Below the pieces are notes generated by a model. The model saw only the letters and a program-made list of their open reading frames with translations. It searched no databases and was not told the origin of the DNA. A stretch of DNA of 63,534 nt, counting the filler, from Perkinsus chesapeaki ATCC PRA-425 (Eukaryota; Protista; Perkinsozoa): NCBI GenBank assembly GCA_013115145.1. It is 9 parts of 9 records of this genome, joined end to end, with 100 filler letters (N's around TTAATTAATTAA, not from the genome) between each part and the next. Parts side by side here need not be neighbours in the genome. Positions count along the whole stretch, not along the records: positions 1 to 23,806 come from JAAPAO010000558.1; 8 more parts are not named here. One strand, 5' to 3'. A program made the position numbers and the translations under genes. Below, one piece after another: positions 1 to 63,534 of the stretch (the first letter of the stretch is position 1; the number at the start of each line of letters is the position of its first letter).

Positions 1-72
1 CCTCCGGTGACCACAACTACTACCACCACACCTCCGGTGACCACAACTACTACCACCACACCTCCGGTGACC
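1..72 (+). repeat. 30-bp coding tandem repeat (PPVTTTTTTT)
   Basis: cctccggtgaccacaactactaccaccaca occurs about 2.4 times, directly visible. Confidence 0.9.
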
Positions 73-111
73 AGCTCGACAACGACCACCACTGCTACGT
101 TCCTTATCTAA
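1..111 (+). CDS. 3' end of a Thr/Pro-rich mucin-like protein (5' truncated by window edge)
   Basis: Frame 1 reads PPVTTTTTTT PPVTTTTTTT PPVTSSTTTTTATFLI* with TAA at 109-111. Confidence 0.7.
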   Translation, partial: PPVTTTTTTTPPVTTTTTTTPPVTSSTTTTTATFLI

Positions 112-1166
112 CTAATGTAGATTCGAGTGGCCTACATAATTTATTTATTCGATGGTATCCCCTGTAATTGAGATTAGTCTATTCATTGACTTTGTTGCGT
201 TTCTGGAGGTTCGAATTCGGGAGTACCTTTTCGAAGCGATACATACCCGGCACACGAGATTTCAAATAAAGTATCTGCGAACCCACCGAACATCTCGGCT
301 CGTTTAATTAATATTCGCTTCTACTCTTCCTCGCTCCAGAACAGCGTCAGTAGCCCTTCAGTCTTCCTTTACTGAACAGTTTTCCGAGGTACGTATGACT
401 TAGGCTTTTGGGAAGGCATGGAAAACTTGCTATCGATTTATCAGCGGATGCTAATCCATGCCTAGCCTGCCAGTCTTGCAAAGTCCGGTAGCTCGCTGGA
501 CAGATATAGCCGACGCCAAGGAATGAGGCACCATAAACGCTCAGAATGGAACGTGGTGGAAGTCATGCTGGGAACGATGGGTTTCGTAAGATGTCGGAGA
601 AAAGCGAAGGCTCGGCTAATGTAGCGCCTTCCAGAGAGGCTTTTCATGTTAAGAAAAGCTCGATAGCTCGAACGAAAAAGCGTCAAAAAATAGTACAACT
701 TTCTCCCTCTAAAACTTTCAGCGGGAGAACAATGACTTCGAAGGTGGTAGAACGCTTCTCCTAATGTAGCTACAGCAGTAGCTAGAGTGGCCAAGTCCCA
801 ATGTGATGTGTGTGAAACGCCGTGTTGTCAACATGCCTGCTTACACGAGTCCGTCGCGGCTACGAGTCCCAATATGCGTAACGTATTTCTCCCATTAATT
901 TGGTTCACGCATACGGAGTGACGTAATGCAAGACTAGTATCGATAAGTGACATTATCTCTGATGAGTTGCCTGCCAAAGGAACGAATGCACTCCACGTTA
1001 TGGACACATATATCGGTTTGAAGGTTCGAAGAGCAGTCCGAATAGTTTGGATACTTTGATATGTTTGTCCTTGAATAATCGTTTAAGTCACGTTGCGTAT
1101 GTGTGTAAGTTCTTATGCTTCTAACTAGGTAAAGACAACATGATAGTTCCCCGAAACGTGAATTAC

Positions 1167-1649
1167 TCACACCACTTGCGTAACAATGCCGCTCATAGCA
1201 TCGGCTTCAATAGCCTCGGCAAGCATAGAATCGCCAAATTTATGTTCCATGCGTGTTAACGCGTTATTAGCGAGGCTCACCGACCGACAGAGAACTCCGA
1301 CTGAAACCCAACCGGCAACGGTGGCACCTAAGCGAAAACCAGAAAAGAGGATCGCTCTTCTGTGTAGAATACCTGCAATCATCTTCGGGAGAAACGATCG
1401 ACCACGAAACAGGTAAGCCGCAGCAGCTGCAGAAAGATTGCTAATAATAAGTGAGTTTCCAGGAGGGTATCCTATCAATCCAAGAATCAGCAACATATAG
1501 AGTATCTCCCTGTGGCACCATTTACCGATCTTCTTTAAAGTAGTCTGCTGATCTCCGTTTGCACCACGGGTCTTTCTATCAACATGTATCCCGTGTAGTA
1601 ATCCTTCCATCGCGTCGGCTTGTACCTCGTAACAATTGTGTGATTTCAT
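1167..1649 (-). CDS. hypothetical protein, possibly membrane-associated
   Basis: 160-aa ATG ORF with hydrophobic stretches; no recognisable family. Confidence 0.3.
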   Translation of the reverse strand: MKSHNCYEVQADAMEGLLHGIHVDRKTRGANGDQQTTLKKIGKWCHREILYMLLILGLIGYPPGNSLIISNLSAAAAAYLFRGRSFLPKMIAGILHRRAILFSGFRLGATVAGWVSVGVLCRSVSLANNALTRMEHKFGDSMLAEAIEADAMSGIVTQVV

Positions 1650-1652
1650 AAG

Positions 1653-2420
1653 AATGCATTAATCGTCTACAAAGACCACAGCTTTATGCCCTTCTTTCCA
1701 TTCCAGTTCGTCAAGCTCATAACTCAAACGCGTGATATCCGTCTCATCATTCCGACGCCACAGGACGTCCCGAGCGAAGTTCTGATAGGCCTTTCGAACC
1801 TCCAGAGGCTGAAATAGAAATATTCGATGAGAATTCTAAACGTTGGGCTTCAAAGTTTTACTGTATGAAGGGGAAACGCGTAATGTGAATATCCGACACA
1901 ACCCCATGACATTTCACCACACTATTGAATTATGGTAAAGAGTTGATATATCAACTGAAGGATATGATTACTTCTTGGCTTAACCGTCGTTGACTGTAGA
2001 CAAAATCCTCCAAATGCCAACGAGTATCCTTTTGTTCTTGTTCTGACTGTACATAATACTTGGGATATTCTGAATGAAAATGATGGGATGAAAACCTCTT
2101 AACTGCCTCACCATCGTCTGGTGTTTTATAAAGTCCGGTTTTCTTAAAGAATTCGAACCATCGCCAAGTTGGCATTAACGGTGATGGGCAATATCCACAT
2201 TCTCCACTCAGTGCGGCAACAAGTCGCGCTGTCTGACAGTTAAAATGATGTGATGTCAGTATTCTTCGCCGTGCGAGAGATACTTCATATTCTGGTAGGT
2301 CTTCTCCGACTAATCGTCTATATGCTCGACAACAGCTGCTGTAGAAGAATCGATTCAATTGTCCAGGAATAGATAACCCTTCTTTAGACCTGTTTGATGG
2401 AAGTTAACCTTTATTCTTGG
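1653..2420 (-). CDS. hypothetical multi-exon protein divergent from eIF5A
   Basis: ORF 1951-2358 extends upstream to about 2400. An exon-like piece near 1653-1810 reads QPLEVRKAYQNFARDVLWRR...VVFVDD*. Family not recognised. Confidence 0.35.
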
Positions 2421-2954
2421 ACAAGGGTGGTGCTACCGATAAAAATGAGAGAATACTCTAAATGCATTGTCAAGTCTTGGTTGATCTTTTCTTAATATGC
2501 AATAGTCCCACTCTTCAGGTGTTCGTGCTGCATATATTTGAGTAGTCGTTGTTAAAGAGTGTATGAAGGCTCGAAGCTACAGTTAGTATTAACAAACAAA
2601 TAGCATTTATAACGTATTTACATCGTCTAGTTTTTGAGGTTTCCCTTCAATCGAGAGTGGTACAATTGTCACATTATAAGACAATCGACGGCCGCCAACA
2701 TTCCTCAGAATCTCATCGTTCTCTGTTGACATCAATCAACTTCTATTCACAACAACACCGTACGCTCATTCAAAGTCCTGACAGTTCTGTGGCGTGCGCT
2801 TTTTCCAGTTAGCGCGATCGATTATATAAGTTTCGGCGATATTGGCAAATGTTTTGCGCTATGTGCAAGTATACGTCGGAGCGACCGTCGTTTGAGAAAG
2901 TTCATTTTGATAATTTAGGGTGTGCTGTTTTATCCGTGTTGCCACTACTTAAGT

Positions 2955-3545
2955 ATGTCCTCTGAAGACGAGCCAACTTTCGAGCAAGCTGATGCCGGTG
3001 CCTCCCATACCGCCCCTCAGCAGGCCGGTACCCTCCGTAAGGGTGGCTTTGTTATGCTCAAGGGTAACACAAATTATACCTTTATTTTATTTTATATTAT
3101 AATTTTAGGTAAGCCATGCAAGATCGTGGATATTTCTACTTCTAAGACTGGCAAGCACGGACACGCCAAGGCTAACATCACTGGCCTAGATATCTTTACG
3201 GGAAGGAAGTATGAGGATATCTGCCCTACTTCTCATAACATGGAGGTAATTTATCATCATCATTCTTAGATACGTATAGTATTTTGAATATGATTATTAT
3301 CTCAGGTCCCCAATGTTGTACGTGCTGAGTACCAGCTATTGAATGTTGACGAGTCTGGTGCTGTATCCCTCCTCAATGATGATGCCACTACTAAGGATGA
3401 TCTCGATCTCCCTAAGAACGAAAATGGTATTGACGAGGTCGGACAACAAATCCAGAACGATTTCAATGAGGGCAAGGGTGTTATCGTTACCGTCATTGCT
3501 GCCTGTGGCCAAGAGAAGATCGTATCTTCGAAGACCATTGAGTAA
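2955..3545 (+). CDS. eIF5A: eukaryotic translation initiation factor 5A
   Basis: Exons 2955-3063, 3109-3245 and 3306-3545 with GT-AG introns of 45 and 60 nt. Hypusine motif [12 protein letters not shown] is intact. Confidence 0.97.
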
Positions 3546-4215
3546 ATAATAATATTGAAAAATGTGTTCATGTTGGTGGTTAAGAAGAATATTGTCTGCT
3601 GCTCCGAAATCATGTCTCGTCGTCTTGGCATACTTATGGTATTCTGGCGCTATTACGTATCTCCGTATCTCCTACAACACTATTACTACTATCGAACTAT
3701 TTCCTGCTCCTAACTGCTGCTATATCTGCTGCTCACTACTACGTTAACTATCGTATTAAGAGATAACTTATCTTAGCATTATTCTGCTATGTTGTTGTCC
3801 TTCGATAGTATCAACTATTACTGCTGCTGCTGCTGATCTTACCAGTAGGGCGACTGCGGTTGTCACTTCTATAGTGGTTCCGGTGTCGGAGTTGGCGCAT
3901 TTGGAACCGAGCACATTTGGGGATTATGATGTCATAACCTTTATAACCGCACGATTCAGCGCTTTTGGTGATGAGTTGATTTATTTTCAATTAATGATTC
4001 ACGAATATGCAACGGATAGTTGAGTGTTACATCAGTTAACAACGGTAAGAGTATCTTTTATCACCGGTCTCGAGGTTTTGTATTCGGAGGTGGTGTCGGT
4101 TAAAACCACAACCCCTGCTCCTCCCGCTCTACGGGAGGTTAGATCGCTTAAGTGTTATTTACTTTACCTCAAACTCATCGTAAAGATATGAGTTATAGAC
4201 AACAACAACAACAAA

Positions 4216-4455
4216 TCATGGTTTATTCACATCATCGTCATCTTCACCAGTTGGTGGCACTCTAAGCTTCTGGCGGGTATATCCGTACTTATCTGTGTCA
4301 CCTTCGCCTGTTTGGGTGTAAGCATCAATTGGTTCACTGTCGAATCGTTTGTAATGAATGCCATTTCTAAAGCGAGGCCAGCAACCGCCGAAGACACCTT
4401 TAATACACGACAGAAGGTTGGGGGTTTTCTTCTTCTTCTTCTTCATCTTCGCCAT
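4216..4455 (-). CDS. small hypothetical protein
   Basis: ATG ORF MAKMKKKKKKTPNLLSCIKG...DDDDVNKP*; no family recognised. Confidence 0.4.
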   Translation of the reverse strand: MAKMKKKKKKTPNLLSCIKGVFGGCWPRFRNGIHYKRFDSEPIDAYTQTGEGDTDKYGYTRQKLRVPPTGEDDDDVNKP

Positions 4456-4858
4456 TTCCTTTATTTCAGCACTTCCCTTTATAATATTAATAATAAATGT
4501 TATAATAATACCGCGGATCAATAACATTATAACAATTGAGATAATATTGGAATATTAAATTACACAATTAATGGCGATGGCGAGAAATTAAGGAGACGCC
4601 AAATGATCGATTCGATGTGACTTGCAAGTTTAAGAATGGAATAGGCACTAATGACATCAATGATGTACTTAACGTACTTTCAGATGTATTAATTTAACAC
4701 GTCAAATGGTGTGGTGGCCACATGATAGGATCCTTTTCTGAACACTATTGGGCCAAAAATGTCATTCACTTGGATTAAATCCATTATGTGATGCATTAAT
4801 GTCATACACTTGAGAAATAAACAAGTTTGATTCAGGAAATTATGTACTTAATTTGTAC

Positions 4859-6492
4859 TCATATGAACCTTCGATCCATTAAAAGGCCCTTCACATAATA
4901 CACTTGAAACCATGCAGTGACGGCTAATGCAACAAAATCAAAAAGGAAGAACCACAGCACTCGCTGAAATAAAAAAAGAATACTTTATCACCACATTGAG
5001 CTTAATTACACTTTGCATTGATTCAACTGCCTTCAAATGGTTTTTCTGTCGAATCCATAAGTACGTACTTTCCGATTGCGTATCGCGAATCAAATTATCC
5101 AAAATCTGGCGAATCACATTGTTAGGCGATCCACTTGGTGTTTATGCCACTTCAATTTGGTCTTCCAAATCGGCGATGTGTTCCGTTTTCAAGCTTTTCG
5201 ATCCTCCCACCATAACAGCTAATGTAACCTTAAAATGAATATTAATAAAAATGTAGAGACGATGCTCACCTCATGTTCATCTCTCCAATTTCTATTTGTT
5301 ATAATTATTCGATATCTACAGGGGGACAACAACACACAGTTGATTACAGTGGGGGTAGATAGACCTCGTGTTGAAGAACTCGAACGAAAATAGGATTAAC
5401 CTCATCCGTGAACTCAGTTTTTCGTTTGATAATAAATGCATATATGCATAATAAATATATAAATATAAATATATACATAATGCAAATAATGCATTGATTG
5501 ATAGCCCTTCCGACATCGAATGGAATAGTTCGAAGAGCGATCGGTAAGGCTGGTGTACCCTACTTGCCAGAGACCTCAGCCTTTTTATAGAAAATAGCCT
5601 CTCCAGTATCCCTCTTCTCGAAAAAGACTTCTCCTTTTGGATTTAATATCTACACTTTCTTAAATGGAATATCATAAAAAATGGAACCTCCAAACCTGAA
5701 AATCAGTTCCCGTAGTTTCACCATCGGCCGAATACGATAGGAACAGCCCTAAAGGAGATAAATATCACATCCTCCACGCCAATTGCAGCACTTTCGAATG
5801 AGCGAGTAGAACTGGCCGCGGTCCGTAAACAACATCAATACACTTTATAAAGTTTTAATTCATACTTGGTTATTCCTACCATCCGCAATCGTATACTATA
5901 CAGAGGAAGATACGCTTACAAGTGTTGAGTTCTCTAGACATATATGTAGAACCCCAACTGTGAACCCACGAATGATGGGAGAAGGATAGAAGAACCGATG
6001 GCCAGGTAGGAAAATTTGTTCGATCTGGTGACAACAAACTGGCGAAAAAAAACCATCTCGCGAATCGAGAGACGGACGTTATTGGATTTCATGTCATTTA
6101 TGAACATATTAAAACTTTAATAACTTTCGTAGTAATTTATTCTGTTTTAATATCTCCCGCTTTCCCCGCGTGAATATATAACCTCTCAGTAGCTGTCCTG
6201 GTATGGTGACGTCTTCTGTAAACTCTTGTATGGAATTAGGATTCACTGTAAATGTCATCATCATATTCGGATGGAAGTCTAACTTATAACCGACTAACTA
6301 TTTGATCCTATTTGTTCCCAAACCTTCCAAGTGTGCCTCCCAGTCATGATAGAAATCACCCTCTCCTCCTCCTTCTCCATCTAAGCCAATATCATGACGA
6401 CCATAATACCTAAAAAGGCACACCTGAATCCCTCTAAAAGCGGCGGCGGCGGCCTCGAGAAATACGGAGAAGGAATAAATGTCTTGTTCCAT
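4859..6492 (-). CDS. p24/emp24/TMED family GOLD-domain cargo receptor
   Basis: Spliced model gives ...MTFTVNPNSIQEFTEDV...LLRG|LFLSY...TDFQ|ILNPKGEVFFEKR...GK|YRIIITNRNW..|VTLAVMVGG..coiled coil..STYLWIRQKNHLKAVESMQS|RVLWFFLFDFVALAVTAWFQVYYVKGLLMDRRFI*, the typical GOLD + coiled coil + TM + short tail. Start codon uncertain. Confidence 0.8.
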
Positions 6493-6569
6493 TCTGGATT
6501 GATCTAACTTTCGTACAAACGTGCGGATAGACTTGTAGTAATAAATTGTCGCAGTTGATCACTTATTTA

Positions 6570-7127
6570 TCCCAAAGAAAAGGAACAGCAACCTGTTCAT
6601 ACAAGAATGTAAGTTGCATGTCATGACGGACTACTCGCACTAGTATCATCATCATCATGGTGGTGGTGGTGTACGGTGACGACCACACGTAAGCTGCTTA
6701 CCGGTCTTCATCTTCCTCATTGTTAAAACGATGATTCTCATCTTGCCTGGAAGCATATTGGAAATATCGAGTAAATAGAAACTGCTACTGCTGCTGCTGC
6801 AGTACTCACCTGTCTTCTATTGAATCTGAGTGGTCCCCCATAACACCGCCAACCATACCACCACCACCCAACAACAACTGTGGGGAGAGCGGAGAGGATT
6901 AACACGCAAATAGTTATCTTGTTTATCTTTACCATCCTCGACGTTAGTGTCATAGCCGTTGTTGTTCTCAGTCGTTCTTTATAACCATTAAACCCTCCGA
7001 AGACCATCAAATAGTAGATGATGACGACGACGACCTTCATTGTGCTAAATGGCGGCAATCTGCTAATTTGGAGAACTCGTGCCCGACTCTGACCATAAAA
7101 GTAACCCAACAACACATCGATAACCAC
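6570..7127 (-). CDS. hypothetical multi-exon membrane protein (partial model)
   Basis: Hydrophobic ORF 6738-7127 plus exon-like pieces with GT/AG borders; family not recognised. Confidence 0.3.
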
Positions 7128-8340
7128 AATAATAATAATAATAACCTGACCTTAATGGAGAGGTGAACAGCAGAAGCAGCAGCTGATGATGATGACTGAT
7201 GATGACTCCCTTATATATTAGGCCAGGTAGCATAGATGTTTATCGAGACGTGCTCATAAGTTGAGTGGCGTATAGGTAATATAAAGCAGGGGGAGTGAGA
7301 CCGAGGGAAGTTGGGATGGAGTTGGGCATCCGTAAGTCATGTACAATGTCATCATTTCAGGGTAACTAAGCTTACCCTCCTCCTCTGATGTGGAGGAGGA
7401 GGAATAACCATCCTATTAACAACCACAAGCAAGCTTACCATGCTAATATTGTGCATGGTATCGACTTAGTTAATTGGTTAACCCAGTCCATTCAGCAATG
7501 ATACCACCATTCATCATACTCGCAATGGCGTATCAACCGAACAGTACAATATCGTAGTCCCTCAAGTTGCTATATTACGACCATCAACGAGCTAGCGTCA
7601 TCCCCATCACTCTTAACATCATCGATTCTAACCATTGGTAACCAACTACCCAGGGGAGGGGTAATCCTACAGACATCGTCTACCAATAATACGACAACGA
7701 ATGATGAAAATATAATATCGAGTGTCAAGGTAATTAAACTGTTATTGAACTCAAAAAGAGGTATGACTATTGGAAACTTGGTATGACAATGACTACGATA
7801 ATATCGACGACGACAACGACGACTGGCACGGAATACATTTTCCGATGATTGTCGTTGAAAACAATTACAATAGTATTGAGAGTTGTAAATATTTGTCAAA
7901 AACCGTTAAATGGTTCGACGAAAAGTACAGCAATCAATTAGGAAAAATCCGCAACTCACCACCACCATCACCACGAGAATGTCGAATAACAATAATCAAC
8001 GCTATGGACATATAAAATGTGGATATTAGAAGGCCGATGACGATTTAGTAACAGCAGCAGCATCAACAGTAACAGTAAAACTCTAGGGAGCAAACTTTGA
8101 TCCTTCGAACTCGGGATTTAATATTTCGTTTATCCAAAAAATATACCCGATGAAAACTACATCGTTACCGTCATCGCCAATCATCGTCGCCTCATAAGCA
8201 ACCGTCATTTTAATTAATCCGATGATGGTGTTTGGGAAATGACAGCATCAACAACAACTACTTTGAACGAGGCTTCACAGCACCATCAAAAGCCGAGGGT
8301 TCTGATAACAATGATAGAGTCAGTGAGAACAGCAGCTAGC

Positions 8341-9707
8341 TCAAATCCTACCCTTTTCAACCTCAGCAACGGCCTTCTTGGCGGGGGCGGCAGTCTCGCC
8401 CTTCTTGGCAGGGGCGGCGGCCTCGGCCTTCTTGGCAGGGGCGGCAGTCTCGGCCTTCTTGGCAGGGGCGGCGGCCTCGGCCTTCTTGGCAGGGGCGGCA
8501 GTCTCGGCCTTCTTGGCGGGGGCGGCGACCTCGGCCTTCTTGGCGGGGGCGGCGACCTCGGCCTTCTTGGCAGGGGCGGCAGTCTCGGCCTTCTTGGCAG
8601 GGGCGGCGGCCTCGGTTTCTGCATTCTCAGACTTCATAGGGGCTTCATCAGTAGTAGCTACCAAAACACATCCACTCTGATTAACCTTTATAATGCTGAT
8701 TACCTTTAGCAGAGCTGCGGTTGCTACGATTGCGACGAGTGTTCTTACGAGCCTTCTTCTTAGAAGCAGCGGCCTCGTCAACCTGGTCAGCGGCGGCGTC
8801 GGCGGGAGTGGTGGCCTTCTTCTCCTTAATAGCGGCAATATCGGCCTTGGTGGCGATTGGTACACGACTAGAATAAGACAATCAAACTACAACTTACTGA
8901 CGGAGGAGGACCGGCGGCGGCTTACGTATTTCTGGGGCGTCTACTGACGGTAGACTTATCAATGAGTCCCTTAGGGTGAGTAATAGTCACAACAAGGAAT
9001 GGAACAATACGAGTCGCAATGACGGTCTGATGATGATAATAAAGGTCAGCAAATACCCAGGCTTCTTACTTCGTGTGTTTCATCAACACTAACGTATTCA
9101 TCATTAACATCTGTAGAACCAAGTTCAACCTAACTCATAATTCATTATCAATTCATAATAACACCTTGACACTTACATCCTGTTCAAGATCAGGTATCAT
9201 CCTATTGATCATCTCAGAAACAATAACTGCCTTGGCAATGGCCGGACCTACAAATGATAATGATAAGCAACAACAACAACAACTACCCTCATTACTGCTG
9301 TTGCTTACCTCTGGCCATGACTTTAATCTCGGGAATACCTTCGGTGGTATCAAGCAACTTCCTAACTCCTTCTTTAACAAACAATCCAACACCACCAGAA
9401 ACGGTAATACGAACTTCATGAGCAAGAGCTTGCTACAACAACAAAAAGGAAGATAAATAATAATAAACAGCAAGTCTTTTAAACTTACATCGTCCTTCTC
9501 CTCCCTGTTCCTCTGCACTCTTCTATATCTCTTAGAAGGGTTCAAAGCAGCAGTGGGCTCAGCCTTCGCCACTGGCGAAGTGACAACCTTCTCTGTGACA
9601 CCGGTTGATTGAGCTTCAGGCACGACGGTTGCAACCTTCTTCTCGGGGGTTGAAGGCGCAGCTGCCTCAGCCGCGGCTGGCTTAGTATTTTCAGTGCTTA
9701 CTGTCAT
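8341..9707 (-). CDS. Alba (Rpp25-type) domain protein with C-terminal PAKK repeat tail (Alba-A)
   Basis: Spliced exons give HEVRITVSGG...IKVMARG|PAIAKAVIVSEMINRMIPDLEQDV..ELGSTDV..TRIVPFLVVTI, an Alba fold signature. These are followed by a basic linker and nine AAPAKKxxx units, with stop at 8341. Confidence 0.85.
8365..8607 (-). repeat. 27-bp coding tandem repeat x9 (AAPAKKAE[T/V/A])
   Basis: Directly visible period of 27 nt. Confidence 0.95.
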
Positions 9708-9871
9708 TGATTATTATGTAAAACAATATTTATCGATTAACAATCTAGCACAATAATCACCGCCATAAACTCACCCCATCAAAATCGTGTACGAATCAAC
9801 CTAAGATCCGTACGATCCCACAACTACTAGCTCAACATTGTGCTCGAGGATATCACTTAATAATCGATCAT

Positions 9872-9882
9872 CTAGGCGAGCG
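9872..9882. promoter_or_regulatory. CTAGGCGAGCG motif upstream of Alba-A
   Basis: The same core recurs upstream of Alba-B, Alba-C and the 59475 mucin gene. Confidence 0.4.
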
Positions 9883-10118
9883 CTACTTCAAAAAAGCACC
9901 TTGCCAATTCCCACTACTCAAACACAACAATAGGTTAACCGGGTAGTTGTTTTCGAGTCAGAATCCTTCTACAACATTAATCTTCTCTTGATTTAGTCTT
10001 ACCACTTTGTGGTGACTTTGGTATACACTACTACGCTTCACACATAATAGAGAACCAAAAACAACAAGAAGATAAAATAAAATAATAATTGATTCTGAAC
10101 TTAACTAATAAAAGCACC

Positions 10119-11061
10119 TTAGGCGCCGACTTGTGGAGCTTCGGAGTTAACCTTCCCATTATCTGATACAAAAACCGTAAAATTGCGTTGCAAACATAAA
10201 CCCTTACCTTGCTCCTTCTTGCCCCCTTTGTTTCTACGGCGACGATCACGGCGCTGTTTCTTGACGGCAGAGTCGTCCTCTGTGGTGGAATCTGTATTAA
10301 GCAATACTTCCACAAACAAGTGACGTGCCTACCAGCACCGGCCTTCACAGGCGTGACTTCGACTGGCTTCGTTGGAGCATTCTTCCTATTCCTTGGACGG
10401 AAACGGTACCCCGATCGGCCAGCTGGACGACCCGAACGATAGCTTGGAGGCTCGGCGAGCACCGGACGCCTAAAATACGGTAAGTGAAGAACCGGAGAAC
10501 AAAGGTTATCTGACTTGATAAACTGGTGCTCTTTGACATCCTCTTCTTTAATTTCTTTACTGGCTCTTAAAGTGACGACCAAAGATGGCACAATGCGGAC
10601 TTGAGTCACATTGGTAACATCATCATCGTGTTCACCAACTGGCTCGAACACGTCCTCAACATCACTTGAACCAAGTTCCACCTGAACAAAAGACACCTGA
10701 CAACTCTAGTAAAGATCCTCCCACCTCTTGAGACAAAGAGGGGATACGACGGCTTAGAATCTCCGACACAATCACAGCCTTGGCAATGGCAGTACCTAAC
10801 AATACAAATAACTAACTTGATAGAGCCAAGGTCCAACCTCTAGCCATTATCCTGATCTCTTTGGTAGCAGTATGCTTCTCTGAACCAATAAAGTGTTCAA
10901 TGGCCTCATCAACAAAGGCATTAACACGACCCATGGAAGTGACTCTCACTTCCGTCACGCCGTCCTAAACATCAACAGTAGCCAAATGGAGAAGGGGTAC
11001 AAGATACCTCAGGAGCGGCTAAAGTTGGGCTCTTCTGCACACGTCGGAACTTGGTAACCAT
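10119..11061 (-). CDS. Alba (Rpp25-type) domain protein with Arg/Lys-rich tail (Alba-B)
   Basis: MVTKFRRVQKS..|DGVTEVRVTSMGRVNAFVDEAI..IRIMARG|TAIAKAVIVSEILSRRIPSLSQEV|ELGSSDVEDVFEP..QVRIVPSLVVTL; tail includes KKQRRDRRRRNKGGKK and ends APQVGA*. Confidence 0.85.
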
Positions 11062-11133
11062 TTAAGTAGCTGGGCAGACAAGAATCTAATAAATAAACAG
11101 TTACAAGCAAACTAAATACGATCACAATCTCGT

Positions 11134-11158
11134 GCGATCGGAAGACGCGCTCGCCCAG
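11134..11158. promoter_or_regulatory. GCGATCG and CGCTCGCCCAG motifs upstream of Alba-B
   Basis: GCGATCG at 11134-11140; CGCTCGCCCAG at 11148-11158. Confidence 0.4.
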
Positions 11159-11452
11159 AAATCATTACAAATGAAACGGCCAAAAGAATCTTCAGAGTGC
11201 GCAACCCGTCGAAACGAAGATACTTTCTGATTAAAGAACACAACTGACTGGATAATAATTGACAATCGTTAAATTGGTGAAAGCGTCGCAGTACGTAGTG
11301 ACGCGTGACTAGCCACTCGGCGGCTTGATAATATCACTTAGGATGTGCTGCTGATCACCGAATACCTCCCTTTAGCGAGGATTCAACCACCAGCTGAATG
11401 ACATCTAAAGATGCAGTAATAAAATTCAATTAACTAACAGCATTCCTACAAC

Positions 11453-12336
11453 TTAAGCTGCGACCTTGTTCTCATTCTCCTTCTTTCCGCTTTCCTTATT
11501 CTTCTCATCTAAAGAACAACATGCATTGAGGAATCACAAATAGTAAAACCCTCACTTTTAGTAGCTTCTCCGGATTTACCACGAGGACGATCGCTGCTAC
11601 GGCGACCACCACGACCTGAAATAATGTAAACGAAGACACCAAGGGACTTGCCTACCTTTGCCTTTGCCGCCCTTTCCTTTTCCACCTCCACGGCGACGTC
11701 CTTCACCGACAAGCTCTGGACGTCTGAGAAAGAAATTAAATTTAAAACGGTGTAAAAGTTAAAGGTTATCTACTCAACGAACTCATCGGGTTTAATAGCA
11801 TCTTTCTTGACCGCCTTGGTAGCCGTCAAAGTGATAACCAGGTAAGGTACAATACGAACCTGTTTTACCTGTTGAAAAAGAAGTGTGATAGTTATAATTT
11901 TGCATATGTCTTATTACATGTTCTTTTTCTTCATCATTAACAGGTTCATATTCCTCCTCGACATCGTTGCTACCAAGATCAACACTTTGCTTCAACCCAG
12001 GTATACGGCGAACGAGGATCTCCGAGACAATAACCGCCTTGGAGATCGCTCCACCTGAAATACGAAAATTCTATCAGAAATTGCACGTCATTGTTTACCT
12101 CTGGACATGATCTTGACGCTTTTACAGGCCTTGTGTTCTTCATCATCACCGAGGAACCAATGAATAGCTTCATCGACGAAGTTATTAACACGTCCAATTG
12201 AGGTAATACGAACCTCCCCATCTGCAGCCTGAAAACTATAAGTCTAAAACAGTTGGATTGTAAGATATTAAATAAGGCTCACCTCAGCTTTTTCAGTGGT
12301 CTTCTCAACACGACGATAAGTGGAACCAGTTACCAT
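11453..12336 (-). CDS. Alba (Rpp25-type) domain protein with Gly/Arg/Lys (RGG-like) tail (Alba-C)
   Basis: MVTGSTYRRVEK..|GEVRITSIGRVNNFVDEAI..VKIMSRG|AISKAVIVSEILVRRIPGLKQSVDLGSNDVEEEYEP..QVRIVPYLVITL; tail GRRRGGGKGKGGKGKGRGGRR..NKVAA*. Confidence 0.88.
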
Positions 12337-12495
12337 TTAGAACTTGGATATAATAGAACCCTAAATACAGAGGTATCAAACTCAACCTAAAGATACGCTT
12401 CATCAAAGAATAGATCCTTTCGAAATGACATAGTCTTAGATATAACTACAACTCTACCGAATACCTTAACAAGAGGACCAAAACAGGAACGCGCT

Positions 12496-12553
12496 GCGAT
12501 CGCGTTCAACATTGAGAGATCCCAAAAATCGTCGACAAATTTCGCTCGCCTAG
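12496..12553. promoter_or_regulatory. GCGATCGC and CGCTCGCCTAG motifs upstream of Alba-C
   Basis: GCGATCGC at 12496-12503; CGCTCGCCTAG at 12543-12553. Confidence 0.4.
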
Positions 12554-12634
12554 AAATGCGTTTGCGTGCAGATGGTTGACGTCATTCACTAATTGGTTAT
12601 TCAGTAACAACACAAAACAAGGAGACAATAAGAA

Positions 12635-13504
12635 TCAACGTCTACGTCGATTACGCATCGGTTGATGATGATGCGTCTCTTTTGTATCATCAATTCCATC
12701 GAGTAGGCCGCTATTGCCACTTTTCTTAGACTTCAGTCCGTCCGTAAAAGGATTGGCATTCGGAGGCGCCAGACTGGTGGTGCCAGTGAACACGCCCTCT
12801 GCTTTGCCTGTTGTAACTACGAGAACTCGAATTCGCACGAAGGGTTATTGAATAAGTCACCTTCGCCGGTGGAGCCGGATACGGGAGTGCTTCCAACACC
12901 ATCGTTTTCCGCGTCGCAGTAATCCCGAGATCCAAGGAAAAGACCAGACGACTGAAATAAAACCATACAAGCGAGTCACGCACAAGTGACAACTCACTCT
13001 CAAGGAAGATCTCCGCCGATTAACTCTCTCAGCCGCTCGCCCCGCTGCAGACCGAGTTGGCGGTCTCGGTCTTTTTTGAAGTTTTACTGGTGAAACAATT
13101 CCTGAACGAAAACCTACGAGTCTACTACGAATAAGGACGATGGTACTCCTGATAGTTGTAGGCGCTCGAGAGGCCACTTGGATGCCTGAGGTAGCACAAA
13201 ATTGGTATGAATTTGCACGCACGCGCACGACAGCACTTGCATCGCTGAGATCGCCTGGTTGAAGAGATCGACCATCAATTGCGTTATCAGTTTCATCAGC
13301 TGATTCGCTTGGTGGTGTTGTCGAGGGAAGAGTTTGGCCCAAGTGAGGAAGCCGGTCCAAAAGATGCATGGAAGAACCGTTGAAGGCCTGAAGTGATCAC
13401 ACTTATCATTGATTTATCTAAAGTATATAAACTGTGAAGGGGTGGAACCAAAATCTTACCTGATCAAAAGCACTATCATCCTCATCACTGTAGAGTTGGT
13501 TCAT
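12635..13504 (-). CDS. hypothetical low-complexity multi-exon protein
   Basis: First exon MNQLYSDEDDSAFDQ|gtaag; last exon ends ...QPMRNRRRR* at 12635; internal frame uncertain. Confidence 0.5.
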
Positions 13505-14022
13505 TTCTGAAGTGTTACAATTCTGACAATCCCACATCGTAGTCACCCCTACCAGCATTCATCTCCCGAGTTTGGTGCACAATATCTCTCCATAGGGACC
13601 CAATCTGCTTATTCCTATTAGAATGAATTTACAATGCTACACGTCCTAGCCTTCTATGTACCTCCGTTTGCTATGGAGGGCGGGATCAGCCAATACAGCT
13701 AATGGCCTTGGGGGGAACGGGAACTGAAAAGGAACTCAGAAATATTGGATGTTATCATGTGTCAGCAAAATAAGTTGTCAGTCTTGCAGTGAAATGCATA
13801 GAAATTTCAATATATGATAAATAGACAGCCTCGATGTTGATGGATGATGTTGAGCGGTTTACCTCATCGTTATCGACTTGTCGACTTCTTTTACTTGCCA
13901 ACCTCCTCATTTTCTTTCATAATTAAACTTGAATCTCCAACTTGGTACAACTCAACTCAACTGCAATATGGCATTAACATCAACATCAAGATAATCACTC
14001 TTATCATATTTATATTATTAGT

Positions 14023-14861
14023 TTAATTTTGCTCATCTTCATAACCACTATCATCATCATACTCTCTTTCGTCTTCACCTTCATTATAACTCTTCAAAAT
14101 GCCATCATCGGTAACATAGTTCGCCTCATGGTCAGGTGACCCCATAAGGGAATCGATGTTTCGAGAATATTTACAGAACTCCTTAATAATAACGAGTTCA
14201 TCACTCATGGTTCTTTTTTTAGAGTTAGCATTCTCCTTGAAATCTTCATTTTCATCCATAAGTTTGGTAAATAAATCATTTAACAGTTTACTGCAGCTCT
14301 TAACCTCGCCATCTAATAAAGTTCCTTCAAGCATCCGATTAATATAAGCATCGCCATCACGTTTGTGACTTCCTGTTGAAGCGAAGCGTCCAGAGTCACT
14401 GAGAAGGTTAAATTACACCAGATACCAATGAACCAATGATTGGTTACCAATCTTCTTACATTGCTCCCTCCAAAGAAGGATTCTTGTTGCATGCCGCCCA
14501 AAGTGGCACCAGACGCTTTTCGTCATGCACTTCGAACATAACCCCCCATCTCTGACTCTCCAATTCAACGCCAACCGGGGAGATGTAACAAAGGCGTCTA
14601 AACGCCAAATCTTTCCCAACAGTTGTGGCCTAAGGAAGTACAGCTCAATAGGAGGAGCGTTCGTTTATCATTCAGAAGACCCGGGTTCGAACCTACCACG
14701 ATGTTTGGTAAATAACCGATATCCTCTTGTCTCAATATCTTCTTAAAGCCACGTTTGAATGTATTCTTGACCAGCCTGCTTCGCCTAACGGATGCCCTAC
14801 TACGCGTCCTCGCCCCTTCGACAACCACAAGTAGCAATAAGCCCAAGAATGGTAAATGCAT
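14023..14861 (-). CDS. secreted hypothetical protein with acidic C-terminus
   Basis: Signal-peptide-like start MHLPFLGLLLLVVVEGA; last exon DSGRFAST...EYDDDSGYEDEQN*. Confidence 0.55.
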
Positions 14862-14998
14862 TAAACGTTAGAGACGATATAATAAAGCATCAGCATCCAG
14901 CATCGTCACTCCAATGGTTAACACAACATTACAATATTAGTATTCAACAACAACACCTTCACATTCATCATGCATCCTTCACATTAATAACAACACAC

Positions 14999-15196
14999 TT
15001 AATCGTCAAACTCATTAAACTGGTCAAATTTGTCAGATCCAATGGCATTAGTTTGTTCAGTGGGCTTATCTTCAGGTTCATAAGAGTCCATCATTTCACA
15101 GACTTTATCAACCACCTTGCGGCTGGCAGTTCCCCAAGTGCGGCCAATCGCATTCTTCTGGAAGGTACGGAAAGCAACCTTGCATGAATCTTTCAT
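14999..15196 (-). CDS. small hypothetical protein
   Basis: 65-aa ATG ORF with protein-like composition, divergent from PA2G4. Confidence 0.35.
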   Translation of the reverse strand: MKDSCKVAFRTFQKNAIGRTWGTASRKVVDKVCEMMDSYEPEDKPTEQTNAIGSDKFDQFNEFDD

Positions 15197-15361
15197 TTTT
15201 CTTTTCGGCTACGTCATAAATTGCCAAATGTTAAAAGCGCGCACCCAAACAATCGATTTCGGAATTAGCCGTCTCGCACGTCTCTTTGGGTTTCCTTTCC
15301 TTCACGAGCATTCTCAAGATTCTCCATAGGTTGATAAATTGGCCACCTGTTTGCCGACGTA

Positions 15362-17051
15362 ATGTCTGACTCTGAATACGAAGACGAAGTGACTGATCTA
15401 TCCAACCCTGATGTAACAACAAAGTACATTACAGCGGCAGGTAATGTTAATAATAATAATGCTTTTTAATAATCTTTAGGTATCACTAATAAGGCCTTAG
15501 AATTGGTCTGTAATGCAGTGAAGCCTGGTGCTGACGTATATGATCTTTGCAGATTGGGTAAGCTTCATTTTGATTTACTTTATTAGTTCCAAACATAGGT
15601 GATGATTTCATCGAGGAACAAACAGGAAAGCTTTATAATAAAAAGGTGCAACATTACCTTATTAAATGTTAATACCTTTATAACAGGTCAAGGGTGCAGT
15701 TGTCCCAAAGGGTATCGCTTTCCCAACATGCGTAAGCATCAACGAAGTGGCTGGACATTTCAGCCCTTTGCAAGGAGAGTCTGTCACCATTAAGGAAGGT
15801 GATATCGTAAAGGTAAGAGGAAGATCTTATTTTACCAACTCGCAAAAGATTCTTGTAAGGTTGACCTTGCCGTTCAAATTGACGGTTTTATTACTGCTGC
15901 CGCAAACACTGTTGTTGCTGGTGATGCCAAGGTGTCCGGCAAAGCAGCCGATGTGGTAATGGCTGCTCACACTGCCGCTGAAGCCGTTCTTAGGAAAGTT
16001 AAACTCGGTAAGTAATCTAGCTTATATTACCAATCTATAATGTGTTGATTATATTAGGTAACACTAATACCGATATAACTAATCTTATACAGCAAGTAGC
16101 GGATGAATGCGGAGTTCAGCCTATTCGTGGTGTACTCAGTCATCAACTTGAAAAGCATAACATCGAGGGAGAGAACGTAAGTTTGCCTGTTGGTGCTGCT
16201 GCTGTTGATGCTTTCCTAATGTTATTATTTATCAGGCTATCGCATCCAAGTTCACTGAAGATCTCAAGGTCCCCGAATTCGTTTTCGGTCTCAACGAAGT
16301 GTAAGCCTTTATTTTATACTGTATTTGCCTATAATACCCTTATAGTTATTGCCTCGATATTCTCATGTCAACTGGTGAAGGTAAGGCTCGTCCTTCTAGC
16401 GATTATCGTACAACTGTGTATCGTCGTGCACCAGGCAGGAATTATGTAAGAGCCAACAACCAAATGCATAAATGAACTCTGATCCTTTCAGACCCTCAAA
16501 CTGGCTCGTGGCCGCCAGTTTGTTAATGAGGTTGAGAGAAGGTTCCCTAGTGGTGCATTCTCATTGGCGGACTTTAAGGACATCACTGGTGCCAGGTAAC
16601 TACGTTTAACATTTGGATACCTTGAATGTTATGTATCTTATAATAGGTATGGTGTTCAAGAAGCCCTGAAACATGAGCTGCTCCATGAGTATCCAGTAAG
16701 TTAGGGAAAGGTTATTATTATAATAATCATGTTCAAAGGTCCTCTCTGAGAAATCTGGTGAGATTGTTGCCCAGTTCAAGTTCACAGTGCTCCTTCTACC
16801 CGGCGGTACGAAGAAGGTTGCTGGTCTTCCATTCACTTCAGCTGGTAAGGAGTTTGCTCTTAGTTCTCATTCTGGGTATGTTATTATTATTATTATCAGG
16901 CCAATTTGAAACCGACAAGACGGTAAAAAATGAGGAGTTGAAGGCTTTGCTCGCTCAGAGTGCCAATCCGAAGAAGAATAAAAAGAAGGCTGCTAAAAAG
17001 AACAAAGAGCAAGAGAATCCCAACAACAACAACAACAAGAAGCAAGAGTAA
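15362..17051 (+). CDS. PA2G4: proliferation-associated protein 2G4 / Ebp1 (M24 fold, curved-DNA-binding protein family)
   Basis: Multi-exon: DLSNPDVTTKY..KGIAFPTCVSINEVAGHFSP..DLAVQIDGF..GVLSHQLEKHNIEG..DILMSTGEGK..YPVLSEKSGEIVAQFKFTVLLLPGGTKK, then a Lys-rich tail. Confidence 0.95.
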
Positions 17052-17471
17052 AGAACGTTTAAGGTGGGAAATAACAAATACATAACCAATAGTAAACATT
17101 ACCTCTTCTAGTATCTACTGTGATGACTCACGATGATGATGATGATGAAGTATTAACTATGATGATGATGTGCAATGATAAGTATGACTTAACATTGTTT
17201 GATTACTACTTGGACTTCCAAAAAGTTCATATAATGTCGAGACTAGTTAACCACTTAGTTTCATTATTATTATTTTGCTTTTTGTCAATTAATACTACCA
17301 AAGTTCCCGTCTCCCATTCGACATCGATTACCCTGGCGCGCGGCGTTATTTCGTAAATTCGAGCATTTGTTCAGTTTCCGGTGTAAAGGAGTCTCCTTCT
17401 GGCCCCCATTAGAGTCCTTTTGCCTCTACTGGTTGACACGATAAAGATTTCAGTTTAAAAAGTGTTGGTAA

Positions 17472-18215
17472 ATGTTATTCAATAGTCTCCTCTTCGTCTT
17501 GTTGGTCACTTTGTCCGTCACTGAGGCAGCATTAACCGTAAGAAGGCTGCTGCCTATCGTACCACCAACGTATTTGCCTTTAAACAGGTAAAGTCACTAA
17601 AGCAGACTGCTAATGCCTGTACGATCAAATCACATGGTTCCCTTGCTGTCCTCAAATATGAAGGTGAAGGCGATAAATCAACTCCTTATGTCAAAGAGTT
17701 GGTCTGCAAAGAAGGTTTTAAGAAGGGATTCTTTGGAAAGAAGAAAACACGCAAAAGCTATGAGCTAGGGTAAGGCAGTACTGTTCAATCTTACCTATTC
17801 CTACTTGTTGTTCAGAGCATTCACCAATAGAAATCTGCTGGCTCCATTTTTTAAAGATTGGGTGCCTCGCAAGGGACATCTACAGAACGCCTTTAACTGT
17901 GTGAGCGCTGCTAGACATCTACATAACAAACTGAAGACTATCTATCTCCGTTCTAAGAAATGGTGGTATCGTGTCCCTGGAAGAGCTAGTTACAGATTTA
18001 TGGAGTTTATGTGCTCACTGAAGTATCAAGAAGATGGTCCAGCACTGTTTATGAAACTACTTGATAGCGGAGCTCACAGTCAAGTCATTATTGGTAAGTT
18101 GAAGGCCGCTAAAGAAGGATTTAATGAAATGCATGACGCTGCTGTTGCTGATGGTGAGGAAGGAGAGATGGATGAAGAAGAAGAAGAAGAAGAAGCCCAG
18201 GAGGAAGAAGAGTGA
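17472..18215 (+). CDS. secreted lineage-specific protein with Glu-rich tail
   Basis: MLFNSLLFVLLVTLSVTEAALT|VKSLKQTANACTIKSHGS..LVCKEG..ELG|AFTNRNLL..EEEE*; two canonical introns. Confidence 0.7.
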
Positions 18216-18342
18216 ATATTAAATAATTATTATGCATGTTGATACGACGATGTCCATATTTATCAGCTAATAGCTTAATATTTGAGTTAATAATAACTCA
18301 TCATACTGATGCGTAAGGTTCCTACTCTATGTCAGTGTTATA

Positions 18343-18915
18343 ATGTTTTGGAAACTAAATTACATTCTCACTCAACTTTTGCTCACTACTTCTTTCGTCG
18401 TAATAATAACAATAATGTGAATGTTGCTACTTCCCACTCAGATTGTGAACAAGCCCGATCAGAGGCAATTTCCGGGCGAATGTGAAGTGAAATCCGACAA
18501 AGAAGGATCTGCTAGATTTCATTATACGCAGCATGATGGCCGTAAACTGACAATAACACATCTTTTCTGTAGACAAGACGTGTCTGCGCAAGGCATAGCA
18601 GGGGTAGATTATACAGCTAGAGGAAAGTAAGAAGGGGTATTGTAATTAGTACTGCTGCCAGTTGCCTGTTAATTATGTTTTAGAATTCCTATTACCAAAC
18701 TTCTATCCAATTTGGCTTTGGATAGGAACAAGGGGCTTCGTAAAAAGCTGAAGAGAGTAAGAAATCATTTAGAAAAGTGTAAAGTGTATGTCAAAAAGTT
18801 GTATAGAGTTGCCAAGGCCAATAGAGAAGTAGAATCGCTTGAAATTATTGTCGAAAATGATCACTTCATGGCATATATTTGTGAGAAAGCTAATAAGCAG
18901 TTCAAATCAAGATGA
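18343..18915 (+). CDS. secreted lineage-specific protein, probable paralog of the 17472 gene
   Basis: MFWKLNYILTQLLLTTSFV|IVNKPDQRQFPGECEVKSDKEGSARFHY..LFCRQD..; basic helical last exon ends ANKQFKSR*. Confidence 0.6.
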
Positions 18916-19235
18916 ATGCAACTTTAATGATCTTTCACTACATGTTAATATGGGTGTATGTAATATATGTTTCGAGTTAGTAAATATAAAACAATAACAT
19001 CACACAGTAAAGATTTCATTTCCCCTTACTCTATAGGGTGTATAACAATAAGGACCCTCTCATAACTCAGCGACGTAATACATACATATCAGGCCGCTCA
19101 ACGAGATTCATAAAATGGTATCTCTGGCGGCTTCATACACGGCCGCTAGAAGATCTTCTTATCATTCAAAAAGATGAAATGATATCCACAAGCGAGCAGC
19201 TTGCACCATTTTTATGAGCTCCTCTTGCCCTTTGA

Positions 19236-19586
19236 GTGTACCTCAATAACTCGGTGATTATTCAGGCCTCAGTACGCAAATACAAACCCGAACACTTGAA
19301 CGCTAGCTCTATGAAGTCCATGTTTCCGGTCTATCTACAAAAATCTCGAACTAACGTGAAGAACATTGGCGACCTGAATGAAGTTGACTGGAAGCATGCC
19401 TGGAATGCCATGCCTATTCGAAATGTTAATAAAGCATTTGATAGATGGAAGAAAAGGCTTTCGTCGAAGAAACGGATATGGCTCGCTACGCACATTTTTG
19501 TCAACTTTGCGAGCGGTTTCCCCTGTCTTCCTAATCTGGGCCGAAGTCATTACGAAACGAGCAATGCCAAGGCTACCGTTCTATAG
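19236..19586 (+). CDS. hypothetical protein (3' exon)
   Basis: 116-codon ORF with an acceptor-like site near its 5' end; upstream exons unresolved. Confidence 0.3.
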   Translation: MYLNNSVIIQASVRKYKPEHLNASSMKSMFPVYLQKSRTNVKNIGDLNEVDWKHAWNAMPIRNVNKAFDRWKKRLSSKKRIWLATHIFVNFASGFPCLPNLGRSHYETSNAKATVL

Positions 19587-19868
19587 GTTTCATTGAGCCC
19601 CTTCGATTGGTTTGAATTACATCATCAAACTTGTCGAATACGAGGGATGGGCCCTTATTTTGTATACACCCTGTATAACGGTTATGATTGTTGATAACAG
19701 CAGAGGAGTGGCTTGCGCCACGAATATCGGCGAGTAGGTGAGGAGCTTTACACTTCAACACATGCCCTCTCCCTGACTGCACTCCCTTGACTGAGTAGAT
19801 TGACATAACCTAGAGTCACACTAGAGTCATGCCGTATACACTAATTTAGTAGTTACTATTTCTGTCTA

Positions 19869-19915
19869 CTGCTGCATTCAACTTTTAGTCTGACTAAAAG
19901 GGTTGAATGCAGCAG
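19869..19915. repeat. inverted repeat hairpin (22 bp stem, 2-nt bulge, 1-nt loop)
   Basis: CTGCTGCATTCAAC-TTTTAGTC / T / GACTAAAA-GG-GTTGAATGCAGCAG. Confidence 0.9.
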
Positions 19916-21432
19916 AAGTGAGTAATGTAATGATATCACATTACAATGTCTCTGCCTGTACGAGCTGATCATCATTGAACACAACAGCAAGAGAAGTGCA
20001 TGGGTTAAACTTAGAGTTGGATCGGACAGGCACCGCTGAACATATCAATGGTACAAGATTGACATCGTTACAAATACTTTATAAAAGCAAATACAATCGC
20101 CAATATGGCAATATACCCAAGCCCACATGAATGACCAGCACGTTCTTGCACGTAGTGTAATGACTATGGAACTCCGGCCGAGGCTATCCTTGAGATGCCC
20201 GAGGCGATGAATCCCTTCGTATCAAGTCTGTACGCAGATAAACGAACTGCTCTCTGTCTCTCGATTGTAGCCTATAGAACGTCAAAGCACCGGACACGAA
20301 TCGTTGTTCACCACAGGAAATAACCGACGTATGGACCAAAGGGCCTAGATACAGAACACAGTACTAGGCTCCGTAAAGCGAAGGGAAGTTCATCTCTGAG
20401 AGAGACATAGACCGACATTAAGGACATGTGTTAGGAGCCGTCAACCAGCCTTAGGAAGTAAAGCGGCAATAATGGCCGCGCTAGTAGATAGATCAGCGCT
20501 AGTCAATAGCGTCTTACGGCCATAGTTATAACCAAAACCGACGAAACCGAACACAGGCCTAGCTTTTGCAACAACACAGAGTCGTCTTTTGTCGTGGCAC
20601 CCGGCAGGACTGTGCGCTCCACGACAACAATTAACCCTCGATGTGTTTGTCAAACCCCCAGCTCCCTTTATGGTATTATGGCTCCCAGTCCTTTGGAGAA
20701 CTTCAATTATTGTTCGTGTTTGAAACTGTGTTTCAATTACTCTTCTAGAGGGAAGGTGGATAGTAAACGTCTAACTCACTCGTTTTCAATAGAAGGCTTA
20801 CTACCGCTCGTTTACCACCCTACACTTTTGGTATTATACACAACAGAGCAGCTCCTCTTCCAAACTGGCAAGCTTACTTAATCACCCGTTCGCTTCATTT
20901 GGAATGTAAACGGGAAGTAAAGAAGCCAAAAGCCAGAATTCAACATCCCAGCTGACGCATCTCACCTTACAGCAAATCAGAGTCAGACTACTTTGTAGAT
21001 TCAACGTTAACGGACTAAGTGAATCAAATGCATTACAAAACTTCCAGACGCCAATTTCCCCTTGACGGACGAATCTCAAGCGGGAAAATAGACTTGGCAG
21101 TTAGAATCCTTAATTTCGACTTACAGTTCTCGATTTCGACGCAACAGTAGGATATCCAATTTCACAGTTGGGACGACCAAATTTGCCCAAGCTCAGGGGG
21201 ACACTATAAAGTTTATAGTATAAACGCGATATTCAGAATCTGCTGCTGCTGCTGCTCAGACGTATGCTCTCAATCAAGCTGTCGGCCATGAGCCAGTCAG
21301 CAATGGTAAGCATCATCATCATCATCATCATGTGGATTCAGACAGAGGGATAATTGAGTGTTGTCTTTCGTTTAGTGAATATAGAAGACTTTAAACCAAA
21401 GAATGAGTTCAACAACAACATCATCACAACAT

Positions 21433-21925
21433 TCAAAGATTTGTCGAAGGTTGATTGATGTACTTCTCGGCGGCTTCTATTAAACAATCCGATGACGAAT
21501 ATTCCGATGCTCCACGGCGACTCATCGTGAAGGCTGGTTTGTAGAATCCAAAACAGCATTGACATCTGAAGGTAAACAATAATGTTGAATAGTAGTGTTG
21601 AGTATAATAAAGTAACAAGTGGCCTGCTAAAGTACAGTTAAGAATGTTAAAGTGAAGTTATGTATTCAACTTACAACTGCCTTATTCTCTGCCATCGATT
21701 TAGGTCCTTTTCTATTCTCATTTGATAATCTCTCCCCGCCTCAGTGGTAACCTCGAGACTTTCGCAATAGTCAAGAAGACCATAATTAGCATTTGAACGT
21801 TTCATACAAATTTCTTCAAGATGAGAACGTTCATCAGCCTCTTTGGTAGAAGTGAGCGATGTTGCTTTTATAGAAGTAGAATGTTGTAGGAGCAATGATA
21901 AACATAAAAGGGATAATGTTAACAT
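21433..21925 (-). CDS. small secreted Cys-containing hypothetical protein
   Basis: MLTLSLLCLSLLLQHSTSIKA..RQL|CQCCFGFYKPAF..QPSTNL*; one canonical intron. Confidence 0.6.
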
Positions 21926-22068
21926 TGTAATTCACTGAAAGGGTCACGTTTACATATCATCGAAGTGACTAAACTAAAGTTGAGAACATCACAACAACAG
22001 CATCGAACATGATCTGGTTTATTCGTGGAATTAATTATCTGAATGGGTTGTGGACTTCCGAGATTTTT

Positions 22069-22560
22069 TCAACCTTGGAAATCTAAACTTCTTTCTCTTT
22101 TATTTTCACTGCCAGGCGAAGGGAGATAATATGAACCACTGGTTGATGACTTATAAGAAGAGTCACTTGATGATGATGACCTTCTACTTGATGACTCATC
22201 GCTGATGCCGCCTTCCCTTCCCTTCTGTTGTAAAGTCACTTCTTGTGGAGTATCGTCTATTAATTCGCCTTTCTTCAAAGTCCAGTCTGGTGATGAACCT
22301 TCAGTGTCGGAATTACCATCACTTGAATCAAAGGTTGCCTGTGAAACACCATCCGACCCACGGCGTTTTTTCACCATGTTTGATCTCTTCTTAAATTTAC
22401 GTCTGAAAAAATTACAGATACCCTTCCAACATCCACCATTATTATCAACATCATCTTCTTCTTCTATCGGCTGCTCTAAGACATCGTCATCGCCTTCATC
22501 ATCATTAGGGCTTTGAATGAAGGCTTTCTTGAGCGATTCGTTGGTTTTATGGTATTGGTT
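22069..22560 (-). CDS. Ser/acidic low-complexity 3' exons of a larger gene
   Basis: SPNDDEGDDDVLEQPIEEEDD..CWK|GRKFKKRSNMVKKRRGSDG..SSSSSDSS..LDFQG*. Confidence 0.5.
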   Translation of the reverse strand, partial: NQYHKTNESLKKAFIQSPNDDEGDDDVLEQPIEEEDDVDNNGGCWKGICNFFRRKFKKRSNMVKKRRGSDGVSQATFDSSDGNSDTEGSSPDWTLKKGELIDDTPQEVTLQQKGREGGISDESSSRRSSSSSDSSYKSSTSGSYYLPSPGSENKRERSLDFQG

Positions 22561-22919
22561 TTAGTTTGCTTGTTTATATCGTTATGTGATAAGGACTTCG
22601 ACTCGTATTGCCAAAAGCCCAGAAGGATAAGTATTTTAACATTAAACATGTTTAAAAGGATAATGGAAAGGTTGAACCGTAACAATGGAAATATATTATG
22701 AAAAAGAACAGGAGAGGTTTCTATAATAAATTACAAGTCAGTATTGGCAAAGTAATGGAATAATAATTATAAATTGAGGGATGAATTGACAAACACAAAA
22801 GGAGGCACAAGAGGAATGAATCATTCCGAATGATACGACTTTTGGTTAATTAGCAACATCCTTTAAGAGTAGATTTCCTAAAATAAATAAATTATAATTG
22901 AAAGAAGAGATAAGTTACT

Positions 22920-23806
22920 TTAAATGATATACTTGATATAACACCACCAGTTGATACGATACAACATTGAACTACAAAAATAATATAATAATAGATAATA
23001 ATGAAAACACATACCAAATAGGATAGCTTCTGGAACATTAACCTCCAATATAATTGAATTAATAAATATATTAAATATTATCCAACTTATTAATGATCCA
23101 AAAGCAATTCTAATATGATAATACCAACAACTTGATGAAGACAATCCATTCGTGTCCGATAATACACCTAATGACGATTATTAAATGGTAATTATTGGAA
23201 ATATATTATATCTTACCAGAGACCGCGGCAATTGATACAATAAGAACTGTAAAGGAAGTTAAAATATAAGAATAGCTAGAGGTGTCAGATAACACATTAA
23301 CAACGATGGAGAATATGAAGGAGAATGATGTTCCACAAAACCAAGCACCAATAAGACATGGCGATGATGCGAACGACTTGCGCATGCGTGCAGCTAAATC
23401 TTCCAACACCTGTGAGGTGACAGTCACTAATTGAAAGAACGAAAGAGATTCAAAAAGGACGCAACATCATAAACATGAATTGATGTACATAATTAACAAT
23501 ACGAATTGGTAACCGAGTTCACATTGTCCATTTTAACATTAAAGTTTTGGGCATGTCTCACTCCTCCTCCTCCACAACAACATCTTCTGAAATGATTGAA
23601 GGATTTTCCTTAATCTCATCGCAGAGGAATTGAAGTATTGGTTTGTTAAGACTAAAGCCTTTGAATAATCCAAGCCTTCGACCCTTCTTGTTCAACTGTT
23701 TAACGCCTATCTCGCACTTCTCTTTGGGAGATATTTTTTTCATCATTTTCTCATGAAGCTCTTCATCTCCATCAATATTGAATTTATCCATCAACTTGTC
23801 GAGCTC
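22920..23806 (-). CDS. hypothetical membrane protein exons (contig-end partial)
   Basis: Hydrophobic ORFs 22920-23144 and 23206-23427, and charged ORF 23558-23794 open towards the contig end. Confidence 0.35.
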
Positions 23807-23906
23807 NNNNNNNNNNNNNNNNNNNNNNNNNNNNNNNNNNNNNNNNNNNNTTAATTAATTAANNNNNNNNNNNNNNNNNNNNNNNNNNNNNNNNNNNNNN
23901 NNNNNN
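23807..23906. other. artificial contig spacer
   Basis: N44-TTAATTAATTAA-N44 (stops in all six frames). Confidence 0.98.
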
Positions 23907-24174
23907 GATTATTAACAACAGCATCATGAATAGGTAACATACCAAAACGATCGGTCTTCAATTCAGCACCCTCTGATATGAGATATTTAACAGCATCAAT
24001 ATGACCACCAGCAGCTGCCAAATGTAAAGGAGTTCGTTTATCATAATCAGAACTATTAACAGTTAAATCCGACGAATCAGACAATAACTTCTTCATATGA
24101 TCAACATCACCATCATAAGATGCTTCCAAAAGAGAAGCGATAGAATTAGTGGTGTCGTTTGTATTCGAACTCAT
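23907..24174 (-). CDS. ankyrin-repeat protein (3' truncated by spacer)
   Basis: LLEASYDGDVDHMKKLL..VNSSDYDKRTPLHLAAAGGHIDAVKYLI..KTDRFGMLPIHDAV, a glutaminase/AKT1-type ankyrin pair. Confidence 0.85.
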
Positions 24175-24622
24175 TATAATACTCGACGCTGTTAAAGGAG
24201 GAATAAATTTATAAAAATTGAACTGAATAATAAAAGTTAATAATGAGATATAATAAATAATAATGGTTTTGATATATTGCTGGTTGATATGTAATACTAG
24301 CTTAGTCTAGCCATAATAATATCATAAGGCTAAAATAAAGGGACAACTATTCTGTGTTTCATAGATTCTTCACCATCTAGCTTCGTGAAGGGTGGATATG
24401 ATGCACTAGCAAGTCTGCTGAAGATCTTCAATTGAATACTCCTTTAGGCAAGTTGTGGTAGCTGGAACAAGTAGGTAGTATTATTGTTTATTATCGAAGC
24501 TCAAAGTGTGCAATCAATCAGTGATGTTAAGCGTCCAGTATGTATCGTTCAGTACCGCCACTACACTCTGAGTTGACAACTAAACAAATATAACTCAGAG
24601 TAAAAACCCGTTAAATAGTATT

Positions 24623-26386
24623 TCAGGGGGTCTCTCCTTGGGTCAATAGGAGGCTTTTCAAAAGAACAACAACTTGGTTAACAACATAAAGCCAGAAGAT
24701 AAAGTTGAGTATCCTTTGAAAAGTGCTTGGTGCGTGCTGATGCATCTGAGGAGCTCTAGCCTCCTCTTCGCCTCCCCGACCAGCCTTCTTCTCTGTGGCA
24801 TCGTTCTCCTCGGTATCTACTGCAGTATAATCAGTGAAGGTCTTATCTAAAACACAAAGATACTTTTCGAGGTCGATCCCCCCCCTACTTTCTGTTTTCC
24901 CATCACTTGGTGCCAACATAGGATCTATCTTAACTTTATTTCCCTTTAACATCTCAACTGCTGCAGCGTTTGGCACCTGAGCCTTCGCCCCTTCACCCTC
25001 AGGATCATCCCCTACAATCCATAATGACATAATAACAAAGCACTGATGCTTACCTCTTCGTTTAACGTACATCGCCATTTCGTTCGTGGACTTCACAACG
25101 TGTGCCAGTACGTACTGTAGTTCCCTTTTCTTATCCACATACAGCGCTCGTGACAGCAGGATGCTCCCCGATAGGATGGCCTAATTCGCCCCCAGCTCGG
25201 GCTTCTTGCATATGCATCGATATTATTACAGGAAATAGGTCTTTGAGAGCCTGCACCTTTTCAAACGTTCTATAACTACCCACCACCGGTACAAAGGAGA
25301 ACATCCCCCCAAAGCCTAATAACAATACTCTTTGGTCAATTCCAGCAATTAATATGTTACCTATGAATTTCATGAGAACCTCACAAGTGAATGTAAAGAC
25401 AATATAAAGTGTTATCCAATACCGGGCCGCGGTTAAGTCCGCTGTAGCTGTGAAGAGCATACCAAGAATGAACTCCACAAAGTAGCTTATCATAGACACC
25501 GATGCCAACATAGTGTAAACATTCTCATCCATCTGATCAATTAACAACAACGATAATACAGAGAGTTACAGCTGTCAGCATTACTGCTGCCATTTGCTCA
25601 TCAGACACCGCGCCAAAACGATCATAAATCCTTCTCCTTTGTGGGTCTGATAGCAATTCCTGGCACTGTGCCAGCTTCATGAACATGGCCTGATATGCTG
25701 CCACTAGGGCATCATCGAGTGACGGCAGGACATGGACTCACCTGTCCCTCCGGTGTTGGGTTACGATCGGGGTGATACTGCAATGATGCTTGACGATAAG
25801 CGCGAGACATATCACCCTCTGAAAAAGAGAAAAAATAATTATTATAAAGTTTTTCCATGTCCGTGTACGCCCGACTGAGTCTAAGGTGGTAAGATAGTAA
25901 AGTATAGTATCAGATGATGCGGTACAAGCAGATACATATCCACTCTCCCACCGCCTGCGGGCCTCCTCCTCGTCCCACAACAAGACACCTTACAATGCGC
26001 AGATGCCTGACATGCCTCTGCAGATCTATTCTTCTCTAATATATTTATAATAACACTCAACCGTTACCTCCTACTAGTAATTGTAACAGCAGAATCTAGC
26101 CCCAACAGTTGATAGCAGTTCTCCTCTGGTCTCTGTATCTCATTCATGGCCACCAATGCCAACACACCCACTGCCAGGGCCATACCTACTCTCAACTGTA
26201 CCAACCCTAGTGCCCCCTTCCCCCCTACCTGTCCTTTGTGACCAATTTCTAGCGGGTGGGGTAAGATACCTTACCAAAGGCCCTAGAATAAGGGCGTGTA
26301 ATAAAAATGTAGCCGCCATGATCAAGATAAAAACTATAATGTTAGATGGTGACTCCTTCAACGCAACTCGACATTGGCGGCCCATA
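24623..26386 (-). CDS. membrane-associated J-domain (DnaJ/Hsp40) protein
   Basis: Exons MSRAYRQASLQYHPDRNPTPEGQ|AMFMKLAQCQELLSDPQRRRIYDRFG contain the HPD motif, followed by multiple TM segments. Start uncertain. Confidence 0.8.
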
Positions 26387-26534
26387 CGAGTTTGAAACTG
26401 CAAATATCCGATATTGGCAATCACCGTATTAGCTAGAAAAGCCAATGGAGCTGGGCAATTGCAATTGGATCCAAGAAAGGGAGAGGTGCAAAAATAACAT
26501 CCACTGGGAAACGAACCCGTGCTGCCGGAGTTCC

Positions 26535-29500
26535 TCACTCCTTCCCTTGTTGTGTCATCTGTCCCGTCGCTGCCGCTGTTGCTTGTTGTTGATGAATAGC
26601 CTCCCTAAGCTGCTTATCATGACCATAATGTCGTTTAGTCCAATACTGTATGCCGAGGGAGTTAGTGACCACTACCAAGGAGCTGCATGCCATTGCCATA
26701 CCGGCAATCTCTGGTGGTAATGTAACACCGATTGAGGGATATAGGATACCAGCTGCTAGTGGTAACATGATTATATTAAATATGAATGCCCAAAATAGAT
26801 TACGCCAAATGGTCCTGAAAGCAATACAAATGTTAACCTATTAAGGACGTTAAAAAAGCCGAAGCCAAGGAGGCCGCAAAGAGGCGTTATGACCGTTATT
26901 ATAGCGATATACGACCGTTATTAAAACCATATATGCCAGTAGTTATTGTTGTTATTTTTCTTCTCATCCTTCTCCTTCTCCTCTTCCCTCCCTTACTTGA
27001 GAGTCTGCCTTGATAATGCTATAAAGGGTGCAAGGCCACGTAGACTATGTAGTACAACATCAGATGCATAAGTAGATACATCAACACCAGAACCAACAGC
27101 AATACCAACATCAGATGCAGCTAATGCTGGACCATCATTAACACCATCACCAACCATTATAACAGTATTACCTAATAATAGTAATAATAATAAACAATGC
27201 CTCTTTTTTACCATTAAGCTTAAGCTTCCTAATCAAAGCCATTTTATCGGAAGGTGTTGCTTGACCGACTACATTATCAATACCAAGATCATTAGCAACT
27301 TTTTTAGCTGTAGCTTCATGATCCCCAGAGCACATCCATACCGATAGACCCAAATCATACCTGAGGGAATAGATTGAATAAAGTCACTATGGTAGAGGAG
27401 GAGGACAAGCAGCAGAAACAGCAATTGGTAACCCCTAATATCTCCTTATCACATCGACGTAACAGCCCTCTCTGTAAGGATGACCCCTGCCATTCTTACC
27501 TTAACTGATGTATAAGTTGTGGGCTCTCCGGTCTTAGCCTATCCTTAAGTGCTATACAACCCTTTAATTGGCCATCAATAGATGCCCCAACTACAACAGC
27601 ACCATCATTACGTTCATCACTCATCCATGCACCATAATTATCCAGGCCATCCGCCGCCGATCCCACAAGCCATGATAGATCCCCACCAGCCCTGATATGA
27701 TGCCCATCGACATCACACTTCACACCAACACCTGGTATGTTCTCAAACCCTGTCACCTTTAAACTAGGGTCAACACCATCTGGAGCTGCCCATGTTCTAA
27801 TAGCAGTTGCTATAGGATGCTCAGAGTTGCCCTCTGCAGCTGCCAACAATGCCTTGGCACCTTCGTCCTCGAAGCCAATGACCTTGGTAACACCAGGCTT
27901 ACCCTCAGTGAGGGTGCCTGTCTTATCCAACACCACAGCCATCTTCTTTTTACTATTGCCAGCTACCTCAAAGACCTGCGCATCTTTCACCAGACAACCC
28001 AGTCTAGTAGCTGCAGCACCAGTAGCGACTACAACTGCTGTTGGTGTGGCTAGGCCCAAAGCACATGGACATGCAACCATCAGAATTGATAAGGCAAATC
28101 TAAACACTAGCAGCGCCTTTTGAGATTCTCTCATATCAGCAGCCCTCTCAGGTGGGCTTATGGCCAACACTACCGCCCATACACACACTGATATCGCGCA
28201 GAATGCCAGAATGGCAGGGACAAACACCGCAGCAACCTTATCAGTAGCACGCTGGACTGCAGGCTTTGACGCTTGAGCACTCTCAACCAGCTGCAGTATC
28301 CTCGACAAAGCCGTCTGTGAACCGACCTTAGTGGCTCGGAACTCCATACCACCAGATACACATATGGACCCACCAACAACCTCATCACCTTCGGTCTTCT
28401 TTACTGGCCGGCTTTCTCCTGTCAATAAGCTCTCATCACATGCTGTGTTCAATCCAGCCCTCAACACTAGACCATCAGCCGGGACATGCCCTCCTGGCAG
28501 GACCTTAATTCTGTCACCTATCTCAAGTAGGTCAACATCGATCGTCCTCAAGGAGCCATCGGCCGCAATTATGGTAGCATCCGTAGGTCGCTGAGATGAT
28601 AGCTCAGCAAGTGCGCTGGCAGTGCTGGCTTTAGCTCGAGACTCTAGAGCCTTACCCAACAGGAGGACAGTAATGAGTATTGTAGTCGTCTCGAAAAACA
28701 TGCAGTCGTTGAAATCTGTATTATGACTAGTCATTCGACCACTAATGAGTGCTGGTAAGTTTATGAATACCCAAACAGTCGAATATATAAATGCCATATT
28801 AGTAGCAAATGACACCAAGAAGTCCATCGACAAACTGCAGTGAGCCAAGCCTCTAACAGCATGCTTATGAAAGCCCCAGCCACAATAGTACTGTACCGGG
28901 AATGCTACCAGTAGTAGAACTACTGGTAACCAACACCCCAATAAAGACCCTAGAAACGTCATTGATAACAACTCCACTATTATGGCCAATGGTATTGCCA
29001 GCAATATACGATGCTTTAACACAGGGTCCATATGATACCCCGAAGCTGGCTTCCGAGGTGCTAGCTGCCATTTTGGTCCAAGCCGTGATAGGATATCTCG
29101 AGCTCCAAGGTCCTCGGAAGGTATATACGAGATTTGAATAACACCGTCTTTAGCATGTTTGGCAGTAGACTCGAACATGCCAACTACTCCTGGGACGTTA
29201 TTTAGGACTTCACGTGCATCTTCAAATTTAACACCAAACCCGTTCCCGTTGGTTGGGCACACTCTCAGCACCGTGGGCTCAGCTGGAACCACTTGTTTTC
29301 CAGTAGAGCTCGTCGGTGTCGCCGAGGTTACGGGCTAAATGCACGCGTAACAAAGATACGCGGGGTTTCATTAGTACCTTAATAATATGCTCAACCTCAG
29401 CATCATATCCGATACTTTCAATTGCCTCTGCGATTTTATCAGCGGAGGTCTTACCAACTATATACGTAACAGACGCCATTCCTACGTGGTATAATTATCA

Positions 29501-30478
29501 ATAAGTTGCGGAGAGAGCAGTACTACCTTTAATAAGATCTACAGCTACAGTCTTAACACCTTCCATATTGCCCACAAGACGTTCAATGCTTGCAACACAG
29601 GATGCACAAGACATCCCTGATATCTAATGTTAAAAATAATAAATATATAAGATGGAAATACGTACACTTAGGATGGCCGTCTCTGTGGTCTCTTTAGTCT
29701 CAAATTTGGTAATGCCAACGACTTCAGCTTCAAACCCTACACTTTCTACAGTGTCTACTATTTCCTCTACAGGCTCCGACCCAGGTTGTAGATCAACTAA
29801 CACACAAGTTAACCTCATTTGTATCTTGCACGCTCAACCCCCAAGATATTATTACCTGCAGCCGCATGTATCTTAACTTCAGCCTTAGTAGTTACCAAAT
29901 TAACACTACAAGAGTCTACAAATGGTAAAGAGTTGACAGCATTCTCGACAGTGCTCACACAAGAGCTACATGTCATACCACCAACTTTAATAATAACAGC
30001 ACCAGCTTGCATATCTAAACATGCAATAACCTTATCCTCAAATGATGAGGAAGAGGATGATGAAACGGTTGATGAGGTTGACAGTTATAAAGTTAAAATA
30101 AAGGTTAACCTGTTATTCAAATCGGAGATAGTCAGACGCAAGAACATTATATAATAATTTTAAATAGGACGACCAACTATACAACAGTGACCCTTACATA
30201 AGTCAGTTCAGAAGGATGAGACACGGTCTGCACGCATGCACATGAACGCACGCGTGCACACACCTTATGGTCTAGTAGCTGGACGGGTTAAGAGATAGTA
30301 TGGTTGCTGTTAAGGTGTTGTTATTACCTCCACAAGAGCAACTGAGACATCGTCTCTTATCGTTTCCAGCTACTTTGGCTGGACACTTCCTACATTGGCA
30401 GTTTGGATTACTGCAACATGATGGAAGGAGTAATGGTGTCTCTAATGTGGTAGAGTTAATAGAGCTGTTATACGTCAT
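26535..30478 (-). CDS. P1B-type heavy-metal (Cu+) transporting ATPase (ATP7/CopA/CuTP-like)
   Basis: Two HMA motifs GMTCSSC (~29960-29983) and GMSCASC (~29591-29617), TGES, CPC (~28063-28071), DKTGT (~27915-27927), [17 protein letters not shown] and MAxSS in the last TM; multi-exon with a 1.8-kb central exon. Confidence 0.95.
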
Positions 30479-30660
30479 AAAAACGATAGGCCAGCCGGAA
30501 CAGGAGCAGGAGAGGCCACAAATAATACCTAAAACAACAATGATTGAAATGATCCAAAATAATGGACAAATTTACGGCAAAGTCGTAAATAAGTAAAACT
30601 AACCGATATTAGGATTACTATCGTAAATAAGGATACTGTTGGACGTTCTCCCTTATGGGC

Positions 30661-30766
30661 CTAGCCTCTGGGGGTTTTAGTGGGTATGGCTTTGCGAGCC
30701 CCACAGTATCCTTGTGAGGTGCACACTCCAAGGGTCTCCTTAACCAGATTTCCCCCCACAGGCTGG
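30661..30766. other. candidate structured element (three-way junction), ncRNA or MITE-like
   Basis: 30661-30674 pairs with 30753-30766 (13/14 bp incl. one G-U) and encloses two hairpins (30680-30704, 30710-30733). Confidence 0.4.
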
Positions 30767-30901
30767 TAAATGCGTCAAAAAAATCGTAATAGGGCATGTC
30801 TATTCTAAATTGCTAGTTATTTCAAGTATGTTATCAAAGCTTGGGAGACGCTCTTCACAACGGTACCATACAACTGTATTGAACGTCACAACAGTTATTA
30901 A

Positions 30902-31009
30902 TGCTTCACCCGAGGATCGAACCTGTGCCTCGTACGGCGCATATTGTGACGCGGAACAAACATCGGCGTACGGTAGCGGTTAGTCTTACAAATTAAAGAT
31001 CACTGAAGT
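30902..31009 (-). pseudogene. degenerate tRNA-like sequence
   Basis: Minus strand has B-box/T-loop GGTTCGATCC followed by GTGAAGC-A, and a 5' ACTTCAG pairing 5/7 as an acceptor stem. T-stem and anticodon arm are not canonical; length 108 nt. Confidence 0.35.
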
Positions 31010-31226
31010 GTCCATAGCCCCTAATTAAATATGTGATGGTTAAGATCAGGTTTACTGTGTCCATTTCCCGTAGACATTATATACAGTATACCTCTCGTTT
31101 TTTGCCACTATATACCGCCATTATTAAACTTGCCATGAACACACCTCTTCAAGCCTTTCACTGTTGAGTTAGTATATTAATAACACTGCACAGCAGCAGC
31201 CCAAGTATCCTACGCTATATTAGATA

Positions 31227-34200
31227 ATGCATAGTAATCATTATACCTCTTTATACCATCCAGTATCACCTACAATAAGTAAATTCATATAAACAGACAA
31301 TCAACCTAGCACCAACCTTAGATTCATCATCCACTGCTCAACGTCGTTCATTAAATACAAAACTACAACATGTACTGGAAAGAAGCAGAGCTCTTCTAGT
31401 AGGCCCGGCTCCATCGCAGTGCTTCATCGATATAAGGTACAGCGACCAGGCAACGAGGAAGTGTCTCTAAGTGCTTCACGGTACCATAGAGGGTCCCCAG
31501 CTGGTGGAGAGGGAATAACAAGCAGCAGTTTAGTGTCATCTAGTGTATCTTCTATTGGAACTTGCGATCACCATGGTGCCCATGATGATAAGCATGATGG
31601 GGAATCTTCTAGATTGATAAATGCTCCTGGAGCAGACTCCTGGGCACAAGTGAATCAGCTACTCAGATCCCTCGGCTTTGAAGCAGTAATATTACAACTG
31701 CCGCTGGTTCGTTACAATAATAATAACTAGGTACCTGTTATAGCTGGCTCATCACGGTTAGGAGAGCCTACTTTAGTTGATGGACGGAAGCTGTTCGAAA
31801 CCTACATGAATGTACTTCAAGAGTAAGTCTTATCATCAATACTCTGAGGGATATCTTAATAAAATAGATAAGCTAAATCCTTCATTATTTTTCATAGATT
31901 AGACCTGAGAACTCCCATGTCCTCTATATGAACTTTCTATAATAACATGTATACTTTTGAAGGTATGCAGCTCGCAATAGACAGTTGTTGGCCTCAACCT
32001 CAACGCCACGGCGAGTAACAGCAGATGGGCCGACACCGAAGATCAGGGAGCTCACAAGAGTGAACATGAAGCTACAGGAGGAAGTGGAGAAGCTGCGAAG
32101 GGAGCTTGACGATAGTAAGGGAGTAGATGGTAGAGGCATAGAGGAACAGTAGAGGCATAGAGAAGCAGGCGAATAATGCCTCATTTCGGTCAAAAGACAG
32201 ACTCCTATTGTATCTCCGGAGTAGGAATATATTTGGTTCTCCTAGGAGCACCCAGCTGTGGGGTCCGAAGACTCGTTGTAGGCAAAGTGGAGCACTCATC
32301 GACATCGTTAACGAGTGAAGCTAAGGCCAGGGAATTGGAGAGGTTAAAGGCTCGGCAGGCGGGGGAGATACGTCAATTACAACATCAGTGTCAAAGGCAG
32401 GAGTTGGAGATAGATAAGATGAGGAAGACGGTATGAATATGTATGGTAATGGTAATGATAGTTGATAATAGATGTTAAAGATAGCTGATGATGAGCAAAT
32501 ACGGCAGAGGAAGGATAGGGAATTTGCTGAGAAGGTGGTAAATGGAGGAGGAGGAGGGGCATCATTATGTTATTATTCTACAGTCCTTCCTTCCTAGGGC
32601 CCCGCGTGATTATAATTTACAGCTAGTTTCACTACTTCATTTGTAGGCAGTCAAATCATTGTGCTCGGTGGGCGGCGGTGGCGATAGAGGGGTTAAGAAT
32701 CAAGGTAATCTTCAATTACTACATGAATTGGCAGCAGTGTAAGTGGTACCTGAGCTTGTGACTAATGAAAGTAGCAATGGTTAGATATAGACGTCGAATA
32801 GAGAAGTTGGAAAGAGAGATAACAGCTTCGGGGAGGCAGTCTCAAGACTTGGCAACTCAGCTAAGTACTACAGAGGAGGAAGTTCGTCGATTGCAGAAGC
32901 AATTGTCAATCTCGACTGCTGGAGAGGAGGAGGAGGAGGACTCATTATATGACGAAACGGGTAGGAATTACCCATCGTTTCTGGCTTTGGAGTTTCGTCT
33001 TAGATAGGGAGACAGCCTGTCAAGGGGGTGAGGAAGAGCATTTCATGGATAAGGTAATGTCGGTTGTGGTATGGATTAATCGGACTGCCTCAGACCCGTG
33101 CCCTTGAGCAGTCTCTATGTCGGGAGATAGCTGAAAGAGAGAGAAGTGAAACTAAAGCAAAGGAGCGTGAGATGGAGTACACTACTAAGGTGACTTCCAC
33201 AGCGTTTTTCATTTCCTATTCAATCGTTTAAGTATATTTTTCCATAAGTATATTTATTTATTCCCATAAGGCCGAAACTCTGGCATCGAGGAATCGACCG
33301 TTGGTGGGGTAGTATTATTTCTAATAAGTGTTGGTTCATTCGAGATGAGGGCATGGTAGTGTTATTGTGGTATCAGATAGCAGAGCTTGAAAGGCAACTC
33401 AACACTACACGATATGAACTATCGGCAGCAGAGGCGACGCTTGCCGAGCGACCGACAGTGAAGGAGGTGCAGTTGTTGAAGAATAAGAGTGAAAGGTTAG
33501 AAAAAGGAAGAGAGGAGAGGGATAGATGGAAGCATGGAGATGTTAGGGAAATGATACGACGAGATAAGTAAAGTGTGGAATAGGATGGTGGCTCCTCCTC
33601 AATACTAGTTGTTATAGGGAATCATATAAGTTGGGGGCGGATATTGCTGTGGCGGAGATGGATGGATGTATGATGGAACAAGTCCTAATTGACTGTTGTC
33701 GACATCTACAAATTAGCGAGCCGACCCTATTACCTGAGGCCTTGAAGAAGTTGGGCGATGTGAGACTGCTTTATTGGTAACTAGCCATCACATGACAGTA
33801 CAGGTTCTGGAGGCTGCCTTGCCGCGAATGAGGGAGTTTGTTCGTTTCGTTACCTCTACAGTGTGCTCGATAGACAATGGGAAGTCTGCGGGGGAAGCAA
33901 AGGCAAGCAGCAATAGGCAATACCGCGTTAACGGTAAGCTGTAGGGTCTGGCAGTCTTTGCGCCCATGGACATCGTCGAAACCAGACTGAGAAATCTTTT
34001 AAGAGTTGAAAAGGAGCTTGTGGAGGTTCGTCAGCAACTAGCTTTGGCTGAATCGGCACTGGATGGGGAGCCGTCTGACTTGCCATTAGACGCCCGAATA
34101 TCCTCTCTCCTTGAAGAGCTGCGTGACAGGAGAACAGTAAGTTGACGAATTTCGGCGAACTTGATCCTCGACTGTAGACGGAAGACGCATTTGGCGTTGC

Positions 34201-34550
34201 GACTGAGAGGATATATAGCGTTGATGAGCCACATCTTATCACTGATAGGATAGTGAAACACTACATGTCAGTTGGCACCTCGACTGAAGCCTCAACTGAA
34301 GGCGCTTTCAGGACTACCTTTGAAGTGAAACAACTGGAAAGAGTATGTGGGAATATGACACACTCCAAACAGCGATGGGCAGAACTCGAAAACTTTTGGA
34401 AGGCTCTTTGTAAGGAAGGTGTGGAAATATAATTAATGTGTGGCGTCAGGTACGGAAGTGTTGAAAGTCGATCCGGGAAAAGTTTCCACTGCTAAAGCCA
34501 TGCTGATTGCACAGAATAATTTATCCAAATGTTCGACCGTCGGCGGCTAG
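31227..34550 (+). CDS. CEP70-like centrosomal coiled-coil protein
   Basis: Multi-exon: SWAQVNQLLRSLGFEAV near the N-terminus, long coiled coils, then REMIRRDK|..LIDCCRHLQISEPTLLPEALKKL..ALPRMREFVR..IVKHYM|TTFEVKQLERV, resembling the CEP70 C-terminal domain. Start uncertain. Confidence 0.65.
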
Positions 34551-34689
34551 TCGCATGCATTCATGAAAAATGGACTTGTGTTGGCAAAGTTAACTCGACA
34601 TCCAAGACATAGCGGATTAAAGGAGCATAACAGAGCTCGCAGTAAGTCCTAGCTGTCCCACGCCACGCAGAGTAGAGCATGGGGCAGCT

Positions 34690-37600
34690 ACTGGAGTCGC
34701 AACGTCAACAGGACGCTATCACCGATCGGTGCCGTATACCGATACACAATGAAGTTATGTGATGTGATCGAACAACTCCTGGGATACCCCTCCTGGAACA
34801 ACTCCTGGGATACCCCTCCAGATGGAGGCTCCTATCAGAGACGGCGCGGTCAAGTCTTTGCAGACTGGGCAGACTATACAGGACTGCAGATACTCAACGA
34901 TGCCGGATCACCACCTACCTCCAGGAGTCATCGAGCGACTCGTGACGGCTCTGAAATCACCTCACATATCGACGTCACCCTATGCTCCCAAGCTGTTTGC
35001 GCTGTTGCACAAATACGCGCTGCGCACAAGTATCTTTGTTGAAACCGTTGAAAGATTCCCGTGCATGATATATAAACCAATTAAACCCAACTACTTTTTC
35101 TACTCTTTAACTTATGGCTCTTGAGTCGACCAGTGTCTCAGCCAAGGCTCTGAACATGGTGGAGAACCCGGGACCTCGCCATGAGCAGGGTAAAGTGGCC
35201 CCAAAAAAGATTCCAGAGGACGCACGGTTCTCCAGTCGCTCGGGCAGAGCTTCGATCCGCATCCCGAGACCTCCGGGTCCCGGAGTTCCCGGAGTCCGGG
35301 AACTCAAGACAAGATGCCGCGAGAACATGCAAATTCTGCGCTAGCTCGGCTATTCGACCCTCAGAAAGCTCTGGCCTTCCACAAAGCTTGGCAGAACAAG
35401 CGAAGGGCCCCCCCGGCAACATACATGAAAGCAACCGAGTTAGCAGAGGTTATGTTTCCGGAGGAGGAGGTGGATCTTCCTCAACAAGCAGAAGCCCGTG
35501 GTGAACTCAACTCGAGGCTCGTGGAGCTGAGGAGGGAACCGTCGCTGGCCCTCCTTGTCGGCGTAGAGGAGCTCCTCGATGCTGTTAGTGAACTGTGATC
35601 TCGATTGTGCTCCGGGGAGGATGCGGTTCCAATTGTTGCCTTGGCAGTGGAGCGAGAACCACTCGTCTTCTCCACTCTATTCTCAGCCTTCGTAACGCAC
35701 TGTCTTGTTCCTGCGAGGCTGAAGAAGGGCTATGTTGTGACCATCCCAAAGAAATATGAATCATATTATATGATAAGCCGCTATCGGAGCCAAAGTCGTG
35801 GAGGCCGATTACGATTATCACTGCTATTGCTCGTCTTTTCGATCGGATCCTGTTCCGCGGAGATGTCGTTTCCTGACTCGCTGCATGCATACCGACCGGG
35901 CTAGGGATGTGACACCGCGGTTGGGGAACTAGAGTCCGGAGTACACCAAGCTTGGTCGGAGGGCTACAACGTCGGAGCTCTGTTTGTTGACATAGAAGGA
36001 GCGTTTGATAAATGTAGCACGTGGTCTGCACTCAAGGTACTGCTGGATCGGGGAGTGAAATCAGACTACCTCCTGTTATTGCAAAGCTATCTCGATTCTC
36101 GCGAGATTGTTCTGCAGCACGGTACTGATCGATGCTCTTGGCGACTCACCAGAGGCACTCCACAGGGTGGGGTCACTTCACCATGGATCTTCCACGCCTT
36201 CATGCTCACCTCTATGCCGACGATAGCGTGATTCTGTTCCGATACAAGGACGAGGCTGGAATCCAGGCATCTGTGAACGAGATATTCAACCGCCTGGAGC
36301 AGTGGTGCCTTTCAGTCAAATGTCGCTTATCGCGGCATAAAACAAAGCTTATGTGCTTCCCAGCTCACAGATGTCACGGCGGACCCGAGATAGAAATCAG
36401 TATCGGGGGCCACCTGGTGAAAGAGGGCGCTGTAAAGTGGCTTGGCCTCCAGCTTGACCGGAAATTCAAATGGGGTGGACATGTGGCATGCTCCTTGGCA
36501 AAGATAGAAGGGGCTTACCACTCGGTTAAGAGGCATGTAAGGAGTACCTGGGGTCTCCTTCCTGACGTAGCGGTCAGACTGTTCGACATCATTGCGCGCG
36601 GCTACCTGTTACACGGCGTCGCCTACTGGGGAGTTGCAGCTCTTAGGGGCCGAATTGCTAACCAGATCCGGTCTCTGCAGGCGAAAATGTATAAGCGTGC
36701 CTGCCGCATTAGCGCTCGTGCTCCGACAGCGTTCTCGTGCCGCCTTGGTCTAGGAGGCATCGCCTGGGATGATCTGTGCAGTGTGCAGTGTGCGAAACGC
36801 AGGGTGCAGTGGCCTGAATTCTTTCGACTCGGCGCGGTTAAGCATATCACCAACGAAATTGTCGGGTGTCACCTAGTCGAGCGGCTGGTGGATTCCCGAA
36901 GCCAGGGTACACCCTCAGGTATGGGACCTGTAGCACTGAGTTCCCGCCCAGAAGATATAGCTGAGCTGTACCCTGATGGTTCCGTCAAGCCAGGTATTTC
37001 CGCGGGAGTCGGTGCAGCCTGGTTCACACCGTCTGGCACATGGTCGCAAACTGCCGGTGCACATCACTTCCCTTCAAGCCGAGGAAGTGGGCATTGTGCA
37101 TGCGGCCCAGGTAGGAGCGCTTACGCTTAGGAAGCGCTCGATCTGTGTCAACTCCGACTGTCTACGAGCGATAGAGAGCATCAAAGGGGCTCTGGTGGGT
37201 GAAATCAGCAAGTGCAGTCTCAGTCGGGCTGTCGCCGGGCAACTGCGAGGACTGTTCATTCAGCTAGAGCTGCGACATACTCCCTCGAAATGCAATTCTG
37301 GGAACTTGAAGGCTGATTCTGCGGCTCGCGCAGCCGCCTATCACGGTCTTGACTCAACCCTTAGCGTTCCATTTACCCGCATAACTTCGTCGCAGGCAGT
37401 ATCGAAGTGACTGGTGAACACGTCGGACAACTCGTATGAAAGAGATGTGCGTGCTCTTGGGCGATCTTTTCGGTACTTCGTCCCACGTCAACCGCCCTGA
37501 GTGCGCTCCGCAATCTTCCCTCGTGCGGTGGGCTGCTACAGGTCGTCGGTGGGCGTAATCCACTGAGATACTCGAGGGCCAAGATAGACAATGAAAGCAA

Positions 37601-37810
37601 GATCTGTCCATTCTGCAACTCGGGTGAAGAGGAAGATTTCCATCATTTCCTCTTCCACTGCACTCACTGGTCTCGGCATCGGGTTGCTCTGGACGCTGCA
37701 GCGAAGAGCAGGGGCATTCCATGGCCACCGGAGCAGGGCGATACTCTCATGCGCGACGGCAGGCTAGCAAGGATGATAGAAAACTTCATTAAGTCCACTG
37801 GAAGACTACG
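34690..37810 (+). mobile_element. degenerate non-LTR retrotransposon ORF2 (APE endonuclease-RT-RNase H-CCHC; R1/I/Tad-like architecture)
   Basis: EN: RGQVFADWA..LQILND..SHIDVTL. RT: SWRPITII, ALFVDIEGAFD, RGTPQG (36151-), YADD (36213-36224), KWLGLQLD. RNase H: YPDGS, SDCLRAI, GNLKADSAA. Zn knuckle CPFC..EDFHHFLFHC (~37606-37663); end FIKSTGRL. Frameshifts and stops present. Confidence 0.92.
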
Positions 37811-39635
37811 GGAGCAGTGACCAATTTGGTTGGAGTTACCAGCTGAGGTTGAGCTGCTGAACATGGCGTCGCTACTCCCAGAGATCGTAAAGGCGGCTGC
37901 AGGGCCAGCCCCTAAGGGCCTTATAGAAGGAGAAGAATAATGCCAGAGATGCGCGGTTTACATGATACTAAGCTTATGGAGAGATGCGAGCAGGAAGCAT
38001 TATCCGTGGAATTGTTTAGTGCTCCAAGGGTCACCCGAGCTTAGGCCCCAACACCAGTATGTCGAGAATGCTAGGTGAAAAGTAAGCGACAAAGAACCTG
38101 TGGCCCATAGCTGTTAAGCCTGTAGTCTGTCATCCAGGGAGTTCTGTCAAAGTCGTCCGGTGGCGTGTCTCGATTTCGGGGACGAAGCGCCGGTTACGTA
38201 TCGTGTGTATGAGTGAAGGACGTATTACAAGAGTGGCTCTTGATCGAATAGACTATTTGCATCAGACATCACAGAGTTAATTTGGAAGCAACAGGCAACT
38301 TAACCAGTGTTCAACTTCAGTTAATCCTTGAGGGATAAAGAATCATCTCCAACACAAGCGGGACAACGCAGAATTAGAGCAAGAATCACACGAAATTTTC
38401 CACTTCACTCTGAGAGGGAGACTCGCTCTACATTGCAAAGACTACCACGGCCGGTGGATTAGGAGTTCCTCAGGAGCTCGAGGTCTTGGCCGAATGATCC
38501 ATCTCGAAATACACTTGTGTCACGCGGTTAGTGTTCAGCAATTATCAACTACTTACGCGTGCTCAATGAAACTTTGAGGGGCGAGTACTGTATATGATAG
38601 GTTTCAAATACTACGAGAGTTATAATCGAATACTTCTATCTCAAGGTACTTCCCTAAAACAATCTTGATTTGGAGGCCAAGATTACGGTGTGTATTCTAA
38701 GTTAATTTGGCAACTTTTCCGTGCCGTTTTCTCAGTTCTCAATAACCAGTAAGTGTTAGACGCTGAAACCTCGGTGGTATATCGAAGGCCATGTAAGAAC
38801 GAGACTCTCTGAGTTTGGGGCACAGAGTCGCAAATATGGCAGTGAATGGTCACAAAAACGTGATATAAGTTAAGTTAATTAAGTTAAAGTTAAGATACAA
38901 GTTAATTTGGAGGACTGTATTGCCCCCTAATCCTGATCCCCGATCATAAAGAGAGCTCCCTCGAAGGAGTCCACCGTAATGCCACAATACCTTATCACTT
39001 AGTTTTCACCTACCAATAAAACTATGGCTACTTTATCAGTCTCAGATAGAGCTAGTGTACTTGAGTACTTATCTACCTTGAACATGACTTTTGTATCGCC
39101 GGTAAACAGACCCGATGGAGCCGATAATAAGTATCGATGGTAAACAGGCTGAAGGACTCCCACCAGCCCCGAGGGAACTGTGATACAACCGTTGCCGCTC
39201 CTTCTTGCCCCAATAGAATTGTCAACAAAATTCTCCCTCCCAGTATAACGGTGAAAGAATATCTTTACCAAGTTTTATTCCTACCAACAGCCCTACAATC
39301 ACTACGATATGATTTCGTATCTGAATATCCTGCTACTAAATGACCTGCGTTATACCAGAGGTAGCCCACCGTCGGTGAAACTGGAAAGCGCGGAGGAGCT
39401 TTCAAGGGCTACGATGGAGTTATTATGATAGGGTAACCCTATCATAATAACTCCATCGTAGGAACCCTATTGGGGTTCCTATTAGGAACGTCGCAATGCA
39501 ACGATATACTGATTTATATAGCGCACGGCGTGAACAGGTAACAACGAGATAGCCCAACACCGTCGCTCCCTCCTCGAGATGGTATCCCCAGCAACTCCGC
39601 GTTTTACCCGTAGATTCTGCTGAGCAGCAGATGGT

Positions 39636-39682
39636 CCATTGCTCCATTATGGAGCAGAATCTGCTCCATAATGGAGCAATGG
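39636..39682. repeat. perfect 47-bp palindrome (23-bp arms, 1-nt centre)
   Basis: CCATTGCTCCATTATGGAGCAGA-A-TCTGCTCCATAATGGAGCAATGG. Confidence 0.95.
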
Positions 39683-39798
39683 AGCCTCCATAAGCAGTAC
39701 AATAGCATCGTGACAGGGCTCCTGCCAGAGGAGGCACGCTACCGAGCAATACCGAGCTGCTTCTCGAATGACTGACTATCACTGAATACGGTTATTGT

Positions 39799-41389
39799 AT
39801 GTTCTCACTTGTACTCGCATCACCGTTCCATGGAATGACTCTGCTCTTAGCGGTCGCGAGCCTTGCCCAATTCCTAGGGGTTTCTGCTGTATACGATAAC
39901 GTGGAACTTTTCGTGGATGAGATCAATGCAAAGCAAGACTCCTGGCTAGCTTCGGTACATCGTCCACCCTTCACAAGTAAGGTAGCGTACAAGAAATAGT
40001 ATTCTTCCTTAGAAATTATAGGAAAGGTCACATTAACCGATGCCAAGATAAGGGTACGAATCTTATTGAAGTGCAATTCTTATCTTTCGGTAGAATAACG
40101 ATTCATTTTGGATGCTAATAGAATAGCGGATATCTCTATTTCTATTCTCTCCTGAGACACAAGGCTTCAGGTGAACCCTACGGGAAACTACAGTCTGCCT
40201 ATATTGCTGCCAAGACACCAGACGAGAACGGCGAGCTGTCCGTGAAGAACCTGGTTCTACCACCTGAATTCGATGCTCGTAAAAAGTTTAAGGCCTGCGC
40301 AAGAATCATCGGTCATGTAAGGTATGCTATGAAGTGCGGAGCTCTGCACATGGATTGTATCTTGCTGTGTTTCGTCAGAGACCAGGCCAACTGTGGCAGC
40401 TGCGCAGCAATGGCTGCCGTTGGGTCCTTCAATGATCGTCTATGCATCAAGAGAAACTTCCAGGAACCACTCTCCGCCGCCTACGTTGTTTCTTGCTGCA
40501 CTCCTGAGACTGGATGCCCCCCGTGATCCATTGCTTTTCGCGAAGTACCGATGCAGAGTGTAGTGCTGTTCAGGCCGTATGGCTGTGATGGGGGCAATAC
40601 TGCCGAGGTATGGGATTTTGCCCAGCGCTACGGGATTCCCACAGGTTAGCGTCTTGTATTGGTTGATATTGCCCGCAAAATAAGCTGGATATCTCTGGTT
40701 AGGTGGGGGATATCCGGAGGGTCCAGTGAGAGACTCAAACGGTTGTTGGCCATACTTCCTTCCAAAGTGCGCCCACGTGCCAGGAATGAGCAAAAAGTAC
40801 CCTCAATGCCCTCAAGTAGGCGAAAGTTATATAAGTTCAATTCGATTTTTTCCAGGAAGCTCAAGCTCCAGCTTGCCAGCTATTTTGCCCAAATACCAAA
40901 TACAAGAGGTCGTTAGCTATGTAAGCATATGTAAGGTATCGATGGAGGCTGCACCTGGCAGGGATCGCCACTACGTTGCTGCTCCAGGAGCAATTATAAT
41001 GAGCAATTCGATTGAAGGGATAAAGGCAGAGGTTTACACCAACGGAAGCGTAAAAACTCTGTCGGGTGTTACTCACACCTCGGATAGAATGACTCACCTA
41101 TCTCCTGTGATCGCACTCGGAATATTCCTCCCATTGATGACAGGTCACTGCTGGCTTTGAACTCTACCAAGACTTCATCTACTACAAATCCGGTGTATAT
41201 AAGTACGTTCGGGGCAAGTATCTAGCCGTGCACGCCGTCAAGCTGATCGGTTGGGGAAAAGCAGCTATCGGTGACTACTGGTTAGCAGTGAACAGTTGGA
41301 ATGAGGATTGGGGTGAAGGTGGACTGTTTAGAATAGCTATGGGCCAGTGTAGGATAGAAGACTTGGTCGTATATGGCAATCCACAATAA
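39799..41389 (+). CDS. cathepsin B-like papain-family (C1A) cysteine protease
   Basis: Signal and propeptide, LPPEFDAR, DQANCGSC (Cys 40401), GCDGG, GCWPYFLPKCAH, FELYQDFIYYKSGVY, HAVKLIGWG (His 41231), YWLAVNSWNEDWG. Mature-region exons splice in frame; propeptide splicing ambiguous. Confidence 0.92.
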
Positions 41390-44377
41390 CTTCCCTAAAA
41401 GGACTTAGTCTATTTAACCCCTGAGGTGAGTCACCGCTGAGTGAAGGTCTGCTTATTGTCGTCGACACAGTACTCAACTACTCATGCTGTAGCAAGCGGG
41501 TCGTTGTCGCACGAGAAATCTCTCCCACTTTGTTGGAATGGTCCATTGTTATTTCATCATCTCAATTTGTTGACATTGGTCCTTATTGTTTCATTAGATT
41601 ACTCACCTGTCTTGTGTTCGTCAAGAAAGGTTTTATCAAGCCGGCAGCTGCGTTGAAGGCATCTCGCTTTCCTTCGGACTGACCGTTCCGGGAACGGTTT
41701 CCTCTCTTGAAGGATCGTGCTCGAGTGGTTGAAGTGGTTGAAGCTGCTTGAACGGAGCATTTAGTCGCCAGCGTTGCTGGTGGCTTCAAACCTCTAATAC
41801 TAGCAGTCTAATAGAGTGAAAGTCGACTCGTACTTCAAAACCACACTTCTATTCTTACAGTAAGAATCTTACTGCGAGCATCATGCTGAAGTAGACTTCC
41901 CGTCGGGGGGAGATGCAAACTCATCTCAATCTGAGAGTCCCAAGAGTTCGCGGGGTGTGTCTAGCACTGTTGATGGAGTAGACTGCTTAGTTGCTTACTC
42001 AATCCGTGAATCGTGTTAACGCCTTGGGTTGGTCAACCGAGGCCGTCCCATCGAATGTGCGCAGGGCGCGCCCAGATCGAACCACCGCGGCTTTAGGAGT
42101 TCACAAGATTGACTCGGCTAGCCCGGTATCCACTGGGGTAGCATAAGACAGATACTACAGATCACATGGGAAGCCTTCAGCCCGCACGCCGGAGTGCGGA
42201 GATAGATATACACAGTCGGACATGTGAACTCCCGAGAGGAGATTATAGGGATACGAGATGAGACGGGCGATGAGGCCTATAGAGACCCGGTTAAAAAATG
42301 GGGGGGGAGTAGCGATCGTACTAGGGATGCGTTATCACTCTTTTGCGATCAGTGAGCAACAGAAACCGCTGCGCGGGGCGAGCGAACACCCCTGTGGCGG
42401 ACTAGTCGCACCGTGTGCACACACACGTAGAAAGCAACGCAACACTTAGGCTTTCGACATGCTGGTCCAGCATAGTATGCTGAGCATACCATGCTGAATC
42501 TGCACTGTTTCACAAGTCTTAATAAGACTGTCTTATGAGAAGCGTGTGTTGGTGGCGGTGGCGACGTCAGACTCAGATTAGATGCCATGACGCACTCGCT
42601 GAAATGTTGCGAGTCACTGCCGTCTTTCGGCTTGTGCTGACACGTTTTATGATATTCACAGCTCAGGAATTCATTGATTCCGTGAAAACAATCGACATTA
42701 GGCGAGATTGTACAACCGCCACTTTGAAAGTTTACGTGTAGTACACATTGTGTACAAACTAAATTTACATATGTACTGTAGTTACTAGCTCTGGCGCAAG
42801 AGACGGCTTAGCACTTCTTGCCCATTCCCCAAGCGCCACCCCGGAATGAAGACCTGAGCTTCAGAGCCTGAAGTACTTGTTTCGATTGACGGCAGCACTG
42901 AAAAACATGCATGGTAACTTGGGCTAAGTTACTCGGCGACGATTTCGGAAGATGATCACTTTTTCTATGGTACATAACTCCTCGCAAGTGAGCATGTTTG
43001 TACGTTACAGTGATACCCCTACAGTGGTGAGCGCTGACCTAGGAACGTAGATCGCCGGATAACTATGCCCGCACGCATGACCCGCGTTAACGCAATGTTG
43101 ATATGAAACCGTATTTGAAACATGAAAAACAGACTGACTCATGACAGTGGGGATGAAGTATTACTTGAGGCTACTAGTAAGCGAGGAAATCATGTTTGCT
43201 CACGGGACATGGTGGGCGTGGTATTTCGGTCTTGCTTCGCCCTGCTGGTTGAAGCGTTGTTCCTCTCGCCGAGACGAACCGAGATGAATATGTCACCGAG
43301 AAGCTCGTTAACAGAATGTAGATGGTAAAGCTCCCTCTATCATATACTATGAAACTTGGATCCTTACAACATCAGTAACTTCCTTAGAGCTGTTACTGTT
43401 GACCCGCATGAGGCTCACCAGTTCCCTTCTGCTTGTAGGAACAGACTCTAAGGGATCCACATGCCTCACAACAGGACGAGATGCCGATCGTCTATGACGC
43501 CGTGTATCCAGAAAATGCAGACGTAGGGAGTACCAGTACACGATGTCTTCGAGGTGCAGGATATCTAGAATCGAGTAGTGCAAAGTTTTCAAGGCCCGTC
43601 AATCAAAGCGGCCTCGAGACGCATTTGTGCGTGGTAACTTATGTGAGTAGGAGCCCATCTTAATCGAAGATGCATTATATTCTATCAACGGAAAAAAAGT
43701 ACATCGTTTTGTATAAAGGACCCCTGGGGTGCTTTACACCAAACACCGATACGACTGAATAGCAGGAAGCATAATGTGGAGACCTTCACCATACTTCAAG
43801 TGTTGGTTGGAGGTCTGCAGGGATGAGTCGTGCTCGAACGGATGATGGACTACTCCTATGAATGGTACTATACGAGACAGGCAAGTTGCTGCCAAACACT
43901 GGTAAGACTCTATATCTGCTAACAATCATAACTATCAATGCTATAGGCTGCTAACAATCATTCGATTGTTGCACATCGCAGCAAATGTCTTGATTTGTTA
44001 TCTGCTTGGGGGCCGTTTATAATGTCACTAAAGCCTACGGGAGTGACACGGCTGCTCGCAAGTGATTCTGTTAATTCAGACACAGGTTTGTGCTCCTCGA
44101 CCGTCATATTTGGCGGGTGTCCAGTACTCAGGTCATATCTAAGCTAGATACTCTGACAGCGATTGCTGACCTGCCGGTGTGACACTGGCTAGCAAACACA
44201 ACAACCGGAACTAAGCCGACTTCGTATTACGGACCTTCACGGCTTGTGGCAATCCACAAGTGTATGCCGTAAGGACAACAGGAACCGTAACTCGCCGACA
44301 GGCTTCTCGTCAGGACAATCAAGGCGAGTAGAGCTCAGAATCGTAGCCTCTGATGTGAAATAAGCCACGGGGCAAGA

Positions 44378-44527
44378 TTAGCGGACACGGTCACAATAAT
44401 ACTGACAGAATAGTCTCCCAACTGGTCGGCAACGGCAGCGGTAGCCTCCTGGGCAACCCCCACAATTATCAGCTTCGCTGCCCTTCAGCGCGGCGATGAG
44501 AAGTAAGATATTATAAATCAAACGCAT
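44378..44527 (-). CDS. small secreted 6-Cys cationic peptide (defensin/knottin-like)
   Basis: MRLIYNILLLIAALKGSEA + DNCGGCPGGYRCRCRPVGRLFCQYYCDRVR*. Confidence 0.6.
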   Translation of the reverse strand: MRLIYNILLLIAALKGSEADNCGGCPGGYRCRCRPVGRLFCQYYCDRVR

Positions 44528-45765
44528 GGATGTTAATAATGTTGAGTGTTGTTTGATGTGAGATGCAGCTTGGGAAGAGCTCCTTGAGGAATAACGCCAA
44601 GGCGCATGTGGTTTGTACCCCAATTACTCCACTCGGCCCGTGGCGGCGTATTGTTATTTACCATCTAAGTGGCTTCCTAAGCGCTCCTCTCCGGTAAGCA
44701 TGGTTACGGCTTCCGTCTCCTCGTAGACCTTGTATCTTTCCTCACTGAAAGGCGGCTTTCATTGCCGCGAGGGCTACGTGCAGATCATGATGTCGCTGGA
44801 ACCAATAAGGTTCCTCACATGGACAACCTTGATGTTGCACTTCACTTCCCAACAGTTCCCGTCTTAAGACGTAGAGGGACGCAACTGGTCTGGTTGTCGG
44901 CCGAAATTGGTGCTATTTATGGCACGTATGATTCGATATGAAAACGCATCTCGCTTCACTTCTCAGGCAACGTCTTATCATTGACCGAGACAATTTATGA
45001 GACCGGCAATTTTTCCTGTAATCGGTACTCGGCGATCTATCCACCACCTCATCTAAAACGCAGTTAGTCGGCAACATCGATGAGATGGACAACCCTTCGC
45101 TTATCAAAATCTTTTAGGAGTTGTGAGATGAACTGTATAAATACTGGTCGGGCTGCTAAATCGAAGCGTGGAGCCTTTTGAATAAGTGCTCCTCGTTTTC
45201 GAAGGGCAGCAAATAGCTCGGGGCAAGCCCTAGCAGTCAGTTCAAGCTTTTGTATGATGCTACGCACAACCCAGTAAACCAGAAAGTTGAATTTTCTCTT
45301 TCGGAAACTAACTCATGGTAACTTGTTGAGATGAAGAAAGCCGATTCGATCTTTAATCCCACGGATTCCCCATGGCGACAGTGAGCCACGATCCTGTCAA
45401 AGGATTGCTGTACACCGGACTTGAGGGGGCGACACATTAACAGACTTCCGTGTAACACGACTCCCAGAAACTCAGAGTTGTCAAGCCGCAAGCCGATCGC
45501 GCAAAATGACGATGAATGTCACAGATAGGGCTGACATGAAAGGAGAACGGTATTCATGATGGGCGTGATTACGGCAACTGGACAACAAACATCAACAATG
45601 AGGTGCTCTAGTATAGTAAGAGTCACGAGTTATAATACTCGCACACCTCTCAGCCATATGATCTGTGATAGGCTTCTGACTGAGACGAAGTGCAGGTCGT
45701 TTGCTTAGATCAATCACATATCCACCCATCAGCTGCTGAGTAGTTGTGTTGAAAATATCCATACT

Positions 45766-46630
45766 TTAGATGTCCCAGGGGGTGAACTCAGTGCAAGATA
45801 CCTTATGATCACCCAAGACACCGCCAGCGCGGAGCATCTCACAAACAAGGGCAGAGCAGAAACGCGAAGGGCCAACCGCAGGTGTCCCACTACGATGAGT
45901 GTGATATGTCCATTCGTCTTTCTCAGGAACGAATGGAAGCTTTGCTGCCCCGCCCACAAGTTTAGAGTCGTCCAGCTTCGAAAAGTCGTTGAGGCCTAAG
46001 CCGGAAGTGTCCATACGATGATTAAGTCCCTCGAGAAATAAATACTTGGCGGTTTCCGGTTTATTACGCTCAACCCATCCGGAAACAGCCTCAATAAATC
46101 CCTACGAGAAGCAAGTTGTATAATTGCCAAAAGGCAGGTATGGATAGTTGCCCGTGAGTGTATCAATAGCAGCAAAGGAGAAGTTATGAGCACCAAACTC
46201 ATAGCCTTCGAACTCAGCGACGAACTTCTTCCATGCAGCATCGTTGTCAAAACTCATACGCAGCCCTTTTTCAGGGGTATGTGGACGGCATTTGTATACC
46301 ATACGCTATAATTTTTCAGGAACTCCTCTGCTGGTGTCTCAAGTACACCATCGTGATTCGGTAGTTCCTCGGTATCAGGGTCACGGAGGAATATCACAGT
46401 GTGGCTTGCCAGCGTGCCCGCGCCAAACATAAGACCGGCACTATCACCGTCAATGCGCGTTATGACCATTATGTCACCGGGATGCGAGTCAACCTTTGAA
46501 AGATCTAGTTCATCACTTTGTGGGCGCTTTCGAAGTTTTATTCTCATAAAGTGCGCCATCAAGACGCGCTTCCTTCTCGGTAAAGCCTCTAAGAGGCGAG
46601 GAGCATTAAGGTTAGGAAGCAACGGCTACA
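45766..46630 (-). pseudogene. permuted papain-like (NlpC/P60-related, PPNE-type) enzyme, disrupted
   Basis: GDIMVITRIDG..SHTVIFLRD (His first), FDNDAAW..EGYEFGAHNF, EGLNHR, PEKDEWTY, FCSALV (Cys second), TEFTPWDI*. 1-nt frameshift near 46265 and in-frame stops; 5' part cut by spacer. Confidence 0.55.
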
Positions 46631-46730
46631 NNNNNNNNNNNNNNNNNNNNNNNNNNNNNNNNNNNNNNNNNNNNTTAATTAATTAANNNNNNNNNNNNNN
46701 NNNNNNNNNNNNNNNNNNNNNNNNNNNNNN
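46631..46730. other. artificial contig spacer
   Basis: N44-TTAATTAATTAA-N44. Confidence 0.98.
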
Positions 46731-46756
46731 TCATTACACAGTGCCATGTATGTATG

Positions 46757-46787
46757 TCCACGTCGTAGCGACGTGGAGTCCACGTCG
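46757..46787. repeat. alternating inverted 9-mer triplet
   Basis: TCCACGTCG-tag-CGACGTGGA-g-TCCACGTCG. Confidence 0.85.
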
Positions 46788-46869
46788 TGCCAGTTTTGTT
46801 TTATCGACAGGCCGACTGGTGAGTAACTCATCATGAGTTAGAACGGTTCTAACCAAACCCTCCCTTGTG

Positions 46870-47436
46870 ATCATTGGCGCCCAGGCGCAAGCCTTGTTCA
46901 CCGAACTCGTCATTGCGAGTTGAACTGTTCAACTTGAACACAGTTTCGGGTTATTCGGGCGGCCGGGATCATGTCCTTTCAACTTCGTTGCGCTTAACTA
47001 TCCGAAACCTAGGCCACGGTAGCCTCGTGCTTCGTAATTTGCTGGTGATAAAGTCCTAGTTCTCGGTCGTCGAGAACACAAATGGAGTCGTCGCTTCCGC
47101 GGCCCTTTTAAGGTCATCAAAATGGTTGGTAAACGTCTGGCGGTACTACTTCATGAGGAAACCAATGTCATCGAGGAGCACCATGTGAAGAATTTGAAAC
47201 TCTTCCACAGTGACGATATCGGCGAAGACCCTAGACTCTCCGAGGAAGAAGGCCAGCCTGTTCAGGGTTTGCTAGGAAACGATGCTGCCGAGCCACCTAC
47301 TATTCAAGACGATGATAGCGACATTGACCAGGATGACTCTGTGGTTTCAGCCCCAAGGCCGGGTCGTGCTGCTAAGGAGCGCGCACGGCGTGCAATACAT
47401 CAACAGGCATGCGATGAGGAAGACGTCCCGCTGTAG
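46870..47436 (+). mobile_element. Ty3/Gypsy integrase C-terminal remnant
   Basis: FAGDKVLV..KWSRRFRGPFKVIKMVG..EHHVKNLKLF is the GPF/Y module of Gypsy integrases; the upstream part has stops. Confidence 0.75.
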
Positions 47437-47490
47437 TCTCCCCGTTCTCTCTCCATCTTCTGTTTCTAGTCTGTTTATGGGGGGCGAGGC

Positions 47491-47770
47491 TGAGCTGTGT
47501 CATCTCTGTCCATCATAGTACTTCCGTTGTATGTCAGTCTATCCTATCTTAGTCTGTATCTGAGCCCATGATTGTAGCACGCACAACCATTTGGGCGATC
47601 GCGACCGATTAGCTGTGCTATTCCCGCGGGAACCCTGTGCGCTTCGGGCCCACTCCAGAATAAGAACCTTTCGTTGATCTCTCATGCCTCCCGCGACTCG
47701 CGTTACTAAGAAGTCTGCTAATACTTCATCTACTCAAGGGTCTGGTGAGCACAGTGGTCGTGACAGCTTA
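47491..47770 (+). mobile_element. putative 3' LTR
   Basis: Purine-rich tract GGGGGGCGAGG (~47479-47489) just downstream of the integrase stop; TGTCA (47498) ... TGACA (47761-47765) terminal inverted repeat. No second LTR in the contig. Confidence 0.5.
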
Positions 47771-47977
47771 GATTTGGTGTGAGGCGGGAAGCTGTGCGAA
47801 TGAGCATGCGTGTGTTTTGAGTCTCAAGGACGGACTGATTGGAATCTTTTATTTGTGCTGTTGGTGGAGCGCTGCTAGCGTCATTACTCGTCTGCGAGGT
47901 TCTAAAGGATGCGTCTATCTACGTTTCCCCCATAGATTCATGCTGACGATTTTGCGCGCACGCTTGCCCGTGGAGGA

Positions 47978-49255
47978 GTGTCAAGAAACTATGAGAACGC
48001 AAGATTGTCGCCTTGCCATGTTGGCATCTTCATATTCATTGTCCCCGGATCGGGAGTTGCTGGATGCCCACCGGAGGGTGGAAGGATTGCGGAAGACGAC
48101 TGTAACGTGGGAGTACGGTACTATTACGGTACAAATAGTACGGTAGTAGGGAGAGCACGCACGGGACTCATTCCGAATATTTGGTTCCTATACACTGATG
48201 AGGCCGACAAAAAAATGGTCAAATTGCTGTCAGCGAATACCTTCCAAAATAACACGGTTTACGAGGAAGTCATTGTCACTTATTGGGAGAAACTCCAGGA
48301 AAACATGACTTCAAATGATGCAGTGGAGTTGATATATGCTTCATATGGTATTACTAAGCATAAAGCGACAGTTCCAGATTTAACTGTAGCACCCAGGCCC
48401 GAAGCTATCTTTATAGGATCCGAGGTTACTGGTGAGAGAACTAGGTCATTCTTCAACAATGAAGGAAGCTTTGAATGGATGCCCCAACATGGTGGATTGC
48501 GCGGTTCAGTTGCTCCTATTGAGTACTTTAAAATTGCTGAGGGTACGGCTAGCTTCAAGTTCTTCCACGCCAAATACCAATATTCCCAGAATGAACTCAA
48601 GAAGTTGGAGATACCTCCCAACTGTATGGGCGGCGGTCTAACCAGCAAATCATGCTATTGTCTATATGTGGGTTATGACTTCAACGACACTTCGTTGGCG
48701 CTCCAGGTTGGTATGGCCTTTACTGACGTTAAAGAGAAACTTTACGAGGCACGCCTTAACATCTCTATTTTCTACTCTAGCGATGAAAAGGTGCTAGATT
48801 TCTCATTCAGCGCAGGAGGATGTGCCGTAGTGTTTCAGGAAGGCGTCTCCTTCGGTAACTTGAATATTAAAATATGCATGGCTGGCAGCGGTGAAGGTAA
48901 AAGCCTTCTTCAGCCAGACAATGCTACCTATCGCGGTGAAGCCAACATTTCAATCGCCTTCAGTATTGTCTTACCGCTCGGTAGCCTGAGTGTAACGCTC
49001 TATGCCGGCTTTAGATGCCAAGGTGCTCCCAACAACAATATAACTGCCTCGGCCACAGTTGGAATAGATGATAGCCGACTGGTGGTAGGTGCTGGTATTT
49101 GGGTTGATATCTTCGGCAAGACCGTGGAGCATAAATCAAATAAGTGGGAATTCGAGTCCTATTTCAACCTCAAGATTTGGGCCGGAGTATGGAAGTTTAA
49201 AAAAGAGTGGAGATGGACTTGGTTGCTCTTTAAAGCTGGCCCAGTTACATTTTAA
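47978..49255 (+). CDS. intronless beta-strand-rich hypothetical protein, probably secreted
   Basis: 425-codon open frame with a hydrophobic N-terminal stretch (VGIFIFIVPGSGVAG); no in-frame ATG at the 5' end; alternating hydrophobic C-terminal half. Confidence 0.65.
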   Translation: MSRNYENARLSPCHVGIFIFIVPGSGVAGCPPEGGRIAEDDCNVGVRYYYGTNSTVVGRARTGLIPNIWFLYTDEADKKMVKLLSANTFQNNTVYEEVIVTYWEKLQENMTSNDAVELIYASYGITKHKATVPDLTVAPRPEAIFIGSEVTGERTRSFFNNEGSFEWMPQHGGLRGSVAPIEYFKIAEGTASFKFFHAKYQYSQNELKKLEIPPNCMGGGLTSKSCYCLYVGYDFNDTSLALQVGMAFTDVKEKLYEARLNISIFYSSDEKVLDFSFSAGGCAVVFQEGVSFGNLNIKICMAGSGEGKSLLQPDNATYRGEANISIAFSIVLPLGSLSVTLYAGFRCQGAPNNNITASATVGIDDSRLVVGAGIWVDIFGKTVEHKSNKWEFESYFNLKIWAGVWKFKKEWRWTWLLFKAGPVTF

Positions 49256-49829
49256 GTATGTCCGTTCTCCGTCGTGCCTTATCTTCTTGGTTTGCCATTT
49301 CATGTTGTCAGAATAGAAAGGTCTGAATTGCCACTTGTCGAGTCTCGTCCTTTGTTGCTCAACAACTATTCGCGCTAGCTGTTGGTCAGTTAGCTCCAGT
49401 GGCAGGTGGCTCTTGCGTTCAATCATATGTAAGTGCTTCCCAAGTATGCTGCGGTATTGGTTGCGGTATCGGTGTATCGCTGCGTCTGACTTTGCTTCAA
49501 ATCTCAGTCGGAGCTTTAGATCTCGCTCGGAAAAAGTTCAGCCGAGTTGAGTTACTAGACAGTCCACTGTTAAAGGAGGTTACAGCAAGCGAACGCCGGA
49601 TAGATCGCTTTACTTATCAGCTAATCGCGATCTAGTGAGTCAAGAGGAAGGGTATGCTAGTAGTAGTGCTGAACAGCTGATTGACAACTCGCTATAATGC
49701 GTCCGAGTCGGGCGGTAATGTGACAAGATGATGCAAAAGGGAATTCTCAAAGTAGGCAGCTTTCGTGTGTGTGTGCAACTGCAGAGACGGCTGGCTTTGA
49801 CAAGCCATGCTAGTGGTTCATTGTTGCGT

Positions 49830-49929
49830 NNNNNNNNNNNNNNNNNNNNNNNNNNNNNNNNNNNNNNNNNNNNTTAATTAATTAANNNNNNNNNNNNNNN
49901 NNNNNNNNNNNNNNNNNNNNNNNNNNNNN
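49830..49929. other. artificial contig spacer
   Basis: N44-TTAATTAATTAA-N44. Confidence 0.98.
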
Positions 49930-50775
49930 TTTGCATGCGACTGACCATTTTTGAACACTGATTGGTGAGCAACGAGCAACAGGCTCATTGGATTGTCTCA
50001 CTCTCACTGTGAAAGTGTTGCGTATCAAGTGGAGAATCTCAGAGATAGTAACACCACAATATACTAACGTATCTGTAGGCATGTCCCTGTCGTGCCCAAC
50101 ACCTTTATCGAGCTTAGCGAACAAATGTCAACTTGTGACTATGTCAACTGCACCCAATAACTCATGAATAGCACTCAGCCGTGCTAGTATCACGTGGCTA
50201 CGGCAAAAGGACATAAAATGAGTCATATGCATTAGCTCTCCATTACCGGCTCGATGTTGCAACGGCTCTGCATCCGTCTGCTCCTCGAGCTATAAGATAC
50301 TGGGTAGAGACTGTGCAATTGAATGTTCATCCTAGAACGTGCCGTGTCGAAAAACAGAGAAGATTCAAGCCAAGCATTAATGTAATGGCCAGGATGCCAC
50401 TGCCAGTGGCCCACTGGAGCATCCGAGGAGGAGTTATCAAGTGGTTGGTTAGATCCTCCGCACAAGCAAAAGCGGGCTGACTGTCGACGACTAAGGAGTC
50501 AGGACGAAGCCTGTTGAATTTCGAGCAGGAAGGTGTTGATTAATTTCAATAATAAATTATATGTTATGATGGGGGAGTATCGTGTCGGCCCCAAGATTTG
50601 AAACGGCTGCTGGAAACTCCTGCAATCGGTTTCTCCGGTAACCATTGCATGCAGACGTTTTGTCGGGGGGGGGGGAACGTGTTCATCTAGAGTCATTTCG
50701 ACGAATTCATTGTGCTTAGTTTTAAAGTCCAACCTGTAAGCACATCCATTCTTTTCAGCATTTGCTTTTTACAGA

Positions 50776-52368
50776 ATGTCGCTTCTTTCTCTCCCATTTA
50801 GACTTGCCTGTCTCACTGCCCTTGGAATAGACGCCTATCTTATGGTCAACACCACTACCTGCGATGCCCGCTGCAGTGTCACCTATGCTGGATCTTACTG
50901 TAAATACTGGAAGACTCCAAGTACATGCTTTGGTTCGGATGTACCGTGTTCTTGTGATACGATGGAAGTGTTTGAGGCCCCTCGCGATTGTGATGTTGGT
51001 TGCTCATCTGACACTCCCGGTTCTTACTGTAAGTATTGGAATACTCCAAGCGTTTGCCACATCTCAAATGTTCCTTGCACATGTGAGAGTGATACAACTA
51101 CGGTAACTGCTGAAGCCACCACTTCTTCCGCACCCACACCGACGGCCATTGTTACTACTCCCTCTGGAGAGACCACTGGATATACTTCAGTCCCTACATC
51201 GGTTGTCATCACAACAATCGAACCTACAGCTACTGAGACCGAAGTGTCAACGAGTCCCGTTACTGTGACAGGTGTAGTCGAAGTTACCATACCTAATGTT
51301 GAAACTCCCGGCCGAGATCAGAAGGATGGTAATGCCACATCTACGACTGTTGCTTCTACCGTGACGGCAACTGTATATGCCACGACAACACCGGAACCTG
51401 TATCCACCATCAGTGGGTTCACTACCGAGTCGATGGGAGGAACCACTGCTGCTCCTACCACTACAAGGGTTCCTGTTACCGACGTAATGCCAATGACTAC
51501 CGCAGCTGGTGAATCTCCTGGCCGAGGCAAGAACGAGACCGTGATGCCAACTACTGCTACTGAGGTCGCGACTGTAACGACTCCCGCTCCTGTCGAGACT
51601 ACTGTTGATGCCGGCCCTGTCCCGACTTCAACAGCAAGCGCGCCTACGTCCGAGACATCTCGAGCAACTACCTCTGCCGCTACCACTACGAAGGTTCCTG
51701 TTACTGACGTAATGCCAGTGACTACCGCAGCTGGTGAATCTCCTGGTCGAGACACGAACGAGACCGTGATGCCAACTACTGCTACTCAGGCAATGACTGT
51801 AACCACACCCGCTTCTGTCGAGGCTACTGTTGATGCCGGCCCTGCCCAGACTTCAACAACAAGCGAGTCTACGGGTGAGACCTCTCAAGCAACTACCTCT
51901 GCGGCTACCACTACAAATGCCCCTATTACTATTGTGATGCCAGTGACTACCGCAGCTGGTGAATCTCCTAGCCGAGGCAAGAACGAGACCGTTATGCCAA
52001 CTACTACTACTCAGGCCATGACTGTAACGACTCCCGCTCCCGTGGAGACTACTATCGAGGGGACTCCAAGCGGCACGACCGTAGCGCCCTCTGACGAGTC
52101 TACTGCATCCGTTGTAACCGGCGAGGCTTCCGTCACTACTCCGGTGAATGAAACACCTGGTCGTGATGAGAAGGACCAGAAGACTACTGAAACTTCGACT
52201 GTAGCATTTGGTAGCACTTTAGAGGTGTCTACTACGGAGGTCCCGACTACTACAGCTGATGCGACCACAACCATAATTGATGACACCTCTGTGATGGCAA
52301 CTGAAGCCTCAGAGACTACTGCTATCATGGAGACTACTCCTCCGACTACTGTGAACCCGAACATTTAG
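50776..52368 (+). CDS. secreted mucin-like protein with two N-terminal SYCKYW Cys modules
   Basis: Signal-like N-terminus, then CDARC..GSYCKYWKTPSTC..VPCSC and CDVGC..GSYCKYWNTPSVC..VPCTC, then over 400 aa Thr-rich sequence; intronless. Confidence 0.85.
   Translation: MSLLSLPFRLACLTALGIDAYLMVNTTTCDARCSVTYAGSYCKYWKTPSTCFGSDVPCSCDTMEVFEAPRDCDVGCSSDTPGSYCKYWNTPSVCHISNVPCTCESDTTTVTAEATTSSAPTPTAIVTTPSGETTGYTSVPTSVVITTIEPTATETEVSTSPVTVTGVVEVTIPNVETPGRDQKDGNATSTTVASTVTATVYATTTPEPVSTISGFTTESMGGTTAAPTTTRVPVTDVMPMTTAAGESPGRGKNETVMPTTATEVATVTTPAPVETTVDAGPVPTSTASAPTSETSRATTSAATTTKVPVTDVMPVTTAAGESPGRDTNETVMPTTATQAMTVTTPASVEATVDAGPAQTSTTSESTGETSQATTSAATTTNAPITIVMPVTTAAGESPSRGKNETVMPTTTTQAMTVTTPAPVETTIEGTPSGTTVAPSDESTASVVTGEASVTTPVNETPGRDEKDQKTTETSTVAFGSTLEVSTTEVPTTTADATTTIIDDTSVMATEASETTAIMETTPPTTVNPNI
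51457..52056 (+). repeat. 225-bp (75-aa) coding tandem repeat, about 2.7 copies
   Basis: ACTACCGCAGCTGGTGAATCTCCT recurs at 51496, 51721 and 51946. Confidence 0.9.
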
Positions 52369-52429
52369 TTCAGTTTTAGTAATGCAGTTTTCAGCTGGCC
52401 CGCATTCTGTTTAATCTAGCGGGTCGACC

Positions 52430-53260
52430 CTGTGATAATGATCGGTAAGTTTGCTTGTTGCGTTCCAATAGTCCAAAAGTCCTCTAGAGGGACTTATTCG
52501 ACTCCTGATTTAGTATCAGCTCGATACACTATCAACGTTCGTCTGTTGTCTCGCCTTCTCTGCCGTCCACACAGTCATCTCCTCCATCAACCCACGTCCT
52601 GTCAGCATCTGCCTCAGCGAATGTTCATCGATATTCTTTGGGTCATATTGCAAGTATTGGCAGGATCAACCGACTTGTCATGGCACGAATGTGACATGTT
52701 CCTGTGATACACCCAAGCGTCCGCTCTTATCTTAGTTTTTCTTACGCTCGCTAGAGTTGACCTTTTCAATGCAAGCAGCAACGATCACAATCATCACAAC
52801 TTGGAATCGAAGACCGTGCCTGCTCCTAACTAAAATCCAAATGCGTCGTGTGTGGGTATCCCATACCATAGTGATACGCCAACTATACACAGCAACTTGC
52901 TCTTAGCAAGTATGCAGCTTGTAAAGCATTAGGCCCAGTGATATCACTACCGGGTAGTCAAAATAGGATTCGGGCTTTCTAAAGTACCGGGCAGACCCAA
53001 CTTTATTCAGTAAGTCTCGAAGGTCAGATTGCGTCTCTACCCCAGATTTCTGACGGAAATCCGAGGCCATCCCGGGTGGTCCGCCAGCGAAGATCATGAC
53101 AATCTCTGCTCTGTGACAGCACAAGTTGCGCAGGAGCTTTCTATTGGCTAAGACTTAGCTCTCTAATGCGTTACGTAAGTCCAAGACGCCAGAGAGACTG
53201 TCTAGAGTGGAGTCTCTCAACGAATACCCACTCAACCCCATTAGCTCTCTCAGGGAATAA
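52430..53260 (-). CDS. hypothetical multi-exon protein
   Basis: Protein-like exon fragments (SLRELMGLSGY.., EIVMIFAGGPPG..ARYFRKPE, QYDPKNIDEHSLRQML..); not assembled. Confidence 0.3.
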
Positions 53261-53893
53261 GTAACATATCTAATGCTAAGCGGCTTGTTCATCGTTTACC
53301 ACAAATCTATACCTCATCATTCCTCGAGAACTGACGAACTCGACAACGGACTAGGTCTAACAGCAAATAAGCTCTCTGCAAGAATAGCCACCTCGCAATA
53401 TGTGACTAACTTCTACTCGCGTCGAGGAGCCCACCGGCCCTTCTCGAGCCTGACGATGCTCTCCGAGCACCCTTCGCAATGACAATGCCAAAATAAGGAT
53501 TACGAATATTCGCACTAATGTAGAAACGATCCTGTCTCCCAGGGTAGCTCGACAATGGACTGTGATGAAGACTAGTGTTGATTATCACTACAAAGACCAC
53601 AGGACGCGCCGCCGCATGTGCCAATCATGATCTTATACTGTAAGGGTATTAATGCCTCCCAAAAATGGACTACCGCGGGCCTTACAGAGAAAGCAAGGGA
53701 AAGGGTCTCGATTACGAGTCTCGATTAGGTGAATATCGGGTAGCTCCTCAGAGTCGACGATGGGTATTGGCGTCGATGTAAGCCACGACGAAAGCCTAGT
53801 ACATGATAGCCGAACAGATGATACAGTATCTTCGCCTTCGCGAGCCGATCCTTGTAACACAACAATTAATACACTCATGGGCTAATCATCTGG

Positions 53894-53993
53894 NNNNNNN
53901 NNNNNNNNNNNNNNNNNNNNNNNNNNNNNNNNNNNNNTTAATTAATTAANNNNNNNNNNNNNNNNNNNNNNNNNNNNNNNNNNNNNNNNNNNN
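53894..53993. other. artificial contig spacer
   Basis: N44-TTAATTAATTAA-N44. Confidence 0.98.
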
Positions 53994-54496
53994 GTCGAAG
54001 AACCACTAGTAGTCGTAGTACTTGATGTTACGGAAGCACTAGTCGTAGTTGTAGTGGTAGTGCCAGCAGAGGTCGAAGAACCACTGGTAGTCGTAGTGCC
54101 TGTAGAGGTAGAGAATCCACTACCCGTAGTGGTAGTACCCTGTATTTCAGAAGTACTAGTAGTAGACGTAATGGGTGAAGAGGTCGTGGAGGTGGTTATA
54201 GTTGTAGTCTTTGTAGTGGTTGCAGCTGCACTACGCGGTATTCCCTCTAACGAGCGTCCCAAGCCGTGAAACTCCCCAGAATCCTCTACACTGCAGTCGG
54301 AGTAAGAGGGAACTATCCACTCAACGATATCACCCGAAACATCATCGCCAGACTCCGACGGCTCCCAAACCGCACCATCACAATCCACCAAAGAGAAAGA
54401 ATCAGTCCGTCCATTGTCGACCGAAGCTCCTCCCGAAAGATCAAACAGTGAGAACAATAAACAGCCGAGCGGCATGAAGTTAGAAATAATAAGCAT
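53994..54496 (-). CDS. secreted mucin-like protein (3' truncated)
   Basis: Signal-like MLIISNFMPLGCLLFSLF, a short 2-Cys acidic domain, then Thr/Ser repeats running into the spacer. Confidence 0.75.
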
Positions 54497-55429
54497 GGTT
54501 GAAATTAACAAGGGTTAAAATAGAAACTGATAACGCATCACTCCATGTTCAAAGACTTGAACCTCATATTTCAATTGCACATGTAGCAAGAAATACATGA
54601 ACAAAACCTGTCCCAGTCACGCTATTCCGCTATTGAATCACCCCGGAAACAGGGACACTAGCGTTAATCATCACACAGTGTCTCTGTACAGCCAACAAAA
54701 ATAAGAACTGTTAAAGTAATCTCAATATCTCTGACCAATCGAATGCAAGAAGTCACTGGCTGTCGAGCAACGCCGCATTTGAAGCACCTCCGCAATGTGA
54801 CGCACTAGCTTCATTCAACCCCTTTCGCAGTGCTCACGCCTATCATTAGCCAAGTTATCAAGTCGCATGATTTTAGTGTTACTACTTCTATAATACAATA
54901 CATTCTATAGATGCGGAGATACTATGACAGACGAAACAGCAGACGGCTGGCAATGTCTAGCGTCACTAGCACTTTTAGGCAGGAAACTTGTCTTGCCAAA
55001 TAGCTGTATTCCGCGGAATAGCTCGGTCTGAAAAGTGTATAACGACAGACTTCTACTGTACTTCGTGAATCATTAGCAAAGAATGGCCAGTTTCACGGGT
55101 AATAGAGATCCGTTAGCAGAAAAGATGCAAGGACCAGTCAACCGACCTGGATTGTGTCGGTTGTCCCTACGCGGTGTCCCGCCTCCACAACTGCCAAATC
55201 TCTAGCTTTTACATTAACAAACAACCAAATTCGTGTGCCAAGCAAGTAATAAAGACTCTTTGGTGCAACTCGATCAGAGAGACGAGTAAGAATAGTTGAG
55301 GGGTTGCGACAGAAACTGTTTTCCCTACATAGCATAGGTCAAAATTAGAATTAGAAGTTTTCACGAAATGGAATAATTCGTTAACGATAACCTCAAGAAT
55401 TATCCCCACAAGCGCAACTATTCACAATG

Positions 55430-56501
55430 TTAGTTGCAATCACAAAGCACTAGCGGATGGAGCTCGCGGCCAGCCATTCGTCTGTGTCCAGTCCCATAAC
55501 AAGCATGAGGCGTGTTCCAGTACATGCAGTACGATCCGGGGATAATCGAATCACAATACTCATCACCAGACGAGCACGGAGGACCACTCGCAGTCGAAAT
55601 TGAAGTACTAGTAGACAAGGTAGTCTCAGAATTGCTAGTCGACGATGTAGTCTTCTTGATTGTCGTAGTGGCACTGGACGTTGTTCCAGTAACGGTCGAA
55701 GTTGTGCTGGTCCCTTTTGGAGTAGTAGTCGCTGACGAACAAGAGCAAGGGATGTCCGTTCCATGGCAGACACTGGGATTTTTCCACTGCATACAGTACG
55801 AGCCCGGGAGCACGGAAGAGCAGAATGCATCGGCTTCGTGGCAGCCACCACCGGACGAGGTCGAAACGGTAGAAGTCAATCTAGTCGTAGTGGGGGCACT
55901 GGAAGTCGTGCTCCCTATAGTAGTGGTACCTCGTGTAGTGCTAACTATGGTAGTGACGCCCTTAGTAGTAGTGGTAAAAGTTGTACCCGTACTCCCTGTA
56001 GTGGTAACCTTTGTAGTACTAGCGGTAGTGGATACACTAGTGGTGGCACTTGTGGATGTCGCGGTAGTAGTCTGGACACCCGTAGACGTGGTATGGGAAG
56101 TGGTTGATGGTCCACTGCAGGAACAGGGAGTACCCGTACCGTGGCAGACACTTGGTAACTTCCAGTACATGCAGTATGAATTCGGCTCAATAGACCGACA
56201 GAATGAATCACCAAAGTCACACCTTCCGCCAGTGGTACCACCAGTCGATGTTGAAGTCGTTGAAACTGTTGTTGTCCTGGTTGTGGTCGATGAAGTTGCA
56301 GTTGTACTGGTTGTAGTCGTCGAAGTTGTTGTTGTACTGGTTATAGTCGTTGAAGTTGTGGTCGTCGAAGTTGTGGTCGTCGAAGTTGTTGTTGTACTGG
56401 TTGTAGTCGTTGAAGTTGTTGTTGTACTGGTTGTGGTCGTTGAAGTTGTTGTTGTACTGGTTATAGTCGTTGAAGTTGTGGTCGTCGAAGTTGTGGTCGT
56501 C
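55430..56501 (-). CDS. mucin-like protein with three SYCxxW Cys modules (5' truncated)
   Basis: Poly-Thr tract, then CDFGDSFC..NSYCMYWKLPSVC..TPCSC, CHEADAFC..GSYCMQWKNPSVC..IPCSC and CSSGDEYC..GSYCMYWNTPHAC.. separated by Thr linkers; stop at 55430. Confidence 0.85.
56270..56501 (-). repeat. Thr/Ser coding tandem repeat (15/30-bp units)
   Basis: Repeated gaagttgttgttgtactggttgtagtcgtt-type units on the + strand. Confidence 0.85.
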
Positions 56502-56601
56502 NNNNNNNNNNNNNNNNNNNNNNNNNNNNNNNNNNNNNNNNNNNNTTAATTAATTAANNNNNNNNNNNNNNNNNNNNNNNNNNNNNNNNNNNNNNNNNNN
56601 N
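56502..56601. other. artificial contig spacer
   Basis: N44-TTAATTAATTAA-N44. Confidence 0.98.
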
Positions 56602-57299
56602 GGCCTCAAAGGACAAGTATCTGGTTTATTGCTTTGCGCGTTTGAGTTGGTTACAGTTCTACGGAACAGCAGCTTCTAATTAACCACGAAGTATGCGAAT
56701 CCGATATTTTAGCATAGTCTGTGCTTGACAGCGGTGTAGTCCTATTCGTTCACTGTCACCTGGTGACCAGCTACTGGTCCAGTGGATAGCCGGTGCAGGC
56801 CGTGAATTCCACAGACCAATTGATCTCCTACTCTAGTCGAGATGTACCTACTCGCAGTGCGAATCTCGTACACCTCACTGAGGTTAGCTGACCCCAGATA
56901 CCTACCAACTGATGGCACCACATACAACCAAATAGGAACTTGACCATACTTGTCCTTCATGAAACGACTTTTTGTAGTACAGCATTTGTATGAAACTAGC
57001 ACGAGAGGGGATGAACCGTAATGGGCGAAACAATAATAGAATCCTTCCTGGTGTTTCTCGGCCGGGGGCACGTGCCACGTTCTAGCCGAGCCTCGGTTAA
57101 AACGCGGAGAAACATAAGAGAAAAAAAAGCATGTTTATGGGACATTGTCGGACAACTGGCCCATTATAATGGCCGGAAGAAGACTTCCAGCTGAGGGACA
57201 GTGCGGAGTCCTTAGTGTGGCCGGCGTGATCACTGAAGAAGGCCTGAGACTCTCGGGATGAGAGAAAATCCGGAGCGAAGAAGAGCTGAACCTAAGCAT

Positions 57300-57480
57300 T
57301 AGGCGAAGGCGCCAATATAGTCGGTCAAGCCAGTGGATTGAAGCCACGACTGAAAGAGCTTGGATGATGTCACATCATCCAACACATGTTACATGTGTTG
57401 AAGAAGTAGAACCTCTAGGCGATGCACATGACGGAGGAGCTCCGTTGGAGTTAGCCGTTTTATGCCCAATTCCCAGCTGC
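57300..57480 (-). CDS. possible SAM-domain-like exon fragments
   Basis: WELGIKRLTPTELLRHVHRL and LFQSWLQSTGLTDYIGAF resemble a SAM end and a SAM start; gene not assembled. Confidence 0.25.
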
Positions 57481-58189
57481 AAGGTTCTGCTGGTAGAGCC
57501 TAGGGTGGCCGTGATAATGGTCAGCCACGCGTCATTAATTTCCTGTATTTAGCAACGTTTCCTGTTCGGTGCTTTGACCACCTATTGTCTGCAACCGAAA
57601 GAACGGCAGTTTGTTTGTTCATCCGTGTACAGGTTTGATGTTAAGGTATTGTTCGCCACGGCATGTTGAGTATAGGAGCCTTGGCTGAGGCTACGTAGCT
57701 AAAATACTATGTGCAAATTCGTACTGGTCATTCATCTGGGCTTGGGCATATTGCCAGCGGTCGATTGCCGACTGGATATGTATATGGTATGGCTGGTCTG
57801 ATGTATGCCTATATATATCGATGTCTATCTTGTGCCGCTAAAACAGTGATATGTTAGCGGCATCTGTCTGTCACGACTCGATCCGCTGGAACCGGATGAT
57901 TTACCCATGCACTCGTCTCGCTGTTGTGTTTCAGCGCTCGCCGCCCATACTGCATTACGACTCATCCATTCTTGTCGAGCCTCGAATTAGTAGCGCATCA
58001 ATGATCAAAACAATGACAGCGTTGCTGCCCTGTTGCCCTTACTGAAACACGACGCTCTCCCTCTTTTGTAACACACCATTCATCACATCCTCACTACCCG
58101 TGTACCCAGAGCATCGAGCTTCGCGATGCCTGGAGCCCACGGTGCGAGTTGCATCATGTATCATAATAAAAAAATAAACGTGTAAAAGA

Positions 58190-59475
58190 TTATGCGAGGT
58201 GGAGCATCGCCATAAGTGTAGCGACAGTGACCGATACCGTGAAAGCGTTACTCTCGGGGGCAGCAGTAGTTGTGGTGGTGGTGGTAGTCGTCGAGTTCGG
58301 ACCGTAGCAGGTATCTTTAGGAGTCGGACTCTTGAGATCTTCCGGGCAAGTCTTCTCAGCCATGCGTTGCTTGTACTCATCACCAACCACGGTCTCGAGC
58401 GAAGTGTCAAAGGGGACGCCAGCGCTGCACTTGCAGTATTGGTGGATGTCAGCGAGGAAGGATTTGATAGCCACACACGCTTCGACTTCAGCGAAGCATT
58501 TTGCCATAGGACAGTCGGCACCTTCCTGACAATCTACGCAGATAGGATGGAACTGGCACCGACGTTCATCGCTGCCGTGCATATCAGCAAGATCTAAGTC
58601 TGAACCGTCCTTGACTGGCTGCATGGCGGGCAATCTGGCTATGTGCTTAGTTAGCCCTTGGCACTGTGCTGCACATGCCATTACCATAGCCATCATGGCA
58701 TCGCTTGTAGTCGTGGCGGAAGCTGAAAAGGAACAAAATACGAGGTTGCATAAGAGTCGATTTCCTTACTTGGGCCCGCCGTGGTGACACCAGTGGCAGT
58801 AGTAGTAGCACCAGCAGCGGTAGTGCCAGCTGCAGTAGTAGTGGCAGCAGCAGTGGTGCCGGCGGCAGTAGTGGCGGCGGCAGTAGTGGCGGCGGCAGTG
58901 GTGGCGGCGGCCGTGGTACCGGCGGCAGTGGTCGCAGCTGCAGTAGTAGTGGCAGCGGCAGTAGTAGTGGCTCCAGCAGCGGTAGTGCCAGCTGCAGTAG
59001 TAGTGGCCGCAGCAGTGGTGCCGGCGGCAGTGGTGCCAGCTGCAGTAGTAGTGGCAGCGGCAGTGGTGCCAGCAGCAGTAGTAGTGGCGGCAGCAGTGGT
59101 GCCAGCAGCAGTAGTAGTGGCAGCGGCAGTAGTAGTGCCGGCGGCAGTAGTAGTGGCGGCGGCAGTGGTACCAGCGGCAGTAGTAGTGGCGGCAGCGGTG
59201 GTACCAGCGGCAGTAGTAGTGGCGGCAGCGGTGGTGCCAGCGGCTGTAGTGGTGGCGCCGGCAGTAGTCGTGGCCGCAGCGGTGGTGGTGGCCGCAGCGG
59301 TGGTGGTGGCGGCGGCAGTAGTTGTGGCCGCAACGGTGGTGGTGGCCGCAACGGTGGTAGTGGCTGCAACGGTGGTAGTGGCCGCAACGGTGGTAGTGGC
59401 CGCAACGGTGGTAGTGGTTTGAGCCACGCTAACGGTGGCCATCGTAGCAAGGAAGATGAGATCGATGAATCGCAT
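58190..59475 (-). CDS. putative GPI-anchored mucin-like surface protein (TTAA stalk + Cys-rich domain)
   Basis: MRFIDLIFLATMATVSVAQ signal, about 210 aa of TTAA(G/A/T) repeats, intron 58723-58769, a Cys-rich domain, then poly-Thr and a hydrophobic end SNAFTVSVTVATLMAMLHLA*. Confidence 0.8.
58781..59420 (-). repeat. Thr/Ala/Gly low-complexity coding repeat
   Basis: TTTVAA, TTTAAA and TTAAG units (15-18 bp). Confidence 0.95.
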
Positions 59476-59789
59476 TAGTGCAGAAGGAATGCGAGGAAAG
59501 CCTTGCAACGCTACGAAGGAAAGATGCAGCTAGAAGAGTTTACATCGAGATCTAGAGTCTACAAGGAAGTGAATGAGCTCAGACAGACTAATCCCGTACA
59601 CCCAGACAGGGCTGTCCAGCGGGCGATCACCGACTGAAACCAGAGACGGAGTTAGTGTGCCAATGCAGAGCACCGACCAGAACCCCTCGAAGGCGAGAAC
59701 AACCTCAACAGAGATGCCAAAGGTGACAGGGGAACAGTAGAGCTAATAGAGACAGCACTACCAGAGATAGACAAGAGACACCAATTATT

Positions 59790-59832
59790 TTAGGCGAGCG
59801 ACACTTAAAAATGCGCCCTAAATTGGCGAGCG
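59790..59832. promoter_or_regulatory. two GGCGAGCG motifs upstream of the 59475 gene
   Basis: TTAGGCGAGCG at 59790-59800 and TTGGCGAGCG at 59823-59832. Confidence 0.4.
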
Positions 59833-59961
59833 AGATGACAATAAGCGGAGCGACGCAGTGTACCTGGGGCCCATTTCACAAGACGTCATCCGCTCGTTCA
59901 ATAAACCAATTTTGGAACTGAGAATCGATTCTGGAAACGATTTTAAAAAATCATGTTTATA

Positions 59962-60061
59962 NNNNNNNNNNNNNNNNNNNNNNNNNNNNNNNNNNNNNNN
60001 NNNNNTTAATTAATTAANNNNNNNNNNNNNNNNNNNNNNNNNNNNNNNNNNNNNNNNNNNN
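59962..60061. other. artificial contig spacer
   Basis: N44-TTAATTAATTAA-N44. Confidence 0.98.
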
Positions 60062-60805
60062 GGCTATCCGGCTTTGTCCTCCGAAGAATGGGCTGTAGTC
60101 CAACGTGCCCTAGCGGCTGCAGATAACATGATCGATCCTAGGACCATCAAACAAGCCACCCCTATTCCAGAGGACGTCTCAAGGTTTCTATTCAATACGG
60201 CCCCCCGTTATTCCGGTAAGCTAGCCGTTGCCCGTGATGCCGTTCTGACTGGAATCTCCTTGGGATTGCGGCCAGGAGAGTTATTGAATATTCGTGGTCG
60301 AGATGTACACTGTGCTGCTGGGACGATAGATCACCTCATTGTCACGATTAATCTCGGTATCACTAAAACTCGACGCCTGGAGCGCGTCGAAACTGCTTGT
60401 AGATGTCCGAAAGAAGTATGTGCCAAATCTTCCAAGTGGTGTGAGGCTCATCGTCTTCAAGAGCTCCAGTGCTCAGTAATTCCGGCCATGCGTATATTCC
60501 ACAAAGTTTTTAAGGATTTCGCCACCTCAGTTCGCCAACTGGTTGATGTTTTCCCAGCGAATATCTCCCAGTTGAGTCGTGATGAGTTTCTTGAGTTCAC
60601 CGGTCACTCTTGTCGCCGTTCTTCGGCCACGTATCAGATACGTTCACAGATCCCCCGGTCCCAAATTAAACAGAACTGCCGTTGGCGCTCTGATACAATG
60701 GTGGACGTGTATACCTCCGAAGAACTGCAGCTGTCATCCCGTGATGCAGCACATACTGTGCGTGACTACATCTGTTCTGACACTCCAAGCCAGCCTAGGA
60801 TTTAG
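60062..60805 (+). mobile_element. tyrosine recombinase ORF (DIRS/Ngaro/Crypton-type element), 5' truncated
   Basis: GLRPGEL (R 60269), TKT, TGHSCRR (H 60605, R 60614), RWRS (W 60683), VDVY (Y 60710): complete R-K-HxxR-W-Y set, no stops or introns. Confidence 0.9.
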
Positions 60806-61170
60806 TCTCCGCCAATCAGATCGTAATCGCCTAAAAGATTGTAGTGACTCAGTAAGCAAATGACATCTCAAGTTTCATCGTCTGTTATGTGTCTTGTTTA
60901 CTATACGGTGCGTCGTTTTGAATTGGGCAAGGTAGCTACGCCAAACCTAGCACCGCAGATGAGTTGGTTGTGGTGGAGGGCATGTGTCCTAACTTATGTC
61001 GAGCTAGTTCGCATGCGACAGAGCAGAGAAGCACCTTGTCTCTCTCTGTCAACCAACCCAATCCGCCGTGCTTCTTGAGTTAATGGCTTAGGCGTTGAGT
61101 GTAGGTCCAGTACTGGAGCGAGTTCAGGGCCGTATAGAGTTAATCAAGAAGTACGGGAATAGAGCTCAGA

Positions 61171-61270
61171 NNNNNNNNNNNNNNNNNNNNNNNNNNNNNN
61201 NNNNNNNNNNNNNNTTAATTAATTAANNNNNNNNNNNNNNNNNNNNNNNNNNNNNNNNNNNNNNNNNNNN
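61171..61270. other. artificial contig spacer
   Basis: N44-TTAATTAATTAA-N44. Confidence 0.98.
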
Positions 61271-62000
61271 ACCAGACCACATGTGGACCTGAACCTTAGT
61301 GTAGACACTCTCCTAATACTGCTGTATCGTTAAAATGCTTCACAGGTTGAATTGTCTCCTGGCGTTTCTTCACTGCGTTTTTGGCACTTGTGTGAAGCAT
61401 ATCGTGGCTCTAAACCGAGTCTTCCCAGTGACAACGCTAACACTTCAAGGATGTTTTAGTTACTCATTAGGAAATGGGAGAAACGACGAGTAAGGCGAGC
61501 ACAGATATCAGGCACAGCGCCTACAACTACCCGAACTATGAATGATTACTGAGTGTTTCTATACACGCAAGCGGTCTTGGAGCGGCGCATCGCGGATTCC
61601 TGGGGTCAAACTCGCTATCTCGGGGTCTTCAAGAAACAGAAAGGGGAAGGGAGGACAGCAGGCACAGAGCCGCACACTGCACGGAGCACAGGTGGCTCAA
61701 CAGCCGGCTGCTGCCCCAGACACTGCAGGTAAAAATAAACAACCACATCGTCACGAATCGTGACTCACGATGTCATCGTGTGAGCCATATATTTGTCACT
61801 ACTCACACCTTGAAAACGATTAACATCAGCTGGATGCATTCACAGCATCAGACTCTCACTAGTATCAGACTCACTACGCAGACGCGGATGCAGTCACCGC
61901 GAAACTCGAGACTAGAAGCTTCTCGCAGAACCGCGTGGAAAATCTTACCACGCAAAAGGGAGCTCCGCCTGAAAGAATCGCTCCCTGGTGATGTTTTGTG

Positions 62001-62345
62001 TTAAAAGGACTCTTTCATGCCACTTATAGTGGGCTTCTCAAATGTCACAGCATCATACAGACCGCCTTGTCGACCCAAAAAGGTGCCGGAACCATCGATA
62101 GTGATCCCTGACTCCGGGCGGCTGGTGGGCGAGTCCGATGGGCACACTCTCCCAACCTGTGTTGGCGCCCCAGAACAGGAGGTATCCGATACCTCGAATA
62201 CACGGCTAAATTGGGGCTCTTTCAGTAGGGTGAAGCTACTAGCGTCGACTCTTCCGTACTTGCAGGCCGAGTACGTTTCATGGGACTTGTACCAGATACT
62301 AATGTTCCGCTCAATGTCGCTCAGATAGCGCATTGTTAGTGGCAT
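62001..62345 (-). CDS. hypothetical protein fragment
   Basis: 114-aa ATG ORF, protein-like, family not recognised. Confidence 0.3.
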   Translation of the reverse strand: MPLTMRYLSDIERNISIWYKSHETYSACKYGRVDASSFTLLKEPQFSRVFEVSDTSCSGAPTQVGRVCPSDSPTSRPESGITIDGSGTFLGRQGGLYDAVTFEKPTISGMKESF

Positions 62346-62411
62346 TTGAGTTCGGAGTTCAGCGTCGTTTCGCCTGCCACTAAACTCTAATTCACAAAGG
62401 ATGAATGGTTC

Positions 62412-62511
62412 NNNNNNNNNNNNNNNNNNNNNNNNNNNNNNNNNNNNNNNNNNNNTTAATTAATTAANNNNNNNNNNNNNNNNNNNNNNNNNNNNNNNNN
62501 NNNNNNNNNNN
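62412..62511. other. artificial contig spacer
   Basis: N44-TTAATTAATTAA-N44. Confidence 0.98.
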
Positions 62512-62823
62512 TCAGAAGAGCTCTTATCGAATCTACGCTTCACAGAGTTCTTCAACTGTTTGAACATTCAATAAGTATATGCAGACAAGCTAATGTCAAC
62601 ATAGATTACGATTAAGTGCCCACCCCAAAATGGAGCAGCCTCCAGCGCCTTTCTCCGTCGTTGTTTAGTATACGAATTTATTCTGATACTCATATTGAAT
62701 ACCGAACTCCCGAAGGTTCTTTAATCGGTGTCGATTACGTTATCTACGTATGACGAACTAACTGCGCAACTCAACGCACTAGGATAAATGAATTTAGAAG
62801 CAGCTCCTCGGTAATTGTAGGCA

Positions 62824-63147
62824 GTGCTAATAAGGACACTAATGATCATCATCATTATACAGCTCAGAGCGGATGCCTTCCGCTATTCACTGGTAAAGTA
62901 CTGTAACCTAGAAAACCGCTCTCGCCACGGCCGCTGGGACCTGAACTTACTGTGTGATATTTTACACATCTTCTTCCTCAGAGTCGCCGCTGACAAGGGC
63001 CTCCACCAACCTCTTTGCAGTGAAGACGGCACTGCCACCAGCGACGACGTCGATGCCGAATTCATCAGACAGGTCAAACCTGAGGAGGGTTCTCATGAAG
63101 TTAATGAAATTCGTCAACTTACGCTTGACGAATTTCAGATAATGTGA
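62824..63147 (+). CDS. hypothetical, possibly secreted protein
   Basis: 107-codon ORF with hydrophobic N-terminus LMIIIIIQLRADA. Confidence 0.3.
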   Translation: MLIRTLMIIIIIQLRADAFRYSLVKYCNLENRSRHGRWDLNLLCDILHIFFLRVAADKGLHQPLCSEDGTATSDDVDAEFIRQVKPEEGSHEVNEIRQLTLDEFQIM

Positions 63148-63534
63148 TCCCGCCTAAAACGCATACCTGAAAATAGTAACATACACTACGTCAAGTACTA
63201 ATAGATTCGCCGGAAATCGGGAAACCATTTTATCTTGGCGATGTTCATACTCTTTAATAAAATCATAATTATGTTCAACAGAGAAAACCTTAGTCTGCTG
63301 ACTCGCTGTGCTAAGTCTTATCGCAGTAGCAAAGCTTTGCACCTTATTCACTTCCCTGCTAGCAGCGCGAGGGCGTCCCAATCAAGGGTGGCTCTCTCGT
63401 AAGGGGGCATCGCACCGAAAAGCGCTCGTTCCCCGTCGAAATGATAAAGCTGTATATTGAAACTCATGAAACTGTACGCACTATAAGCTTGTCTTTGCCT
63501 CCAGCTGACGGCGCTGATCGGCCTCTAGGACTTT

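Follow-up and report, generated by a model that had tools for sequence, protein, structure and literature searches.

An Alba-Family Gene of Perkinsus chesapeaki With an Unusual PAKK-Repeat Tail

Introduction

The Alba proteins of protists form small paralogous families, such as Plasmodium Alba1-4, Toxoplasma ALBA1/2, and Trypanosoma brucei ALBA1-4. In P. berghei, all three Albas copurify with the translational-repression mRNP of DOZI/CITH, and an Alba phylogeny already containing Perkinsus marinus Albas is available (PMC2820534). The ALBAs of T. brucei reportedly occur with mRNA in granules of the cytoplasm (PMC3216647). DNA and telomeric chromatin are also bound by some Plasmodium Albas (PMC3326326, PMC3273813). 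Further comparisons are offered by archaeal Alba (Sso10b and its relatives), by the Rpp20/Pop7 and Rpp25/Pop6 subunits of RNase P/MRP, and by proteins with similar tails on other cores. PAKK/KAAK motifs are typical of the tails of H1/H5 and of HupB, a protein with a pI of 12.5 whose tail is indispensable for DNA binding (PMC5676037).

Here, we describe FOL47_008579, a gene of Perkinsus chesapeaki, in a window of 63,534 nucleotides, filler included (the whole stretch of DNA that was analysed; all coordinates refer to it). A preliminary description of the locus had reported an Alba-fold core, a basic linker, and nine PAKK repeats, all of which are present on the minus strand, and had proposed a HupB- or H1-like chromatin-compacting protein. 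We find FOL47_008579 to be an ordinary Alba-family member with an unusual tail.

Like the protist Albas, the protein belongs to a small set of paralogues, it has T. brucei ALBA1 among its structural matches, and one of its paralogues carries the typical RGG/GKG tail. In contrast to them, its own tail consists of an arginine-rich patch and K/E/A/P nonapeptide repeats without an RGG box, and it bears a 57-aa disordered N-terminal extension. Archaeal Alba has the same b1a1b2a2b3b4 fold and G-x-AIxKAV helix, and it dimerizes through a2/b3/b4 as the protein does in our model, whereas the archaeal proteins are ~90-100 aa long, lack tails, and match its sequence only marginally (E 0.01-0.2). The RNase P/MRP subunits are among the best structural matches, yet tandem multi-copy genes with basic tails are atypical for them. 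The likeness to HupB/MDP1 and to the H1 C-terminal domain lies in the plan of a dimeric nucleic-acid-binding core followed by a disordered Ala/Pro/Lys tail with PAKK, but the core here is Alba, not HU or winged-helix, and a Glu stands in every repeat of the P. chesapeaki protein.

Results

Gene Structure and a Corrected 3' End

FOL47_008579 lies on the minus strand and has eight exons, with a coding sequence at 9707-8258 that encodes 362 aa. The eight-exon translation is identical at every residue to the database protein of the same locus (P0012). The locus is a real gene, annotated previously and yet unstudied. Whole-protein analyses were run on the database record, and the exons were searched one by one. 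The exons are:

Exon 1, 9489..9707, minus strand: ATG at 9707, 73 codons; a disordered A/P/T/E/K-rich N-terminal extension leading into the conserved RYRRVQRNREEKDD
Exon 2, 9309..9432, minus strand: Alba strand b1, helix a1, and strand b2 (…HEVRITVSGG…EIKVMARG)
Exon 3, 9177..9247, minus strand: Alba helix a2 with the family signature G-P-AIAKAV; predicted dimer interface
Exon 4, 9070..9129, minus strand: Alba strand b3 (VELGSTDVNDEYVSVDETHE)
Exon 5, 8926..9026, minus strand: Alba strand b4 (TVIATRIVPFLVVTITH…; modelled strand 159-174) and the start of the linker
Exon 6, 8704..8867, minus strand: conserved RVPIATKADIAAIKEK, an acidic A-rich spacer, and the K/R patch KKKARKNTRRNRSNRSSAK
Exon 7, 8352..8657, minus strand: a short acidic lead-in, nine repeats (8613-8371), and VAEVEK
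Exon 8, 8258..8301, minus strand: encodes EPSAFDGAVKPRSK and the stop TAG at 8260-8258; absent from the preliminary model

The seven exons of the preliminary model are joined by GT..AG introns of 43-61 nt without a break in frame, and they stand. The stop assigned to them does not. That model ended at a TGA at 8343-8341 (reading …EKGRI before the stop), which falls inside a 50-nt intron at 8351-8302 whose donor follows 8352 (AAG G/GTAGG) and whose AG directly precedes exon 8. The P. olseni orthologue terminates in a mini-exon, EPSAFDGAVNPRAK and a stop, with its counterpart at 8301-8258 of the window. In a three-way DNA alignment, exon 8 is conserved relative to P. olseni and the intron before it is divergent. 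Because exon 8 is conserved and is needed for the exact match to P0012, the TGA is intronic and the coding sequence ends at 8258. A plus-strand open reading frame at 8239-8709 (GGGLGLLGRGG…) was rejected as a gene, being simply the antisense reading of the repeat array.

Splicing and Inclusion of the Repeat Exon

The transcript data come from one small public run that holds part of the stretch, its run type ("RNA?") being a guess. Contigs from this run lack 9308-9248, 9176-9130, and 9069-9027, so that introns 2, 3, and 4 are removed precisely where the model sets their GT..AG borders. Among these contigs, one shows zero mismatches over 162 nt, and another is ~8% divergent and may represent an allele or a relative. 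The core, the basic patch, and the PAKK repeats belong to one gene model, as the preliminary description had it. Contig support is confined to introns 2-4 out of the seven, and the junction of the Alba core with the repeat exon rests on comparative evidence. That junction is probably genuine, judging from frame continuity, a conserved intron position, a conserved terminal exon, and computational annotation. The phase-1 intron after the basic patch occupies the identical aligned position in P. olseni, and the last 14 codons of the terminal exon are kept across species and are in frame only via exon 7.

The repeat exon could lie outside the mature protein in two ways, which together we regard as highly improbable. 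Intron 6 might be retained, in which case a stop after 7 codons (…SSAKGNQHYKG) would leave an Alba protein ending just past the basic patch; alternatively, the annotation might fuse separate units, as it does elsewhere in Perkinsus, where P0010 and P0011 falsely merge the P. olseni counterpart of this very gene with the GOLD-domain gene downstream of it. Introns 5-7 are without a covering contig in the one public run. Exclusion of the repeat exon is contradicted by the continuous frame across GT..AG introns of typical size, by the intron position and terminal codons shared with P. olseni, and by the array itself, which holds a single open frame whose third codon positions are G+C-rich like coding sequence.

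Alba Core

The complete protein matches Pfam PF01918 (Alba) marginally, its 25.5 bits over residues 79-137 just exceeding the cut-off of 25, and the seven exon peptides searched separately gave no Alba match in Pfam because each is too short. A six-frame PF01918 scan of the genome (41.7 Mb, 3544 contigs) likewise missed FOL47_008579 and matched its two neighbours, at 10731-10799 (paralogue B) and 11972-12058 (paralogue C, 21.9 bits), plus a fourth gene on a different contig.

The AF2 model, based on an 8-sequence alignment, places b1 at 79-82, a1 at 88-101, b2 at 108-114, a2 at 115-131, b3 at 136-152, and b4 at 159-174. This is the b1-a1-b2-a2-b3-b4 (IF3-C-like) order, and the core has a pLDDT of 71-91. 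Residues 1-51 and 243-358 fall below 50, with values of about 30 over the repeats. In a Foldseek search of the PDB, the best 41 matches are all Alba, Rpp20/25, or Pop6/7 (E down to 5e-7; TM by target 0.6-0.86), scores at a level that does not separate the Alba subfamilies. The top matches include RPP20/RPP25, archaeal Alba, yeast Pop6/Pop7, T. brucei ALBA1 (7dl8), and rice Alba. The motif at the start of helix a2, ARGPAIAKAV (residues 113-122), is invariant in orthologues and paralogues, and in archaeal Alba (chain 8xao_A) it aligns with GRAISKAV.

Modelled as a homodimer, residues 58-192 gave an ipSAE of 0.43 against 0.01 for the best control, a value that may reflect memory of solved Alba dimers; among proteins of solved structure, 21 of 30 homodimers and 0 of 23 monomers pass the mark used. 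The runs have at least 89% of their contacts in common, partner pLDDT is 80 or higher, and the modelled interface comprises residues 115-127, 137-143, and 165-171 (a2 and b3/b4). Within the eukaryotic Alba family, FOL47_008579 is divergent; its core spans residues ~79-174. The Alba identity given in the preliminary description is borne out by the Pfam match, the predicted fold, the structural matches, and the alignment with paralogue B described below.

Repeat Array and Basic Patch

Tandem Repeats Finder reports a 27-nt period at 8370-8615 with 9.1 copies, 90% matches, and a score of 394. The array at 8613-8371 encodes nine 9-aa units of the form E[A/T/V]AAPAKK[A/G], so that PAKK occurs nine times. 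The near-identical nine-unit layout and this score make the observation of repeats behind an Alba core real and far beyond chance. Variation among the units is confined to the second codon (GCC/ACT/GTC), one synonymous Pro position, and one GCC>GGC change; because the 27-nt units are nearly identical, the array is young. It is unique in the P. chesapeaki genome. A weak second genomic match to the repeat (contig C2951) falls in masked or repetitive DNA and is uninterpretable. An ESM Atlas search with the tail returned no usable feature match, its structural matches (TM<0.36 on disordered models) being meaningless.

Over 80 aa, the repeat region contains 18 K and 9 E (23% K, 11% E), giving a net charge of +9, or +0.11 per residue, and a pI of 9.9; the whole protein has a pI of 9.6. 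The basic patch KKKARKNTRRNRSNRSSAK at 8761-8705 (residues 228-246) concentrates a net charge of +10 in 19 aa. Within it, the string KKKARK fits the pattern of a classical nuclear import signal, as which it may act. Both P. olseni (SKRKNRRSRRARRGSPK) and paralogue B (KKQRRDRRRRNKGGKK) retain the patch. What is truly conserved as a strongly basic element is this 19-aa patch and not the array. A tail of net +9 adjoining a patch of net +10 would still lend the protein some extra affinity for any polyanion.

Turnover of the Disordered Ends

Four P. olseni orthologues were compared (P0006, P0007, P0010, and P0011), of which P0006 and P0007 came from a HMMER search that used exon 2 as query; P0006 in turn led to P0012 by word search. 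Exons 2-5 and the first 17 residues of exon 6 have 91-98% protein identity with P. olseni (exon 2, 97.6%; exon 5, 94%). Identity drops to 57% in exon 1, and nothing in P. olseni truly matches exon 7. Between the patch and the C-terminal peptide, the P. olseni tail is 65 aa long and K/E/P/T-rich, with a single EAAPAKPEV and no PAKK, and after the patch it has a net charge of -3 and a pI of 5.0. The N-terminus of the P. olseni protein carries a 30-nt repeat (TEKKEVASPV), of which different isolates have 4-7 copies.

The nine PAKK units stem from a recent 27-nt expansion specific to P. chesapeaki. Since different repeats occupy opposite ends in the sister species, both disordered ends are repeat-prone and turn over fast. 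The basic PAKK tail is not a conserved design, because the array is absent in P. olseni and the equivalent tail there is net acidic.

Other Carriers of the Repeat and the Linker Histones

A word-indexed search for the repeat tail, scored on residues 256-348, recovered three other proteins, all of them ribosomal: uS2 (P0013 and P0014) and eS6 (P0015). The preliminary description had suggested a search for further Alba+PAKK architectures, and among the word-search matches in the 199-633 aa range there was no other Alba protein with a PAKK-repeat tail. The uS2 and eS6 carriers have a nearly identical nonapeptide, (A/T)PAKKAE, in tandem at the C-terminus of an RNA-binding core, and their last 100 residues carry a net +0.18 to +0.19 per residue. 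Their cores are unrelated to Alba, as presumably are the organisms, and the resemblance between the repeats is one of convergent low-complexity sequence, not homology.

The P. chesapeaki genome encodes two canonical linker histones (PF00538, 53 and 49 bits). Lys makes up 30-40% of their C-terminal tails, acidic residues number 0-1, and the net charge per residue is +0.33 and +0.40. Of the features of an H1/HupB-type tail, the Alba protein has the motif (PAKK/KAAK/SPKK, here 9x PAKK). It lacks the charge of ~+0.3 to +0.4 per residue with near-zero acidic content: at +0.11 and 11% E, its repeats have one third to one quarter of the charge density of the H1 tails of the same genome, in line with the caveat in the preliminary description that they are less basic than H1. 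Neither is a basic tail maintained across orthologues, given the acidic tail of P. olseni. Because Perkinsus retains canonical H1 genes, there is no evident vacancy for an H1 substitute.

A Tandem Triplet of Alba Paralogues

FOL47_008579 (paralogue A) comes last in a tandem array of three Alba paralogues on one strand, in the order C-B-A, and is single-copy in the P. chesapeaki genome. The other two are:

Paralogue B (FOL47_008580, P0001, 227 aa), 10119..11061, minus strand: Alba core and arginine-rich tail KKQRRDRRRRNKGGKK, without repeats
Paralogue C, 11453..12336, minus strand: Alba core and RGG/GKG-type tail (the canonical protist form); exons read by eye

Paralogue B matches the Pfam Alba family with 39.9 bits and is collinear with exons 2, 3, and 4 of A in tblastn (linked E 9e-9); exon 2 of A aligns with residues 23-61 of B, and exon 3 is 68% identical to B. 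A phase-1 intron after …MARG is common to A, B, and C. The intron before VELGS is shared by A and B, while in C this junction falls within a single exon, and the intron before b4 is shared by A and C.

P. olseni retains the order C-B-A, with a GOLD/EMP24 gene next in line. In P. marinus, C and B are present and a 100-N scaffold gap sits at the expected place of A. Protein searches found no P. marinus orthologue of A; because of the gap in the syntenic interval, a loss of A from this species is not claimable.

Discussion

We favor the view, with a probability of roughly 0.6, that FOL47_008579 is an RNA- or mRNP-binding Alba protein with a young, species-specific PAKK tail of modest effect. The predicted Alba homo- or heterodimer would bind RNA in mRNPs and act in translational control, as do the Albas of apicomplexans and trypanosomes. 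The arginine-rich patch would replace the usual RGG box as an auxiliary nucleic-acid contact and may also direct nuclear import. We picture the K/E/A/P tail as a flexible, weakly basic polyampholyte that would contribute only modest non-specific affinity, solubility, or spacing, and not as a DNA-condensing module. A nuclear role is conceivable, given the import-like KKKARK and the binding of Plasmodium Albas to DNA and telomeric chromatin.

The proposal of the preliminary description was that the Alba dimer is anchored on DNA and the PAKK tail neutralizes and condenses DNA in the manner of H1 and HupB tails. It has in its favor nine exact copies of the PAKK tetrapeptide found in H1/H5 and HupB tails (PMC5676037), the homodimer model (with the same reservation about memory of solved dimers), a strongly basic patch with an NLS-like string, and the DNA binding of archaeal Alba and PfAlba3 (PMC3273813). 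Set against this are the Glu in each unit and the low net charge relative to H1 tails from the same genome, a whole-protein pI of 9.6 compared with 12.5 for HupB (PMC5676037), the missing array and net acidic tail of the P. olseni orthologues, the evolutionary youth of the array, the near-identical motif on ribosomal uS2 and eS6, and the canonical H1 genes kept in Perkinsus. H1-style compaction is therefore unlikely, and the proposal does not hold up well.

Arginine-rich patches often send proteins to nucleoli, and the patch of FOL47_008579 might do so. The protein could be imagined in RNA processing, as a Pop7/Rpp20-type subunit or a ribosome-biogenesis factor with a tail like those that extend ribosomal proteins at the C-terminus. 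Human RPP20/RPP25 and yeast Pop6/Pop7 are among the best Foldseek matches, but Alba subfamilies are not separable at these scores. Paralogue B matches the Rpp20 Pfam family at a sub-threshold 19-21 bits (19.4 against a cut-off of 24.6), and uS2 and eS6 are the only other carriers of the repeat motif that we found; FOL47_008579 itself has no match to Rpp20 (PF12328) at E<=1, and a six-frame genome scan with that family was also empty. Moreover, three tandem paralogues, one of them RGG-tailed, resemble an expansion of mRNP-type protist Albas rather than single-copy RNase P/MRP subunits, and we consider a nucleolar or RNA-processing function improbable. A further idea is that the patch and the new array together made one gene of the triplet an auxiliary chromatin or nucleolar protein resembling a linker histone, a very recent neofunctionalization that the comparison with P. 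olseni would bring to light. In a weaker variant, (A/T)PAKKAE arrays would be a recurrent convergent module with a shared biophysical role on Alba, uS2, and eS6 cores. In either form, this idea is a long shot. Were tail-dependent chromatin binding true, the array would represent a rare, datable compaction module born by repeat expansion.

The RNA-binding Alba protein that we favor opens no new route into the chromatin remodeling of dinoflagellates, because Perkinsus keeps canonical linker histones and the tail is neither strongly basic nor conserved. It does provide a clean example of fast turnover at the disordered ends of an Alba protein whose core stays ~95% identical between sister species. 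The practical value is limited to the corrected 3' end of the gene and its placement in a conserved Perkinsus Alba tandem triplet. The triplet also shares a short upstream element:

Octamer GGCGAGCG, 9875..9882, plus strand: 168 nt upstream of the ATG of A, inverted relative to the gene

B and C have the same octamer upstream (4 matches where 0.16 are expected), and its places and orientations are unchanged in P. olseni and P. marinus.

Candidate promoter element of the tandem Alba genes

The octamer GGCGAGCG matches the window four times against 0.16 expected, and three of the four copies precede the start codons (ATG) of the tandem Alba triplet by 87-207 nt. It recurs at equivalent sites in P. 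olseni and P. marinus, including the inverted copy 5' of gene A (the Alba core with nine PAKK repeats), and we consider it a candidate promoter element common to the tandem Alba genes.

Positions of the octamer GGCGAGCG
Window 9875-9882, plus strand: upstream of gene A, inverted relative to the gene
Window 11148-11155, minus strand
Window 12543-12550, minus strand
Window 13034-13041, minus strand
P. marinus locus L004, 6463-6470 and 7914-7921
P. olseni locus L005, 1019-1026 and 2306-2313

Gene A and its orthologues

The small public run X1 contains a perfectly matching spliced contig alongside a second spliced contig (record 4, window 9196-9431) that is ~8% divergent from the window across exons 2-3 of gene A. 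The latter could derive from an allele or haplotype that has diverged, or from a related organism also present in the run.

The P. olseni orthologues P0006, P0007, P0010, and P0011 carry a 30-nt N-terminal repeat (TEKKEVASPV; L005 2666-2824) in 4 to 7 copies, varying among isolates/assemblies. Intron 3 is 47 nt in P. chesapeaki gene A, whereas its P. olseni counterpart (L005 3257-3322) is expanded by a 12/22-nt tandem repeat, GCGGTTTTTACA. Several P. olseni models (P0010, 609 aa; P0011, 392 aa; locus L006 1636-5476) join the Alba gene to a downstream GOLD/EMP24 gene. These fusions are probably annotation artefacts, and show that the predicted gene models are not wholly reliable. In P. marinus, the expected site of the orthologue coincides exactly with a scaffold gap of 100 N in the assembly (L004 9444-9543), and gene A may be present or lost in that species.

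Other Alba and linker histone genes

The highest score in the P. chesapeaki genome for PF01918, the Pfam Alba profile (37.8 bits), belongs to a fourth Alba gene of another subtype (motif GQAIPKAV), the tail of which is rich in Tyr/Gly/Lys (YYYYYY, GKGKGKG). Canonical linker histones are encoded by two intronless genes (174 and 165 aa), both with a complete globular domain and a Lys-rich C-terminal tail free of acidic residues.

Additional P. chesapeaki (G000) genes
C3035:7816-7914 (L001 about 1465-2555, plus strand): fourth Alba gene
C552:68563-69087 (L011 1465-1989, plus strand): linker histone gene
C1291:344-841 (L010, minus strand): linker histone gene
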